Part shown: in pieces, positions 1 to 64,000 of the stretch
How the letters are laid out: each line of letters starts with the position of its first letter
How positions within the stretch are numbered: the first letter of the stretch is position 1
Source: a bacterium ADurb.Bin157
GTDB taxonomy: Bacteria > Muiribacteriota > Ozemobacteria > Ozemobacterales > Ozemobacteraceae
Direction: 5' to 3'
Assembly (NCBI GenBank): GCA_002070375.1
Contig: MWDD01000013.1
Coordinates: 369-64,368 of the forward strand
Length of the DNA stretch: 64,000 nt
The notes under the pieces: generated by a model
Databases searched by the model: none
What the model was told of the DNA's origin: nothing
Seen by the model: the letters and a program-made list of their open reading frames with translations, nothing else
Translations under genes and position numbers: made by a program

Positions 1-1024
1 CGTCAATAGAAACAACTACTCCTGCAGCATCGGCTTCTATAGCTGCTTTAGGCATTCCGTAAACAACGGAAGTCGCTTGATTCTGAGCAATTGTAAAGCC
101 GCCGGCCTGCTGTATTTTTTTTAACCCCAGAGCACCGTCTGAACCCATTCCTGTTAAAATAACGCCCGTAGCCTTGGCACCAAAAACTGATGCGGCAGAA
201 GAAAATAAAGTGTCAATGCATGGGGCAAAGGCCTCATTATTTGGGTTTCCGGGAGTAATGACAAACCGGTAGGTTCCCTCATTTGTGCGCTCTATTTCGG
301 TTTGGTTGTCTCCCGGACAAACATAAGCAACTGAGTTTTGAACTATTTCGCCATCTGAAGCCTCTTTTACGCGGATTGCACAAAGACTGTTCATCCTCGA
401 AGCGAATGCCGAAGTAAAAGCTTGAGGCATATGCTGAGCAATTATGATTGGTGCACGAACCAAAGGATTTATTCCGGAAAGAATTTTTTGAACAGCCGGG
501 GGGCCTCCGGTTGAAGCTCCAATAAAAATGGCTCGTCTTATGTATTGTTCTATTTTAGAACCTTCAGAAGCAAAATTTCTTTTTGCGGCTAAAAAATCCA
601 GTTTCAGATGTCTTGGTTTACTGCCGGCCGCTGCACTAATTTTTGCTGTCAATTCGTCTTTTAAACTCAGAATAGAAGCGCTAAGCGTAGACCCAGGCTT
701 GGGAATATAATCTACCGCGCCCAAATCCAATGCATCTAAGGTTATTTTTGCACCCTCGTTAGTTAATGAACTAACCATCAAAACAGGTGTCGGACAAACA
801 CGCATAATTTCTTTCAAAGCCTGTAAACCGTCCATCACAGGCATTTCTATGTCCATGGTAACTACATCCGGTTTCAGTCTGAGAACAATTTCAATCGCTT
901 CAACACCGTTTGAAGCACTTCCGACGATTTCTATTGAAGGATCAGACTTGATCATGCGCTCAATAGCCGTGCGCATAAAAGCCGAATCGTCCACAACAAC
1001 AACTTTAATCTTTTTTTCTGTCAT
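1..1024 (-). CDS. cheB: Chemotaxis response regulator protein-glutamate methylesterase CheB. Partial: N-terminus at 1024, C-terminus runs off the window start.
   Basis: Reverse translation reads MTEKKIKVVVVDDSAFMRTAIERMIKSDPSIEIVGSASNGVEA... (REC domain), then the CheB methylesterase motifs GASTGGP and a Gly-rich C-terminal region. The minus-strand ATG at about 1024 is followed by the cheR stop at 1043. Confidence 0.8.
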   Translation of the reverse strand, partial: MTEKKIKVVVVDDSAFMRTAIERMIKSDPSIEIVGSASNGVEAIEIVLRLKPDVVTMDIEMPVMDGLQALKEIMRVCPTPVLMVSSLTNEGAKITLDALDLGAVDYIPKPGSTLSASILSLKDELTAKISAAAGSKPRHLKLDFLAAKRNFASEGSKIEQYIRRAIFIGASTGGPPAVQKILSGINPLVRAPIIIAQHMPQAFTSAFASRMNSLCAIRVKEASDGEIVQNSVAYVCPGDNQTEIERTNEGTYRFVITPGNPNNEAFAPCIDTLFSSAASVFGAKATGVILTGMGSDGALGLKKIQQAGGFTIAQNQATSVVYGMPKAAIEADAAGVVVSID

Positions 1025-1042
1025 TTTACTTACTTATTTCAT

Positions 1043-1903
1043 TTATTTTTTTTTCAAAACATAGGTGTTCTTGTAATTAATTATTTCAAATTTCGAGTTA
1101 TCAGATGGTAAACATTCCGTTTCGCCCAACAATAACAGCCCGCCGGGATTCAAGTATTCATAAAAAACCTCTAAAAGTCTTGTCTTCAAATCATCCTTGA
1201 AATATATCAACACATTACGACACATAATTATATCTGACCAATTCAGTTTTTTCAAATCATTTCCCTGATTTAGGTTTAACTTATCAAAAACTACACGCTC
1301 TGCAAACTTTTTGTCTATAACGAAATTGCCAAAATCATTGAAAACTCCGAATTTTTCCGGAAAGATTTTTTCGAAACCGCTGAATTTATCCCTTACCGAA
1401 CGAACAGAGAAGATTCCTTTCCTCGCTGCCTCTAAATTGAGAGAATTTATATCACCCGCTTTTATTATGTATTCTGCCCAAGGATATTGGTTTTTAAAGT
1501 TTTTTAATAAAATCGAAACAGAATAAGGTTCTTCACCTCTTGAGCAACCTGCACTCCAAATTCTTAGCGGCATATTGATTTTTGCGGGATCACTAAAAAA
1601 ACTCGGAAAATACTCATAATACAAATACTCAAATTGATTTGGGTTTCTAAAAAAATAACTTTCACTCACAGTAAGTGCCGCAATTAAATCTTCCATTACA
1701 AAAGTAAAGTTTTCACCCTGCTTAAGCATACTTATATATTCGTCAACACCGGAAATAGCATATTTTTCTATCTGCAATGTTATTTTTCGCACAACCTGTT
1801 TCAAAAACAGACGATCAAGAACAATTCCGGAAAAATCTGCAACCATTTCGGCTATTTTACCAATATGATTATCATTGATATTGATAACAGAGCTTAAGTG
1901 CAT
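1043..1903 (-). CDS. cheR: Chemotaxis protein methyltransferase CheR
   Basis: 286 aa. Contains the CheR SAM-MTase motifs ETYFFRNPNQFEYL and IWSAGCSRGEEPYS. Adjacent to cheB. Confidence 0.85.
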   Translation of the reverse strand: MHLSSVININDNHIGKIAEMVADFSGIVLDRLFLKQVVRKITLQIEKYAISGVDEYISMLKQGENFTFVMEDLIAALTVSESYFFRNPNQFEYLYYEYFPSFFSDPAKINMPLRIWSAGCSRGEEPYSVSILLKNFKNQYPWAEYIIKAGDINSLNLEAARKGIFSVRSVRDKFSGFEKIFPEKFGVFNDFGNFVIDKKFAERVVFDKLNLNQGNDLKKLNWSDIIMCRNVLIYFKDDLKTRLLEVFYEYLNPGGLLLLGETECLPSDNSKFEIINYKNTYVLKKK

Positions 1904-1906
1904 CTT

Positions 1907-2332
1907 TTACGCCTTATGATATGGTTCGTTATACATTATCGAAATGGCCCGATAAAGCTGCTCTGCCAACACAAGCAAAGCCAATTGATGATTCATTGTT
2001 AAAGGGGAAAGGGAAATAGATTCTTTGCCAATAAGCCGCATCCTAGGATCATGCCCCTCTGCCGCCCCAAGACAAAAAGTTACATTGTTGATTCCCGAGT
2101 GTATTTTTTTTTCCAACCATTTTGTAAACTCGTCAGTGCCCTTAAATTGAGCGTATTCATCAAGTAATACGACACACTCTTTACTTCCTGCTCTCTTAAC
2201 AAGCTCATCTTGATTTTTACAACAAATCAAATCAACAGAAAGCCTGCCATTGCATCTTTCAAGGTATTGATCAATTAATTTTTGATAGGGCTTATCAGAT
2301 ATTTTGCCCGGCATACATACTTCTATCTTCAT
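1907..2332 (-). CDS. rlmH: 23S rRNA (pseudouridine1915-N3)-methyltransferase RlmH (SPOUT family)
   Basis: 141 aa. The MKIEV...GK N-terminus and the C-terminal PLTMNHQLALLVLAEQLYRA match the RlmH signature. There is a 4-nt overlap with the upstream gene. Confidence 0.8.
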   Translation of the reverse strand: MKIEVCMPGKISDKPYQKLIDQYLERCNGRLSVDLICCKNQDELVKRAGSKECVVLLDEYAQFKGTDEFTKWLEKKIHSGINNVTFCLGAAEGHDPRMRLIGKESISLSPLTMNHQLALLVLAEQLYRAISIMYNEPYHKA

Positions 2333-3123
2333 GGATTTTGATTTATTAAAATCCTTTCACTGGCAAAATCTTGGGAAGCAACAACTATTTTTGTGTTTCG
2401 AAAATCGCTCTTAGAGTTTTCAAGAAAGGGAACCAAAGAACGCCTCGCTAAATCGGGGGTATTAGACTCTTGACTCAAATGCATCAAAACTAAACCGGCA
2501 GGCGGCTTATCCATTTTTGAAAGAACGCCGCGAACTCCTTCGTTGGGCAAATGACCGTTCGGGCCCTTTATTCTGTCTTTTAACCACGACGGGTAAGAAC
2601 AAAAACGCAACATTTCACTATCGTAATTACTTTCCAAACATAAAATATCAGACCCCTTTGAATGCTCTAATACTTCAGGAGTTACCCGCCCCAGATCTGT
2701 GGCAACCGACATTACATCGCCATTATGAGAAAACCTGAAACCTACGGGCTGATTAGCGTCATGCGGCACATTAAAGGCAACACAGTCACAACCGTTTACA
2801 CTTATATTTTTACCGGGATTAATCGCAATAGGATTCTTAATCTCAACACCTTTGCACTTTATCCCTGAAATAGTGCCATTTGTGGCATAAACGGGCAATT
2901 GTGGGTATTTATTCAATAAAACACGCAGACCTTTAACATGATCATCATGCTCATGCGTTATAAAAACCCCATTCAAATCGCTACCATCAATGTTTCGCTC
3001 CGCAAGGAAATCTGTTATTCGACGACAGGCAAATCCGACATCAAGAAGAAAACAGCTTTCACCAAGTTCAAGCAAAGCTGAATTTCCTTTGCTTCCGGAG
3101 CCGATAAAAGTTAAACCGATCAA
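2329..3123 (-). CDS. MBL-fold metallo-hydrolase (YycJ/WalJ-like)
   Basis: 264 aa with the HxHxDH motif (ITHEHDDHVKG) and a Gly-rich N-terminus (IGSGSKGNS). Confidence 0.75.
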   Translation of the reverse strand: MIGLTFIGSGSKGNSALLELGESCFLLDVGFACRRITDFLAERNIDGSDLNGVFITHEHDDHVKGLRVLLNKYPQLPVYATNGTISGIKCKGVEIKNPIAINPGKNISVNGCDCVAFNVPHDANQPVGFRFSHNGDVMSVATDLGRVTPEVLEHSKGSDILCLESNYDSEMLRFCSYPSWLKDRIKGPNGHLPNEGVRGVLSKMDKPPAGLVLMHLSQESNTPDLARRSLVPFLENSKSDFRNTKIVVASQDFASERILINQNP

Positions 3124-3294
3124 GTTACACTTCCTAGGTTTGAATTCTGTAATTATGCACAGATTTGCTTGCTCTTGTCAATGCTTAGAATACCTTGTTC
3201 GGAATTACAAGTTCAAACTCATAACTTATTCTTGTGTTTTAAAAAGCAATACCTTACAATATTAAATAACACTATACGGACATGGGAGGATAAA

Positions 3295-4098
3295 ATGTCA
3301 CTACTGCTTGACGCAATCAAATCTACAATTTCACAAGAAGTGTATAATTATCCGGTTAGTTGCGTTGCCACCGGCGCACATATGACAATGCTCAAATCTC
3401 AAAGACTGGGCACCTGCATGACTTTAAGCGACGACAGAGTATTTGAATTCAAAGAGCACCTGCCCGTATCTAACCTTGGAGAAATTGAAACTCTTGGGCT
3501 TGAGAAAATATTATCTTGGACAGATTCTCTTCAAGGGATTGAGCGCTCTTTTGGGGTAGCTGCCGTAAACGCCTCTATACCACTGAACGGCAAAAAATAT
3601 TTTTTGGGTAACGCTCTCGAGCTTGCTGCAAGTTTAGGAAAAAACAAAATTGTGTCAACTGTTGGACATTTTCCTCACACAGAAGCCATAAAACAAAGCG
3701 CTTCAGAATTTTACGTTCTTGAAAAACGTCCGCAAGAAGGTGATTATCCCGCAGAAGAAGCCGTAAACATAATTCCGAAATCTGATGTAGTAGCTATAAC
3801 AGGCGTAACCTGCCTAAACGACACTCTAGAAGGTCTTTTAAAATTTAAAAAACCGGGCTCAACAATAATAATCGTAGGACCATCGGTTCCACTGAGCCCG
3901 GCTCTGTTTGACTTCGGAGTAGACATCATCGGAGGTGCATGGGTAGAAGACGAACCCGATGTTTACAAGAAAATACTTCAAGGAGCCTCCCCAAGAAATA
4001 TGAAAGAATCGATGAGAACAGTATTATACCCCAAAGACCCCAATATTCTTTACGGATTCGAAGAAATCTCACCCATCATAAGAAAAGCCATTAAATAA
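3295..4098 (+). CDS. DUF4213/DUF364 family protein (Rossmann-like putative metal-chelation domain)
   Basis: The ORF track gives 3169-4098. The ATG at 3295 has a strong SD (GGGAGGATAAAATG). The sequence resembles DUF364-family proteins (PF04016). Confidence 0.5.
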   Translation: MSLLLDAIKSTISQEVYNYPVSCVATGAHMTMLKSQRLGTCMTLSDDRVFEFKEHLPVSNLGEIETLGLEKILSWTDSLQGIERSFGVAAVNASIPLNGKKYFLGNALELAASLGKNKIVSTVGHFPHTEAIKQSASEFYVLEKRPQEGDYPAEEAVNIIPKSDVVAITGVTCLNDTLEGLLKFKKPGSTIIIVGPSVPLSPALFDFGVDIIGGAWVEDEPDVYKKILQGASPRNMKESMRTVLYPKDPNILYGFEEISPIIRKAIK

Positions 4099-5146
4099 CG
4101 AGCGGCCTAAAATCCTCTTTTCCGGTAAGTCCGGCTATCATTTCGGCGAGCAACTCTATAATGTCGTTAATATCTTTTAGCGATGCCATTTCTACAGGAG
4201 AATGCATGTATCTTAGAGGCAGCGACACTAATGCCACGGGAACCCCGGTGTTTGCAAACATTATCTTGTCAGCGTCTGTGTAGGTTCTGTCCGGGGAAAG
4301 CTCTATTTGCAAACTCAGGTTTAATTTTTTGGCCGTATCTTCTATAATTTTATTAATTTTTCTGTTAACCGGGCTTCCAACCGAAATCACAGGACCTTTC
4401 TCAAAGAAAACTTTTGCGTGTGTACTTCCTTCTTCAGGCAAATCGGTATTAAAAGTCACGTCACAAGCAATGCCCAGGTTTGGAGATATTTTTGATGCTG
4501 CCGAATGCGCCCCGCGCATATTTGTTTCTTCTCCGGTTGTGCTAACAGCATACACACCGACAGCCAATTTTCTACTGCTTAGTTTACGCAAAATTTCAGC
4601 CACGATAAAAGAGCCGGTTTTGTTGTCAAGCCCCTTACAAACGAGCCTGTCTTTACCGATTATCTCAGGCTCGCTTTTATAAACAATATAATCGCCGACT
4701 CTGATTAATTTTTTCAACTCTTTATCGCTGTCGTATCCACAATCTATAAAATAGTCCTTACAAGAATGTTTTCCGTCGTCGCTTTTTCTTTCTTCTAAAT
4801 TAAAACCGATTACTCCGGGCACAGTTACGTTTGAGTACCCCCTGATTTCAACTTTTAGCCCGGGAATAAGTTTAGCATTTATACCTCCCGCCTTTACAAA
4901 AGAAACAAAACCCTTTTCATCTATATCGCTTACCATCATACTTATTTCATCACAATGCCCGGCAAGCATAATCTTAAACTTTGCTTTATTATTAAGCACG
5001 CCGATAGCATTACCGACTTCGTCGGTTGCAACTTCAGCAAAATCTTTAACATATTCTGCCCATATTTTTTGATATTCTGCCTCATCACCTGACGGAGAAT
5101 GCGTTTTTAAAAGTCTGAACAGAAATTCATTTGATTTTTTATCCAT
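4091..5146 (-). CDS. M42 family metallo-aminopeptidase (FrvX/CelM-like)
   Basis: 351 aa with the GHCDEISMMV motif typical of M42 glutamyl aminopeptidases. It overlaps convergently with the 3295-4098 gene by 8 nt. Confidence 0.75.
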   Translation of the reverse strand: MDKKSNEFLFRLLKTHSPSGDEAEYQKIWAEYVKDFAEVATDEVGNAIGVLNNKAKFKIMLAGHCDEISMMVSDIDEKGFVSFVKAGGINAKLIPGLKVEIRGYSNVTVPGVIGFNLEERKSDDGKHSCKDYFIDCGYDSDKELKKLIRVGDYIVYKSEPEIIGKDRLVCKGLDNKTGSFIVAEILRKLSSRKLAVGVYAVSTTGEETNMRGAHSAASKISPNLGIACDVTFNTDLPEEGSTHAKVFFEKGPVISVGSPVNRKINKIIEDTAKKLNLSLQIELSPDRTYTDADKIMFANTGVPVALVSLPLRYMHSPVEMASLKDINDIIELLAEMIAGLTGKEDFRPLVI

Positions 5147-5304
5147 TTATTTCAACCTCAATATTTAAACTAAAATAAATATCGACAACAAAAAAACTAA
5201 TGTTTGAATTTTATGAAAATAAATGAAACTTTTTTTAAACTAGTATAGTATGTTATGTAAGAGCAAACTAAAATTTAGAGAGTAACTTACACAAGGAGAC
5301 CCAA

Positions 5305-6186
5305 ATGAGACACTTTAAACACCTTGCTTTTTTGTTGATTATTTTATGCACAAGCCAACTTTTGGCTGTAAATTTCTCAAAAACGCTGGGCGATGCCGGC
5401 ATTGACGACGGCGGCTCATCGGCACCCGTTATACAAACAACAAAATCTGCTGCCGATCCAAGCGCAAACAAAGGTCTTGCCACCCTTTCAGGCAACGGAT
5501 TCGTAGGTGTATATTCTTCTCTGAATGTCAGAGATGCCGTTTGGGGCAACATAATCGGCAGTTTAACTAACAACGAACCGGTATCAATAATAGGGACCGA
5601 AGGCGACTGGTACAAAATCAGTTATCAAGGCGGCACAGGCTATGTACATGCCCGCTACATTTTCAACGCAAAAGACAAGCGCTACAGAGGGGATGAAGTT
5701 ACTTCCGCTAATCGTGGCGGTTCAGCCGAAGAAGTTATTCTCAATGTTCCCGGCACCGGAAGTTCACAAGCCAGAGTAGTAACTGCAGCGAATAGCTTGG
5801 TCAGCAAGTATTCCTCTCAAGGATCATTCCCTTATGCACCGGCAACTCAGGGCGGCTCACTCGGCTGCGCTCAAGTTGTGAGCACTGCTCTTAAAAACGC
5901 CGGGGTGCCCATAGGAGTTGATTTGTCCTGTATTTCCGTAAAAGGCAAACTCCAAAACATCGGCTATAAAACTGTTTCTGCTCCTCCGTTCCAAGCCGGA
6001 GACGTTATTTTTTGGTCGACATACGACAGAACCGGCGATGGCAGAAAAGACGCTGACACCCACATCGGTATTGTTATGACTTCAGGCAACAGTGCTCAAG
6101 CCATGAGTAACTCTTCGTCACAAAAACGCCCCAGAATACATTCAGCAACCTACGCACCGGTCACCACTGTCCTCAGAAAAGCATAA
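5305..6186 (+). CDS. Secreted cell-wall hydrolase: SH3b domain plus a papain-like (NlpC/P60 or CHAP) catalytic domain
   Basis: Signal peptide, an SH3b-like stretch (VYSSLNVRDAVWGNIIG...GDWYKISYQGGTGYVHARYI), a catalytic Cys context (GGSLGCAQVV) and a His context (DTHIGIVM). The SD AAGGAGA lies upstream. Confidence 0.6.
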   Translation: MRHFKHLAFLLIILCTSQLLAVNFSKTLGDAGIDDGGSSAPVIQTTKSAADPSANKGLATLSGNGFVGVYSSLNVRDAVWGNIIGSLTNNEPVSIIGTEGDWYKISYQGGTGYVHARYIFNAKDKRYRGDEVTSANRGGSAEEVILNVPGTGSSQARVVTAANSLVSKYSSQGSFPYAPATQGGSLGCAQVVSTALKNAGVPIGVDLSCISVKGKLQNIGYKTVSAPPFQAGDVIFWSTYDRTGDGRKDADTHIGIVMTSGNSAQAMSNSSSQKRPRIHSATYAPVTTVLRKA

Positions 6187-6196
6187 GGGATTTTAA

Positions 6197-7201
6197 ATGA
6201 ATAAGTCTTTAATTCTCGCACTGTTTTTTTCGGTCACCCTGGGATCAATCAGTTTCGGACAAATTTCCCTCGCCTACGGCGAGGGAAGCGAGAAACTGGC
6301 TTTTATAAACGAAAATCGTTTTCCAGGTCTTGAAGAGCCCGTTCCTTACGGGCCTTTGTCGTTTAGAATATCCGACAATCATTTCTGGGTCGCTGACAGT
6401 GTAGCAGGAAAAATTATTAAGGTTGACTTTAAAGGCAAAATCGTAAGAGAATTCGGTGCGCTTTCCACCGCAGCCAAAAAACCAAAGCCTGCTTTTAAAA
6501 ATGATCCTTGCCTTCAAATACTTATTGAAGACATTGCATTTGAAAAGGGTCCCTATGGGTCAGTTAAATCAGTTTGGGTAAGCGACAGTTTCGAAAACAA
6601 ACTCATAAAAATTGACACCACAGGAAAAATATTAAAAGAAATCAAGCACCCGGCATTCATACAACTCAGCAGAATAGAAATCGGACAAGGCGGACACATA
6701 TTTGTCGCCGACAAAGGCGCTCAAAAAATATTCATTTTTGACCACAAGTATAGTCTAATCGGAGCAGTTCACTGGGAATGGTCGGGCTTTGCAGTATCAG
6801 GTGCAGATGACAAGCTACATCGAGTTTTCTTTACCGAAGAATCCGGAAAACTTACATTAGTAACTACAGACACAAAAAATATAGTTTTACGAGAAATAGA
6901 GTTAGAACTCCCTATTCACTTAAACCCTGAGCTCTGGTGGGTCGACGAATTCAACGAAGATTTTGTGCTGACTTATACCCCAAAAACCGGTTTTGCAGGC
7001 AAATTTGTCGTTGTAAAAATCGGCTTCAACGGAAAAGTGAAACAACAATCAGAAATGGATGCTCCTATAGCTATGAATCGCTATATTGAACATTCAGACT
7101 TTGAAAAACTATGGATAGGCAAGGCCAACTTCAACGAAGCCCCCGAAGGAAAATTTGAAATCGTTCCTTTCAAATTTTCCGCAACGAACAACAGGAGGTA
7201 A
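6197..7201 (+). CDS. Secreted beta-propeller-like protein, paralog of the C-terminal half of the 12633-14135 protein
   Basis: Signal peptide. Repeated beta-strand motifs (FWVADSVAGKII, HIFVADKGAQKIFIFD). Clear aa and nt similarity to 13200-14135. Confidence 0.5.
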   Translation: MNKSLILALFFSVTLGSISFGQISLAYGEGSEKLAFINENRFPGLEEPVPYGPLSFRISDNHFWVADSVAGKIIKVDFKGKIVREFGALSTAAKKPKPAFKNDPCLQILIEDIAFEKGPYGSVKSVWVSDSFENKLIKIDTTGKILKEIKHPAFIQLSRIEIGQGGHIFVADKGAQKIFIFDHKYSLIGAVHWEWSGFAVSGADDKLHRVFFTEESGKLTLVTTDTKNIVLREIELELPIHLNPELWWVDEFNEDFVLTYTPKTGFAGKFVVVKIGFNGKVKQQSEMDAPIAMNRYIEHSDFEKLWIGKANFNEAPEGKFEIVPFKFSATNNRR

Positions 7202-7203
7202 TC

Positions 7204-7551
7204 ATGAAAAAGCTATCGATTTTCTTATCACTGTTTTTAATTTTATCATCAGTAGTGATTTACGCAGCAAAAGTCCCTACCCGCGGGAGGGTCTCGCCAA
7301 AAATAGGTGTAAACGTAAGAACAGGCCCCGGAACAAGCTATTCCAAAATCACTGCAATACCTTGTGGTCATGACCTTGAAATCATTGAGGTATCGGGCAA
7401 CTGGTATAAAATCGTTTACGGTTCGGTGACCGGTTATTCAATTGCTTCCGCGATAACAGTCACAGAGAGCAGAGAAGAAGATTCAGAAGACGACGATTCC
7501 GTAAGAAAGTTTTTGCCGACTTTGCTTTCTGTTGACCCGTCTACTCGATAA
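7204..7551 (+). CDS. Small secreted SH3b-domain protein
   Basis: 115 aa with a signal peptide and an SH3b-like motif (GVNVRTGPGTSYSKITAIPCGHDLEIIEVSGNWYKIVYG). Acidic C-terminal tail. The SD AGGAGG lies upstream. Confidence 0.55.
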   Translation: MKKLSIFLSLFLILSSVVIYAAKVPTRGRVSPKIGVNVRTGPGTSYSKITAIPCGHDLEIIEVSGNWYKIVYGSVTGYSIASAITVTESREEDSEDDDSVRKFLPTLLSVDPSTR

Positions 7552-7566
7552 TGCTAGAATAAACGT

Positions 7567-9711
7567 ATGTCTAAGCTGTCCACACAAATTAACTTGTCAC
7601 ACTCCCGAAAAGGCAGTGTAACAGTTATAGTCATAGGTATTTTTGTTGCACTGCTTGCAATGTTGGGAGGTTTTTTAAAATCTGCAACTCAACGGCAATA
7701 CACAACAAAAAAGCTTAACAAGGTTTTACTAGCCAGAGAATTTGCGACTTCTCTGGCTACTTTGTCTTGTCACAAATTAAAAGAAAAAGACTTAAAAACC
7801 CCTGACAGCAAACTTATACAGGCCCTTAAAAAACCTATAGAAGAGATGGCTGCAAAAGAGACGCAAGACATTTCGGCTTCTGATCTCAAGTCACTATTTG
7901 GTACTCTCATAGACGACCTAATAAAAGCAAACAATGATTTACAAAAACTTAATTACAAAATTAGTTGGTCAATAGACAAAAATGATTTTAGGCCGATATT
8001 AGCAGCATATCCACGTGAAAAAAAAGGTGTCATAAGACTTTTCGTATCTGTAAATTATCTTGCTCCGGGCTCAACCCAAAAAATAGAGGAAGATTATCTT
8101 TACTCAATAAAAGCTAAAGTCACATCTAATTTGGTTCCTGTGCTATCTAAATTCACCCTTTACATTGAAGATGCTCTTGGCACAGACGCAAATAGCGAAG
8201 AACGCTTTAACACGCTAAAAGTCGACTCTCGCGGACAGCTCAAAAACTCTTCGGAATATAAACCATGGATACTAAAAAATGGGCCGAACAAAGCCGAAAC
8301 AAACTATAAAAGCTATGCAGAAAAACCCATAGGAATAGTATACTTAGGCTCAAAAGATACTTCAGGCACCCCAAAACAAATAAACTTAGGACTTTCACGT
8401 TCCTGGAAAGAACCCGGAGAATGTTCCGAAGGCTTCCATTTATTGGCAGAAGGTCGAGGCGACGGGCTTTACACCGTTGAGAAACTTGACGAAATATATC
8501 AAATGAACTGGGAAATCGGGTTGGCCGATGACGAAGACGGAGATGCCAAGTTTTGGTTTGAGCTTATATACAGAGGCTTTTATAACATGTCTAAAGTCAG
8601 CTCTATATTGAAACTTTATGGCGCCGGCACCGGAGACAATGTTTCGCCTACTCTCGTCTTGGGAAACGTAAAATCCAGAACTTTATGCGCAAGGGCTTAC
8701 AAGGGTAACTTTGAGGGATCTCCGGAATATGGTCCTCTTCATTTTTTAACCGAACAAGAAATGTTTGACGACTCATCGGGGGCCTCAGAAGACACGCCAA
8801 GCACATATGAACACTACTGTTTTCAGCCTTTTTCCGGAAGTTATAAAAACAAATATGGCAGCCCCCTAACTTTTGAAATCTATCAAGAAAAATACTCAAG
8901 CACTCTCTGGGAAGTCCCATACAACCGTGGCCTGTTGTATATGGCCACAAACTTTCAAGACAGACACCCCGAAAACTCGGGCGCAATAGGACAAACAGAC
9001 CAACTGTACAAATTTGCGACCGGTTCTTCCCTAGACAAATCAGCGATGACAGCTGTTCCTGAGCCATTTAACAAAATATACAATATTGATTCATTAACTG
9101 ACATGAATGATTTTCTTGACCCTAAAAAAGTTTTTGCGGAAGAACAAAGATACTCTCACATCATAGACCTGACAAAATCAAAAACAACTCTGGAAAAAGA
9201 ACTAAAAAGACTGCATTTACTTGATGAACAAGAAACAAATCTGAATTTAAACGGTTGGATCTATATTAAGTCATCTGCTCCATTAACATTGCCCGCAAAA
9301 AGCCTGAATATAACGAGCAATGGAGGTCTTGTGCTTGAGAAAGGCAATATTTCAATCAGAGGACCTATAATTTCAAAAGGCGGAGATTTTATTCTACAAT
9401 TGATGGCCCTAGACGGAAATATAGAAATAGACACATCAGGAAACCTTAGCGTAGGCTTGACGGCAGCTTCAAAATCATCCGGTGACAATGGACAAGTTAA
9501 ACTGATAGGCGGTGCCACCGGCAACCAAATTACAGTCAAGGGAAATGTGGCAATGAAACAGATTAAGTCTGTTAAGGACCACATGGCAAGAGGGCTAAAG
9601 CTTGAGTATTTCTCTCCCCTGGCCGCGTTACCCAATAATATAAGCCCAACCAACAATGAAGAGCCTCTTTTAATGTATTCGTTGGGAAATAATGCGGAGC
9701 TTATTGAATAA
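7567..9711 (+). CDS. Giant PilX_N-like minor pilin / pilus tip-associated protein (714 aa)
   Basis: The N-terminus (HSRKG-SVTVIVIGIFVALLAMLGG) resembles the PilX N-terminal family: KG followed by a hydrophobic helix, with no Glu at +5. The large C-terminal region has beta-helix-like repeats (GGLVLEKGNISIRGPIISKGGDFIL). Two prepilin genes follow immediately. Confidence 0.5.
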   Translation: MSKLSTQINLSHSRKGSVTVIVIGIFVALLAMLGGFLKSATQRQYTTKKLNKVLLAREFATSLATLSCHKLKEKDLKTPDSKLIQALKKPIEEMAAKETQDISASDLKSLFGTLIDDLIKANNDLQKLNYKISWSIDKNDFRPILAAYPREKKGVIRLFVSVNYLAPGSTQKIEEDYLYSIKAKVTSNLVPVLSKFTLYIEDALGTDANSEERFNTLKVDSRGQLKNSSEYKPWILKNGPNKAETNYKSYAEKPIGIVYLGSKDTSGTPKQINLGLSRSWKEPGECSEGFHLLAEGRGDGLYTVEKLDEIYQMNWEIGLADDEDGDAKFWFELIYRGFYNMSKVSSILKLYGAGTGDNVSPTLVLGNVKSRTLCARAYKGNFEGSPEYGPLHFLTEQEMFDDSSGASEDTPSTYEHYCFQPFSGSYKNKYGSPLTFEIYQEKYSSTLWEVPYNRGLLYMATNFQDRHPENSGAIGQTDQLYKFATGSSLDKSAMTAVPEPFNKIYNIDSLTDMNDFLDPKKVFAEEQRYSHIIDLTKSKTTLEKELKRLHLLDEQETNLNLNGWIYIKSSAPLTLPAKSLNITSNGGLVLEKGNISIRGPIISKGGDFILQLMALDGNIEIDTSGNLSVGLTAASKSSGDNGQVKLIGGATGNQITVKGNVAMKQIKSVKDHMARGLKLEYFSPLAALPNNISPTNNEEPLLMYSLGNNAELIE

Positions 9712-10160
9712 TGCAGCAAATTTCAAACCCTTCCCGGGGATTCTCACTAACAGAAATCATGGTTGCCTGTTTAGCCCTTGGGATAATGCTTATCCCTGTT
9801 TTCATGATGTTTAGTCAAGGCTCAGCAGGAACAACGAAAAATCGAAATGATATACTTGCTCAGCAGCACGCAAGCAATCTTTTAGCGTATGCCACGTCTA
9901 TGAATTATGATGACACTTTTTTAAAAACCGGCTCGCAAGAAGTTAACGAGAAGAAGGTAAACAGCTCAGACGGAACAGAAATTGACTTAAGTATTTCAGA
10001 AGATATTTTCAAAAGATCAATGGAAATAAAAGAATATACTTTTCCCGGTTTTACTTACGCCTATAAACTTATAACTGTGTCGGTTAAATGGTCGCAAACA
10101 GGAGATAAAAAGACTGAAAACAATAGGGAAATTAAAATATCGGGACTCTTAAATAAGTGA
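9711..10160 (+). CDS. Prepilin-type (type IV pilin/pseudopilin-like) protein
   Basis: MQQISNPSRG|FSLTEIMVACL: a leader ending in Gly, then Phe, with Glu at +5. This is the N-methylation/cleavage motif. The start shares TAATG with the upstream stop. Confidence 0.7.
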   Translation: MQQISNPSRGFSLTEIMVACLALGIMLIPVFMMFSQGSAGTTKNRNDILAQQHASNLLAYATSMNYDDTFLKTGSQEVNEKKVNSSDGTEIDLSISEDIFKRSMEIKEYTFPGFTYAYKLITVSVKWSQTGDKKTENNREIKISGLLNK

Positions 10161-10168
10161 CAAAAAAA

Positions 10169-10696
10169 ATGAAAAAAGGTCTTACTTTAATAGAAATTTG
10201 CATAGGTGTTGTCATTGTTTCATTGCTGATGGTAACAATAATGAAACTTCTTGGAACAGGCATGAGCGGTTCTCAAAAAGGCTTGTCTCATCTCGCAAAC
10301 ATGGAAGCGGCTAGCATACTTATGTCACAAATCGAATATGATCTTATGCGAGCCTATGAACTCACAGATCCTCCGGTAGGTGAAAAATCTATATCTGCAC
10401 GTTGGAAAATGCTTACAGACGAAACTATTCCCGACACAACCGCTACGGTCACATATCAAAATCTCGACGAAGCCGTTAAACGCACACTCATTGAAGATGG
10501 TTCAACATTAGAACACACATATTGCAGAGGTCTTAAAACTGTTATAAGCTTTGAAAAAGTAAGATTCACTGATCCAAAAACCGGTGGTGAAAAACAGGGT
10601 CTATGGATAAATCTTTCGGTTGCATCGCCTAAGAAAATTTCGGGTGAAACTGAAAAGTTTGAACTAAAACGACTTATTATGTGTAAAAATTTCTGA
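10169..10696 (+). CDS. Prepilin-type (pseudopilin-like) protein
   Basis: MKKG|LTLIEICIGVVIV is a classical short leader with Glu at +5. The ORF track starts at the GTG at 10157. The ATG at 10169 gives the canonical leader. Confidence 0.7.
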   Translation: MKKGLTLIEICIGVVIVSLLMVTIMKLLGTGMSGSQKGLSHLANMEAASILMSQIEYDLMRAYELTDPPVGEKSISARWKMLTDETIPDTTATVTYQNLDEAVKRTLIEDGSTLEHTYCRGLKTVISFEKVRFTDPKTGGEKQGLWINLSVASPKKISGETEKFELKRLIMCKNF

Positions 10697-10711
10697 TGAA
10701 ATTATATTAAA

Positions 10712-12640
10712 ATGTTTTTGTTTAAAAATCTTTCGCTGAAATTAAAAACCCTAAGAGTACTAATCCCCAAGAGAGACCTAATAATTCTTTTTATTATGTG
10801 GTTCTTACTTGGTTATTTTTTTATCTTTTATCCTATTTTAACAAAAAATATTGATTATGAAATTATAGATAAAAAAATCAAGGTTAAGTCTCAATTCTTA
10901 AAAGACAACTTCAAAACAGATATACTCTTAGTGTCTATTGACAGCGAAACACTTTCAGAAACAGAGCATAAATGGCCATGGCCACAAGAGCATTGGGCTA
11001 AGATCATTAATGACATTAAAGAGAAAGGTAAGCCAAAAGCAATAATATTAGACATCTATTTTCAGGAAAGCAAGACAGAAAAGCCCCCCGAAAGCTTTAT
11101 TAAAGCTGTCAAAGCCCAAAGCAACACAGGCCTTGTCGCAATTTATGAAGAAAATGAAACCACCTTTGGAAAACAGATACTTATATCGCCACCGATAAAA
11201 GAAATTGATGAAGCTGCCGCATTTACGGGAATTTCTCAACAACCTATTGATGATGACGGCAAAATTCGAACAATGATATTGCATGATAAAAGAATCAATT
11301 ATAAGCATATAGCTATAGAGCTTTTAAATAATTGTAAAATTGATATTCCTAATTTATCTGTTTTTTCTGATATTCAAACTCCGGTAGCTTTGCTCGACTT
11401 TCCTGTTTCTTACAGAGGCTTAAATCAAATTAGCATAAATGATTTAAAAAACGACGATCGCAATTACGAGTTTTTAAAAGACAGGATTGTCATAATCGGT
11501 GCCACCGCAAGCATCTTACATGATTATCATCAGACTTCTATAGGTTTGATAAGCGGCCCCGAAATAATATGTAATACTGTTGAAACACTGGGCAGTTCGT
11601 TTCTTCAACTTCTGGACGATAGTATTTCAAACAGAATAATACATTACTTAGCCGGAGTTCTGATTGTAATGTTATTCTATTCAGATCTATTTAAACAAAG
11701 CTCCAAACAAGTATTAATTATATGGCTGATGCTGCCGGTTTTTTTATTTTTTTATTCATACTTTCCCAAAGCGCATCCCCCGATTGAATTAACATGGCTC
11801 GGGTATACAGCTACAGCCGCATTATTTGTGCTAATGATTCGAATTATTGAATTGGCCGACATAAGAGAACAATTGACAGAAGCAAGTATTTGCAGCGATT
11901 TCCAAAAAGGTCTTTTTCCTGAAAAAGGCTTAACAGACGAAAGCGGCATTTCGTGCTACGGCACCTGCATACCATATCAAAACGCAGGAGGAGACTATTA
12001 CGACTTCTTTAAGCTCAAAAACGGCAATATCTTTTATATTTTATGCGATGTAAGCGGCCATGGGATTTCCGCAAGTATGATTACGACTGTTGTGAAAAGC
12101 TTAGTAGTCATAGAAACTACGAATGATAATTTTAATATAGACAGTCTTTTCAATAAAATAAACTATGCCGTTTTAAATTTAACAAAACGAAAAAAAATGG
12201 TAACGATTGTTGGGGGAATCATCAACACAAAAAATTATGAAGTTTCAATTTCTTCTGCCGGTCATATTCCGGCAATTTTAAAACACGGCAATGGTTTTGA
12301 AGAAATAGCTCTACCCGCATATCCTCTCGGAGTTTACTCCACCGAAAGATTAAAAAAGGCTCAAACAGTTATAAAATTAGAAAATTTTAATAAACTTTTT
12401 TTCTATTCAGACGGTATAATAGAGGCAAGAGATTGGAACAACCAAGAACTGGGCTTTGATTCATTCTATAATGAAATAAACAATCTTCCCGAGATCGCAA
12501 ACAGTGAAGAATGTATCAAAATATTACTGAATAAGTTAAAGGAACATACAAAAGGCCGCGATTTTGTTGACGATGTATCATTATTGGTAGTAAGCTGTAG
12601 ACGTAAAGACGCTAAAAAGGAGACAAAAGAGAGTGATTAA
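10712..12640 (+). CDS. CHASE2 sensor domain / PP2C (SpoIIE-type) Ser/Thr phosphatase membrane protein
   Basis: TM1, then an extracytoplasmic domain with the WPWP motif and the RIVIIGATASILHDYHQTSIGLISGPEIICNTVETL stretch of CHASE2, then three TMs, then PP2C motifs (GGDYYDFF, LCDVSGHGISASM, YSDGIIEAR). Confidence 0.7.
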   Translation: MFLFKNLSLKLKTLRVLIPKRDLIILFIMWFLLGYFFIFYPILTKNIDYEIIDKKIKVKSQFLKDNFKTDILLVSIDSETLSETEHKWPWPQEHWAKIINDIKEKGKPKAIILDIYFQESKTEKPPESFIKAVKAQSNTGLVAIYEENETTFGKQILISPPIKEIDEAAAFTGISQQPIDDDGKIRTMILHDKRINYKHIAIELLNNCKIDIPNLSVFSDIQTPVALLDFPVSYRGLNQISINDLKNDDRNYEFLKDRIVIIGATASILHDYHQTSIGLISGPEIICNTVETLGSSFLQLLDDSISNRIIHYLAGVLIVMLFYSDLFKQSSKQVLIIWLMLPVFLFFYSYFPKAHPPIELTWLGYTATAALFVLMIRIIELADIREQLTEASICSDFQKGLFPEKGLTDESGISCYGTCIPYQNAGGDYYDFFKLKNGNIFYILCDVSGHGISASMITTVVKSLVVIETTNDNFNIDSLFNKINYAVLNLTKRKKMVTIVGGIINTKNYEVSISSAGHIPAILKHGNGFEEIALPAYPLGVYSTERLKKAQTVIKLENFNKLFFYSDGIIEARDWNNQELGFDSFYNEINNLPEIANSEECIKILLNKLKEHTKGRDFVDDVSLLVVSCRRKDAKKETKESD

Positions 12641-14135
12641 ACAAAAACTGCTGTGGGTTATAATTGTTATCGGGTTCGGTTTACCATTTTTAATCGGTTG
12701 CGGAAATATCGAACCAATAGCCGAATTATCTGATGTACAGGGTACCGTCTCAGTAAAATCTAAGACTGCTCAAAACTTTTCGACCGGGATTGCAGGTAAC
12801 AAAATTTCTGCCGGCGACGTTGTAAAAACCGAAAGAGACTCGGAAGCCACAATTAAATTTTTAACCGATGAAACAGAGATTACTTTAAAAAGTAACACTT
12901 ACCTCGAAATTGATAAGGTTGCGGAATTTGAAATCAAACAAAAAAGCGGAATCGCCACATATAAAATCAGCCCTCAACAAAAGAATATAAAAATCACCAC
13001 CCCACAGGGTATGGCAACTGTTTTAGGAACAGTATTAACAATTGATGCCAAAGAAAATGAAACAACAGTTTCTGTTGAAAAGGGTAATGTTGATTTTACA
13101 AAAAAAGACGGTTCTAAAATCAATATTACCGAAGGAAGAATGTATTCTACAGGCTTTAAAGAAAACAAAGCCCGCAAAATACTCAAAACTCCGGTTTTAA
13201 AGCTTGGAACCGATGAAGTAGCGCTCTTCTACGGAGAAGGCAAAAACAAAGTAAGTTATATAAACGAAAACAAATACCCGGGGATTGAAGAACCGATTCC
13301 TTTCGGCCCTCTGTCTTTCAGAATAATCGACAATACTTTTTGGGTCGCCGACAGCGTAGCCGGAAAACTAATTCAACTGACTCGAGAAAATAAGCAGCTC
13401 AGAGAAATATCTGTAATACCATCCAATCAACCCAAACCCACGCCTGCATTTGAAAATGATCCTTGTCTGCAGGTTCTTATTGAAGACTTTGCGCCGGTAA
13501 GAGACGAAAACGGCACCGCCTATTCTTTCTGGGTTGCCGAAAGTATGGAAAACAGACTAATTAATGTAGACTTCACCGGAAAAATTCTTCACACCATAAC
13601 AAACCCCGACTTTAAGCAACTTTACAAGGTTGAAATTGGCAAAGGCGGACATCTTTTTGTAGCCGACAAAGGAGCTCAAAGAATCTTTATCTATGATAAA
13701 GAACTAAAATTTGTAGAAGCTGTAAGTTGGGAATGGTCCGGATTTGCTGTTTCAGGTGACGATGATGTTCTTTACAGAATATTTTTTACCCAAGAGACCG
13801 GTTTGCTCACACTCGTAGCTCAAAACAGAGAAAAGCAAATTTTGAGAGAAACCGAGCTCCTTTTGCCGATTCATTTGAATCCTGAACTTTGTTGGGTTGA
13901 CGAAAGCAAACAAGAATGCTTGATTACCTACACGCCAAAAACCGGATTTGCAGGCAAATTTATGGTGGCACTGGTGGGCTTTGACGGCACAGTAAGAAAA
14001 ACCACCGAAATGACTGCTCCCATAGCAATGAACAGATATATAGAAAGATACAATAACAAAGTATGGATTGCCGATGCTGATTTTAACACTGCTCCGGAAA
14101 CACTCTTTAAAATTAAACCTTTTAAACTGTATTAA
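12633..14135 (+). CDS. Lipoprotein with an N-terminal FecR-like domain and a C-terminal beta-propeller-like domain (paralog of 6197-7201)
   Basis: Lipobox LIGCGN. FecR-like beta-sandwich stretch (ISAGDVVKTERDSEATIKF...TLKSNTYLEI). The C-terminal 300 aa are collinear with 6197-7201. Confidence 0.55.
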   Translation: MIKQKLLWVIIVIGFGLPFLIGCGNIEPIAELSDVQGTVSVKSKTAQNFSTGIAGNKISAGDVVKTERDSEATIKFLTDETEITLKSNTYLEIDKVAEFEIKQKSGIATYKISPQQKNIKITTPQGMATVLGTVLTIDAKENETTVSVEKGNVDFTKKDGSKINITEGRMYSTGFKENKARKILKTPVLKLGTDEVALFYGEGKNKVSYINENKYPGIEEPIPFGPLSFRIIDNTFWVADSVAGKLIQLTRENKQLREISVIPSNQPKPTPAFENDPCLQVLIEDFAPVRDENGTAYSFWVAESMENRLINVDFTGKILHTITNPDFKQLYKVEIGKGGHLFVADKGAQRIFIYDKELKFVEAVSWEWSGFAVSGDDDVLYRIFFTQETGLLTLVAQNREKQILRETELLLPIHLNPELCWVDESKQECLITYTPKTGFAGKFMVALVGFDGTVRKTTEMTAPIAMNRYIERYNNKVWIADADFNTAPETLFKIKPFKLY

Positions 14136-14157
14136 TTACTAAATTTAATGTTAGAAT

Positions 14158-14198
14158 ATGGTTGCCCCAAAATATGGGCAACCATTTTTTTATGCTAA
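14158..14198 (+). terminator. Rho-independent terminator-like hairpin
   Basis: ATGGTTGCCC-caaaatat-GGGCAACCAT followed by TTTTTTT, immediately after the stop at 14135. It lies inside the 5' end of the ORF-track call 14162-16291. Confidence 0.55.
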
Positions 14199-16291
14199 CA
14201 CTAATACCCAAAAAAGGCGTTGCTCTTGCAGTAGCCATATCAATAAGCAGCATTTTGATGTTGCTCGCTGTTGCCATGTTTTCGTTTATCAATAACCAGC
14301 ATTTGGGAATAAATGCTATTGTTAATGGTGAAATTGCACATTTTTTAGCTGAAGCAGGCATAAATAGATGTATTCCGGAAATTAGAAATTCAATAAGCAG
14401 CGCATTGTCGACAAACCCCAACAACAAAAAACTCAGAGAAATACTATTAACACCGGGCAAAGTAAAAGATACCGATATAACAAAATTACTTGGAGGCTCC
14501 TGGAACAAAGAGCTGGAAAAGTTTGCGAAAGAAACTGATGAAACCGCAGCAATTGAAGTCAAGATTTGGCTCAGAGAATTAGAAAATTCCGAAACCGACA
14601 AAAAGGTTTGGGCTGACCCTATTGCACGAAGAGGATTCGTTGTGATCGAATCTGAAGGTCGTTACAAAACAGGAAAAAGAAAAATAGCAATAAAACGCCT
14701 AATCAACATAACAAACATACTTCCCGGATTTATGTCTAAATTTACTATGTTCTTAACTGAGGCAGGCAATAACGGAACAAAAAAATACAATATAATAAAG
14801 AATGATTACAAGGGAATGGTTACAGACGGCCCAAAGCCCCTGATTTTATATAATCATCTTACGCCTGAAACACCTTCGGCCAATTCTGATAATTGGAACT
14901 TTGATGAAGCCCTTAAAAGCGAACAAAATGAAGACATATGGAAAAACAGAGGCTGGATATGGATTGGCGGAGACAAGATAAGGCTTAATCTTTGCTCAGG
15001 CGCCGGAGATTTGGGTGAAATTTTTCATTTTTACGATGTCAGTAAAGTGAATGATTTTTCTCCCATAAGGTTTTCTACTCCTGAAAATCTTTTGCCTTCA
15101 TCATTTAAAAATATAAATAAAATACCCTGGGACAAAACAGCATCAATAATCAGAACCGTATCATATAAATTCGGACACAGTTTTGTATTAGACAGCTTTC
15201 ACGACAGAAGCAACCGTAAAAGTTCCGATGCCATGTATGAAGGCGGAATTCTATCAACAGAAGAATTGCATGAGCATGGCTCAAAATCATCGGTATTGCA
15301 TCTTTATGGCGATGCCCGCAAAGGCTTCCAATCGAGAACCAAGGTTTTTGGTAATGTATATTCGGCATTTATTCGTTTTTCAAATCTTGAAATAGAGCCT
15401 AAAGAACCGGATGTTTCAAACATCTTTAAGTCAGTTTTCCCCCCACCTTTATATCTTTTACGGTCAATAATTGAAAAAGATTACAGCAATTCAATCGATA
15501 TAAAAGAAATAAATCAAAGAATTTGTGGCGGTCCAATGTTAAAAACAGGCATGTTATTTAACAATTATTCAGAATATTCTTCCTTTATGAGCAAGATTAT
15601 TGAACAACCTTATGTTTATTCCTACAACAACATGCAAGAAATTTATACCAATAAACCTAATCGTCATTTTCCGCCATCTAAAACAATTTTATCTCTTGAT
15701 ACAGATTCTAACATCTCGCTTCGACGGGATAACCATACTTTTTTTGAGGGGAAACCCTCAGCTTCAACAGCACTACAAACTATTGAAAGTCGTGTTCACC
15801 TTGAAGTAGGAAATATAAAAGAGTTTTGGGACAAATTTTTAAATGAGGACCAAGAATTAGACCTAAATGCTGTTGTAAGAATCAAGAACAGTGAAAATCT
15901 CGATTTTGCAGTCCCCCCCTCCAACCTTCCTCAGCCTCTTAAAGTCAGAGGCGGCGGCGCAATTTTACTGGATCAGGGAAGCATAGATCTAAGAGGGGTT
16001 CTGTGTAATTCAGCAAATGAAGCTCTTACAATAGCCTCGACCTACGGCACAAACATATATTTTTCCTCAAACCTTCCTAATCATGTCAATATCATAGCGC
16101 CAAACGCAGAATTGTCTTACAGCTCAAAATTTATATTATTTGGCAGTCTTTGTGCAAAAAACATATACGTTGATAACCGTTTTCAGGGTGGGAAAATTTA
16201 TTTTAGACCTGAAACAGCCCCCGACTCAAGCTTTTCAGATTCTTTTTATAAAGTTTACGTGAGCACCAAGGATTCATATTGGAATGAATAG
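14192..16291 (+). CDS. Giant PilX_N-like minor pilin / pilus tip-associated protein, paralog 2 (about 700 aa)
   Basis: The likely start is MLTLIPKKG-VALAVAISISSILMLLAVAM (PilX_N-like), downstream of the hairpin. The ORF track starts at 14162. The C-terminus has beta-helix-like repeats (GGGAILLDQGSIDLRGVL...). Two prepilins follow. Confidence 0.5.
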   Translation: MLTLIPKKGVALAVAISISSILMLLAVAMFSFINNQHLGINAIVNGEIAHFLAEAGINRCIPEIRNSISSALSTNPNNKKLREILLTPGKVKDTDITKLLGGSWNKELEKFAKETDETAAIEVKIWLRELENSETDKKVWADPIARRGFVVIESEGRYKTGKRKIAIKRLINITNILPGFMSKFTMFLTEAGNNGTKKYNIIKNDYKGMVTDGPKPLILYNHLTPETPSANSDNWNFDEALKSEQNEDIWKNRGWIWIGGDKIRLNLCSGAGDLGEIFHFYDVSKVNDFSPIRFSTPENLLPSSFKNINKIPWDKTASIIRTVSYKFGHSFVLDSFHDRSNRKSSDAMYEGGILSTEELHEHGSKSSVLHLYGDARKGFQSRTKVFGNVYSAFIRFSNLEIEPKEPDVSNIFKSVFPPPLYLLRSIIEKDYSNSIDIKEINQRICGGPMLKTGMLFNNYSEYSSFMSKIIEQPYVYSYNNMQEIYTNKPNRHFPPSKTILSLDTDSNISLRRDNHTFFEGKPSASTALQTIESRVHLEVGNIKEFWDKFLNEDQELDLNAVVRIKNSENLDFAVPPSNLPQPLKVRGGGAILLDQGSIDLRGVLCNSANEALTIASTYGTNIYFSSNLPNHVNIIAPNAELSYSSKFILFGSLCAKNIYVDNRFQGGKIYFRPETAPDSSFSDSFYKVYVSTKDSYWNE

Positions 16292-16715
16292 CAAAAGCGG
16301 CATATCATTAATTGAAATAGTAGTTGCTATCGGTTTATTAGCAGCTGTTTTGGCTCCGGTATTTTTAATTTTTTCATCGGGCAACCGAAATATGGAAATG
16401 ACAGAGGCAGAGTTCAGAGCACATAATTGCGCTATAGAAATAATGGAACAAATCATTTCTCTTCCTTACAAACATATAAAATCCGGCACCTATACAAGCT
16501 CTGACGTTAAAAATGGCTTAAATTTCGCGAATTCTGCAATACTCTATAAAATCAGTGAAAACTATGAATCAGAACTCAAGGTAGAAGATATGAAAGAAAA
16601 GGGCAAAAGTATTTTTAAAAAAGTCAGCGTGAAAGTATCATATCAAGCGACCAAAAACTCTGCATCAAAGCGCAGCTTTACAATTAAAACTATGGTTGCA
16701 AATGAAACAAACTAA
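16284..16715 (+). CDS. Prepilin-type (pseudopilin-like) protein
   Basis: MNSKSG|ISLIEIVVAIGLL: leader ending in Gly, Glu at +5. Confidence 0.7.
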   Translation: MNSKSGISLIEIVVAIGLLAAVLAPVFLIFSSGNRNMEMTEAEFRAHNCAIEIMEQIISLPYKHIKSGTYTSSDVKNGLNFANSAILYKISENYESELKVEDMKEKGKSIFKKVSVKVSYQATKNSASKRSFTIKTMVANETN

Positions 16716-17238
16716 AAAAGCCTTCACATTGGTTGAAATTATAGTTGTGTCAGCAATATCCGCAGTTTTTATAACTACGGTTGTAATGCTGTTGATTAAT
16801 TTCAGAAAAGGTTATTCTAAAAGTGAATACAGCGGAATTCTTATGCAAGAAACAGCTCTTTTAATTGCTCACCTCAGAACTGATCTTAACAATGCGGTTG
16901 ACAAACAGATTTACACTTCAGAGAATCAGCTTATGTTTAACGCCTACAATAACAGCAAAGGAATAACAGAACCAATTGTTTACACCCTCGAAAAAGCCCC
17001 CCAAGGCCGTATATTAACAAGAAAAGAGGGTAACGGAAAAGCGCGCACAATTGTAAAAAGCAATGTTGCCTCATTGACATGGCAAACAAGTTTAGATGTA
17101 TATGAAACGAAGCCTGTTCCCGTAAAGAGATTAAGCATTGATTTAGATATTCTATTAGAAGCACCGAACATGCCTGAGAAAAGCTTTCGCCTTAGAAGTG
17201 CCATATTTCCGAATAGAGTGAATAAGCAAATCAATTAA
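16696..17238 (+). CDS. Prepilin-type (pseudopilin-like) protein
   Basis: MQMKQTKKA|FTLVEIIVVSAI: Ala rather than Gly at -1, Glu at +5. Confidence 0.65.
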   Translation: MQMKQTKKAFTLVEIIVVSAISAVFITTVVMLLINFRKGYSKSEYSGILMQETALLIAHLRTDLNNAVDKQIYTSENQLMFNAYNNSKGITEPIVYTLEKAPQGRILTRKEGNGKARTIVKSNVASLTWQTSLDVYETKPVPVKRLSIDLDILLEAPNMPEKSFRLRSAIFPNRVNKQIN

Positions 17239-17432
17239 TAATGAGGCGGCTTTTCGCAATGAGGTCTGTCCTCTTCAAGAGGGGAAAGAGGTATTTTCCC
17301 TTCTAAATGTGACAAATGCTTTTTCAAGCGATCTATTATTTGCTGTTGTTCAATAACTACATTATTTAAGTCTTCAATATATCTTTCGAGGTAAATAATT
17401 CTTTTTTCAATTTCAAATAATCTGTTTTCCAT
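17235..17432 (-). CDS. slyX: SlyX family protein
   Basis: MENRLFEIEKRIIYLERYIEDLN... is a coiled coil ending PPHY, as in SlyX. The ORF track extends to 17453 (MRQKRKK-). The start is uncertain. Confidence 0.55.
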   Translation of the reverse strand: MENRLFEIEKRIIYLERYIEDLNNVVIEQQQIIDRLKKHLSHLEGKIPLSPLEEDRPHCEKPPHY

Positions 17433-20400
17433 TTTTTTCCTTTTCTGCCTCATTAGCTACAAGGTTATTATTAAAAACCAAAATAACCAGCGTCATATCG
17501 TCTTCAGGGTCGTTATTCTCAGTATGAAGCTTGTATTTGTTATATATATTATTATAGAACAAAGCCGGATTAATATCATAAGAATCAGCTATAATCTTTT
17601 GGAATTGTGAGTATCCAAGGTCTTCACCCGCAGTATTTCTGGACTCAATTATTCCATCAGAATAAAAAATTACTGCATCGCCTTGTTCTAACTCAAATGA
17701 TTTTTCGGTATAGACAGTTTTTTTAAATGCTCCCAGTACCGGCGAAGCAAACTTAAGCTCTTCAACTTCATTAGTCTTCTTTCTGTAAATATATGGTGAA
17801 CAACCTCCTGCGTTTGCATAGAGTGCCTTCCCCTCTTCACTGTTAAATACCACATATTGGAATGTCATAATTTTTCTTTGCTGCTTATTTTTTGACTGCA
17901 AAATCAGTTGATGCAAGAGATTTAATATTTTTTCCGGTGAATTTTGATATTCCTCACTACACAGAATACCTGCTTTCGCCATAGCCATAATTAAGGCAGC
18001 ACCTATTCCGTGCCCGGCCACATCACCAATTAAAGCCGCAAAATATTTATCATTGATTTGAAAATAATCAAAATAGTCTCCTCCTATAGCGCTCATGGCA
18101 ATACTTTTTCCATATACGGCAAAAGAGTTATGGAAAAAACTTTCCTTGGGAAAAAGACTCTCTTGAACAACTTTCGCGGTTTCAACTTCAGCTAAGCCAA
18201 CCATTATGTTGTTAAATATATTTCCCACTTCTCCGAATTCATCTTTATCCAGATTAGTGATTCTATGTGAAAAATCTCTGTTTTCTATTGCTATTGCCCC
18301 TTTTTGCAACTCGCTTAAGGGTTCTAAAAAACTTTTTGCAAGTATTTGAGCCAAACTGATGGCTAAAACAGTATTTAATAGTACATACAGGGTCAGCTCT
18401 GTTTTCTGCTTTCCGATAATTTTTTCTGCATTTTTAATTGGATAAAGGCCTATCAGCCTGTAGGCATTTAAATACTCGCCGTTAAAAGCCACAATAACGT
18501 AATCTTGGCCATTATAATTAATAAATTCGATTTCTTCTGACTGTGATTTCCCTGTTTTTTTAACATAGTCAATAAGGACATCGTTTTCATCTTTAATATT
18601 TCCAAAAAATTCACGTGTCGCCAAATTATAGACAACAAGTTTAATATTATGTTCATTTCTGTTGGCATCAAATAAAGATGTTTTAAGAAAATCAGCTTGC
18701 AGGCGATTACCTAACCATAAACACACCAGTGCATAGTCTAATTTATCGGGCGTATGAACCGGCACAAACTTAAAATAAGTCATGTTTATATTTTTTTCAA
18801 AACCCCAAGGTTTAATATCATCAACATTAGTCATCAATCCATTTGTTATCTCAATAAAATTAAGCTGCAATAAAGATTCTGCCACGAGTTCTAACCTTGC
18901 GACCAAATGTCTCGGCAACTCTTTGCGATTCAAATCACCAATAATTTTTTTGGCAACTAAGTTGAGTAATTTTAATTCATCATAAGCATACTTCGATAAA
19001 GTTCTGTTAAATGTGCTTTTTTCTTTGTCGAGGACAGGGTTATCAATCGAGCCTTTGTAGTATATAAAACCGTCGCTTGAACCGACATAGCTGGTTTCGC
19101 TGCCAATTACATAAGATTTATCCACATACATATTATCAATCAAATATTTCATGGAATCGCTATTAAATTGTTTATCAAACCCATTTTTTTTAACGTGCTC
19201 TCCCCATTTTTTATAGAATTTATCTAAATCAAAACAAATATTCTTTAAAAACGATCTAAATTTTCTGTCATAGCTTTTCAAAGCATCATTTGTCATGTTC
19301 TGAGCCGATGAAATCAGCACATGTCTCTTATGAATATTATGCTCATTTGAAATCATGATCATGGCAACCAATGGAATTCCGGTTGAAAACCAAAAAAGGA
19401 AAGCGAGCTTTAACCTAATTGAAAACTTTCCGGGTATTTTGTAAACAATGCTTCTCCAAGTGTAAAATAAAAACGGTAACATTACTAAACCGTAAATTAC
19501 AGCACCAAACAGAGAATATAGGTTAATAATTTTATCAGAATATTTTCTTTTTACAGATGTAATGAATCTGAACTCGGGAGATATGTAGCTATAACCATAG
19601 TATCTGTCAGGATCTAAAACAAAATCGCTCTTCAATTTTTCGAAATTTTCAATTAGTGTATTATCAAAAATATCATCAAGACTTTTATTGTTAACCCAAA
19701 GATTCTTTTTATTATCTCGGCAATCCACTATTCCGACACTTATATCCGGATATGTGTTTTTAGAGTTTTTAACTATATATTTCAAAGATGTGAAATTTTT
19801 AAAAATATCATAATTAAAAAATATCAGAACCATAGCATTTTCTAATGCGTAAGCGGCGAAAGGAGGTTTTTGCATCGCACTGTCAGCCCAAGCCAGGGAA
19901 AAAGATACCGCGTCTCTTGTTCCAACTAATGCATCTTCGATTATCTGCGGCCCAAGTATTTTTTTACTGCGATCTAAATCTACTCTGCCCCTTAGTTTTG
20001 AATAATGTATTCCATTTGATGCAAAATATGGGGCATAATACAAAAGAATATCATGAACACTTTTCCACTCAGCCTCGTTGTATTCGGTCTCAAATGTTTT
20101 ATCCTGAATTTTTCCTGATGAATTCCAAACAATAAAGTCTATTTCATTATCAAAAGCTTTTTTTTGATTATGCATCCAAGTAATCAAAGGGCCTACCGTT
20201 ATATTTTTACTGCCTAGTTTTGCAAAGTTTTCATAAAAGAATCTACCAAAGAAATCCTCTTCATTTTTTGCCTGTTTAGCATTATTGATTAATTGTTGAT
20301 GACGCATTTTATAATCAAAAAGACTATTTTGTTCGTCCATAGTAAAGTATCTGTTTATAGCAAAAAATGACAAAACAGCCGGAATACCCACAAGGAATAT

Positions 20401-20469
20401 AGCCATGAGTATCCAAGCAACAAGGGACCTAATTGAATACGTATTATAGTTTTTATTTTTACTATTCAT
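17413..20469 (-). CDS. Membrane sensor phosphatase with two periplasmic domains, HAMP and a PP2C (SpoIIE) domain. Paralog 1.
   Basis: 1018 aa. Hydrophobic segments at about aa 17-38, 315-335, 350-370 and 690-710. HAMP-like linker (LSELQKGAIAIENRDFSHRI...EFGEVGNIFNNIM). PP2C motifs (GGDYFDYF, IGDVAGHGIGAALIMAM, YSDGIIESRN). Confidence 0.75.
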   Translation of the reverse strand: MNSKNKNYNTYSIRSLVAWILMAIFLVGIPAVLSFFAINRYFTMDEQNSLFDYKMRHQQLINNAKQAKNEEDFFGRFFYENFAKLGSKNITVGPLITWMHNQKKAFDNEIDFIVWNSSGKIQDKTFETEYNEAEWKSVHDILLYYAPYFASNGIHYSKLRGRVDLDRSKKILGPQIIEDALVGTRDAVSFSLAWADSAMQKPPFAAYALENAMVLIFFNYDIFKNFTSLKYIVKNSKNTYPDISVGIVDCRDNKKNLWVNNKSLDDIFDNTLIENFEKLKSDFVLDPDRYYGYSYISPEFRFITSVKRKYSDKIINLYSLFGAVIYGLVMLPFLFYTWRSIVYKIPGKFSIRLKLAFLFWFSTGIPLVAMIMISNEHNIHKRHVLISSAQNMTNDALKSYDRKFRSFLKNICFDLDKFYKKWGEHVKKNGFDKQFNSDSMKYLIDNMYVDKSYVIGSETSYVGSSDGFIYYKGSIDNPVLDKEKSTFNRTLSKYAYDELKLLNLVAKKIIGDLNRKELPRHLVARLELVAESLLQLNFIEITNGLMTNVDDIKPWGFEKNINMTYFKFVPVHTPDKLDYALVCLWLGNRLQADFLKTSLFDANRNEHNIKLVVYNLATREFFGNIKDENDVLIDYVKKTGKSQSEEIEFINYNGQDYVIVAFNGEYLNAYRLIGLYPIKNAEKIIGKQKTELTLYVLLNTVLAISLAQILAKSFLEPLSELQKGAIAIENRDFSHRITNLDKDEFGEVGNIFNNIMVGLAEVETAKVVQESLFPKESFFHNSFAVYGKSIAMSAIGGDYFDYFQINDKYFAALIGDVAGHGIGAALIMAMAKAGILCSEEYQNSPEKILNLLHQLILQSKNKQQRKIMTFQYVVFNSEEGKALYANAGGCSPYIYRKKTNEVEELKFASPVLGAFKKTVYTEKSFELEQGDAVIFYSDGIIESRNTAGEDLGYSQFQKIIADSYDINPALFYNNIYNKYKLHTENNDPEDDMTLVILVFNNNLVANEAEKEKNGKQII

Positions 20470-23371
20470 TATTAATAACCATTACAGTAAAGTCATCATC
20501 AGGTTTTGCAGACCATTCATCGTATTCAGCATAGATATTATTATAAAACTTTTCAGGGTTTCGATCATACAGTCTCGGCAATACTCTTTTCAGTCGTTCA
20601 AAAGTATATTCTTCTCCCTCTTCATTCTTGGCTTCGGCAATTCCGTCTGTATATAGAATCAGAGAGAGACCTCTTTCCAGAACAAAGTCTAAATTCTTAT
20701 ATCGAGCTTTTGGGCCTATTCCTAAGGGAGTTCCTATATGCTCAACAAATTCTGCGGAGTTATTTTTTGGATCAACAATAATTGGAAAGCAATGGCCTGC
20801 ATTAGCGAAACAAAAAGCATTTTTATGTGGCTCAACCGTAAAATATTGGAAAGTCATCATTCTTTTAAGCCTATCGTTTTTAATTGCAAAAAACATCTTA
20901 TGCAATCTTGTTGTCAGAAGTGAAGGGTCTGACTTTTCTTCTTCTGACGCTGTAATTACTCCCGCTTTAGCCATTGCCATCATTAAGCCGGCTCCAACTC
21001 CATGGCCGGCAACGTCTCCTATTAAAACCCCCCATTTTCCTTCATTAATTTTAACCACATCATAATAATCTCCGCCGAGGGTTGTCATCACTATATTTTG
21101 AGCATATACAGATAAGTTTTCGAGTTTAAATTGGTTTCCAGGCAAAAGACTTTCTTGAACAACCTTTGCCATCTCAAAATCTGCCAATCCTTCTATTACG
21201 CGATTAAAAACCTGGTTAACATGTCCAAATTCATCTTCGTCTGTTATCGGAATTCTATGTGTATACTGTTGATTTCCAACCGCAATAGTTCCTTGTCTTA
21301 AATTATTAATGGGTGTAATAAACTGATTTATCAGAACCTGGCCCAAAACAATTGTTAAAATCATACTAATAAAAGCGCACATCAATATAAAATCACGCAA
21401 ATTATCAACCCGATCCTTCAACTTTTCCATTGGATAAGTTGCAGCCAATAATATATTATTGAGATTTATGCCTCTTGAAATTACTGTCAAGTAATAGTTC
21501 ATCCCTATTCTGACAGGCAGAGTTTTTGATTCAGAAAAACTATTGAGTGTTTCCATATGTTTTAGCAAAACCGGAGAAAAAGTTTTAGAAGGCGACTTTC
21601 GGTGCCTTCCATCAAGAGAAGCGGTATAAAACTGTATATTTTTATCATCACCGGCATTTTTAATGTAATATCTGTCTACATACAATTGTTGAAATCTATT
21701 ATCATCCCACGACATATAGAGTAAATAATTATTTTTGTAAGTTTCTTTTTCACCAATCATAAATGTATATGAAAGTCTTTCACTGCTTCCCATATTCATT
21801 GTTTTTACTTGCCGAACATTTGTAAAAGATTTTCGCACCACGTCAGAGTTTTCAGGATCAAGAATTTTTGAAAACATATCTTCTGAGGGTTCAAAAGGGA
21901 AGCCATTTGAATAATTCAAAATAGCCTTGGCAAAAGCCTTATAAAAAGATAAATCTATTTTTTGATGTTTGCTTATGTCTCTGTAGGCATATAGTTGCTT
22001 GCTGTCACTGGCAAATAAAGCAAGTTCAGAAGGTTCAAAAGAGGCGGCAAAACTGCCAATTTCTTCTACAGATTCATCACTCAGAGTATTCGCTTTATTC
22101 TCTTTATTAATTTGATCGAGTTTTTCGTTAAGCTTATATGAAAACTCGTATTTTAAAGATTCAAATCTGCTATCAAAATCTCTGAGTTTTCTTGACAGAT
22201 TTGATTTGGTTTCTTCATAAATAGTTTCTTGAGCAACATTTAAATAATCGTATGCAATAAATCCCAGGATAGACAAAGGTATTAGATTTGCCAGCATAAA
22301 TATAAAAGTCACTTTCCAGGAAATTGATACAAAAGTGCTTCTGAAGTTTATTGTCAAATAGATTGTTGCGTATAAAATAAAAAGCAACACCATTATCTGG
22401 TAAAATTTAGTTGTATGCTTTACTTCTCTCGACCATATTTTCTCTTCTTTTGGATAGATACAAAACGCTCTGAGCTCAGGCTGCGGCATTGTCAAAAGAG
22501 CCAAAATCTCGTCGTCTTCATAGAATGATTCACCTGATTTTTCAAATTTTGCCAATGCCATTTTTAGTGAATTTTTGTATTCTATCGGAATTTTTGTTTT
22601 AGGCTCAGAATAATCATCCGAGGTTGAATAGCCGCAAACATAAGCTAATTCTTTATTATTTAAAGCCTTAATAATTTTTTTTAAAGTAAAATTAGATTCG
22701 GTAATAGCACGAGAAAAAAAACACATAAAGCTTACTTTAGAATCTAATCGATACCAGACATACGAATATTGGCCTCCTAAGTCGGTCAAGATAGGCCCTG
22801 CGTCTTCTCCCCTTAGGTATGGTTTTCTGAGATGATCCGGGATTATTATTTTACCAAGCAATTGTCTAATAATGTTAATATTTGATGAAACGCTTGCAAG
22901 CGCCGAAATATTTGACTTTGGATCATCGCTTATTGTAGCTACCACTTCTTTTAAAATTTCATAAACGCGCTTCATAGCATAATAAAAGGTTTTTTTATCT
23001 GTTAAGTCTCTGACCACTTCTCCGGATTCGTCCCAGACTATAAATTCCATAACATTGGGATAGTTTTGTCGAATATTATTAATAGCAGGTTTCAGATATT
23101 TCAAAGGCTCCGGTGATTTATTTGCTATATTTGAAATTTCGGTCAGTAAAAAATGAAAATATCTGCTGTTAGTGCTATATTTTTCAACATATTCCAGTTT
23201 ATTTTTCATTTTTTCTTGGGCTTGGTTTCTTTTTAAGGTTGTTGAAATTTCATATTGTCTGTCAAGCAAAGAAAAAATGATCAAACTTGGGAATAAGAAA
23301 TATGAAAAAAAGTAAACAAAACCTGTGAGAATCTTGTTCATTAGTTTATTGCAACCTATCTCTGATGCCAT
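20462..23371 (-). CDS. Membrane sensor phosphatase with two periplasmic domains, HAMP and PP2C. Paralog 2.
   Basis: 969 aa with the same architecture (IGDVAGHGVGAGLMMAMAKAG, YTDGIAEAKN). 8-nt overlap with the downstream paralog. Confidence 0.75.
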   Translation of the reverse strand: MASEIGCNKLMNKILTGFVYFFSYFLFPSLIIFSLLDRQYEISTTLKRNQAQEKMKNKLEYVEKYSTNSRYFHFLLTEISNIANKSPEPLKYLKPAINNIRQNYPNVMEFIVWDESGEVVRDLTDKKTFYYAMKRVYEILKEVVATISDDPKSNISALASVSSNINIIRQLLGKIIIPDHLRKPYLRGEDAGPILTDLGGQYSYVWYRLDSKVSFMCFFSRAITESNFTLKKIIKALNNKELAYVCGYSTSDDYSEPKTKIPIEYKNSLKMALAKFEKSGESFYEDDEILALLTMPQPELRAFCIYPKEEKIWSREVKHTTKFYQIMVLLFILYATIYLTINFRSTFVSISWKVTFIFMLANLIPLSILGFIAYDYLNVAQETIYEETKSNLSRKLRDFDSRFESLKYEFSYKLNEKLDQINKENKANTLSDESVEEIGSFAASFEPSELALFASDSKQLYAYRDISKHQKIDLSFYKAFAKAILNYSNGFPFEPSEDMFSKILDPENSDVVRKSFTNVRQVKTMNMGSSERLSYTFMIGEKETYKNNYLLYMSWDDNRFQQLYVDRYYIKNAGDDKNIQFYTASLDGRHRKSPSKTFSPVLLKHMETLNSFSESKTLPVRIGMNYYLTVISRGINLNNILLAATYPMEKLKDRVDNLRDFILMCAFISMILTIVLGQVLINQFITPINNLRQGTIAVGNQQYTHRIPITDEDEFGHVNQVFNRVIEGLADFEMAKVVQESLLPGNQFKLENLSVYAQNIVMTTLGGDYYDVVKINEGKWGVLIGDVAGHGVGAGLMMAMAKAGVITASEEEKSDPSLLTTRLHKMFFAIKNDRLKRMMTFQYFTVEPHKNAFCFANAGHCFPIIVDPKNNSAEFVEHIGTPLGIGPKARYKNLDFVLERGLSLILYTDGIAEAKNEEGEEYTFERLKRVLPRLYDRNPEKFYNNIYAEYDEWSAKPDDDFTVMVINNE

Positions 23372-23376
23372 ATTTT

Positions 23377-26286
23377 TTATTCCGGGTTAAAAACCGCAAC
23401 AATGATTGTTAAATCATCGCCGGCCGAAACACTTCCGATATATCCCAAATAAGCCTTATATATATTATTATAATAAATTTCAGCATTATTATCCCATGAA
23501 TCCAATAATATTTTCTTCATTCCGTCATAACCGAGTTCAATATCGGCTTCATTTCTGGATTCAACCAAGCCGTCAGTATAAAAGACAATGGCGTCACCCG
23601 GATTAAATTTAATATTTATCTCTTCATAAGTAGCCCTTTTAAAGGCTCCCAATGCTGCTCCCGCAAGGGTCAATTCTTCAGTCTTGTTTTCGTTTTTCCT
23701 AACAATTATCGGAGAACAGGCACCCGCATTACTGTATACTCCGGTCCCATCGGTAGAATTCAAACAAAGGTATTGAAAAGTCATAATTTTCTTTTGCTTT
23801 TTTGTTTTTGATTCCAATATTAGTTGATGTAATCTTAAAACCAGTTCTCTTGGTTTTTCCCAGTAGTTTTCAGATTGAATAATTCCGGCTTTTGCCATTG
23901 CCATGATAAGGGCGGCCCCCACCCCATGCCCGGCAACATCGCCGAGAAGTATTCCAAAATTATCGTTACTCACAGACAAATAATCAAAATAGTCTCCGCC
24001 TAATTGGCTTTTTGAGATGCTTTTTCCGTATACCGAAAAGTTTTTTGCAGAATAAACATTATCAGGAAGCAGCTGAGTTTGAATTGTACCTGCCACAGAC
24101 AATTCGTCAAGATCAACCATAACTTCGTTAAATATTTGTCCCATTGCTCCAAATTCATCATTCCCCAAATTGGGTAATCTATAATCAAAGTTATTGTTAG
24201 AAATGGCCATTGCCGCTTCTGTAATTGAAAACAATGGTTTTATAAACGAAGATGCCAAAATCTGAGATAGGGTTAATGTTAATAATAAACTCAAAACGGC
24301 AAAAACAATCAGCTGTTTTCTCTGTTTAGTAATAATTTTATCTATTTCTTTGAGCGGGAAAAGCCCCATCAGCTTAAATTCAGAGACGTGCTTTCCGTTA
24401 AAGCCTATTATTAAGTGGGGTTCACCGAGATAGTTAACAATCTTAAGCTCTTTGCTCGGATAAGAAGTCAGTGTTTGAGCAAAACCTCTTAAATCTTGAT
24501 TTTGATAGCTTTCAGGAGGAATAGCATAATCGCTGCTTTCGAAAGCAACTATTTTAATACCGATGTCATTTCTGTTTGCTTGAGGTATAGCCTCTTTTAA
24601 ATAGTCAAATTGAAGGTCTGTAGACTCATATCTCCCCATAATAAAGTAGTCTTGTTTGTCACTCGTGCTATCAAGTGCAAAGGTATCTATCACGCTCAAA
24701 AACACTGTTTGTCCGAAACCGAACATCAAAAACTTACCTCTTGAGCTTAATAGGTCATACAAAACATTGTAGGCGGATTTTCTTGTAACAGATTCCACAA
24801 GGAGCTCAATCTCAGTTTCGTCTTTTTCAGAAATTCTGGTATTGTTTATTTTAGCCAAAAAATATCTGCCAATTTTATTAATTACTTCGCCTTGTTTAAT
24901 ATCGTCTTCTTTAATTTTTTTATATTCGTACAAAACTTTTCGACCTTTGACAAAGGCAAGTTCAGAGGCAACTATATCACTGTCGCTGGCAACAAGGAGT
25001 GTTGTGTTGACAAATCCGCCTAAATCATCGTAAAAAGTACGCATGACCGGCATTGTCAGATTATTTTCACTAATATTTTTAATTAAACTTGTCTTTGCTT
25101 TTTCTTTTTGAACGAGTTTTTTAGCATATCTAAGTTCCATTTTTTCGTCCAGGTCTTGAATAAATTCAATTCCGAGATCTCTTTTTTCTCTTAACAAATC
25201 AGCACGTTTTTGCGCTAAATAATCCAAACCAATAAATAGCAAAACTAGTATTGGCAATGCATTTGCGAAAAAGAACAAAAATCTTAATTTCAATTTAATC
25301 GAAACCTTATCAGGCTTTTTGTCGATATAAACTCGCCAAGCATATCTTGCAAAACACACCGCATAAATTGTTAACAAAGCCAGCATAAAAGCGAAAATTA
25401 TGTATGTTTTTGTATTTTGCTCGCGGTTTTTACTAATATATCCGAGAAGTGTAATATCAGGCCTGATATACATAGGAAATACATAATAATTTTCTGTTTC
25501 TATATTTTGCGTTTTAATTTCTCTGTATTCTTTAAGCGAATTAATTAACTCAAGCGACACATTTTCTGCGTCCGGTTCATCCTTTTCATCAAACATCACA
25601 AAATTAACGTCTTTATCGCCTTTCCAATATTCATTTAAATAACCTCTGACCCCTGTTTTATTATAAAAACTCTCATAATCGATAAAAACAAATATTAGAT
25701 ATTTTCCGTTAATTGCCACCCAAAATATAGGTTTTTTAAAAGAGCTGTCAGGCCAGACCAAATACAGATCATCTTTTCCGTGACTTTTGTCTAAATGGTC
25801 AAAATTCAGCTGCGGACCTAATATTTTTCCGCATGTTCTAAGCTCTGCCAAAGAAAAATCAGATTTACTTGAGCGAAAGGCTTTAAATATAGTTGATACA
25901 ACGAGTCGCCAATCGTTTTTATCTTTAACAATTCCGGAGTCTTCGACAATTTGATTGGTATTGTTGGCAATCACATAATCAAACTCAAGAGTTTCTTTAA
26001 GCTTTTTTATTCGAGCTTTAATTTTATCTAGCTCAAAAGGCTCTCTCACATTCGGAGGTCTTAAAGCAGAGTTTAAAACAACACACCAAAATTGTTGAGG
26101 GTCAGAAAACTTTTTAATTTCACTGTAAAACTTTTTTATTTCTTCTGAGTTAGCCAATATATTTTTCTTATTTTGATTCTTAACAAAATACTTATATCCC
26201 CCAAAAGTCATTAAAAATGGAATTCCTACAAAGCATATTATTAAAGTTAACCAATAGAAAAATTTATTAAATGTTATTTTAATCAT
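23377..26286 (-). CDS. Membrane sensor phosphatase with two periplasmic domains, HAMP and PP2C. Paralog 3.
   Basis: 969 aa with the same architecture (LGDVAGHGVGAALIMAMAKAG, YTDGLVESRN). Confidence 0.75.
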   Translation of the reverse strand: MIKITFNKFFYWLTLIICFVGIPFLMTFGGYKYFVKNQNKKNILANSEEIKKFYSEIKKFSDPQQFWCVVLNSALRPPNVREPFELDKIKARIKKLKETLEFDYVIANNTNQIVEDSGIVKDKNDWRLVVSTIFKAFRSSKSDFSLAELRTCGKILGPQLNFDHLDKSHGKDDLYLVWPDSSFKKPIFWVAINGKYLIFVFIDYESFYNKTGVRGYLNEYWKGDKDVNFVMFDEKDEPDAENVSLELINSLKEYREIKTQNIETENYYVFPMYIRPDITLLGYISKNREQNTKTYIIFAFMLALLTIYAVCFARYAWRVYIDKKPDKVSIKLKLRFLFFFANALPILVLLFIGLDYLAQKRADLLREKRDLGIEFIQDLDEKMELRYAKKLVQKEKAKTSLIKNISENNLTMPVMRTFYDDLGGFVNTTLLVASDSDIVASELAFVKGRKVLYEYKKIKEDDIKQGEVINKIGRYFLAKINNTRISEKDETEIELLVESVTRKSAYNVLYDLLSSRGKFLMFGFGQTVFLSVIDTFALDSTSDKQDYFIMGRYESTDLQFDYLKEAIPQANRNDIGIKIVAFESSDYAIPPESYQNQDLRGFAQTLTSYPSKELKIVNYLGEPHLIIGFNGKHVSEFKLMGLFPLKEIDKIITKQRKQLIVFAVLSLLLTLTLSQILASSFIKPLFSITEAAMAISNNNFDYRLPNLGNDEFGAMGQIFNEVMVDLDELSVAGTIQTQLLPDNVYSAKNFSVYGKSISKSQLGGDYFDYLSVSNDNFGILLGDVAGHGVGAALIMAMAKAGIIQSENYWEKPRELVLRLHQLILESKTKKQKKIMTFQYLCLNSTDGTGVYSNAGACSPIIVRKNENKTEELTLAGAALGAFKRATYEEINIKFNPGDAIVFYTDGLVESRNEADIELGYDGMKKILLDSWDNNAEIYYNNIYKAYLGYIGSVSAGDDLTIIVAVFNPE

Positions 26287-29176
26287 ATTTAATTATTACC
26301 AATGTTAAATCGTCGCTACTGGTTGGAGACCAGTCTTTGTAAGCACCAAAAAGAGCCTCATAGTAAAGCTCTATGTTTTCATTATAGCTTTTTTTCAGCA
26401 ATTCAGAAAATCCGTTAAAGCCCAAGCTTTCTCCGTCGGTATTGGCTGCTTCAATGATTCCGTCAGTGTATAAAAACATTATATCGCCGGGGTTAAACAC
26501 ATCTTCTTTAGTCTCGAGCTTTGCTTTTTTAACAACCCCAAGCGGCATACTGCCCTCGAATTCTACAAAGCGTGTTTCATTACCGCCTTTTTTTACAATT
26601 ACCGGATAACAGTGACCGGCATTTGCTATTTTGTACATACCGGTTTGAGTATCTACGCTCAAATATAAAGTTGTCATCATTCTTCTAATTTTCATTTTAT
26701 TCAATGCTCTTATACATTCATGAATTTTAAGAAGAAGTTCTTCGGGTGTTTCTCTTTCTGTTTTAGCCATTATTACCGAAGCTTTTGCCGCTGCCATAAC
26801 AAGTGCGGCGGGAACACCATGGCCTGAAACATCTCCCATTAATATTCCGACATTCAAGTCGTCCAACTCGAAATAGTCGAAATAGTCGCCGCCTAATCTG
26901 GTCATTGTCACCGAACGTCCAAAGACCTTGAGCTTATTTTTGTTTAAATTTTCTTGTGGAAACAAGTTTTCTTGAACTGTTTTAGCAACTTCCAGCTCTT
27001 CAAGACTTTCTATTGCCGTGTTAAAAGCATTTCCAAGTAACCCGAATTCATCTTCCGAGTTAATTGGAATACGATGCCTGAAGTTTTGTTTAGCAATTGC
27101 AACTACTCCTTTTTGAATCTCAGAAACGGGATCCATAAATTGATTGGAAAGTCCGAGCGCTATTCCGGAAACAAGAATAATACTTAATAAAGCAAATATA
27201 ACCAATTTCAATAAAACATCATTAATCACAGATTCGATTTTATCAAGTGGAAATAATCCTACAAAGGCAACTTTATCAAGAATTTTACCGACAGTACCAT
27301 AGGCAAGATATCTTTTACCTTCATAAGTAACTTCTTCTTGTCTTATTTCCGATAAATTAACCGCCTGTCTTAACAAGACATCCAAAGATTGTTCTAATTC
27401 AAAAGTTTTACCGGTCTTAATGTAACTTGCTCCGTTAGAAATAATTCTTGCGAAGCATTTAATTTGGGCAAAATTGTTGCTTATATCGCTGATATTTTTC
27501 TTCAAATATTCTTCTTGTAAGCTCTCTATTTGCCAAATAACAGCTACCCCGTGCTTAAAAGCTTTATTCTCAAAGTTTCCTAAAAGGTTCCAATAATATT
27601 CAAAATTATCTTGAGCCATTTTTTCTGAGGTTATGCGTCTCATTTTATTAAGAAATTTATGTAAAACTACTTTTTGGAAAGCAAACATTTTTCCGGAATC
27701 ATCAATCCCGGGTTTAGCCAGCTTAAAAATATGTTGCGGCGAATAATCTTTAATAGCAAGGTAATCAATCAAATCTTTGAAAATGGCCTCTAAAAATACC
27801 GTTCCTTTTCTATTATTTCTTTTTGAATACTTAAATTCAGAATTGCTTATAAAACAGTCTTGTGCATTTAGTTTACCGGCCAAGTCAAAAATTTTCTGTA
27901 ATTCTTTTTCTCCATAGACGTTATTTTTTGCGTTAAGTTCATCTATAAGCTTATTAAGTTCGTTTGCGTATTCTGCTTTAATGTTTTCAAATTTATTATC
28001 AAAGTCTTCAAATAGTCCATATATGTCCTCGTAAGATGAATCAACCAAAAGGCTTCTCATTTGGCTCATGTATTCATATCCCGTAAAACCTAATATCAAT
28101 AAGGGCAACCCGTTTGCATAAACAAATAATAATGCAAGCTTCCAACGTATTGAAAAGAAAGAAGATTTTTTAAAAACCAGGTAATATACTAGTGTGCCAA
28201 TTAGTATAAGAATTAAGAGAACCAGTGTCATAACTGTATTGTATGCAGCTGAAGAATCAATATTCAGATATTCTTTGTTAATGTAGCAAAAGACTCTTGA
28301 AGCCGGTGTAAAAAGCTTAACCTGAATCAGATAATTATCAGTTTCCAGGTTTTTGTGCGAATAGTTTTCAAATTTAGCCAAAGCCACACGAATTTCGGGA
28401 ATAATTTTATTGTTTTTGCTATTTTTTTCAAACACATCCATAAAGCCGTATCGAACCGGAAATTCTTTGTCTGTGCTATTTCTATTCACTCCGTCAACAA
28501 GTTTTTTTAAGTAATCCAAAGAATTAATTGCAGAATCATTAATAAAAGCAAATAAACTTAATTCGTCTCCGATGCTATACCAAAAATAGGCCTTATCTGA
28601 CTTTGCTCCCGCTAACACACATTCTGCCAGATTCCCTGCCATCAAAGGCAGATTCAATTTTTCGGGAACAAGAAAGCCTCCAAGATATGTTCTGATTAAA
28701 TTCAATCTTTTAGAAACCAAATCAAGCGTCTCGGGATTACCCGGATAGTTTTCATGAGTGTCTTTTACCACAGCTTTAAAAACGTCATGAATGGTTCTGA
28801 TTATGTATCTATAGCCTTTTTCATCGGTAAGAGTTTCATCTATGTTTCCGGATTTATCCCAGACTACAAATGAAAAAGTTCCGGGGTTTCTCTTGTTGAG
28901 ATGCTCTAATGCGTCTTTTAAATAAGCTAATGGTTCAGGAGTTTTGTGTGCAATTTCGAATATTTTTTTTAAGAGGGCGTGATAGTAAAATTTGCTGTTA
29001 CTGTATCTGGTAATCTTCTCAATTTTTTTATCCAACTTTAAATAGGCGGCTTTTTTATTGACCTGAGAGCGCGTCTCAAGCATTGTTTCGAGGCCGACAT
29101 CAAGAAGAAGAAGGGGGAACAAAAAGAAGCAAAACAACACCCCGCCCCAAAAAAGATATGGCCACCTTCTTTTCAT
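26279..29176 (-). CDS. Membrane sensor phosphatase with two periplasmic domains, HAMP and PP2C. Paralog 4.
   Basis: The ORF track gives 26279-29245 with a TTG start. The probable start is the internal Met (MKRRWPYLFWGGVLFCFF...) just before TM1. PP2C motifs MGDVSGHGVPAALVMAAAKAS and YTDGIIEAAN. Confidence 0.7.
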   Translation of the reverse strand: MKRRWPYLFWGGVLFCFFLFPLLLLDVGLETMLETRSQVNKKAAYLKLDKKIEKITRYSNSKFYYHALLKKIFEIAHKTPEPLAYLKDALEHLNKRNPGTFSFVVWDKSGNIDETLTDEKGYRYIIRTIHDVFKAVVKDTHENYPGNPETLDLVSKRLNLIRTYLGGFLVPEKLNLPLMAGNLAECVLAGAKSDKAYFWYSIGDELSLFAFINDSAINSLDYLKKLVDGVNRNSTDKEFPVRYGFMDVFEKNSKNNKIIPEIRVALAKFENYSHKNLETDNYLIQVKLFTPASRVFCYINKEYLNIDSSAAYNTVMTLVLLILILIGTLVYYLVFKKSSFFSIRWKLALLFVYANGLPLLILGFTGYEYMSQMRSLLVDSSYEDIYGLFEDFDNKFENIKAEYANELNKLIDELNAKNNVYGEKELQKIFDLAGKLNAQDCFISNSEFKYSKRNNRKGTVFLEAIFKDLIDYLAIKDYSPQHIFKLAKPGIDDSGKMFAFQKVVLHKFLNKMRRITSEKMAQDNFEYYWNLLGNFENKAFKHGVAVIWQIESLQEEYLKKNISDISNNFAQIKCFARIISNGASYIKTGKTFELEQSLDVLLRQAVNLSEIRQEEVTYEGKRYLAYGTVGKILDKVAFVGLFPLDKIESVINDVLLKLVIFALLSIILVSGIALGLSNQFMDPVSEIQKGVVAIAKQNFRHRIPINSEDEFGLLGNAFNTAIESLEELEVAKTVQENLFPQENLNKNKLKVFGRSVTMTRLGGDYFDYFELDDLNVGILMGDVSGHGVPAALVMAAAKASVIMAKTERETPEELLLKIHECIRALNKMKIRRMMTTLYLSVDTQTGMYKIANAGHCYPVIVKKGGNETRFVEFEGSMPLGVVKKAKLETKEDVFNPGDIMFLYTDGIIEAANTDGESLGFNGFSELLKKSYNENIELYYEALFGAYKDWSPTSSDDLTLVIIKYD

Positions 29177-29258
29177 AATCACTCTACTATTTAATATCTC
29201 ACTCAACACACCCATTCTAACACATGTAATGGCTGTTAGCCACAAAACACTTAATTAG

Positions 29259-29267
29259 TGGTATAAT
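29259..29267 (+). promoter_or_regulatory. Extended -10 promoter element TGgTATAAT upstream of nnr
   Basis: TGGTATAAT lies about 30 nt upstream of the nnr ATG, in the divergent intergenic region. Confidence 0.4.
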
Positions 29268-29298
29268 AAATTTACAAACAGTGAGCAAAGGACATCAT

Positions 29299-30852
29299 AT
29301 GAGATTATTTACTTCAGAAGAAATGAAAATAGCCGAAACCCACGCCATAGAAAAAATAGGAATTCCGTCAATTGTATTAATGGAAAATGCCGGCATAAAG
29401 TCATTGCTAACAATAGAAAAGATTGTAAGCGGCATTAAGGGCAAACGCTTCACCATAATATGCGGGAAAGGCAACAATGGCGGCGATGGTCTTGTAATAG
29501 CGCGACATCTTCATAATAATGCGGTTCCGGTACACCTGTTTTTGTTATCTGAACCTGAAGAACTGTCACCGGATTCTGAAATTAATTGCAGAATTCTTAT
29601 AAAAAGCGGCCTATACCCCAGCGTAATAAAAGAAAAGAACGACATTGACAAACTCAGAGTAGCGATGGAGTTTTCCGAATGCATCATAGACTGTATTTAT
29701 GGCACAGGTATTAAGGACAATATAAAAGGTTTGGCAAGCGAAATCGTTAAAGCCGTAAATCTGAGCAGAGCAATAAAGATTAGTATAGACCTACCCTCAG
29801 GAGTATGCGGAACTACAGGCAAAGCATCCATTCCTTCTATAATTTCAAATTACACCATAACTCTCGGAACTCCAAAAATTGGTTTATTTATGTATCCCGG
29901 GCTAGCGCACGCAGGCGAAGTCTGGACCGCCGACATCGGAATTCCTTCTATCTCTAATTCACATCCTCAAGGAATGCATTATCTGATTGATGATGAATTA
30001 GCTTTTTCTCTTTTGCCATATCGTGACGAAAACATTCATAAGGGTCTTGCCGGAAAAGTTCTGGTTTTTGGAGGTTCCTCAGAGTATCAAGGAGCCGGAA
30101 TAATGGCTTCAGGCGGCGCCTTACGTTCCGGGGCCGGCATAATTAATCTAGCTCTTCCCGATTGTCTGATGGGTAAAATAATTTGCCAGATTCCCCCCGA
30201 GGTTATTGTAAGCTATTTACCTTCAAGAGATGGCGGCTTTTTTTTAAACGAATCAACAGCAATAAATCTTTGCTCAAAATACAATGCTATTCTTGTGGGT
30301 CCCGGTTGGGGCAGAGGAGAAGGAAGAAGGCAAACCTTAGAGCACATACTCAAGCATTATAGCGGGATTGTTGTAATTGACGCAGATGCATTAAACATAA
30401 TTTCTCAATCACCCGAATTGCTTGCAAACAGAAAATGCAGAATTATTATTACTCCCCATCACGCCGAAATGGCCAGATTGTGCAAAACAGACATAGAAGA
30501 CATTGCTAACAATCAAATTGCACGCGCCAAAGATTACGCCGCCGACAACAAAGTCACCGTAGTATTAAAATCATCTGTGACAGTTATTGCCGCTCCTAAC
30601 GGCAAAATATTTATAAACAGCGCGCCTAATAGCGGAATGGCAAAGGGCGGTTCAGGAGATCTTTTATCCGGTTTTATTGCCGGACTTGCCGCCACCGGCG
30701 GTTCGGAGCTTAATGCAGCTATAACAGGAGTATATATTATTTCAGAGGCGGGGAAAGAAGCTAAAGAACAATTGGGCTGCGATTCAATGAGTGTTTCTGA
30801 AGTATCGTTTCTTATTCCCAAGGTATTCTCAAAATTAAGGAATAAAAAATGA
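29299..30852 (+). CDS. nnr: Bifunctional NAD(P)H-hydrate repair enzyme Nnr (epimerase and ADP-dependent dehydratase)
   Basis: YjeF-N motif (GKGNNGGDGLVIARHL) and YjeF-C (GGSGDLLSGFIAGL). The ORF track starts at the GTG at 29281. The ATG at 29299 (MRLFTSEEMK) matches the usual start. Confidence 0.85.
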   Translation: MRLFTSEEMKIAETHAIEKIGIPSIVLMENAGIKSLLTIEKIVSGIKGKRFTIICGKGNNGGDGLVIARHLHNNAVPVHLFLLSEPEELSPDSEINCRILIKSGLYPSVIKEKNDIDKLRVAMEFSECIIDCIYGTGIKDNIKGLASEIVKAVNLSRAIKISIDLPSGVCGTTGKASIPSIISNYTITLGTPKIGLFMYPGLAHAGEVWTADIGIPSISNSHPQGMHYLIDDELAFSLLPYRDENIHKGLAGKVLVFGGSSEYQGAGIMASGGALRSGAGIINLALPDCLMGKIICQIPPEVIVSYLPSRDGGFFLNESTAINLCSKYNAILVGPGWGRGEGRRQTLEHILKHYSGIVVIDADALNIISQSPELLANRKCRIIITPHHAEMARLCKTDIEDIANNQIARAKDYAADNKVTVVLKSSVTVIAAPNGKIFINSAPNSGMAKGGSGDLLSGFIAGLAATGGSELNAAITGVYIISEAGKEAKEQLGCDSMSVSEVSFLIPKVFSKLRNKK

Positions 30853-31157
30853 GTATTTCTTGTATCAGTGAAAGCGAGCATGGGGCAATTTTACAAGTTT
30901 TGGCAGTTCCAAGATCATCAAGAACAGAAATTAGCGGCATACAGGAAAACAGATGCAAAATAAAAGTTAAAGCCCCCCCTGTAGACGGTGAAGCTAATGC
31001 GGCTATATGCAAGGCTTTAGCTAAGTATTTTGGGTTGCCTAAGTCATCAATAGTTCAACAAAAAGGACAGACCGGCAAGCAAAAAACCTTTTTACTGGCC
31101 GGTCTTAATATGTCAGAAGCTGAAGAAATACTCGAAAAAATATTATCTGAGCTATAA
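30849..31157 (+). CDS. yggU: DUF167 (YggU) family protein
   Basis: 102 aa with the YggU-like sequence AILQVLAVPRSSRTEI...IKVKAPPVDGEANAAICKALAK. 4-nt overlap with nnr. Confidence 0.7.
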   Translation: MSISCISESEHGAILQVLAVPRSSRTEISGIQENRCKIKVKAPPVDGEANAAICKALAKYFGLPKSSIVQQKGQTGKQKTFLLAGLNMSEAEEILEKILSEL

Positions 31158-31158
31158 A

Positions 31159-31812
31159 TCAGTCAAGAGAATTTTCGAGTACAGATTCACCGAATTTTCC
31201 GGGATTATATTTTCCTTTGTTTGTAGAAAGAGGAGATCTCAGAAAGCGTATGGCACGAATTCCGGCATCCCATGCTTCAGTTATGTCAGAGTCGGAATCG
31301 CCATAATATATTGATATACCGTTTTCTTTAATGAATTTGGCTTTTGTGACGTATCCTGTGAATATTGCCTTAGGTTGATTTTTTAATTTAAAAGCGCGAT
31401 GCAGGCATTCTGTCAATATTTCTTTCCCTTGAGGTTGTGGTCTTGCGGTAATAAAGAATATTTTATCACCACGTTTATTGTGCATTGCAATAAGCCTTGC
31501 CGCAGACTCTTTGTGCATACTGAATTTGTCGAATTCGCAGCTTAAATCTTCCCAAAACTGTTGATTGCTCAGTGGTTTGTCACCATATTTGTTGGTTCTA
31601 TTTTTTCCGTCGGTGTTATTAAAAGCATAATAGAATCCCGGCGAAGAAAACATAGCAGTGTCATCAACATCAAGGCCTATGGCAATGGGTTTATTAGGTA
31701 AAGACTTTTCAATTTCTTCAATAGAAATTGTCATATAGGGCAATTCTGCACCGAAAGCGGCAGTTGCGAGGAATAATACAAACATTAGAGGCAACATTCT
31801 TTTAAAATTCAT
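31159..31812 (-). CDS. aphA: Class B acid phosphatase / HAD subfamily IIIB (AphA-like), secreted
   Basis: Signal peptide. Collinear with E. coli AphA: GLDVDDTAMFSSPGFYY (DDT motif), IFFITARP, YYGDSDSDITEA. Confidence 0.7.
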   Translation of the reverse strand: MNFKRMLPLMFVLFLATAAFGAELPYMTISIEEIEKSLPNKPIAIGLDVDDTAMFSSPGFYYAFNNTDGKNRTNKYGDKPLSNQQFWEDLSCEFDKFSMHKESAARLIAMHNKRGDKIFFITARPQPQGKEILTECLHRAFKLKNQPKAIFTGYVTKAKFIKENGISIYYGDSDSDITEAWDAGIRAIRFLRSPLSTNKGKYNPGKFGESVLENSLD

Positions 31813-31841
31813 TCGATAGATTCTCCTTAAATTTTGTTTAA

Positions 31842-32360
31842 TTATTTATATTCGGCGGCGACATTTACAATCGCTTCAAACTCGTTTGATTCTAACCAAG
31901 CATCAATAAAAAAGACAGGATACTTTTGATTTTCAATTACCGCGTATCTGAAACATTTTTCACCCAGTCTGCCTTCGCCCGGCAATGGTTCTACTATTCC
32001 CTCTTTGAATCTATACTCGATTCTGTCAGCAACAAACCCCACGTATACAGCGTGCTTAATTGTTAACAACAAAAGTCTTGAGTTTTCATCAATAACATAA
32101 TTTTTTTCTAAGTTAATTCTGTCTCTAATGTTTACAACAGGGACAACCGTACCTCTAATATTAACCACTCCGACAAGGTAAGGTTCTCCCGGGACCGATA
32201 CAATAGCTCCGGGAATGACCACTTCAGTAATATCCACAACCGGAATAACAAAAGTTTTATTCCCGAATTTGAACATAAAGAACTTTTCCAGCCTTCCGTC
32301 TCCGGGATTTTCGCTGTTATTTTGAGCTATCCTTTTAAACAGTGGGATAATTTGTGACAT
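31842..32360 (-). CDS. cheW: CheW-like chemotaxis coupling protein
   Basis: 172 aa single CheW domain (FVIPVVDITEVV..., LVGVVNIRGTVVPVVNIRDR). Confidence 0.65.
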   Translation of the reverse strand: MSQIIPLFKRIAQNNSENPGDGRLEKFFMFKFGNKTFVIPVVDITEVVIPGAIVSVPGEPYLVGVVNIRGTVVPVVNIRDRINLEKNYVIDENSRLLLLTIKHAVYVGFVADRIEYRFKEGIVEPLPGEGRLGEKCFRYAVIENQKYPVFFIDAWLESNEFEAIVNVAAEYK

Positions 32361-32374
32361 GAGTTTCTCCGAGG

Positions 32375-32953
32375 TTAGCCTTTAATAAATTTAATAAACT
32401 TCTGCAAAGCACGCGATCTATGACTTATAGTATTTTTTTCTATATCTGTCAGCTCGGCAACAGAGCAATTATTTTTGGGAAGCCAAAAGACAGGGTCGTA
32501 TCCGAATCCGGCTTTTCCTGTTCTTTTGTTTGCAATTATACCTTCTAATGTTCCGGAAAATTCATGGGATTTTCCGGTAGCATCTATATACACAATAACA
32601 CACCTAAATCTGGCTGTTCTTTTTTCTGACGGGAGTTCTTTCAAGTCTTCCAGGAGCTTATTAATGTTCTTATTATGATCGACCGGTGTTCCGGCGAATC
32701 TTGCGGAATAAATTCCGGGTGCCCCGTTCAGAGCATCGACTTCCAAGCCCGAATCATCTGCCATAACAGGCTCTTTAACTATTTCAAACAACGCCCTTGC
32801 CTTTAAGAGGGCATTTTCTTCGTATGAGGCTCCGTTTTCTTCAACATCAGGAGGATTATTTAAATCAAAAAAGCTCTTAACCACTATTGGGGCCAATATT
32901 TTGCTGATTTCTTCGACTTTATGGGCATTTTTTGTTGCCACCCATATATTCAT
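32375..32953 (-). CDS. rdgB: Non-canonical purine NTP pyrophosphatase RdgB (Ham1 family, dITP/XTP pyrophosphatase)
   Basis: 192 aa with ATKNAHKVEE, DDSGLEVDALNGAPGIYSARFAG and GFGYDPVF. Confidence 0.85.
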   Translation of the reverse strand: MNIWVATKNAHKVEEISKILAPIVVKSFFDLNNPPDVEENGASYEENALLKARALFEIVKEPVMADDSGLEVDALNGAPGIYSARFAGTPVDHNKNINKLLEDLKELPSEKRTARFRCVIVYIDATGKSHEFSGTLEGIIANKRTGKAGFGYDPVFWLPKNNCSVAELTDIEKNTISHRSRALQKFIKFIKG

Positions 32954-33687
32954 TTCAAATTCTCCAAGGCCTGCTTTTGTAATTCAAAAAGTTTTTCGAG
33001 GCCTTTTTGGCCAATTTTAAGCATTTCATCAAGCTGTTTTCCGGTATATGTAGCTCCGTTTTCGGCAGTTCCCTGAACTTCAATAAAGCCGCCATTATTA
33101 GTCATAACGAGGTTCAAATCGGTTTCAGCGTGTGAATCTTCAGGATAATCAAGATCGAGCAACACTTCATTATCGCAAATTCCGACACTTACGGCGGCAA
33201 TTCTGTTGGTAATTGGGTTTTCTGTTAATTTTCCCTCTTCGGTTAATTTTTTTACCGCCATTTCAAGAGCGACCATTGCGCCGGTTATCGAAGCTGTTCT
33301 GGTGCCTCCGTCAGCTTGAATAACATCGCAATCAATCATAAGAGTTCTGGGGCCCAATTTTTGTAAATCAAGTGCAGCTCTCATTGATCTTCCGATTAGT
33401 CTTTGAATTTCATAAACTCTGCCCTTTACAGTCGCTTTACCGTATCCTGCTCTTTCATTTCTTACTAAGCCCGCAGCCGGCATTAATGCATATTCAGCAG
33501 TAATCCAACCTTGAGAGTTATTTTTTGCGGCAACATAAGGTGGCACTTTTTCTTCGACCTGAACAGTACATAATACTCTTGTGTCGCCGAAAGTAATTAG
33601 TACTGAGCCATGCGGATATTTCAGATATCCCGGTTCAATTGAAATCTTTCTCAGTTCATCATTTTTTCGACCATCATGCCTTAGCAT
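32950..33687 (-). CDS. rph: Ribonuclease PH
   Basis: 245 aa (RHDGRKNDELR, CDVIQADGGTRTASITGA). 4-nt overlap with rdgB. Confidence 0.9.
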   Translation of the reverse strand: MLRHDGRKNDELRKISIEPGYLKYPHGSVLITFGDTRVLCTVQVEEKVPPYVAAKNNSQGWITAEYALMPAAGLVRNERAGYGKATVKGRVYEIQRLIGRSMRAALDLQKLGPRTLMIDCDVIQADGGTRTASITGAMVALEMAVKKLTEEGKLTENPITNRIAAVSVGICDNEVLLDLDYPEDSHAETDLNLVMTNNGGFIEVQGTAENGATYTGKQLDEMLKIGQKGLEKLFELQKQALENLK

Positions 33688-33772
33688 AAGTAACCTCCGA
33701 CTGGTATTCTCGCAAGAATACCATTAAATATATGCTTTTCCAACATTTTTTTACTCATAATCAGTTTATATA

Positions 33773-33781
33773 TGTTAGAAT
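33773..33781 (+). promoter_or_regulatory. Extended -10 element TGTTAGAAT
   Basis: The same TGnTAGAATA motif occurs at 7552-7561 and 14149-14158. It is followed by the SD AAAGGAAG and the ATG at 33814. Confidence 0.4.
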
Positions 33782-33813
33782 ACTGTAGCAGTATGCGCAA
33801 AAGGAAGTATATT

Positions 33814-34236
33814 ATGTCTACAGTACAAGGAATAATTCAAAAAGGCATTGGGGAATCAAAAAATACCGTAAGAGAACAAATGCCATATTTTGAAAAGGCT
33901 TTTCCGGAAGTCTCAAATTGTTACCACGGGACAATCAATGTTTTGTTGGACAAACCTCTGGTAATATTGATTGCAGATCACACTACCGAAGCACTTCCCT
34001 GGCATCCGGCGTTCAAATTTGTAAAAGGCGGAGAAGTATTTAAATTTTTACGCATCAAACTGAGAGTTGAAGGTTTCGATAGTGTTGATGCTTGGATATA
34101 TAAAGCACAATTTTCTCCTTATCACGATAACCCCTATTATATCGAAATACTTGCTCCCCACATTGGTTTTACCGGCACTCCCCGCTGTTCTATCGAGGTT
34201 TACAGTTCATGTTGCGAAGGTCTAATAGTCGGTTAA
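33814..34236 (+). CDS. Hypothetical protein
   Basis: The ORF track gives 33772-34236. The probable start is MSTVQG at 33814, after the SD. No recognisable domain. Confidence 0.35.
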   Translation: MSTVQGIIQKGIGESKNTVREQMPYFEKAFPEVSNCYHGTINVLLDKPLVILIADHTTEALPWHPAFKFVKGGEVFKFLRIKLRVEGFDSVDAWIYKAQFSPYHDNPYYIEILAPHIGFTGTPRCSIEVYSSCCEGLIVG

Positions 34237-34619
34237 TTATAATTTTAATATTTTGCTTCTATTCTTGTTTTTGTTTTGCGCAAACAGTAAAACGTTATAT
34301 TATTTTTCCTAAAAAAGCCGGAGATCCTGCTTTAATTGACTATGCGTCTATTAAAGATTCATCTTCACTTAATTTTTCTTTTAAATATGAATCAGATCTT
34401 TCTAAGTTAATAATGCAAAAGTCATCTCGTGTTCTGAGCCAAAAAATAATTGAAGAGAACACTGCCACTTCTACCAATGATCTTTCTTCGTTTGTATTAT
34501 GGGAACAAATGTTAAATACGCGCAAAAAGTTAGACTCAGAAATAGAAGATAGTCTTAATACAAATATTTCTTCCGGTACAAATGAACTTCCATACAAAAA
34601 ACCGTTTCACAAAAAATGA
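34209..34619 (+). CDS. Hypothetical secreted protein
   Basis: 136 aa with a signal peptide (LIIILIFCFYSCFCFAQT) and a Ser/Asn-rich region. Followed by a bidirectional terminator. Confidence 0.4.
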   Translation: MLRRSNSRLIIILIFCFYSCFCFAQTVKRYIIFPKKAGDPALIDYASIKDSSSLNFSFKYESDLSKLIMQKSSRVLSQKIIEENTATSTNDLSSFVLWEQMLNTRKKLDSEIEDSLNTNISSGTNELPYKKPFHKK

Positions 34620-34634
34620 AACGGTTTTTTGTAT
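34606..34634. terminator. Bidirectional rho-independent terminator between convergent genes
   Basis: AAAAAACCGTTTCA-caaaaaa-TGAAACGGTTTTTTG: a 10-bp stem flanked by an A-run and a T-run. It serves the + gene ending at 34619 and lpxA (minus) ending at 34647. Confidence 0.65.
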
Positions 34635-34646
34635 GTTTGCAGGCAA

Positions 34647-35474
34647 TTATTCGCCGGTAGCAGATGTGGCTGAAGCAGTAATTTCAAATTTGGGAGTTCT
34701 TTTATAACAGCCTCTCGTTGCAGCCTTAACAAAATTATGAAAATCTTGTATCAAAGGATCTTTGGCATCTACGAGTTCTTCCCACTTTTCCATTATTTGC
34801 GAGACATTCATATCTGATCTGAAAAACACTTTATAAAGTTCTTTAATTGCAGATATTGACTCTTTAGAAACATTATTTCGTTTTAGGCCCACGGCATTAA
34901 GACCAACGACACGAGCGGGGTTTCCGTCTATTTTAATAAATGGAGGCACGTCTTTAACTATTTTAGTCATTCCGCCTATCATAACCATGCTTCCGATTTT
35001 GCAGAATTGGTGAACTCCCGTGAATCCGCCAAGGACAGCTCTGTCAAAGACTTCAACGTGTCCTGCCAAAGTAACTGCGTTTGACATGATTATATTGCTT
35101 CCGACTTTACAGTTATGTGCAATGTGTACATATGCCATTAGGAGATTATTATCGCCAATAATTGTATATTGGTCTTCTCCTTCTGCCATATGAACGGTGA
35201 CAAATTCTCTGAGGTGGTTGCCGTTTCCTATTTTTAGGAACGATCGCTCACCTTTAAACTTTAGATCTTGTGGTGGTGCGCCAATTACTACCGAAGGGTG
35301 TATCACGTTGTTTTCGCCTATGGTTGTATATCCATTTATATGCGAACAAGGGCCAACCTTTGTATTGGCACCAATTTCAACGTTTGGTCCTATTATTGCG
35401 TATGGACCTACCTGAACCGTAGGATGCAGCTTTGCACCTTCTGCAATTATTGCAGTTGGATGTATATTCATCAC
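34647..35474 (-). CDS. lpxA: Acyl-ACP--UDP-N-acetylglucosamine O-acyltransferase LpxA
   Basis: 275 aa. Left-handed beta-helix hexapeptide repeats. The N-terminus MMNIHPTAIIAEGAKLHPTVQVGPYAIIGPNVEIG is typical of LpxA. Confidence 0.85.
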   Translation of the reverse strand: MMNIHPTAIIAEGAKLHPTVQVGPYAIIGPNVEIGANTKVGPCSHINGYTTIGENNVIHPSVVIGAPPQDLKFKGERSFLKIGNGNHLREFVTVHMAEGEDQYTIIGDNNLLMAYVHIAHNCKVGSNIIMSNAVTLAGHVEVFDRAVLGGFTGVHQFCKIGSMVMIGGMTKIVKDVPPFIKIDGNPARVVGLNAVGLKRNNVSKESISAIKELYKVFFRSDMNVSQIMEKWEELVDAKDPLIQDFHNFVKAATRGCYKRTPKFEITASATSATGE

Positions 35475-35494
35475 AAACTCCTTACTTAGAGCAA

Positions 35495-36787
35495 TTAAAC
35501 CAACTGGAACATAAGTTCGCCGCCGGCAACAAGATCTCCGTCTACTCTGGCTTCAGCCTCGACCTTGCCTGTTGCTCCTCTGACTTTTGTAATTTTAATT
35601 GTAAAGTCAACCCTGTCTCCGGGGACAACCGGTTTTCTAAATCTGACTCTGTCTATACCACAAAAGAATGGTGTTTTACCTTTGTTTTCTTCTTGCGAAA
35701 GAAACAGGACTCCGGCCACCTGCGCCATAGCTTCTACGAGGAGAACACCGGGCATAATTGGCTTATGAGGATAATGACCATTAAAAAATTCTTCATTTGT
35801 AGTTACATTTTTATAACCGCAAATAGATTCACCGGGCACTAAAGACACGATTCTGTCAACTAGCAAGAATGGATATCTATGTGGTAAAACAGATTTAATT
35901 TCTTCTATATACATCATAACATCGGAGTCCTTTCTGATTGAAACCTGATTAAATTTTTCTTTTAATAATTTAGCAAACTTTGTATTAAAATCATGGCCGG
36001 ACTTTTCTGCAATTAAGTGCCCTTTAAGATTCGCACCCAAAAGCGAGAAGTCACCTATCAAATCTAAAATTTTATGCAAAACAAGCTCTTTTGCATCTCT
36101 TAAGCCGCCTTCGTTTCTTATTGTTCCATCGTTATTAATTACAATTGCGTTTTCTAAGCTTCCACCCCGCGCCAAGTCATTTGCCTTAAGCATCTCAAAT
36201 TCGTGTTCAAAACCGAATGTTCTTGATATTCCGATTCTCTTTAAATATTCTTCTTCATTAATTTCGACATGAATAGTTTGCGGCGCAATTATACTATCGG
36301 AATAAGCCAGAGTAAAAGTTACTTCAAATTTATCCGATGGCAAATAGGTCATTTTTTTGCCTTTTTCTTCCAAAAAAAGTTTATCTTTTAGAGAAATATA
36401 TACCTTAGGTTCTTCTTGCTCTTTTATACCGGCCTCAAGTATAGCCTTTACGTATTCACGTGCGCTCCCATCCATTACCGGGGGTTCCACATCATTCAAA
36501 TCAATAAACATGTTATCGATGCCAAGGCCTTTTAATGCAGAAAGCACGTGTTCAACAGTGTTTACCACGGCATCGTTTTCTTTTAATACTGTTCCTCTGT
36601 TTGTTGATATTACATTTTCAAGTGAGGCCTTAATTTTGGGTTTATTTGGTAAATCTGACCTGATAAAAACGACTCCGGTGTTTTCAGGAGCGGGCAAAAA
36701 CTTCATCACAACGGCTTTACCGGTATGAAGTCCTATTCCCTCAAAGAGAGCATTTTTATTAATAGTTCTTTGTTTATTGTTATTCAT
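35495..36787 (-). CDS. lpxC-fabZ: Bifunctional UDP-3-O-acyl-GlcNAc deacetylase / 3-hydroxyacyl-ACP dehydratase (LpxC-FabZ fusion)
   Basis: 430 aa. N-terminal LpxC (GIGLHTGKAVVMKFLPAP, HxxHD-type region). C-terminal FabZ hot-dog (LPHRYPFLLVDRI, FFNGHYPHKPIMPGVLLVEAMAQ). Confidence 0.85.
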   Translation of the reverse strand: MNNNKQRTINKNALFEGIGLHTGKAVVMKFLPAPENTGVVFIRSDLPNKPKIKASLENVISTNRGTVLKENDAVVNTVEHVLSALKGLGIDNMFIDLNDVEPPVMDGSAREYVKAILEAGIKEQEEPKVYISLKDKLFLEEKGKKMTYLPSDKFEVTFTLAYSDSIIAPQTIHVEINEEEYLKRIGISRTFGFEHEFEMLKANDLARGGSLENAIVINNDGTIRNEGGLRDAKELVLHKILDLIGDFSLLGANLKGHLIAEKSGHDFNTKFAKLLKEKFNQVSIRKDSDVMMYIEEIKSVLPHRYPFLLVDRIVSLVPGESICGYKNVTTNEEFFNGHYPHKPIMPGVLLVEAMAQVAGVLFLSQEENKGKTPFFCGIDRVRFRKPVVPGDRVDFTIKITKVRGATGKVEAEARVDGDLVAGGELMFQLV

Positions 36788-36790
36788 ATT

Positions 36791-37414
36791 TCAGTATGTG
36801 GCATAATAGCAAATGTTATATAGCTCTTCTTTTCCGTCCCTTTGTCCTATAACCAGGTCTAAACCGGGCATAGGCGTGAGCTTAATGCCATAAGTCGGAG
36901 TGTCGTGTTCATATTCTGCTCCGATGCTTATCAATGGGAAAATCATTTTTTCAGCCCCATAAAAAGATGTTTTAGTCGATTTGTAAGGGTCTTTGTAATA
37001 TCCGCCATGGATAGTGCATCCAAAAGTTTCAAAACTTTTTGTAGCACTGAAATAATAGATTCTTTTGTCTAAGATTTGCGTATTTACGTCTGAGGCTCCC
37101 CAGACTATCCCGGGCATTATTGTTCCCTCTTCTATTAGACGCACTTTACAGTTCAATAAATTTTTACCTTCGTGATCTCCGCTTAAATGTTTATAATATG
37201 ACAATTCAAGAAAATTATTCATAAGAGCCTGAGAGATGAGCATACCGGAATTACTGCTGTCATTAACGTAGCTATAAGATGATCTAACGCTACCGGTCGG
37301 CATTGCAAAGTTTGCAGACCCCATATATCTTGAATAGGTTGGTGTTTCAGCGAATGCGCCGCCTAAAATCATTAAGAATAAGAACAAAACGACTAATTTA
37401 TTTCTTGAAAGCAT
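36791..37414 (-). CDS. Hypothetical outer-membrane protein inserted in the lpx cluster
   Basis: 207 aa with a signal peptide, alternating hydrophobic beta-strand-like segments and a C-terminal aromatic residue (…YYATY). Confidence 0.4.
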   Translation of the reverse strand: MLSRNKLVVLFLFLMILGGAFAETPTYSRYMGSANFAMPTGSVRSSYSYVNDSSNSGMLISQALMNNFLELSYYKHLSGDHEGKNLLNCKVRLIEEGTIMPGIVWGASDVNTQILDKRIYYFSATKSFETFGCTIHGGYYKDPYKSTKTSFYGAEKMIFPLISIGAEYEHDTPTYGIKLTPMPGLDLVIGQRDGKEELYNICYYATY

Positions 37415-38448
37415 TACTTTTTTAATTCCTCCAGTTTTTTTTCGAGTTCACGAACCTTTTTAATTAAATCGGGTAATTGTCTTTGTGCTACCATTATTTT
37501 TCGTTCTTCAGAATGCGGTTTAAGGGGGAAACCCGAAACAAAGCTGTTAGGTTCAACATTGCCGGTGACAACTCCTCGTGCAGCCACAGTTGTACCTTTA
37601 CCTATTCTAAGGTGCCCGGTTGTTCCAACTTGCCCTGCTAATGTAACGTAATCTTCAAGAATTGTGCTTCCTGATAAACCTACTTGAGCGACGATAATAC
37701 ACTTTTTGCCAATTTCAACGTTGTGGGCAATGTGTATCATGTTATCAAGCTTTGTGCCCTCTCCGATTTTTGTTGTCTCCATTGTAGCGCGGTCGATTGT
37801 TACACAAGCGCCAATTTCGACGTTATCTTCTATCACAACGTTACCGACTTGAGGTACCTTAACGTGAACTCCTTTTTCCGGGGTAAAACCAAAACCATCG
37901 CTTCCTATTACTGCGTTTGCATGTATAATGCAGTTTGCGCCAATTTTACAATTATGCAACAATCGAACACCCGGATTCAAATGTGAGTTTTCTCCTACAA
38001 AGGCATTTCTACCTATGTAAGCCTGAGCATCTATGCGTGCACCGGCCTTAATTACCGCGCCATCGTCAACGACCGCCATAGGGCCTATTACAGCAGTTTT
38101 ATCAACTATTGCATTAGGGCTCACAAAGGCGTTTTCGTGAATATTATAATTATACTCAGCCGGCGGGTTAAAATAGTTAAGCGCCGCAACTAGCCCTAAG
38201 TAAGGGTTTTTTAACCTTATAGAAGGAATAGGCAAATCAGGGGCATCTTCAGGGGCAATAATTGCGACTGCTTTAGTAGTTTTAACTTCTTCGAGGTGGG
38301 CCGCATAATTTTTTGCTCCGGAAAGAAACGAGAGTTCATTTTCTTTCGCCAAATTAAGCGGAGCGATGTTTTCGGCGAAAATATTATCATCGCCCAGCAC
38401 TTTTCCGCCACAAAGATTTGCCAGCTCTTTCAAAGTGATAGATTTCAT
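37414..38448 (-). CDS. lpxD: UDP-3-O-acylglucosamine N-acyltransferase LpxD
   Basis: 344 aa. N-terminal LpxD domain (ITLKELANLCGG), hexapeptide repeats and a C-terminal coiled-coil tail. Confidence 0.85.
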   Translation of the reverse strand: MKSITLKELANLCGGKVLGDDNIFAENIAPLNLAKENELSFLSGAKNYAAHLEEVKTTKAVAIIAPEDAPDLPIPSIRLKNPYLGLVAALNYFNPPAEYNYNIHENAFVSPNAIVDKTAVIGPMAVVDDGAVIKAGARIDAQAYIGRNAFVGENSHLNPGVRLLHNCKIGANCIIHANAVIGSDGFGFTPEKGVHVKVPQVGNVVIEDNVEIGACVTIDRATMETTKIGEGTKLDNMIHIAHNVEIGKKCIIVAQVGLSGSTILEDYVTLAGQVGTTGHLRIGKGTTVAARGVVTGNVEPNSFVSGFPLKPHSEERKIMVAQRQLPDLIKKVRELEKKLEELKK

Positions 38449-38463
38449 TTTCCTTCATTTCCT

Positions 38464-38496
38464 TAAAAAAAATAGCAACCCTTGCCGAGTTGCTAT
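38464..38496 (-). terminator. Intercistronic hairpin plus U-run between skp and lpxD (minus strand)
   Basis: The minus-strand transcript reads ATAGCAACUCGGCAAGGGUUGCUAU followed by UUUUUUUU. On the plus strand the stem is ATAGCAACCCTTGCCGAGTTGCTAT. Confidence 0.5.
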
Positions 38497-38506
38497 TTTT
38501 ATTTTT

Positions 38507-39073
38507 TTATTTCCCGGCGTTCAAAGTTTTAATAACTTCGTCTGTCATGTCGTATACAATTTTTTCGTCGATCCAAAAAGTAGTTCCTTTTGCGAACACG
38601 GCCTTGAGTTTATTCTTTTTAGCCATTTCAGCCACAATAACATCTACCTTTAGTTCAATATCTTTTGCAAGTCCGCTCATTTCTTTTTCTTCGAGAGCAT
38701 ATAAAGCTCTCTGTGATTCTTCAAAGAATTTCTGCAAATCTCCGGATTTTTGTGCAAGTGATTTTCTCAAGTCAGCCAATTTAGTCTCAAGAGTCTTTGC
38801 TTCTTTATCTTTTTTGCTGTCTCTGAGGTCTTGTAATTGTTTTGCAACACTAACATATTCATCGTCGATTTTTTTAACATCTTCTTTTCTATTTTCGAGA
38901 TCTTTTTGCAACTCAGTTTTTTTAGTTTCTAATGTTTCTTTTGTTTTTTGAGTTACTTTATATTTACTAAAAATTTGTGATGTGTCTACAACGCCGAATT
39001 CATAAGCCGAAGCTAACACCGGGCAAGCGCATAGCGCTGCGACTACAAAGAAATTGATTATCTGTTTTCTCAT
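38507..39073 (-). CDS. skp: Periplasmic chaperone Skp (OmpH)
   Basis: 188 aa. Signal peptide, then a charged coiled-coil region rich in Lys and Glu (VDTSQIFSKYKVTQKTKETLETKKTELQKDLE). Confidence 0.75.
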   Translation of the reverse strand: MRKQIINFFVVAALCACPVLASAYEFGVVDTSQIFSKYKVTQKTKETLETKKTELQKDLENRKEDVKKIDDEYVSVAKQLQDLRDSKKDKEAKTLETKLADLRKSLAQKSGDLQKFFEESQRALYALEEKEMSGLAKDIELKVDVIVAEMAKKNKLKAVFAKGTTFWIDEKIVYDMTDEVIKTLNAGK

Positions 39074-39128
39074 AGGAAAATCTCCTTATTTTTGTGGCCT
39101 TAAGCCAAGTCAAAGAATATATCGGCAA

Positions 39129-40850
39129 TCAGAAAGAAGAACCGAAGTTAATGTAAGTATTTCCGCCGCTTCTGTCGTCTGCCTTTCCATAATCAATAGC
39201 TACGGGCCCCAAAGGAGTCTGCAGTCTAAATCCGATTCCTGCACCGCGTTTTTGGTCTTTTGAAATGCTGGTTAAGTCGTAGGCTGTTCCCCAGGCACTT
39301 CCTATGTCATAAAACGTTACAAAGTCAAAATTCTTGGCAAAATTGAATCGTAATTCGAAGTTAACATAGTAAATCTTCGTTCCCAAAAACTCTCTTTCTT
39401 CATATCCTCTTACAGTGCTGCTTCCGCCCACAGAGAACATGTCATACATAGGGATAAAGCCTTCGCCCACACTTGTGTCGCCATAAGCAGCTTGCACGGC
39501 AAAAACAGTTTTTTTGTTTTGGCTGAGGGGCAAATAGCGCCTAAAGGCTGCCATATATTTTGTATATTGATTTGCGCCCTTAAGAGCGCCGCCGGTTGTT
39601 TCTACCCAGAATGTATCATGAACACCGCCGGTTGTTCTAAATCTGTTGTCTCTGGTGTCTATATCAAGGATAGTTGCCAACGTTTGAAACTTTCCGTTTA
39701 CATAGTAATTTTTATTAGCTTCAACAGAGAGGTTGTTCGTTGGTTTAAGTTTAATATCTTCGTCTCTGAATCTGAAAGATAAATCAACGTCTCTTCTAAG
39801 TCTTTTACCTAAGGTCAGAGCGTATCCTTTTCTTCGTTCGTCGTATTCAGATATTGTGTTTCCTGCGTTATAGAGATTTCTTGTGTATTCTGTGTTATAA
39901 ACATCGAGCCCAAAGCTTTGCGGTTTATCATTAAACCAAGGGTCAAAATAACCTACTTCGTAGCTTTTAACTCCGCCGAACTCGGTTTTCATGTATATGC
40001 GCTTACCTTCGCCCTTAAAGTTATTTTGTGAAGCATTCACAAAACCAACCAAACCGTTAAGGGAAGAATAACCTGCGCCGACACCGGCTCTGCCTGTTTT
40101 TTGTTCTTGAAGGTGTATTACAAGAACAATTTCTTCGGGAGTTTTACCGGGCAGGTGATCTCTTCTGACTTCTTCAAAAAAGCCCAGATTATATAATCTT
40201 TGTAAGTCTCTGACAATTTTTTTATTATCGTAAATTTCGCCGGGCTTTACGCTTAATTCTCTTCTGACAACCTTTTCTTTGGTTTTTTTAAGTCCCTCGA
40301 TTTTAACTTCGGATAAAATACCTTCAGTTATTTCGATGTTAATTTTGCTTCCTTGGTCTTGAACAAAGGCATCGGAAACCTTAGAAAAGAGGTATCCTTC
40401 ACGCCCTAAGGCTTCGTTAACGTGCTGAATATCTTGCGCTAAGAGCTTGCTGTTAAAAACCGAACCGGTCTTGCTTTCCATGGCAGCCTTAAGAATGTCG
40501 TCATCTACTTTTGTGGCGCCCTTAATTTCTATTTCGCCAATAATAGCGTTTTCATCCACCTTAAACTCGACGAGTTTTCCGTTACCGGATGTTTTAACTT
40601 CTGCACCCACATAAGAAAAGTAGCCCATTTCACCTATGCGAGCGATGTCTTCTTGTACAGCCGAAGGCGTAAGCACGTCTCCAACTTTTATAGCACAATT
40701 AAGCAGAATAATTTCTTCTGATATCAAACGGTTACCCGTAACTTTAAGAGCAACGACGACATTACTTTCGTAAGCGAATACCCCGCAACATATCGACAAC
40801 ATAGCTAAAACCAAAAGAATTCGTGTTCTCACGACATAGGCCAACGTCAT
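39129..40850 (-). CDS. bamA: Omp85/BamA-family outer membrane protein assembly factor (short form, 573 aa)
   Basis: Signal peptide, POTRA-like repeats, a C-terminal D15/surface-antigen beta-barrel ending FGSSF, and the bamA-skp-lpxD-fabZ-lpxA synteny. Confidence 0.75.
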   Translation of the reverse strand: MTLAYVVRTRILLVLAMLSICCGVFAYESNVVVALKVTGNRLISEEIILLNCAIKVGDVLTPSAVQEDIARIGEMGYFSYVGAEVKTSGNGKLVEFKVDENAIIGEIEIKGATKVDDDILKAAMESKTGSVFNSKLLAQDIQHVNEALGREGYLFSKVSDAFVQDQGSKINIEITEGILSEVKIEGLKKTKEKVVRRELSVKPGEIYDNKKIVRDLQRLYNLGFFEEVRRDHLPGKTPEEIVLVIHLQEQKTGRAGVGAGYSSLNGLVGFVNASQNNFKGEGKRIYMKTEFGGVKSYEVGYFDPWFNDKPQSFGLDVYNTEYTRNLYNAGNTISEYDERRKGYALTLGKRLRRDVDLSFRFRDEDIKLKPTNNLSVEANKNYYVNGKFQTLATILDIDTRDNRFRTTGGVHDTFWVETTGGALKGANQYTKYMAAFRRYLPLSQNKKTVFAVQAAYGDTSVGEGFIPMYDMFSVGGSSTVRGYEEREFLGTKIYYVNFELRFNFAKNFDFVTFYDIGSAWGTAYDLTSISKDQKRGAGIGFRLQTPLGPVAIDYGKADDRSGGNTYINFGSSF

Positions 40851-40914
40851 TATAATCGTCCTTTAACAATCTTGTTTAGTGTACGGGGCATAATACTTTG
40901 ATTAATAATCATTG

Positions 40915-43407
40915 TCAATACCCATCAAAATCGTGTAGGCGATTATACTGCCTGTCTACGTTTCTGTAAACTTTTTTGAGAGTCTCTTCGTTCCTTTTAT
41001 CCGAGTCTAATACAGGAACATAAAAGGCTTTAACTTCTGATAATCCGGTAACATCTATTGCAGTTTTAACGCCGCCGGAGAATTCTGACTGCACCGTAGA
41101 AACTGTTTTACTCGACAGAGTCGATTTAACGAATGTTACTACTTTGTCAATAGTTGGGGCCGCCCCGTCATCATATTTTGCTCTTTCGAGGCCTGCTGCC
41201 AAAATTTCGGCTTTAGCAATGTTTTCCCAGCTATTTCCGAATTGGTTATAGGTTTTTGTATTTGCTTCTTTAACAATTGCCGACAAATTTTTGTCTATCT
41301 GTGCTTCGCTATAGCCTTGTCCGCGCATTTCATTCACTTTCATGTTAACGTATTCATTTCTGTATGCGCTGGGCTTAACCATTGAGCTTGAGTTATAAAC
41401 TTGTCTGACGATATTTTCTACCTCAGCTCTCTGCAATTCTTCTGTTGTGGTCGAGAACATTTTGTCTTTAAATGATGCGGCATCTCCGTATTTAAATTGA
41501 GTTTGCTTAAGCACCTGTCCATGTTCGTCTCGAACCACGACATATGTTTTTCCGTCGTCTCCTTCTTCAAGGGAGCCAAACAGTTCAGAGGTTTGCACGT
41601 CAAGCTTTTTTTCCATCTGCTCTATTTTTGCATTCGATTTTTCTGCGGCTTTAAAGTAACCTTTTGTTACTTCGTCTTGAGCCATTTCTCTTATTTCAGC
41701 GGGTGATTTACCGGCATTTTCTTCTTTTGAGGCCAAATTTTTCATTTTAAATTCGATATATGATTCTCTTCCGAGGGATTTAGCCAGTTCAGCCTCTCTG
41801 TTGAATTCAATTTCAGCCTCGACCTCTTTTTTAATTTCTTTAATCAACTCTTTGTTTTCGGGAGAATTTTGTGATGCAACAGCTTCGGCTTTTGCGGCGG
41901 TATAAGCATTTTTCAGATCACCCAATTCTTGGGAATAATCTCTGAGAGCTGCCGTGTATTCTCTTCTTGTTGCGAAATCAGAGGGTTTAGGCTTAAGTGA
42001 TTTTTTAATTTCGAGCTGTTGCCTGATATTATCAGCCTTTTTCCATTCTTCGCTTTCGCTCTCGTATGTACTCTGCACTTTTTTGGCTTTTTCTGCAGGC
42101 ATATCTATCAATCTTGTTTTTGCCAGAGAAACGCTTACCATAGCGAGCTGGGTAGAAGCATTAGAAATCATTGCGTTTTTCCCTGCATCAGACAATTTAA
42201 TTGACATGTAGGAGTTTTCTAATTCAGTAATTTTGGCTTCGTAATAGTTCCATGCGTTCGAGCCTTCTTCGTATCTTAATTGTTCTAATCTGTAATCTTC
42301 AATTTTTTTGATGATACTTTCTTTTTGTATTTGTGCAGACGCCGCTCCTGATGCAAATGCAAAAGGATTACTTATGACTGCGTTAGAAATTAAATTTGCT
42401 TTTGATGTTGTTCCGAACAGTTTGCTCGAGACTGTTTTAGCTAATTTTGTTTCTGCACCGAACCTGCCTGCGATCCCCCCCAGTATACCTGATATAGCGG
42501 CTGAAGCAAGGGCAGATTTTTCGTCTTGAATAAAATTATCAATAGTATACTTTTTTTTAGTAATTGTATCTAATTCTTCAAGGCAAGCCACCAACTCTGC
42601 CTCTTCTGACGATGTAAGAGTTCCTTTAAGGTAAAGGTTTTTGATTTTGCTTTTGAGCTCCGCTTCTTTTTCGTCGTAATTATAGTAGTGGTCATACCAA
42701 AGGTTAGTTACTCCGGCCTTTACAACGTTTGAGACAGTGCTTCCCGCGAAGCTTACGGCACCGGCTTTAACGGCAGACGTAACAATTGTTTTTGCCGTAA
42801 GAGGACCTATTGTTTGCAACATACCGCCTGTGAGCATATTAAATGGGGCCAAAGCACCGCTTATTGCGGCATTTATACTTACTTCTTTTAATATTTCGGA
42901 GTCAGGCTTTTTATTCTCTGCAGTTCTGAAAGAATTTTTTCTTTTTTCGTAAGCGTAAGTTATAATAGCAGAAGTGGCAGCACCGGCCAACACAGCCCCC
43001 ACGACTACCCAACCGAGGGGGCAGACCAATGCGGCAGAAAGAGCCATTACGGCCAATGTTGGCAATAAAGCCTTACCTACTGACCAAGCAATCTCTTCGA
43101 GTTTGCTCATTTCTTTGGCAATTTTTTCTTCTTCGGCCTTGGAAGCTTCCAGATCTTTCTCAATTGCTGTCTCGCTTATTTGAGCAGTCCCGGATTCTGT
43201 CTTATCTTCTGCCGTTGCTTGTTGATTTGTCTGAACAGAGAAGATGCTTTTTGCCGACTGATCAGCATGTACGGTCGCGACCGGAAGTGCATTATAAGCA
43301 ATATTATCGAATATACCGGGACTTACGCCTATAAGAGCGGCAATAAGAAGCAAACCCAGCAAACGGTGCAAAGCGTATTTTTTGTTAATATTTTTTGTTA
43401 TTTTCAT
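40915..43407 (-). CDS. Hypothetical 830-aa secreted/membrane protein: long coiled coils, a central TM hairpin and Gly/Ala-rich amphipathic segments
   Basis: Signal peptide (…VATVHA). Coiled-coil regions rich in Glu and Lys. Hydrophobic hairpin LLPTLAVMALSAALVCPLGWVVVGAVLAGAATSAIITYAY. Gly/Ala-rich amphipathic helices (AAISGILGGIAGRFGAE). No recognisable catalytic motif. Confidence 0.5.
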   Translation of the reverse strand: MKITKNINKKYALHRLLGLLLIAALIGVSPGIFDNIAYNALPVATVHADQSAKSIFSVQTNQQATAEDKTESGTAQISETAIEKDLEASKAEEEKIAKEMSKLEEIAWSVGKALLPTLAVMALSAALVCPLGWVVVGAVLAGAATSAIITYAYEKRKNSFRTAENKKPDSEILKEVSINAAISGALAPFNMLTGGMLQTIGPLTAKTIVTSAVKAGAVSFAGSTVSNVVKAGVTNLWYDHYYNYDEKEAELKSKIKNLYLKGTLTSSEEAELVACLEELDTITKKKYTIDNFIQDEKSALASAAISGILGGIAGRFGAETKLAKTVSSKLFGTTSKANLISNAVISNPFAFASGAASAQIQKESIIKKIEDYRLEQLRYEEGSNAWNYYEAKITELENSYMSIKLSDAGKNAMISNASTQLAMVSVSLAKTRLIDMPAEKAKKVQSTYESESEEWKKADNIRQQLEIKKSLKPKPSDFATRREYTAALRDYSQELGDLKNAYTAAKAEAVASQNSPENKELIKEIKKEVEAEIEFNREAELAKSLGRESYIEFKMKNLASKEENAGKSPAEIREMAQDEVTKGYFKAAEKSNAKIEQMEKKLDVQTSELFGSLEEGDDGKTYVVVRDEHGQVLKQTQFKYGDAASFKDKMFSTTTEELQRAEVENIVRQVYNSSSMVKPSAYRNEYVNMKVNEMRGQGYSEAQIDKNLSAIVKEANTKTYNQFGNSWENIAKAEILAAGLERAKYDDGAAPTIDKVVTFVKSTLSSKTVSTVQSEFSGGVKTAIDVTGLSEVKAFYVPVLDSDKRNEETLKKVYRNVDRQYNRLHDFDGY

Positions 43408-43601
43408 CGGTTATACTCCGTACATAGTCTATATTGTTTAAGAGTATAACAAAAAAGTGTAAAAATGTGAACTGCGCCCTCTAAAAGTTTCGTAAAATGA
43501 GCAATCTAAGGTCTGAAAGTATATAGAATTAGTTTTGTGCGCTTGCCTTATAATTAGGTCTGATGTATAATCAGAGACAAATTACAATACCGGAGCAGAA
43601 A

Positions 43602-44606
43602 ATGCCACAATTAAGAAAAGACCCGGTTACTAAAAGATGGGTAATTTTGTTGCATGAACAAAAAAAATTACCTGCAGATTTTAAAATAGAGCACGCTCCC
43701 AAACAAACAAACAAATGCCCATTTTGTCCCGGCAACGAAAACATGACTCCGGTTGAGCTGATGTCATACAGAAGCGAAAACACGCTTCCCAATGAGCCCG
43801 GCTGGCAAGTTAGGGTAATACCGAATCGGTTTCCCGCTCTTCAAATTGAGGGCGACTTAGACCGCATGGGGTTAGGCGTATACGACATGATGAACGGTGT
43901 CGGCGCTCATGAAGTAATTATCGAAAGCCCGAATCACGAAGACGGATTCCATAATTACAGTTCCGAGCAGATATCAAGGGTATTACACACTTATGTAGAG
44001 CGCTACAGAGATCTTTCACGCGACCGTCGGTTCAGATATATTTTAGTATTTAAAAACAACGGGTCAGCTGCCGGCGCAAGTTTAGATCACCCTCACTCTC
44101 AACTGATAGCGACTCCCATTATTCCCAAAAGGGTAATGGAAGAACTTGAAGGTGCCAAAACTTATTATTACTACAAAGAAAGATGCGTATTTTGCGACAT
44201 TATTCGTCAAGAACTAAGCCAAGGCGAGCGCATAATTCATGAGAACGAAAGTTTTGTTGCATTTGAACCTTTTGCCTCAAGGTTCCCGTTCGAGACTTGG
44301 ATAGCCCCCAAAGACCATAAAGACTGTTTCGGAGACATTGACAAAAGCGAAATTGACGGTTTGGCCGACATTATGCAGGCCACCATAAAAAAGCTCATAA
44401 AAACCTTAGACAACCCGCCGTTTAATTTTATAATTCATACCTCACCGTGCGGCGAGCACTGCACAGACTATTTTCACTGGCACATCGAAATAATGCCGCG
44501 CGTCACAAAAATAGCCGGGTTTGAATGGGGTTCGGGTTTTTATCTTAATCATATGTCACCTGAGCGCGCCGCTCGTTTTCTTATTAATCCAAATTACAAG
44601 GGATAA
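43602..44606 (+). CDS. GalT-like HIT-superfamily nucleotidyltransferase/phosphorylase (galactose-1-phosphate uridylyltransferase family). Paralog 1.
   Basis: CPFCPGNE Zn-site motif and the HxHxQ active-site motif (DHPHSQLIATP). The ORF track starts at 43563. The ATG at 43602 (MPQLRKDP) has the SD GGAG and aligns with the paralog's start. Confidence 0.65.
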   Translation: MPQLRKDPVTKRWVILLHEQKKLPADFKIEHAPKQTNKCPFCPGNENMTPVELMSYRSENTLPNEPGWQVRVIPNRFPALQIEGDLDRMGLGVYDMMNGVGAHEVIIESPNHEDGFHNYSSEQISRVLHTYVERYRDLSRDRRFRYILVFKNNGSAAGASLDHPHSQLIATPIIPKRVMEELEGAKTYYYYKERCVFCDIIRQELSQGERIIHENESFVAFEPFASRFPFETWIAPKDHKDCFGDIDKSEIDGLADIMQATIKKLIKTLDNPPFNFIIHTSPCGEHCTDYFHWHIEIMPRVTKIAGFEWGSGFYLNHMSPERAARFLINPNYKG

Positions 44607-44609
44607 AAC

Positions 44610-45611
44610 ATGCCACAGCTTAGAAAAGACCCCATTTTAAAACAATGGGTTATTATTTCTCCCGAAAGGGGAAAACGTCCTTCTGACTATAAAAAAACCA
44701 TTGAAGAACCGGACGATTCTGCTGAATGCCCGTTTTGCGAAGGAAAAGAGCATTTGACACCAAATGAGACTCTTTCTTTCAGAACGGCGGGCACCGACGC
44801 GAACAAAAAAGGCTGGTGGGTCAGAATTATTCCTGATTCAGAACCAATTCTGCGCCCCGAAGGTGAGCCCGGTCGTGAAGGTTTCGGAATGTTTGACGCT
44901 ATGAATTCAATCGGTGTTCACGAAGTTGTCATTGAATCACCGAACCACAACTCACGCATACACAACGCCACCAATGATCAGGTCAGAGAAATCATCTGGG
45001 CATATAAACAAAGGCTTCTTGAGATAAAAAAGAACCCAAGCTACAAACATTTTATGGTGGTAAAAAACAGCGGAGCAGGGCTGAGCAACTTTACTCACAG
45101 TCATTCTCACATCATTGCCACTCCGATTATTCCTAAGAGAGTCGAAGAAGAAATCGAAGGAGCCCGCGAATACTACCATTACCACGATCGCTGCCTATTT
45201 TGCGACATCGTTAAGCAAGAGCAAAAAGACCAAATGAGATTAGTTTACGAGAACGACCAATTTATTGTATTCTGCCCCTTTGCGTCTCGTTTTCCTTTTG
45301 AAATGCAGATTATGCCGAAAAGCCACCAACCGTTTTTTGAAATGATCGAAAACAATTTGGTTCAAACCTTTGCCGATGCTCTTCAGAACACTCTCAAGCG
45401 CCAAGAAGCGGTATTACCCGGTCAGCCCTACAACATGGTGTTGCACACTTCACCTTGCTCAGATTCTTACAAAGACTTTTATCACTGGCACGTGGAAATA
45501 ATACCTAAACTGACTAAGGTCGCGGGGTTTGAGTGGGGCTCAGGTTTTTATATTAACCCGACTACACCCGAAGACGCAGCAAAGGCACTCAGAGACATCG
45601 CCATAAAATGA
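44610..45611 (+). CDS. GalT-like HIT-superfamily nucleotidyltransferase/phosphorylase. Paralog 2.
   Basis: MPQLRKDPILKQWVI..., CPFCEGKE, and the motif HSHSHIIATP (HxHxH, HIT-like). About 45-50% identical to paralog 1. 3-nt spacing from paralog 1. Confidence 0.65.
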   Translation: MPQLRKDPILKQWVIISPERGKRPSDYKKTIEEPDDSAECPFCEGKEHLTPNETLSFRTAGTDANKKGWWVRIIPDSEPILRPEGEPGREGFGMFDAMNSIGVHEVVIESPNHNSRIHNATNDQVREIIWAYKQRLLEIKKNPSYKHFMVVKNSGAGLSNFTHSHSHIIATPIIPKRVEEEIEGAREYYHYHDRCLFCDIVKQEQKDQMRLVYENDQFIVFCPFASRFPFEMQIMPKSHQPFFEMIENNLVQTFADALQNTLKRQEAVLPGQPYNMVLHTSPCSDSYKDFYHWHVEIIPKLTKVAGFEWGSGFYINPTTPEDAAKALRDIAIK

Positions 45612-47350
45612 CCGACAAAAGTACGTTTCGTCGCTTATTGCCTTACTTTAAGCCTCATTTTTCAAAGCTTATTCTTTCTATAGTCAGCATGCTGACTGTT
45701 ACGGCCGTTCATTTGGCACGCCCGATGGTTTTGCGCGTTATCATCGACAAAGCCGTTCCTCAACAAAACATTGAGCTTGCGATAAAATACGCCGGTTTTT
45801 TTTTGGTTTTACTTGCTCTTGGGGCCTTTGCCATGACTTTGCGCGTGAGAATAATGGCGCGCATGGGCGCAGAAATTGTCGCAAAAATAAAGAGCGAAGT
45901 TTTTGAGCACATTCTAAGCCAGGGCGTTAGCTTTTTTGACAAAAACCAACCCGGTCGTCTGATTTCTCGAACTGAATCAGATGCAGACCAGATAAAAAGA
46001 ATGTTCACGCAAGATTCAATGCAAGTTTTTTCTTCAATTATGCTTGTAGTGGGCACCATTGTTTTTTTATTTATGGAAAATGTAACGGTAGGTTTTATAA
46101 CAATAGCCACCTTAGCGCTTATATCGCTGGTTATGTATAGTTACCTGTCATACGTTCAATCGATCATGACCGAAGTCAGGACTCAAAACAGTCTTTTAAC
46201 CGGCTACATAACGGAATACGTACAGGGTGTTCCTCTCATACAGCTTTACAGGCGGGAAAACGAAGTAAAAAAGCGGCTTCATGATTTTTCTAAAAAAAAG
46301 GGTGACTTAGACGTTTACGCCGGTTTCATAGATTACGCTATAGGCTCAACAACCTTCAGACTTATCAGCGAAGTCGGTCTTTTGGCTGTATTATTTTTCT
46401 ATTGCAGCAAAGAAATTTATGCCGGTGCCATGACAGTTGGCACAATGGTAATGTTCATCGAACTATTGAGGCAGTTTTTCAGACCTCTCGGCTTTATGGT
46501 CGAGGCGATATCATCTCTACAATCCGCATTAGCAGCCGGAGTCAGAGTCTTTGCCATATTAGACAGCAAACCCGCGATAATAAACGAAGGCTCGGTGTTG
46601 TCTGACGAAGAACTTACAAAAGATATCACCTTTAACAATGTCAGTTTTTCATATAATTCAGAACCGATTTTAAAAAATGTATCATTCAAAATCGAAAAGG
46701 GCAAAACTGTTGCAATAGTAGGTGCAAGCGGCTCAGGAAAAACCACTTGCGCGAATTTACTATTGCGTTTTTATGATACAAATTCGGGAAGCATATGTAT
46801 AGGTGATCGGAACATAAAAGAAATTAAGCCTGAAAACCTGTTAAAGAACACTGCTTTGGTCTTGCAAGAGATTTATCTTTTTCCCGGAACGATAATGCAA
46901 AACCTAAAAGCTTTTCGCAACGACATAGATGACGAATCTGTTATAAAGGCATCGCGTGAGATAGGCGCCCACAATTTTATCCAAAAATTGTCGAAAGGCT
47001 ACGAAACAGTTCTTTCCGAAAGGGGTTCCAACGTTTCATACGGAGAAAGGCAGTTACTTTCTTATACCAGAGCGTTGGTAAAAGATCCAAAACTATTGAT
47101 TTTGGACGAAGCCACATCTTCGGTCGATGCCATTACCGAAATGCAACTGCAAACAAGTATGAGTAAGTTAATGCAAAACAGAACCTCATTAGTTATAGCC
47201 CATCGACTTTCGACTATAAAGAATGCAGATAAAATTATCGTCTTAGAAAAAGGTGAAATAATCGAAAGCGGCACCCACGAAGAATTAATTAAGTTAGGCA
47301 AAAAATACTACGAATTGGTAAACGTTCAAAATGGCAACAAAGCACCCTAA
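45608..47350 (+). CDS. ABC transporter ATP-binding/permease (type I exporter, MsbA-like half-transporter)
   Basis: 580 aa. Six TMs, Walker A GASGSGKTT, signature LSYGERQLLS and Walker B LLILDEATS. Confidence 0.85.
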   Translation: MTDKSTFRRLLPYFKPHFSKLILSIVSMLTVTAVHLARPMVLRVIIDKAVPQQNIELAIKYAGFFLVLLALGAFAMTLRVRIMARMGAEIVAKIKSEVFEHILSQGVSFFDKNQPGRLISRTESDADQIKRMFTQDSMQVFSSIMLVVGTIVFLFMENVTVGFITIATLALISLVMYSYLSYVQSIMTEVRTQNSLLTGYITEYVQGVPLIQLYRRENEVKKRLHDFSKKKGDLDVYAGFIDYAIGSTTFRLISEVGLLAVLFFYCSKEIYAGAMTVGTMVMFIELLRQFFRPLGFMVEAISSLQSALAAGVRVFAILDSKPAIINEGSVLSDEELTKDITFNNVSFSYNSEPILKNVSFKIEKGKTVAIVGASGSGKTTCANLLLRFYDTNSGSICIGDRNIKEIKPENLLKNTALVLQEIYLFPGTIMQNLKAFRNDIDDESVIKASREIGAHNFIQKLSKGYETVLSERGSNVSYGERQLLSYTRALVKDPKLLILDEATSSVDAITEMQLQTSMSKLMQNRTSLVIAHRLSTIKNADKIIVLEKGEIIESGTHEELIKLGKKYYELVNVQNGNKAP

Positions 47351-49172
47351 AATTTATTACGTAAAGTGGATAGCCAAGCAATACAAAATGCATTGGAAGT
47401 TTGTTTTGCTGCTTGTTGCTTTAACTGTAATAACTGCGGTTTTAACGGTGGTTTTTCCTATATTGCTCAAACATATAATCGACAGTATTACCAATAACCT
47501 GTCATTATTTGAGAGCGGCAAAATCACGGTGCCCGAAGCAGAATCAGAGCGGAACAAACAGCTGCTTATCTTGTTATTTATGGGGTTAGGCCCTATTTTT
47601 AACGGCATATACCCGTGGCTTCGCCATAAAGGCAACGTAACTTTCGAGACCTTTCTGAGAGACAGTTTTTTTGCGAGCATACTCAAAAAGAACAGTAATT
47701 TCTTTTTAAAATTCAGAACGGGCGATTTGTCTGCAAGGCTTATTCATGACTTAAGTTCGCAATTTCAAGGGCTGCCCTGGCTTTGCTGTTCGGGCATATT
47801 CCGCGCGTTCAATTCAACGATTTTGATTATATTTTGCTTAGCGGCGATGTCAATGCTCAACCTTAAACTTACGCTGATAGCCTGTATACCACTTCCCATA
47901 ACTTTAGGAATTTTTATGTTATTAGACAAAAACATTTCAGAAAGTTTCAAAAAGGTTCACGATGGTGTATCTGAGGGCAATGATTTTTTAGAAGCGGCTT
48001 ATTCAGGCATAAAAATCATAAAATCTTTTAACTCACAAAATGCGCAATCGGCCGAATACGGCAAAATACTCAGCCGCAGAATCGAGTACGAAACTAGAGC
48101 TGAAAGTTTGTTTGGTAACTTTATGACATTGTTTGAGTTTTTAAACTATGTGGGCGAGATTTTTATACTTTTGTTTGGTGGCATAATGGTAATTAAGGGC
48201 GAAATGAGCATTGGCACTTATTACGCCTTTTTTAGTTATTTAGGGATGATTATTTTTCCTTTGATGGATATTCCGAGTATGTTTGTCAGCCTCAACGAAA
48301 GCAGCATTTCTATAGACAGGCTTGAAGCGATTAACGAAGACCCTTCACACGAATCGATAAGCGAGGGCACAGACCGCGAAAGAATTAACACTATCGACAG
48401 CATTGTTTTTAAAAACGTGAGTTTTGAGTTTCTAAAACCGTCAGATGCTCTTAAAGAGGGCGATGAAAAAGAGGCAAAAGCACCTTTTTCGCTCAAGAAC
48501 ATTAATTTAACTATAAAAAGGGGCGAAAAAGTGGCTATAGTGGGGCAAATTGGCTCCGGCAAGACCACTTTACTGAATCTTATAGCGCAAATGCTTTTGC
48601 CAAAGAATGGCGAAATTTTTGTGAACGGTATAAATGCAAATAGAATAGCGCTTTCTTCAATAAGGGATAAAATCGGGTATATACAGCAAGAGCCGCTGAT
48701 TTTTTCTGAAACGGTAAAAAATAACATTAGTTTTTGGCGCGACATACCCGACGAAAAGGTCTATTTATGCGCATCTATAGCGCAGCTAGATAAAGAGATC
48801 AAGCTGTTTGAGCACGGTTTTGACGAAGAGATTGGGCAAAGGGGTGTTAATATTTCTGGGGGTCAGCGGCAGCGTTTATCGATTGCCAGGGCGTTGGCTG
48901 GCTCTCCCGAGTTGCTTTTGACGGACGACATAACCGCAAGTCTGGACTCGGAAAACGAACAAAAGTTATGGAACGACCTAAACCGGGAATACCCGCACTT
49001 AACATGTGTTGTAATAACTCACCGTATATCGACGGCCGCCATGGCTGACAGAATTATAGTATTAAAAGACGGAACAATTGTTTCAGAAGGCACTCACAGT
49101 GATCTTAAAAACAATTGCGGGGTTTATCAAAATCTGTCGAACCCGGATGCAAAGTACGACGATATTATTTAA
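47331..49172 (+). CDS. ABC transporter ATP-binding/permease (second half of the heterodimeric exporter)
   Basis: 613 aa. TMD, Walker A GQIGSGKTT, signature ISGGQRQRLSIARAL and Walker B LLLTDD. Overlaps the upstream ABC gene by 20 nt. Confidence 0.85.
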   Translation: MATKHPKIYYVKWIAKQYKMHWKFVLLLVALTVITAVLTVVFPILLKHIIDSITNNLSLFESGKITVPEAESERNKQLLILLFMGLGPIFNGIYPWLRHKGNVTFETFLRDSFFASILKKNSNFFLKFRTGDLSARLIHDLSSQFQGLPWLCCSGIFRAFNSTILIIFCLAAMSMLNLKLTLIACIPLPITLGIFMLLDKNISESFKKVHDGVSEGNDFLEAAYSGIKIIKSFNSQNAQSAEYGKILSRRIEYETRAESLFGNFMTLFEFLNYVGEIFILLFGGIMVIKGEMSIGTYYAFFSYLGMIIFPLMDIPSMFVSLNESSISIDRLEAINEDPSHESISEGTDRERINTIDSIVFKNVSFEFLKPSDALKEGDEKEAKAPFSLKNINLTIKRGEKVAIVGQIGSGKTTLLNLIAQMLLPKNGEIFVNGINANRIALSSIRDKIGYIQQEPLIFSETVKNNISFWRDIPDEKVYLCASIAQLDKEIKLFEHGFDEEIGQRGVNISGGQRQRLSIARALAGSPELLLTDDITASLDSENEQKLWNDLNREYPHLTCVVITHRISTAAMADRIIVLKDGTIVSEGTHSDLKNNCGVYQNLSNPDAKYDDII

Positions 49173-49681
49173 TCGTCTGTTAAAACTTTTTCGTAAGCGA
49201 GTCTTTTAGCTTTGTCTTGCAGGTAAATGATGCCACAATAAGTGAAATTATTTTTAAGCAAAAATTTTTGCATCACAATATTATCTTCGTGAGTATCTAC
49301 CCTGAGTGATGTGCAGCTTTTGGATTTTGCGAATTTTTGGGCAAAATCAATTATTTGAGAGGCGGCACCGGTATTTTTGCATGATTCTTCAACAGCAATT
49401 CTGTGAATCGATATATATTTGTTGTCTGCAAGCCATTTTCCGTCATATATCTCAGAATAATTAATATCAGGCTCGACAACTAACGAAACGGTTGCGATTA
49501 TTTTGCCGTCTGCCTCAGCCACATGGCAATATCCCGCGTCTAAGTCTTTTTCGATAGTTTCTTTATTTGGGTATCCGTTCTGCCATTGGTTTATGTTGTT
49601 TTCTTCAAGCCATTTTTGCGCCTGCCCCACAATCGTTAATATTTGTTCTAAATCGTTTAATGAGGCTAATCTTATATTCAT
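49169..49681 (-). CDS. GNAT family N-acetyltransferase
   Basis: 170 aa with an acetyl-CoA binding region (IHRIAVEESCKNTGAASQII). Confidence 0.7.
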   Translation of the reverse strand: MNIRLASLNDLEQILTIVGQAQKWLEENNINQWQNGYPNKETIEKDLDAGYCHVAEADGKIIATVSLVVEPDINYSEIYDGKWLADNKYISIHRIAVEESCKNTGAASQIIDFAQKFAKSKSCTSLRVDTHEDNIVMQKFLLKNNFTYCGIIYLQDKAKRLAYEKVLTDD

Positions 49682-49682
49682 A

Positions 49683-50144
49683 TTACCTGTGAATGATCCG
49701 AGGGAAAAGCTTACCTTTTTCGACTATCAAAACTGCTACTGAAGCCGGCAATCCGCCTCTCGGGAAGGCCGGGCTGCCGGGATTTATCACAAGCAGGCCG
49801 TTTTCTTCGCTGATAGTTGAAATGTGCGTGTGTCCGTAAACCAAAACCTTTGTGTCTGCTTCTAGCGCATTTCTTGCCGTTGCGGGCTTATGTGCGGCTG
49901 TCAGCAATCCGATTCCGATGTTTACAGATATGTGTGAGGGAGTTTTTAAGTAGTATGAATCGCAGTTCCCGCGAACGGCGTAGACAGGCGCTATCTCTTT
50001 AAGCGCCTCGAGAACTTCGGGAGTTTCTACGTCACCGGCGTGTATAATTAAGTCAGATTTTAGGAAAGCCTCACGCACCCAATCAGGTATTTCGTAACCG
50101 CCTGCCCTTATGCTGTGGGTATCAGAAATAATACCTATTTTCAT
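49683..50144 (-). CDS. yfcE: Metallophosphoesterase of the YfcE/MJ0936 family
   Basis: 153 aa with the motifs MKIGIISDTH, IHAGDV, GNCD and GHTH. Confidence 0.75.
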   Translation of the reverse strand: MKIGIISDTHSIRAGGYEIPDWVREAFLKSDLIIHAGDVETPEVLEALKEIAPVYAVRGNCDSYYLKTPSHISVNIGIGLLTAAHKPATARNALEADTKVLVYGHTHISTISEENGLLVINPGSPAFPRGGLPASVAVLIVEKGKLFPRIIHR

Positions 50145-50245
50145 TAGCTGATTCCTGTTGTAAGTATTGACTATTAAGGCTAATTGTTCTATGTTTTAAC
50201 ATAATTATCATTGACGGACAACAAAAAAAGAGGCTACTATAAGTC

Positions 50246-50860
50246 ATGTCTAACACACCCGTGCCCGAAACCTTAAAAAAAAATCAAAAACCTGCGCCTG
50301 AAACAGAGACGGCGCCCAAGCCCCAAACTTCTTTCAGCGAAACCATGTTTTTTAGGCGTTTTGTAGCCACAGCAGCCGATTATGTAATTGTTTCCACTAT
50401 CTGCATGCTGTCATCTTTGCTTGTGTCATTCTTGTTTTCAGCTTTCAACGGAGATGTTTTCAAACTAACCTTTTTTATAATTGGCATTATCTGGGGGTTA
50501 GGCGGGGTATTATTGCTCATCAAAGACGGTCCTCATTCTATAACAGCCTTTGACTGCCGCACTCCCGGCAAGTATTTTCTTCACGTCAGAGTTATAAATA
50601 CACAAAAGCAACCTATAACTTACGAAATGTCAATAAAAAGAAACCTGGTTGTTGCTTCGAGCATTTTTTGTATAGCAGGCACCAATTTAATATTAAGCTT
50701 AAATTTGCCTGTGATAACCGACATATTAGTGTGGATTTCCTTAATTGCTTCTTTTGGTTGTTTAGGCTGGACTCTTTACGAAACCTATATGTTCTATAAA
50801 TCAACCGACGAACGCCGTCCGGGCGATTTACGAGCCAACACCTTCGTAGAATACTACTGA
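50246..50860 (+). CDS. RDD-family-like membrane protein
   Basis: 204 aa with a Pro/Glu-rich N-terminus, then FFRRFVATAADYVIV and three or four TMs. Confidence 0.4.
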   Translation: MSNTPVPETLKKNQKPAPETETAPKPQTSFSETMFFRRFVATAADYVIVSTICMLSSLLVSFLFSAFNGDVFKLTFFIIGIIWGLGGVLLLIKDGPHSITAFDCRTPGKYFLHVRVINTQKQPITYEMSIKRNLVVASSIFCIAGTNLILSLNLPVITDILVWISLIASFGCLGWTLYETYMFYKSTDERRPGDLRANTFVEYY

Positions 50861-50873
50861 CAGAGGGTAACCT

Positions 50874-51389
50874 TTGAATATAAAGCACATATTTTTGCTT
50901 TTACTTGCAATACTCAGTTTTTTGCTGGTAAATGTTTTTGTGCCCAAAGCTAACGAGCCGGGCAGTATATCATCATTTGAAGGCGTTATTCTTTCAAACA
51001 TGTCGGGGCATCAGTTCAGGCTTGCGGGGCAGTTTGCCGAAAAGCCGGTTTTATTTGTATTTTGGTCTGTAACCTGCGGCACTTGTATTGAGGAGATACC
51101 CTTTATAACTTCATTGCACAAAGAATTACATGACAAACTCACTGTTATAGGCATACATCCCGCAGGGTATCCGATGAAACAAATCAAAAGATTTTTACAC
51201 AAACACAAACCTGCTATTCCGTATACTCTTGCCATAGACAGTCAACAAACTCTTACAAAAACATACAACATCAGTGTTTTACCGAGACTTATACTGGTAA
51301 ACAGGCGTGGCGAAGTTCTTTATGATCATCTTGGTTACGCCGCCGAAAATGAAGGAGCAGTCAGAAGTGCCATATTATCGCATCTATAA
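50874..51389 (+). CDS. TlpA/ResA-like thiol:disulfide oxidoreductase (thioredoxin fold), secreted
   Basis: Signal anchor and CxxC motif (WSVTCGTCIEE). Confidence 0.65.
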   Translation: MNIKHIFLLLLAILSFLLVNVFVPKANEPGSISSFEGVILSNMSGHQFRLAGQFAEKPVLFVFWSVTCGTCIEEIPFITSLHKELHDKLTVIGIHPAGYPMKQIKRFLHKHKPAIPYTLAIDSQQTLTKTYNISVLPRLILVNRRGEVLYDHLGYAAENEGAVRSAILSHL

Positions 51390-51924
51390 ATGTTTTTTGG
51401 CAGTTATATTATTAACATTCTTTTCTTTGTCAGCAGCGAAAGGTGATGAAACACTCTTCAAAAAGATGCTTGAACCGGGGAGCAGCGCACCGGTAAACAA
51501 GCTTAAAGATGCAATGAGCAAAAGCGAATTTATTTTCCCTGAAAAAGGGAAATGGAATATCGTTTTTTATTGGTCATTATTTTGTCATTCATGTTTATCG
51601 GAGATCCCTGCCATACAGCGTCATTTGCCAGAGGATTCAGACTTTAACGTTTATTATGTATCTTTGGATTCATCGCGGATGGAAAAGGGGTTAGAGAATT
51701 TTGGGAAAAAGCGTCGTCTGACTCGGCCCATATTAATGGAAGAGTTGTATGAAGAGCGCTATTTAACGGCTGACCAGTGGGGTGTCTCTGCGACACCGGC
51801 AGTTTTTATAACCAACCCTGAGGGGAAAATTGCTTTTTCACACGCGGGGCCCATGGATATCGACAAATTTTTTGCTGATTTTGAGGTTATGAAGAACTTA
51901 GGATCGGAGCGGGAACAACAATGA
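51349..51924 (+). CDS. TlpA-like thioredoxin-fold protein, second copy
   Basis: CxxC motif WSLFCHSCLSE. The ORF track starts at 51307. The likely start is the ATG at 51349 or the TTG at 51397, ahead of the signal peptide (LAVILLTFFSLSAAKG). Confidence 0.55.
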   Translation: MKEQSEVPYYRIYKCFLAVILLTFFSLSAAKGDETLFKKMLEPGSSAPVNKLKDAMSKSEFIFPEKGKWNIVFYWSLFCHSCLSEIPAIQRHLPEDSDFNVYYVSLDSSRMEKGLENFGKKRRLTRPILMEELYEERYLTADQWGVSATPAVFITNPEGKIAFSHAGPMDIDKFFADFEVMKNLGSEREQQ

Positions 51925-52445
51925 AAAAGCGGTCTTTAAAACATTTTTTTATAATGCCTTCTTATCAAATCAGGCTTACGGCTTTTATGTGTTTGGTCAT
52001 TTTTATTGGGTTCATTTTACATGGCTGCCTTTTGTATTATATTGCGGGCAAGAATATTCAGAACGGTTTTTTTGCGGGAGCGAATGAAATGAGGCAGGTT
52101 TGGGACATTCTAAAGCCTGCTGTTATCGTGACAAACGGCGTAAGTTTTATTGTTATGAGTGTTTTTATGTTTTTAGTAGCGATATTTATATCTCACAAGC
52201 TTGCGGGGCCGATTTTAAAGATTTCGGGGCATTTAAAAAAGATAGCCTCAGGCAAACTGCCTTCTGCGACACTTAAATTAAGGGAACACGATGAGGGGCA
52301 GTTGCTTTGCGACACTGTGAACGAATTGCAAACCGGTTACAGAGCAACCTTTTTAAGCATTAAACAAGTAGCGGATTCTATGAAGGCACAGGATCCTGCA
52401 AAAAGCAAGTTAAACGAGATTTTATCGGAGATAGAATTTGAGTGA
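51921..52445 (+). CDS. Small membrane protein with a HAMP-like segment
   Basis: Two TMs (LTAFMCLVIFIGFILHGCLLYYI, VSFIVMSVFMFLVAIFISHKLAGPILKI), then an amphipathic helix. Confidence 0.4.
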   Translation: MKKRSLKHFFIMPSYQIRLTAFMCLVIFIGFILHGCLLYYIAGKNIQNGFFAGANEMRQVWDILKPAVIVTNGVSFIVMSVFMFLVAIFISHKLAGPILKISGHLKKIASGKLPSATLKLREHDEGQLLCDTVNELQTGYRATFLSIKQVADSMKAQDPAKSKLNEILSEIEFE

Positions 52446-53484
52446 AGTAAAGAAAACTGCATTTTTTTTAATTTGTTTTTTGGCAGGCATCGCGTCTTTC
52501 GGCAATGATGGCGAAGCCGAGAAAAATCTTGCCGAAAAGGGTTTGCCGAGTTATCACAAATATCTGAAACAAGCCGGGGACACGCAAAACTATGTTGGTT
52601 CTGAATCTTGCGCCAAATGTCATTCTGATATTTATGACGAATGGAAACTGAGTCAACACGCGCGAATGATAAGAAGCGTCGAAGAAATCAAACAGACTGT
52701 GCCGATTCCGTTTAATGAGCTTGAAGTCAGCGAAGACAAGATTATAATGGTTTTGGGTTCTCATTATGTTCACAGATTTGTGGCAGAGCATAACGGCAAA
52801 GCGGTAGTGTTGCCTAAAATATGGGATATACGTGAAAATCGCTGGCTTGAGACCTACGATTACGGATGGCAATCAAAAGAATACACAAAAGAATGCGCAG
52901 GTTGTCACACAACAGGTTTTTCGGCAGAAAATGAGTGTTTCACAGAGCCGGGAGTCGGATGCGAAGCTTGTCACGGACCCGGTGAGAAGCACATTAAAAC
53001 TCAGAATCCGAAAGACATTGCTTCTCGCCACAGTCTATCGCCTGAAAAACTTGAGATGGTATGTATTTCTTGTCATACATCGGGCATGGACAACAGCTAT
53101 ACTTACAGTTTTCCTGTCAGTTACAGGCCGGGCGACGATATTACGAAACATTTTTCGGGTTTGACGCCGAAACCGGGACAAACTGCCGAGAACTTTTCGG
53201 GTGACGAGAGTTATGAAGACCGTCTCAGACAGTGGACCTTTTTAAAGCCGAGGCTACTATTGGCAAGCGGCTTAACATGCGATTACTGCCTGAATTTCAG
53301 GAATGTAAAAAAGAAAAACGAAGGCGAATATTTGACATACAATCAATATTGCATGACTTGTCACTCAGACAAAGAGGATCACCCTGAGCAGTCTCCCGGC
53401 ACAGACTGCATTGTATGTCACAAGCCAAACCGCCATTTAAACGGCAGTTTATCTATTCACGACCACAAATTCAGGTTCGAGTGA
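52438..53484 (+). CDS. Multiheme c-type cytochrome (six CxxCH motifs)
   Basis: Signal peptide, then CAKCH, CAGCH, CEACH, CISCH, CMTCH and CIVCH, plus one CxxC without His. Confidence 0.75.
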   Translation: MSEVKKTAFFLICFLAGIASFGNDGEAEKNLAEKGLPSYHKYLKQAGDTQNYVGSESCAKCHSDIYDEWKLSQHARMIRSVEEIKQTVPIPFNELEVSEDKIIMVLGSHYVHRFVAEHNGKAVVLPKIWDIRENRWLETYDYGWQSKEYTKECAGCHTTGFSAENECFTEPGVGCEACHGPGEKHIKTQNPKDIASRHSLSPEKLEMVCISCHTSGMDNSYTYSFPVSYRPGDDITKHFSGLTPKPGQTAENFSGDESYEDRLRQWTFLKPRLLLASGLTCDYCLNFRNVKKKNEGEYLTYNQYCMTCHSDKEDHPEQSPGTDCIVCHKPNRHLNGSLSIHDHKFRFE

Positions 53485-54378
53485 TTTAAGTTCGGGTATT
53501 TTTTTCTGTTTTCGTGACAGAATCAAAATCAGTGCAACAAATATCAATCCTGTGCCGAGAAGTCCGAGGCTATTCAATTTTTCTTCAAACAAAACGTAAG
53601 ATATAATAGCCCCCGAGACCGGCTGTAAATAAATCAAGAAACCTGCCGTAGTAACCGGCACTATTTTGAGTGCGCTGTTCCAGAGAGCATAAGTAATAAC
53701 CGAATTCATAAGCACCAAATAAATCAAAATAGCCAGTGTTTTTGTCTGCCACACTCCAAAGCCATAAAATGCAGATTCTAGAATGGCCCCCGGTAAAAGC
53801 ATAGCAGAGCCGAGCATAAAGCTGTCTCGGCATGTTAATCGCCAATCATATTTTGCAGAAACCTTTTTACCTATAATGCTATACATTGCCCAAGCGAACT
53901 GAGGAACAACAACAATAATACTGCCTATCCAAAGTTTATAGCTTTCAATATTTACGTTATCGCTTAAATCTCCGCCTAACAATGCGCAGCCCGCTACAGC
54001 CAATATTATAGAAACGATGTGTAAAGGTTGAATTCTTTCTTTAAAGAAATAAGCTGCCAACAACACAGTAAAAAGTGGCGGTGTAGCGGATATAACAGAA
54101 GCTACGATTCCCGGAGCCCAAATTAAGCCATAATTCATTCCAAGTACAAGAACAAAAACTCCCCAGAATGCCAGTTTAATAAAGTCGGGTTTATCTTCTT
54201 TAGCTATTCCGCTAAGAGGGGCAGATTGTGTAAGTGCAACAAAAACCAGTCCTGCGAGGAAGAATCTCAAAAAGCCGAACACTAAAGGCGGGACGTCAGT
54301 CAATGCCAACTTTGTCAGAGGATAAGCCGCTCCCCAAACAAGTGCAGCGAAAGCTATTTTCACTATACCCCAAACCAT
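53449..54378 (-). CDS. DMT-superfamily (EamA) transporter
   Basis: 309 aa, about 10 TMs, duplicated EamA-like halves. Confidence 0.75.
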   Translation of the reverse strand: MVWGIVKIAFAALVWGAAYPLTKLALTDVPPLVFGFLRFFLAGLVFVALTQSAPLSGIAKEDKPDFIKLAFWGVFVLVLGMNYGLIWAPGIVASVISATPPLFTVLLAAYFFKERIQPLHIVSIILAVAGCALLGGDLSDNVNIESYKLWIGSIIVVVPQFAWAMYSIIGKKVSAKYDWRLTCRDSFMLGSAMLLPGAILESAFYGFGVWQTKTLAILIYLVLMNSVITYALWNSALKIVPVTTAGFLIYLQPVSGAIISYVLFEEKLNSLGLLGTGLIFVALILILSRKQKKIPELKSLEPEFVVVNR

Positions 54379-54528
54379 TCTGTTTACCTCATAATTTTTT
54401 GTTGTTCAAATTTACCAAAAAGCATTAAAAATAGCTATATAATAAAATTTGAGTAATTTTTGTTTGTTAATTATCTATAGCTGTGGTAGATTTTCAACAC
54501 TTTATGACTTATTTCCTTTCGAGGTTAT

Positions 54529-55626
54529 GTGATGAACAAAGAGATAATCAGGCTTATACCCGGGCCCGTAAGCGTGCCTAAGTCTATTTTAAAGACCTAT
54601 TCCGCAAATTACGCTTCCGCAGACATTGACACTGAATTTTTAGAGCTTTATAATCGCACCGAGAATAAAATTCAGCAAATACTTGGCACACAAAATAGCG
54701 TAATAATGCAAACCGGAGAAGGTATGCTAGGTCTTTGGGGAGCGCTTAAAAGCTGTTTAAAGCCCGGCTCTAAGGTTTTAGCTCTTTGTAACGGGGTGTT
54801 TGGCGACGGCATCGCGGACATGGCAGAAAGCATAGGTGCTGAGGTTAAACGTTTTTCTGTTGCTTATAACACCACACAAATAAACTACAACGAGTTTGAA
54901 AAAGCAGTAATCGATTTTGAGCCACTTATGATCACTGCTGTGCATTGCGAAACACCTTCGGGGATTTTAAATCCGCTCGAAGGAATTGCGAAAATCAAAG
55001 AAAAACACAATGTCCCACTTTTTTGTGTTGACTCTGTGGCAAGCGCGGGCGGGGCACCTGTAGATGCGGACAGATGCGCGATAGATCTTTGTCTTAATGG
55101 CAGTCAAAAATGTTTTTCCGCTCCGCCTGAAATGACCATGGTTTCTGTAAGCACCAAAGCTTGGGAAATCATTGAACAGGTTAATTACAAAGGCTACGAT
55201 GCTTTTTTGCCTTTTAAAAATGCGCAAAAGAATTTTTATTTTCCCAACACCATGTCCTGGCATGGTATTGCAGCGCTTGAGGTTGCTTCAGACTTGATTT
55301 TGAACGAAGGGCTTGAAAATGTTTATAAAAAGCATTTAGCAGCGCAGGAATTTTGCATAAACAAATTATCAGAGTTGGGGTTAGAGCTTTTTGCAGATAA
55401 AAACGCCGTTAAATCGCCGACTGTTACAGCTGTTATGCTTCCCGGAAACATTGACTTTGCAACCTTCAACCAAGCCTGTCTTTCTAAGGGAGTTGCTTTG
55501 GCCGGCAGTTACGGGCCCTTAGCCGGCAAAATATTCAGAATAGGTCACATGGGCTCTCAATCAGACTTGCGGCTACTTGAAGTTGGTATGGCAAGATTGG
55601 GCGAAGCAATAGCAGCTCTAAAATGA
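54529..55626 (+). CDS. Class V aminotransferase (PLP-dependent, serine-pyruvate / phosphoserine aminotransferase-like)
   Basis: 365 aa (IPGPVSVPKSIL..., a Lys-containing motif near NGSQKCFSAPP). Confidence 0.7.
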   Translation: MMNKEIIRLIPGPVSVPKSILKTYSANYASADIDTEFLELYNRTENKIQQILGTQNSVIMQTGEGMLGLWGALKSCLKPGSKVLALCNGVFGDGIADMAESIGAEVKRFSVAYNTTQINYNEFEKAVIDFEPLMITAVHCETPSGILNPLEGIAKIKEKHNVPLFCVDSVASAGGAPVDADRCAIDLCLNGSQKCFSAPPEMTMVSVSTKAWEIIEQVNYKGYDAFLPFKNAQKNFYFPNTMSWHGIAALEVASDLILNEGLENVYKKHLAAQEFCINKLSELGLELFADKNAVKSPTVTAVMLPGNIDFATFNQACLSKGVALAGSYGPLAGKIFRIGHMGSQSDLRLLEVGMARLGEAIAALK

Positions 55627-55691
55627 TAAACTTTTTACTGCTTTCATAGTATAATTAGCATATGATTATGAGTAATGAACGGAGCTAATTT

Positions 55692-57308
55692 ATGAAGGCA
55701 GTAAAATTTAATCGCATTAACACACAAGCAATTTTTGCAATTTTTTCTCTGTTACTGATCATTTCGCCTGTTTTAGGGCAAACCCCTTTTAGCGGCGCGC
55801 CAATAAGTGTCAATCAAAGCAGCGATTATAAATCTGAAACCACAGCCTCTGAAGATTTTTCAAACTCAGACTCGCCGTCTTATCTTGAGAATCTGACAGA
55901 AGAAGAATCCCGTTTATTGACTCTGGGTCTTTTGCCCGTATATTACCCCTCTCTAAAGCAATGCCTAGAGCAAAAAGAGCCTTTCACAGGCTCTAAGGGC
56001 GGCCTTAAAGCTTCTATAGATTTGTGTAAATCATATTACCCTCTTGCCAACGGGCATTTTTCAAGAAATTTTGGCAACCCTGAAAAAATGCTTGAATGGG
56101 CACGCCGCACCGAGAAAGACGAGAAACTCCGCAAATTGGTTTTGGCGAGTAAAGCGGGCGATGTTCTGCTAACAGGGCCCATAAAAGAAGAAGACATTAA
56201 CAAAAACCTTATCTGTTTAATGACCAAAGGCCCTTATTATCATGCTTCAATCGTTGTTGAAAGCACCCCGCCGGTTATAATTGAATCTGTCGGGGTTACG
56301 GGCTCGATCAGCGACCCTTATTCAAATAAAGTCAGAATGTCAATGTGGTATGAAGAGCTTAATTATTATTGTTTTGTAAAGCTCGTAAGACCCACCGAAA
56401 AAAAGAGCGACAAAGAAGCTCAAGAAATCATCAACAAAGCTCTGGGCTATTCCTATTTGCAATTAGGGCGCCCCTATGACTATTCTTTCACAGACAGCGA
56501 CGGGTCAAGCGCCTTTTATTGCAGCGAACTTGTGAGCAAAGCTTATGAATCCGGCGGCCTCGATATTGCTAACAAAAACGCCGAGCGGGATAAAATTGTA
56601 GTTGCCGTTCACGAAGTAATCGACGGCTTAAAACCCAAAGATAAAGTTAAGCTCTCTGACGACATTGTAAATTTTGCTCTGAGATACATCGAGAACCCCG
56701 ATTTTGATATGCTTCAAGACTTTATTGTGAATACCATCGTTCCAAGCTGTGAAGTTTTCTCAGAGATATTTCCTGACGAAAAATCTCTTGTTAAGCTTAA
56801 CAATGTTATAAATAAAGTAAGAGACGGGGATGCTTTTGACAATTTTTCAAAAGCATCGGGTGATTACAAGGCAAAAAAGGCAGCGGGCAAATTTGACGCA
56901 AAATTTGGGATTGGTTTTTTAAGAGAAAAGACAGCTCAAGTTGGCATTGCAGCGGGCTTTTTAAAAGACATGAACAATCTGGCCAATGATGCGGGCACCA
57001 ATTTACAAGAGACATTAATTTTAACCACAAAAATTTTACTGCCGTTGTATCAAAATTTGGGCACCTATGGCGAAATTTTGTCAGACTTGGGCAAAAACGG
57101 CGTGCAAATACCTCAAGGCGTGCAAACCATGCTTGAGATAATTGATTGGTCAGTAGAAAAACGCGAAGAAATCAGAAAATGGCCTATAATCGGTGAGCCC
57201 CTCTCGCAGCTTATGCCGGGCAGCGGCAACGGAAAAATCAGAACCGATTTTACCAGCCCGAGCGATATCGGCTATGGAGCCTCAGACTTTTCTTATACTT
57301 GGCCATAA
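55692..57308 (+). CDS. Secreted protein with a permuted papain-like (YiiX / peptidase C92-like) domain and a long C-terminal extension
   Basis: Signal peptide. His context YYHASIVVES and Cys context SSAFYCSELVSKAYE, resembling PF05708. Confidence 0.45.
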   Translation: MKAVKFNRINTQAIFAIFSLLLIISPVLGQTPFSGAPISVNQSSDYKSETTASEDFSNSDSPSYLENLTEEESRLLTLGLLPVYYPSLKQCLEQKEPFTGSKGGLKASIDLCKSYYPLANGHFSRNFGNPEKMLEWARRTEKDEKLRKLVLASKAGDVLLTGPIKEEDINKNLICLMTKGPYYHASIVVESTPPVIIESVGVTGSISDPYSNKVRMSMWYEELNYYCFVKLVRPTEKKSDKEAQEIINKALGYSYLQLGRPYDYSFTDSDGSSAFYCSELVSKAYESGGLDIANKNAERDKIVVAVHEVIDGLKPKDKVKLSDDIVNFALRYIENPDFDMLQDFIVNTIVPSCEVFSEIFPDEKSLVKLNNVINKVRDGDAFDNFSKASGDYKAKKAAGKFDAKFGIGFLREKTAQVGIAAGFLKDMNNLANDAGTNLQETLILTTKILLPLYQNLGTYGEILSDLGKNGVQIPQGVQTMLEIIDWSVEKREEIRKWPIIGEPLSQLMPGSGNGKIRTDFTSPSDIGYGASDFSYTWP

Positions 57309-58133
57309 ATTACCGAACATTTTAACTCGCAAAAACTGATCATCTAATGGGCGTGCAAAGGGAATAACAAAATGGTTTACTTTTGTTTCGCTCATTTGGT
57401 GCATTGTGTTGTAGCCGGCTCCCGAAAACACCGCAAAAGCTGTTTCAAATAGGTGATGCGCGTCAATTAAATCGTGGCATTGGTAGCTAAAAACATCGCT
57501 AATGCCCTTTTCTTGGCCTATAATTACAATATTTTTATCAATATTTTCGGTTTCGGCGATTTTTTCTGCAAATCTCACCAGCTGTTTAACTTCGCTTAGT
57601 TTTCCCGAATGGACCACCAGCAAACATTGTTTTGGCAATTCGACGATTGGAGCCCCCATCTTTGGGTAGGTTGGTCGCACCGTCGTCAGGTCAGCCCCCA
57701 TAGATTGTATCCATGCATATTGCTCTTCGCCTATCCTTTCGGCTAAGTTCACTTTTGTAAACTTTGGCAAACCGCCGTTCACCCGCTTCATATAATCGGC
57801 AAACTTAAGTATTCGCGCCGTGTATTCGCATTCTATCCCGAAGTCTGCGCTTAAATCTCTCAATTCGCCCAGCACACCGGCCGGAAAAGCGTCTATTATT
57901 ATTTTATCGGGTTTAATCTCATCAATAACCTCATATACCCATTTTTTTAAATGCGTGCTGTCAGCGCAGTCTTTATTTTCGGGCATAAAACACCCTGCCC
58001 CGTCGAGCTTAATCTTCCCGCTTCTGACCGCCTCGCAATTTGTTATAACATAGGGGCTGAGGCTTTCCCAAAGCGCAAGATGTCTATAAATATGACCTAA
58101 CCCGCCGCCCATGCAGTAGCAAAGAGTTTTCAA
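57282..58133 (-). CDS. Putative glycosyltransferase (MurG/GT28-like or PseG-like fold)
   Basis: 283 aa. The N-terminus CMGGGLGHIYR resembles a GT-B nucleotide-sugar binding loop. Weak assignment. Confidence 0.35.
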   Translation of the reverse strand: MKTLCYCMGGGLGHIYRHLALWESLSPYVITNCEAVRSGKIKLDGAGCFMPENKDCADSTHLKKWVYEVIDEIKPDKIIIDAFPAGVLGELRDLSADFGIECEYTARILKFADYMKRVNGGLPKFTKVNLAERIGEEQYAWIQSMGADLTTVRPTYPKMGAPIVELPKQCLLVVHSGKLSEVKQLVRFAEKIAETENIDKNIVIIGQEKGISDVFSYQCHDLIDAHHLFETAFAVFSGAGYNTMHQMSETKVNHFVIPFARPLDDQFLRVKMFGNLWPSIRKV

Positions 58134-58135
58134 GA

Positions 58136-58885
58136 TCAGTATCTCAGCAGTTCGTTAATAATAATTGCTCTAAGATCTGCCGGTATTTCGGTAAACAGCA
58201 CTATTCCGGGCGCCACAACATTTTTTGAGTCTTTGGTTATTATCACTTCTTCATTTTGTTCGTTTTTAACTTTAAGTTTTCCGTTATCGGGGTAAAACTT
58301 CACATCACCGATATTCTTGGCCTTGCGGTCTCTGATTTTGGACCTCTCAGGCGATGATTTAACAATTTCGAAAGCATTTTTGTTTTCTTCGTTATCGCTA
58401 ATTTTGACCTTATCTTCGTTTATTTTAACCTTCCAGAGCAGTTTATCAGAATCATCAAAAAGCTTAAAGCTGTCGCTTTTTCTTTTAACTTCCGCTATCA
58501 GCTGTTTATCGCTGTTATCTGCGGCCGTTTCTTTATACTTAAAATTGCCGGGCTTGTTCGAGCGCCCTTTAAAAACTCGCATTGTGCCATTGTCGTTAAG
58601 CGCGATTTTATCGTGATCGGCGTATTTTTTAAATGTTAATAGCGCCTTACCGTCAGGCGATTTAAAAACTACGGTTTGCTCGCCATTTTCTGCTTGTTCA
58701 CTCTCGGCGTCATCAAATGTTTTGCCTCTGACAGCATTTGCTTTTTCTTCAGCCTGTGCTGACCGCTCTGCTTGCTCGTTGTTCCCGCCGGATTTCGGCG
58801 TATCGCCGCCACAGCCTAATATCACGAAAACAGTAACCGCCAACAAAAAAATCAATGCAAAACTTTTGATTCTGAACGAACTCAT
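58136..58885 (-). CDS. Hypothetical lipoprotein (Lys/Glu-rich)
   Basis: Lipobox ILGCGG. No recognisable domain. Confidence 0.45.
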   Translation of the reverse strand: MSSFRIKSFALIFLLAVTVFVILGCGGDTPKSGGNNEQAERSAQAEEKANAVRGKTFDDAESEQAENGEQTVVFKSPDGKALLTFKKYADHDKIALNDNGTMRVFKGRSNKPGNFKYKETAADNSDKQLIAEVKRKSDSFKLFDDSDKLLWKVKINEDKVKISDNEENKNAFEIVKSSPERSKIRDRKAKNIGDVKFYPDNGKLKVKNEQNEEVIITKDSKNVVAPGIVLFTEIPADLRAIIINELLRY

Positions 58886-58897
58886 ATTATTTTTCCT

Positions 58898-60034
58898 TTA
58901 TAAACTTTTAAACAGGTCGCAATAGCTCTGTATTTCGATTTCAGCGGAAAATTCTTCACAAATATGCTTTTGCAAAATTTTACCTACCCTATCGCGGTCT
59001 TCTTTGGTCATCGCCGCTGCTACAGCCAAAGCTTCTATGCATCCGGCCGCGTTTCCGGGGAAAAAGGTAAGCGATGCCTGGGCAGCCGGCAAAACCTCTG
59101 CTATACCGCCTGTCTGTGCGGCAATCATAGGAACGCCCAATGCCCCTGCCTCTAACAACACATTCGGCATTCCGTCGTAATGTGAGGGCAACGCCACAAA
59201 GTCGCACGCGGGATAAACTCGTAACAGTTCGAAACGATCCATGAAGGGCAGAAATACGATATCAAAAAACTCTTCCCGCTCTTTTATCCAATCATTAACG
59301 CTCTTTTCAACATCTCCCACAACGATAAGGCTGAACTTTTCATTAAAGCCTGATTTGAGCATGTTTTCCAAAAAAAACACAACGCCTTTCTTTTCTTTGA
59401 TTTGCCCGATTATTCCGATTGTTGCGCGGCCAAGTCTGAAATTATCACGTCTGAAAGCCTCTGCCGCGACCAAATCTGAGGGATCGTAAAACCAATTTTC
59501 GCAAGATATGCCATTACAAATTTTAACGGCATTTGCCATGGGGAACATCAGTTCAAGCTTGTCTCGGGCTTCGCTGCTAAGCACAGAAACAGCATCGGAG
59601 GCGATAACAGCGTCTAACAGCAGCGGCCGTTTATTTGGTGTAAAAACGCTTAAATCAAAATCATTTCCGCGCAGCATAACTACGGCTTTAAGCTTGAGCC
59701 AAGCCTTAAATACCGGTAGCGCGATCATGGGCAATGTGCCGCCAAAAGCAAGTAAATGGGTGTGTTTTAAATCATTGCTCGGGTCAGATAAGTAGTTATA
59801 AAGGCAATTTAGTGCATGCGGCACCGAATCGCTAACGGGAACCGTTATCAAATTACCGTTTTGCTGCACAACCATTTTAAAAGAGGTTGCTCCGGCGCAA
59901 AAATACGCCACATCAACATAAAGGCCATTTTTTCTCAAGCCGTCGACTATTCTGTCACAAGATTGAGCCATCCCCCCTCGGCGAGGCGGGTAGTTTTCGG
60001 TTAAGCAGAGTATTTTAATCGACATATTTCGCAT
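58898..60034 (-). CDS. Glycosyltransferase family 4 (GT-B, group 1)
   Basis: 378 aa. N-terminal GT4 donor-side domain and a C-terminal EX7E-like region (PSHYDGMPNVLLEAGALGVP). Confidence 0.7.
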   Translation of the reverse strand: MRNMSIKILCLTENYPPRRGGMAQSCDRIVDGLRKNGLYVDVAYFCAGATSFKMVVQQNGNLITVPVSDSVPHALNCLYNYLSDPSNDLKHTHLLAFGGTLPMIALPVFKAWLKLKAVVMLRGNDFDLSVFTPNKRPLLLDAVIASDAVSVLSSEARDKLELMFPMANAVKICNGISCENWFYDPSDLVAAEAFRRDNFRLGRATIGIIGQIKEKKGVVFFLENMLKSGFNEKFSLIVVGDVEKSVNDWIKEREEFFDIVFLPFMDRFELLRVYPACDFVALPSHYDGMPNVLLEAGALGVPMIAAQTGGIAEVLPAAQASLTFFPGNAAGCIEALAVAAAMTKEDRDRVGKILQKHICEEFSAEIEIQSYCDLFKSL

Positions 60035-60043
60035 GTGTTTTTA

Positions 60044-60424
60044 TCAGCTGTCAAAGACGCTTTGGTCGTCGAAAGCCTCGGCCGGCGAATCATCGCCTTC
60101 GTCTGCGGTGTCAAAAGATCTTATATCGCTTTCGTCGAATCCGTCTATTGACAGATCAGAAATGCCGCTGTACATAGGCTGATAGTCTGAATCATTGTAG
60201 AATCGTCGCCGATACCCAAAGCACCAGACCGGGCCGTAGTAATAGTCGTCGGCTGTTTTACCAAATTCAGCCACACAGTCTAAGCAGCATGGGGCACCGG
60301 TTTCGGGGTGTCCTCGCATATGCCGCGCGCACACGTTTTTATTGCATATTGAGCACGTATGGTTTGTAGGGTTTTCACAATCTCTTAAGATAAAAAAGCC
60401 GGTTTTTACTTCGCATTTAGGCAT
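60044..60424 (-). CDS. Small Cys-rich protein with an acidic disordered tail
   Basis: 126 aa. Nine Cys in the first 55 aa (CEVK…C…C..C…CARH…CCLDC). C-terminal D/E/S-rich tail. Confidence 0.45.
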   Translation of the reverse strand: MPKCEVKTGFFILRDCENPTNHTCSICNKNVCARHMRGHPETGAPCCLDCVAEFGKTADDYYYGPVWCFGYRRRFYNDSDYQPMYSGISDLSIDGFDESDIRSFDTADEGDDSPAEAFDDQSVFDS

Positions 60425-61322
60425 GTTGTTTTCCTTTTCTTGCCGGCGACACGCTCATCATAAGTTTGCCAATGAGGGTAAGAGAAGCTTCCGGTATAAG
60501 CATTCCGTTATCTTTTTCGCAACGTATTGCCCGAGTCACAGTCAAACGCTGTTTTTTGTCGGATTCTTTAAGTTTAAGATTGTCATTTTTTCTGTTATTG
60601 GGGTTAAAATCAGGGGTTAAGGTAAATCTTTTACGGGCAAAATCTATAGAAACCGATACAATTTGCTTAACTTTTCGTTTATATTTTGTTTTAATTTTGT
60701 TGGATCTTGAATAATCAGTTTTTTTTCTGACATTAAGATTAGCAGTTATTTGTGTATCGAGGCAGGCTCCGTTTATGAGTTGAGCGCGAATCACAAGCCA
60801 TTTATGCATATATTTATTGTAAACAACCTTGGGATACTTCATAAAACCGGGGTCTTGATTGATTTCTTCTTTATGGTGCTCTTTGGCCTCATGGGTTGAA
60901 AAGTCGCCCATAACGAACATAGGCTCATCTTCGGCCATGTCTTGAGACAAAATGTTAATAAACGGAACGGCAAAATGCCATAAATTGTCGTCAAGATCAT
61001 ATCTTTTAATGAAAGCAAAAGTGGCCCAAAATAAAAAAGCGAACAGTAAGGCAGAACCGAAGCCGCCGAACATAACCTCGGGCGAGTCGACATATATGGC
61101 AAGGGCAAACCCTCCGATAATCGACAAAACAATCATGACAATAAACAGAACTTTTAGTTTTGGTTTTAAAGCATTGAGCAGCAAATCGAATTTAGTGATG
61201 GGCTTAAGAAAATCTAAGGTTTTGTTCGGCAGCTGATTTAGCTGAATTTTTTTATTTACGACAAAGTGTTTTTGTTCGTTATTTAGAGCGGAATAAGCCG
61301 ACAAAGCATCGAATAGAATCAT
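60417..61322 (-). CDS. Hypothetical membrane protein
   Basis: 301 aa with two or three central TMs (LFIVMIVLSIIGGFALAIYV, GSALLFAFLFWATFAFI). Confidence 0.45.
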   Translation of the reverse strand: MILFDALSAYSALNNEQKHFVVNKKIQLNQLPNKTLDFLKPITKFDLLLNALKPKLKVLFIVMIVLSIIGGFALAIYVDSPEVMFGGFGSALLFAFLFWATFAFIKRYDLDDNLWHFAVPFINILSQDMAEDEPMFVMGDFSTHEAKEHHKEEINQDPGFMKYPKVVYNKYMHKWLVIRAQLINGACLDTQITANLNVRKKTDYSRSNKIKTKYKRKVKQIVSVSIDFARKRFTLTPDFNPNNRKNDNLKLKESDKKQRLTVTRAIRCEKDNGMLIPEASLTLIGKLMMSVSPARKGKQHA

Positions 61323-61341
61323 ATAAAGTTATGGTTTCCTC

Positions 61342-62538
61342 TCATTTATTTCTATGATTATGCACGGCTCTTTCATAAACTTTCTCAAGTTTATTTAAAG
61401 AGTGTTCCCACGTGAGATTCTCTTTAATATATTTATACGCCTCTTCGCCTATTTCAGTCAACCTTTGGGGATTCATAACCAAAAGTCTTATTGCGCGGGC
61501 TAATTCTGAGGGTCTGTCCGGTCTGATTAAGATTCCGGTTTTATTATTCCGGATAATTTCTCTTGTTACAGGCAGATCTGCGGCCAACACCGTTTTTTTT
61601 GCGGCCATGGATTCGGTAATTTTTATCGGAGAGCACCCCTGAATGAGGTTTCGTTCGCATTCGGTCAGGGGGGCCACCGAGAACATAGCTCCTGAAAGCC
61701 AGTCTATAACTTCTTTTTGTGGCAATCTGAGGTTCCAAATTATTTTATCTTCGAGTTCCCATATTTTAGCGAGTTTCATTAAGTATTTTATTCGGGCTTT
61801 ACTTCCCGAAACGCACATAACGAGTTTTATTTCTGTCAGGTCTCGCAATAACTTCATGGCTTTAAGCAAAATTTCGACACCTTGCCAGGCCTGCACCGCG
61901 CCGATGTAGATTATGTATTTTTCGGGCGCCGACTGTGGTTTTACGGCGGTTTCTACAGCATTAATGCCGGCGCCGTTAGGTATTACCGTAATTTTATCTT
62001 CATTTTGTCCCAGGTTAATTAAGTTATTCTTTATAATCTGTGATGGACAAACTATTTCGTCACAGTTATCGAGGCAAAATTTTTCGTAACTTTTTATTTT
62101 TTTCAAGGTTGCGGGCAATATGGCGGAATAGCGCACAGGCAGTTCAATTGAGGGCAGTGCGTTGACTTCATAAATTATGGGGCACTTTTTGCGCAACGTA
62201 AGAATCAGGGGGACACCGCTCCAGGGGTCTCTGAAATGGGCGATTTGAAGGGCATCGCATTCTTGGGCTTTTGCATGGACGAATTGAGCGAACTCTAGCG
62301 CCCTTTCCAAAAAATTACGGGATTTAAGAGAGCATCTTTTGATTTGCGCGTCATCTTCGATTTGCCATCTGGGCATTGTTTCGTCGCCGAGGGCCAGCAG
62401 GAGGCCGCTTTTGTATTTGGCGAACATTCGCGCGCTGAACTCTCTGATATGCACCGCAGCCCCTTTTGGTGCGGGGTAGGCATCGAATGAGGCGTATATA
62501 GAGATTATTTTATTTTCGGTGATGTCGTGCCTCGGCAT
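61342..62538 (-). CDS. Glycosyltransferase family 4
   Basis: 398 aa, GT-B fold, C-terminal motif region (SPIKITESMAAKKTVLAADLP). Confidence 0.7.
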   Translation of the reverse strand: MPRHDITENKIISIYASFDAYPAPKGAAVHIREFSARMFAKYKSGLLLALGDETMPRWQIEDDAQIKRCSLKSRNFLERALEFAQFVHAKAQECDALQIAHFRDPWSGVPLILTLRKKCPIIYEVNALPSIELPVRYSAILPATLKKIKSYEKFCLDNCDEIVCPSQIIKNNLINLGQNEDKITVIPNGAGINAVETAVKPQSAPEKYIIYIGAVQAWQGVEILLKAMKLLRDLTEIKLVMCVSGSKARIKYLMKLAKIWELEDKIIWNLRLPQKEVIDWLSGAMFSVAPLTECERNLIQGCSPIKITESMAAKKTVLAADLPVTREIIRNNKTGILIRPDRPSELARAIRLLVMNPQRLTEIGEEAYKYIKENLTWEHSLNKLEKVYERAVHNHRNK

Positions 62539-62543
62539 ACGAG

Positions 62544-62987
62544 TTATGCGAAAAACTCGATCGGCAGCTTAAACACAGCTTTATGCACTTGTTGAGGTGC
62601 TTCAACGGCGACGCATGGCATATGAGCTTCGTTCGGGAAAAGAACCAAAGCATCGTTTTCTTTTAGCAAATGCTCTTTTCCGCCGTTTGGGGCAGTATAG
62701 AATTCGATATCTTTATCTGCGCAATAAGGCGTAGACACAGTGTTTTTGAGTTCTTCAACGGGTCTTACAATAATAATTTCCGTTCCGGACAAAATCATTT
62801 GAACATCAACAAATTTCTTGTGCGCTTCGAATCGGCGTTCAGTGCGCTTTTGGGTAATATATGTTTCAACATTTACGTATGCGCCGTCGTGCAAGTCATG
62901 CCGCCCGTTCAACAGGGCTTTTACATCTGTTTCAGCAATAAGTTTATAGACTTTAGGGAACTTGGTTTTTAGTGAAGTTATATTCAT
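62544..62987 (-). CDS. YhcH/YjgK/YiaL family protein (DUF386)
   Basis: 147 aa double-stranded beta-helix protein, similar to the EbgC/YhcH family. Confidence 0.6.
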   Translation of the reverse strand: MNITSLKTKFPKVYKLIAETDVKALLNGRHDLHDGAYVNVETYITQKRTERRFEAHKKFVDVQMILSGTEIIIVRPVEELKNTVSTPYCADKDIEFYTAPNGGKEHLLKENDALVLFPNEAHMPCVAVEAPQQVHKAVFKLPIEFFA

Positions 62988-63439
62988 GAAATTTTACGAT
63001 CTATTCAATATTTCGCTTTCGGTTAAGATCAAAGATGCTCTCTTCTTTTAGCAGCTATTTCTCATTATTCACGGTCATTTTAGCATATCGTTTACTAAAA
63101 CGCAAAACGTGAAGCCACTTCTCAAACGTCATACTTTACCTCCCAATTTTGCTTATTCACACGCAAAAAAATGAGCCTCTAAACATGAATTTTTTTTTTG
63201 CAAAAATGGGACAAACAATTTAAAAAAAATCACCTAAAAACGAAAAATCCCAAAAAACGTGGCAACAGCACCAACAATCCAAATGCCAAATATTACAACC
63301 ATATGGTTGAACCAAACCTTCGTAGGTCCGGGCAACTTGCCCGGACCAAAGTGCCTTGGGCTAATAATGTTAACAACGTCGAAAGGCTGAATGAGGTGTG
63401 GTATATTATTTTAAATGTCAACGTTACAATTCGGGGAAA

Positions 63440-63937
63440 ATGATTATGGAAAACTTTGTTAAAGCTACATTTGATGATGCTGCAGAGCTTGCCGGTTTGG
63501 CTGAAATAATATGGCGCGAGCATTATACGCCTATAATCGGCAAAGAGCAGGTTGAATACATGCTTGAAAACTTTCAGAGCCGCGAAGTTATAGGCTCACA
63601 GATAAATGAAGATGAACAAAGTTATTACCTGATTAAACTAAAAGGCGAAACTATCGGATATTTTTCCATCAAGCCACAAAACAACATGCTTTTTTTAAGC
63701 AAAATTTATATCTTAAAGGCTCACCGAAACAAGGGAATCGGCAAAACAGTGTTTCATTTTATAACCCACGAAGCGCGCACACTAGGCTTGAACGGTATTT
63801 ACCTAACCGTTAACAAAAACAACAAAAACAGCATAAAAGCATACGAAAATATGGGCTTAAAAATAGAATCGTCCGCTGTCACCGACATCGGCAACGGCTA
63901 CGTAATGGACGACTATATAATGGTTTACAGGCAATAA
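63440..63937 (+). CDS. GNAT family N-acetyltransferase
   Basis: The ORF track gives 63398-63937. The ATG at 63440 follows the SD GGGGA. GNAT motif ILKAHRNKGIGKTV. Confidence 0.65.
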   Translation: MIMENFVKATFDDAAELAGLAEIIWREHYTPIIGKEQVEYMLENFQSREVIGSQINEDEQSYYLIKLKGETIGYFSIKPQNNMLFLSKIYILKAHRNKGIGKTVFHFITHEARTLGLNGIYLTVNKNNKNSIKAYENMGLKIESSAVTDIGNGYVMDDYIMVYRQ

Positions 63938-63962
63938 AAAACCCGCTTATTAAGCGGGTTTC
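63938..63962. terminator. Hairpin terminator shared by the GNAT gene (+) and the tRNA (-)
   Basis: AAAAAACCCGCTTA-ttaa-GCGGGTTT. On the minus strand it is followed by a U-run, right after the tRNA 3' end. Confidence 0.6.
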
Positions 63963-64000
63963 GGTGGAGCTGATCGGGATCGAACCGACGACCTTTTGAA
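63963..64000 (-). tRNA. tRNA, 3' portion only (T-arm and acceptor). Identity undetermined.
   Basis: The minus strand reads ...GGTCGTCGGTTCGATCCCGATCAGCTCCA-CC: a T-stem/loop (GTCGG-TTCGATC-CCGAT), a 7-nt acceptor 3' strand and a discriminator A. The gene runs off the window end. Confidence 0.6.

Follow-up and report, generated by a model that had tools for sequence, protein, structure and literature searches.

Organization of the locus

The window analysed here, a stretch of 64,000 nucleotides, belongs to the genome of an uncultured member of the Riflebacteria (G000, 93.8% complete). As the original prediction had stated, it carries four co-directional ORFs on the forward strand, which encode two GalT-like paralogs (T1 and T2) and the two halves of an ABC exporter (abcA and abcB). 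The features are as follows:

43408..43601, no strand: intergenic region between the divergent 830-aa gene (minus strand) and T1, containing a promoter-like site
43543-43571, + strand: promoter-like site, TTGCCT-17-TATAAT, 10/12 matches (a consensus match only)
43602..44606, + strand: T1, class I GalT / ADP-glucose-phosphorylase-like HIT enzyme, 334 aa (motifs, Pfam, homology)
44610..45611, + strand: T2, paralog of T1, 333 aa (motifs, Pfam, homology, fold match of the model)
45608..47350, + strand: abcA, half ABC exporter (TMD-NBD), in which Walker B (LLILDE) follows the consensus and includes the catalytic Glu, and the signature (VSYGE) is atypical
47331..49172, + strand: abcB, half ABC exporter (TMD-NBD), with a canonical signature (ISGGQ) and a Walker B motif (LLLTDD) in which the catalytic Glu is missing

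The T1 ORF, which ends at 44606, has two candidate starts, at 43563 and 43602. The predicted start at 43602 is favoured because the promoter-like site extends to 43571 and so past the ATG at 43563, and it agrees with the comparison of N-termini: starts were recovered for 14 T1 and 13 T2 copies among 19 loci (the T2 start of locus L049 being mis-called), and nearly all of these copies open with MPQLRKDP or a close variant. A 3-nt gap separates T1 from T2, and T2 shares 4 nt (ATGA) with abcA; thus, the predicted limit of 4 nt on gaps and overlaps applies at two of the three junctions and is exceeded between abcA and abcB, which overlap by 20 nt. RNA-library contigs, in which DNA carry-over was uncontrolled, bridge the T1/T2 junction in two of four runs (two studies). 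The operon contains no sugar kinase or epimerase gene, again as predicted. The protein encoded by the upstream 830-aa gene had no Pfam match, and a fold search against Atlas returned scores of 0.80 or lower only.

Each exporter protein contains a transmembrane domain and a nucleotide-binding domain according to Pfam. Since abcB lacks the catalytic Glu and abcA has the atypical signature, the complementary motifs fit a putative heterodimer with one degenerate ATP site. The TM287/288 and BmrCD types, heterodimeric ABC exporters with one such site, likewise consist of two adjacent TMD-NBD genes, and the Glu loss in abcB is matched by the abcA signature; unlike them, abcAB is linked to a HIT pair, and this in one genus only. 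The exporter, called MsbA-type in the original prediction, is not an MsbA equivalog by score, as abcA (387 bits) and abcB (272 bits) fall below the cut-off of the MsbA equivalog TIGR02203 (602) and below every other MsbA cut-off. The exporter part of the locus is ordinary.

Relatives and active sites of T1 and T2

The two paralogs are 47% identical over 329 residues, within the predicted range of 45-50%. When PF01087/PF02744 were set against DUF4921, a comparison suggested with the original prediction, both proteins passed all three profiles (65.5 and 37.1 for T1, 41.1 and 41.1 for T2, with cut-offs of 22.1 and 29.2 for the first two). The best solved relative of both T1 (E 2e-69) and T2 (E 3e-62) is Arabidopsis At5g18200, and its structures 1zwj, 2h39 and 1z84 are the top fold matches of the T2 model (E 3e-26, TM 0.70/0.77); the comparisons of sequence and of fold thus agree on ADP-glucose phosphorylase of the At5g18200 type as the closest solved relative. 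McCoy et al. reportedly described the ADP-glucose phosphorylase activity of Arabidopsis thaliana At5g18200 in 2006. The literature that we found on ADP-glucose phosphorylase-like enzymes consisted of plant papers or unrelated matches, with no characterised bacterial member among them; nor did we find a paper on links between galT-like genes and glgA or on split GalT-like pairs.

At5g18200 (PDB 1Z84, 1ZWJ, 2H39) resembles T1 and T2 in length, in end-to-end similarity, and in its CxxC/His metal sites, nucleophile His, C-terminal GFE.G.G sugar loop and class I GalT fold. The fold, the ping-pong histidine and the Zn-binding first His are also common to E. coli and human class I GalT (PDB 1HXP, 1GUP, 5IN3), in which, in the portion available of PMC5081055, the active site is a composite of both chains. 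However, At5g18200 is a single gene product with HxHxQ that forms a homodimer, whose active sites lie between the two subunits (available text of bioRxiv 10.64898/2026.09.13.751320), whereas T1 and T2 are two fixed paralogs: T1 lacks the Arg pair, and in T2 Asp/His replace Asn/Gln and the phosphate loop is rebuilt.

The predicted HPHSQ and HSHSH motifs of T1 and T2 and the CxxC zinc site of each (CPFC plus CVFC/CLFC) were all recovered. HxHxQ, which characterises class I GalT and the GalT branch of the HIT proteins and consists of a Zn-binding His, the nucleophile His and a phosphate-binding Gln, is therefore present in T1 and absent from T2. The catalytic motifs of T1 are orthodox (Asn75 in PNRFPAL, an AAGASL loop, H163-P-H165-S-Q167) and both Cys/His metal sites are present, but the N-terminal Arg pair is missing; Asn75 is equated with E. 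coli Asn77 by motif, the phmmer alignment to 1hxp being gappy at that point. T2 retains the Arg pair (R20 and R23 in SPERGKRP), both metal sites and the nucleophile His165, but Asn is replaced by Asp76, the loop preceding the motif is rebuilt, and the motif itself reads H163-S-H165-S-H167. Both 13-sequence alignments are invariant at the metal sites, namely CPFC, the His of HEV, the motif's first His, the second CxxC, and His239/His292/His294.

These differences are conserved. HxHxH was found in 55 of 57 T2 orthologs and the combination of Asp and His in 50 of 56, and when 125 HxHxQ sequences were compared with 18 HxHxH sequences, only two positions separated them, namely Asn/Asp and Gln/His. 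Both arginines are kept in all 13 T2 copies and in none of the 13 T1 copies, two of which (from family f4) have the first Arg only and the other 11 neither, while single-copy HxHxQ representatives retain them in 105/118 and 99/118 cases. The same division is seen in the fusion P0124, which joins a catalytically empty module with the Arg segment to an orthodox module without it. In human GALT, Ser45-Arg51 forms bonds to residues 98-101 of the partner chain (PMC8513031, in the part available), and Gln188 contacts Asn97 (PMC5081055, likewise); the role in trans that we assign to the arginines is taken from these human GALT papers, not from T1 or T2.

A general rule that an HxHxH site is always paired with missing trans arginines was considered and rejected, as six to seven of the 10 HxHxH representatives hold the Arg pair, a count that speaks against a heterodimer. 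Among the other non-canonical representatives (nine without the nucleophile His and one with HPHSN), at least one Arg is missing in 7/10. The Arg patterns of the non-canonical representatives do not fit a simple trans-complement rule.

Conservation of the pair and its association with glucan genes

The phyletic survey covered 41 genomes, 25 of which, including G000, belong to family f1. T1 followed by T2 is adjacent in G000 and in all 24 other genomes of this family; 16 T1-T2 loci were re-checked by tblastn. In the sister families f4 and f6, T1 and T2 flank a GT5 glgA gene in 4/4 loci, and single-copy GalT-like relatives in other phyla adjoin a same-strand glgA in 28 of the 77 loci outside Riflebacteria, with one further such locus combining a GalT-like gene with GlgE and GlgM. 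GalT-like modules also occur fused to GlgA, in P0140, whose cluster counts 19 members, and to GH57, in P0184. Genes mis-named 'GalT' lie beside glgA in many phyla and are fused to it in one.

Across the 25 genomes of family f1, we found the pair in 25, a GlgM-type protein in 24, GlgE in 23, and neither GlgC nor GlgA in any. GlgM-GlgE adjacency is conserved in the family; in G000, GlgE directly follows a GT4 protein whose TIGR02149 score of 536 bits exceeds the cut-off of 302. GlgC-GlgM-GlgE constitutes a route to alpha-glucan in mycobacteria (PMC11046441, available text), of which G000 shares the GlgM-type GT4 protein and GlgE, and in which the GlgC step is the one that was not found in the 25 family genomes. 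No glucan gene lies within approximately 7 kb of the pair at 16/16 family f1 loci, and the link to glucan metabolism in this family rests on ancestry and on co-occurrence among kin, effectively three lineages. The tree used in the analysis was built with FastTree, and many of its forks are weak.

Proposed role of the pair

The original prediction hinted at a functional coupling of the pair to the exporter; on this reading, all four genes form one system, whose product, a nucleotide-linked compound or a remodelled glycolipid, leaves through the ABC pair. The 4-nt overlap of T2 and abcA would suit such a system, as would the same arrangement in the same-genus genome G001 and the position of the operon, divergent from an upstream unk830-bamA-skp-lpxD-lpxC/fabZ-lpxA cluster (lipid A/BamA). 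One RNA-library contig begins 23 nt before the abcA start codon, a junction not counted as bridged; parts of abcA and abcB are uncovered by these contigs, and with DNA carry-over uncontrolled they provide no proof regarding T2-abcA co-transcription. However, the ABC pair follows T1-T2 in just one of the 20 relatives' loci, that of G001; no ABC gene was found in the other 19 (approximately 5-10 kb on each side, less at contig ends) or near GalT-like genes at any of 80 loci from other species. Homologous pairs at these loci lack a linked exporter, the finding that had been named beforehand as speaking against coupling. Moreover, abcAB has orthologs (53-59% identical) in three other genera (G009, G017 and G021), where the two genes stand alone as a unit with its own upstream spacer of ~400-800 nt, with abcAB at 69 kb and the T1-T2 pair at 4.83 Mb of the same contig in G009, and neither exporter protein reaches an MsbA cut-off. 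An export system of this kind is thus very improbable. Equally little credit can be given to T1 and T2 as ordinary Leloir galactose-1-phosphate uridylyltransferase isoenzymes, in spite of their scores on TIGR00209 galT_1 (117.3 and 114, above the cut-off of 102.1), the naming of their orthologs as GalT in public records and the presence of GalE in G000. The E. coli and human GalT are Leloir pathway enzymes, whereas no galactokinase was detected in G000 (0 matches to TIGR00131 in a genome 93.8% complete); T1 and T2 score far under the cut-off of NF008724 (142.2 and 136.5 against 448), match At5g18200 far better than E. coli or human GalT (E 1e-21 to 1e-14), and have glgA rather than gal genes as neighbours in relatives.

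T1 and T2 may be separate homodimers working in sequence or in parallel, T1 as an ADP-glucose phosphorylase and T2, with its Asp and its HIT-hydrolase-like HxHxH motif, with a different second half-reaction or nucleotide, for example ADP-glucose hydrolysis or transfer to another acceptor. T2 could be a stand-alone enzyme because every metal ligand and the nucleophile are kept, and these, together with the sugar loop, persist across 15 HxHxH sequences; beyond Riflebacteria, HxHxH is also found in clusters that carry the names Methylomirabilis and Schekmanbacteria, and in two Methylomirabilota genomes the HxHxH copies are on contigs other than that of the orthodox copy. On the other hand, the Arg pair, which 99-105 of 118 single-copy relatives have retained, would be absent from a T1 homodimer, T1 and T2 lie next to each other in the same order in all 25 genomes, and the losses in T1 and T2 are complementary, as in the P0124 fusion. 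We regard two homodimers as a possible but weaker alternative.

The original prediction had offered either distinct specificities or a heterodimer with one non-canonical subunit. The active sites do differ in a conserved way, and we prefer the heterodimer, because T1 is orthodox but lacks the arginines while T2 has them but has exchanged Asn for Asp and Gln for His; the predicted T1:T2 heterodimer would thus combine a canonical site with a remodelled one. Our preferred reading, to which we assign a probability slightly above one half (about 0.55), is that T1 and T2 are an ancient and obligately co-inherited pair of the ADP-glucose phosphorylase type, acting in alpha-glucan (glycogen-type) metabolism as a heterodimer, and that abcA-abcB is a heterodimeric ABC unit in its own right, which adjoins them in this genus only. 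Gene order, motifs, homology, phyletic patterns and fusions are observed, and the substrate, the heterodimer and the direction of the reaction are deduced from them. From the Arabidopsis homolog, we infer a reaction in which the histidine would take AMP from ADP-glucose as glucose-1-phosphate leaves, after which AMP would move from the histidine to phosphate, giving ADP; both steps would be reversible. The orthodox site would comprise T1 Asn75/His165/Gln167, completed in trans by the Arg20/Arg23 segment of T2, and the remodelled site T2 Asp76/His165/His167 opposite the arginine-less N-terminus of T1. In family f1, where GlgM-GlgE is present and GlgC/GlgA were not found, the pair would most likely link glucose-1-phosphate and ADP-glucose for GlgM. 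If the heterodimer is real, it offers a clean case of a homodimeric enzyme becoming a heterodimer with two unlike sites.

Textbook accounts of bacterial glycogen synthesis begin at GlgC, and the searched text of a 2024 review of prokaryotic alpha-glucan enzymes contains neither 'histidine triad' nor 'ADP-glucose phosphorylase'. If the pair supplies or drains ADP-glucose, glycogen metabolism would gain an extra step and thousands of 'galT' annotations would be corrected. The persistence of a two-protein 'GalT' set in a lineage with GlgM-GlgE in which GlgC was not found raises the speculative, and in our view rather doubtful, idea that the family's storage glucan is made without GlgC, the pair being an ATP-sparing, GlgC-independent entry whose rebuilt site gives a pull or control absent from plain phosphorolysis. 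Several observations argue against the pair replacing GlgC. GlgM accepts UDP-glucose as well, approximately 10-fold less effectively (PMC11046441, available text), and G000 encodes other sugar-1-phosphate nucleotidyltransferases, one of them beside a UDP-glucose dehydrogenase. In family f4, two GlgC-like genes occur in addition to the pair, in families f5 and f7 GlgM is present but both the pair and GlgC are missing, and GlgC adjoins GalT-like genes at three loci (L089, L090 and L093).

Composition of the four-gene locus

In the source genome (3.4 Mb, completeness 93.8%; the window is its contig C13), four co-directional ORFs were called on the plus strand at 43563/43602-49172, as originally predicted:

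43563/43602-44606, +, T1, GalT-like HIT nucleotidyltransferase with HxHxQ
44610-45611, +, T2, its paralog with HxHxH
45608-47350, +, abcA, ABC exporter gene
47331-49172, +, abcB, ABC exporter gene

The start of T1 at 43602 was backed by the N-termini of relatives, since nearly all T1 and T2 copies with a recovered start begin with MPQLRKDP or a close variant (14 T1 and 13 T2 starts among 19 loci, recovered by script, with one T2 start, in locus L049, mis-called), and by a promoter-like sequence match upstream that ends at 43571. The prediction that all junctions are gaps or overlaps of 4 nt or less held for T1/T2 (3-nt gap) and T2/abcA (4-nt overlap) and failed for abcA/abcB, which overlap by 20 nt. 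The two GalT-like proteins are 47% identical, within the anticipated range of about 45-50%, and carry the expected HPHSQ (T1) and HSHSH (T2) motifs and two CxxC motifs each; both pass PF01087 and PF02744.

The divergent upstream genes encode, in order, an 830-aa protein (40915-43407, minus strand), bamA, skp, lpxD, an lpxC-fabZ fusion and lpxA. The 830-aa protein heading this cluster matched no Pfam family and nothing informative in the Atlas, and is kept at 90% identity in a same-genus genome; LpxC and FabZ are joined as one 430-aa protein (35495-36787, minus strand) within the lipid A gene cluster. Elsewhere in the window, a multihaem cytochrome c gene (52438-53484, plus strand) with c554/c7/MtrC-like matches is preceded by two thioredoxin-fold genes.

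Conservation of the pair and position of the exporter

The adjacent genes T1 and T2 occur in this fixed order in the source genome and in all 24 other genomes of its family (f1), and the arrangement was checked again in 16 loci. To examine the exporter, the flanks of the pair were fetched from 20 related genomes (about 5-10 kb per side, shorter at contig ends); abcA and abcB followed the pair in only one, the same-genus G001, and were absent in the other 19. No homologs of abcA or abcB were found in 80 loci of GalT-like genes from other species. Orthologs of abcB (E of 1e-100 or better) are present in 15 of 25 family genomes, and three of these genomes (G009, G017 and G021) harbor a separate two-gene abcA-abcB unit (53-59% identical) with an upstream spacer of roughly 400-800 nt and no GalT-like gene nearby; in G009, one 5.2-Mb contig carries both, with this unit at 69 kb and the T1/T2 genes at 4.83 Mb. 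As the linkage fails outside the genus, the proposed functional coupling of the GalT-like pair to the exporter is not supported: the conserved unit is the T1/T2 pair, and the exporter lies outside it. Such missing linkage in other genomes is the very outcome that the original prediction had listed as refuting it.

Each exporter gene encodes a membrane domain and an ATPase domain (Pfam). As read from the sequence, AbcA has the signature VSYGE and a consensus Walker B with its Glu, and AbcB has the signature ISGGQ and a Walker B (LLLTDD) from which the catalytic Glu is absent, a combination typical of heterodimeric exporters in which one of the two ATP sites is degenerate. Both proteins score under every MsbA cut-off.

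Enzyme family, active sites and the link to alpha-glucan metabolism

The best solved relative of T1 and T2 is the Arabidopsis ADP-glucose phosphorylase At5g18200 (E 2e-69 and 3e-62), followed by an archaeal uridylyltransferase (6k5z, 1e-38), while E. coli and human GalT reach only 1e-21 to 1e-14; both proteins score just above the cut-off of TIGR00209 and below that of NF008724. T2 was modelled with AlphaFold at moderate quality (pLDDT 67, pTM 0.72), and the top fold matches of the model were the three At5g18200 entries, one of which bears the title ADP-glucose phosphorylase and contains ADP-glucose. Because galK had no match in the source genome (93.8% complete), a Leloir role is unlikely. 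The pair appears to be a new variant, made up of two proteins, within the ADP-glucose phosphorylase family.

In a comparison of 125 HxHxQ and 18 HxHxH sequences, just two alignment columns split the groups: Asn in 122/125 versus Asp in 14/18, and Gln versus His. Among T2 orthologs (at least 65% identity), 50 of 56 have Asp and His, five are off-pattern and one has Asp and Gln; a separate motif count gave HxHxH in 55 of 57. In human GALT, Gln188 contacts the phosphate and ribose of UMP and also Asn97 of the same chain (PMC5081055), and Asn97 corresponds to the residue changed in T2, by motif and by a +20 offset that was verified in E. coli GalT; by analogy, an interacting Asn-Gln pair would have been turned into Asp-His in T2. 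In T2, the loop that reads AAGASL in T1, whose E. coli counterpart includes the substrate-binding Gly159 and Ser161 (PMC5081055), is rebuilt. T2 has kept its two metal sites along with the nucleophile and sugar loop, all of them invariant across 15 HxHxH sequences, and therefore appears to be a remodelled enzyme rather than a dead one.

The distribution of the pair was compared with that of alpha-glucan enzymes in 41 Riflebacteria genomes.

Numbers of genomes with the pair and with alpha-glucan enzymes (pair; GlgC; GlgA; GlgM-type GT4; GlgE)
f1 (25 genomes, including the source): 25; 0; 0; 24; 23, adjoining GlgM
f4 (2): 2; 2; 2; 0; 0
f6 (3): 2; 0; 2, both with the pair; 0; 0
f2, f3 and f8 (8): 0; 8; 8; 0; 0
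f5 (2): 0; 0; 2; 2; 2
f7 (1): 0; 0; 0; 1; 0

The remaining f6 genome lacks all five. The best GlgC match in f1 (about 130 bits) lies inside an 840-aa fusion; f4 has two GlgC-like genes per genome (338-380 bits, under the 425 cut-off), and GlgC scores in f2, f3 and f8, where one distant single GalT-like copy occurs (G031), are at or near the cut-off. The pair is found mostly in genomes without GlgC and always together with an ADP-glucose-using glucan enzyme, save in G012, which gave no GlgM match; a strict rule of replacement of GlgC by the pair is, however, broken by f4, f5 and f7, and these relatives count as about three independent lineages. A glgA-type gene (starch-synthase domain PF08323, E 1e-73 to 1e-86) sits between the two genes in 2/2 f4 and 2/3 f6 genomes, in every case with the HxHxQ copy upstream and the HxHxH copy downstream. 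In f6, T2 is followed by a phosphoglucomutase-like gene:

L051:1760-3172, -, lacking TASHNP and DGDADR
L052:9704-11116, +, lacking TASHNP and DGDADR

TASHNP is the serine motif and DGDADR the metal loop, both present in the genome's own phosphoglucomutase on contig C5; the protein beside T2 is probably a non-catalytic look-alike.

Outside the phylum, glgA adjoins the relative on the same strand in 28 of 77 loci; one locus has GlgE and GlgM, and three also carry GlgC in the vicinity, all lower bounds as some loci are short. All 77 are single-copy, and 75 have HxHxQ by pattern (L086 and L135 have other strings). The best 150 cluster representatives included a GlgA-GalT fusion (P0140, 814 aa, from a 19-member cluster partly labelled Coprothermobacterota), a GH57-GalT fusion (P0184) and a euglenid GalT-GalT fusion (P0130).

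The source genome encodes a GlgM-type synthase (536 bits on TIGR02149, cut-off 302) with GlgE directly after it (contig C27, L064:10331-13490, outside the window), and an alpha-glucan phosphorylase on C32. In a review, GlgM is described as "essentially linked to GlgC" and mostly actinobacterial (PMC11046441). The GlgM-GlgE adjacency is kept in 22-23 of 24 f1 genomes, though GlgC was not found. GlgM prefers ADP-glucose, using UDP-glucose about tenfold less well (PMC11046441). UDP-glucose may be an alternative supply, because the genome encodes further sugar-1-phosphate nucleotidyltransferases (RmlA, a 333-aa enzyme beside UDP-glucose dehydrogenase and an 840-aa transferase-mutase fusion); Pseudomonas aeruginosa is a GlgC-less precedent that uses UDP-glucose (PMC8084333). 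The pair is tied to glucan metabolism here in a lineage that lacks GlgC.

A possible heterodimer and transcription of the pair

Both arginines of an N-terminal S-P-x-R-x-x-R-P segment are present in 13/13 T2 copies and in 0/13 T1 copies (the two f4 copies hold just the first, and the remaining 11 have neither); among single-copy HxHxQ representatives they are kept in 105/118 and 99/118. The equivalent E. coli residues, Arg28 and Arg31, bind UDP-glucose (PMC5081055). Simulated human GALT shows bonds between residues 45-51 of one chain and 98-101 of the other (Arg48A-Phe99B, Ser45A-Ala101B, His47A-Pro100B and Arg51B-Asp98A; PMC8513031), and the arginine segment may therefore serve the active site of the partner chain. 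In a T1:T2 dimer, T1 catalytic residues and T2 arginines would then make up one wholly orthodox site and the second site would be altered throughout, while either homodimer would have two half-orthodox sites.

The same division is seen in P0124, a 599-aa singleton fusion whose catalytically empty GalT-like module keeps the arginine segment and C-terminal half and has lost CPFC, HEV and HxHxQ, and whose orthodox module starts at CPFC, without the segment. Residues 1-35, 77-103, 154-163 and 303-315, which the T2 monomer model places with low confidence, are the segments found at the GalT subunit interface, a match that is no more than suggestive. Against a heterodimer, the HxHxH copies and the orthodox copy are on different contigs in two Methylomirabilota genomes, most HxHxH representatives keep the arginines, and at least one arginine is missing in 7 of 10 other non-canonical representatives (nine without the nucleophile His and one HPHSN). 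The FastTree tree, in which many other forks are weak, also counts against it: T2 copies of the three families form one all-HxHxH group of 12 (support 87), nested in a clade whose support is 97. An additional, orthodox paralog (HPHSQ and ERAKRP), the third GalT-like copy, is present in most larger f1 genomes and absent from the source genome.

Metatranscriptome contigs from four runs (three studies) map on T1 and T2, and in two runs span their junction (44553-45023 and 44550-44758); abcA/abcB received just three small pieces, none counted as bridging T2/abcA. Contigs of this kind do not allow expression levels to be ranked, and DNA carry-over is uncontrolled. RNA-library contigs on the 5' half of T1 (43600-44100) diverge from the window sequence at about 4-5% of letters and those on T2 at 0-1 letter, a contrast that points to mixed strains or to a recombination boundary inside the pair.
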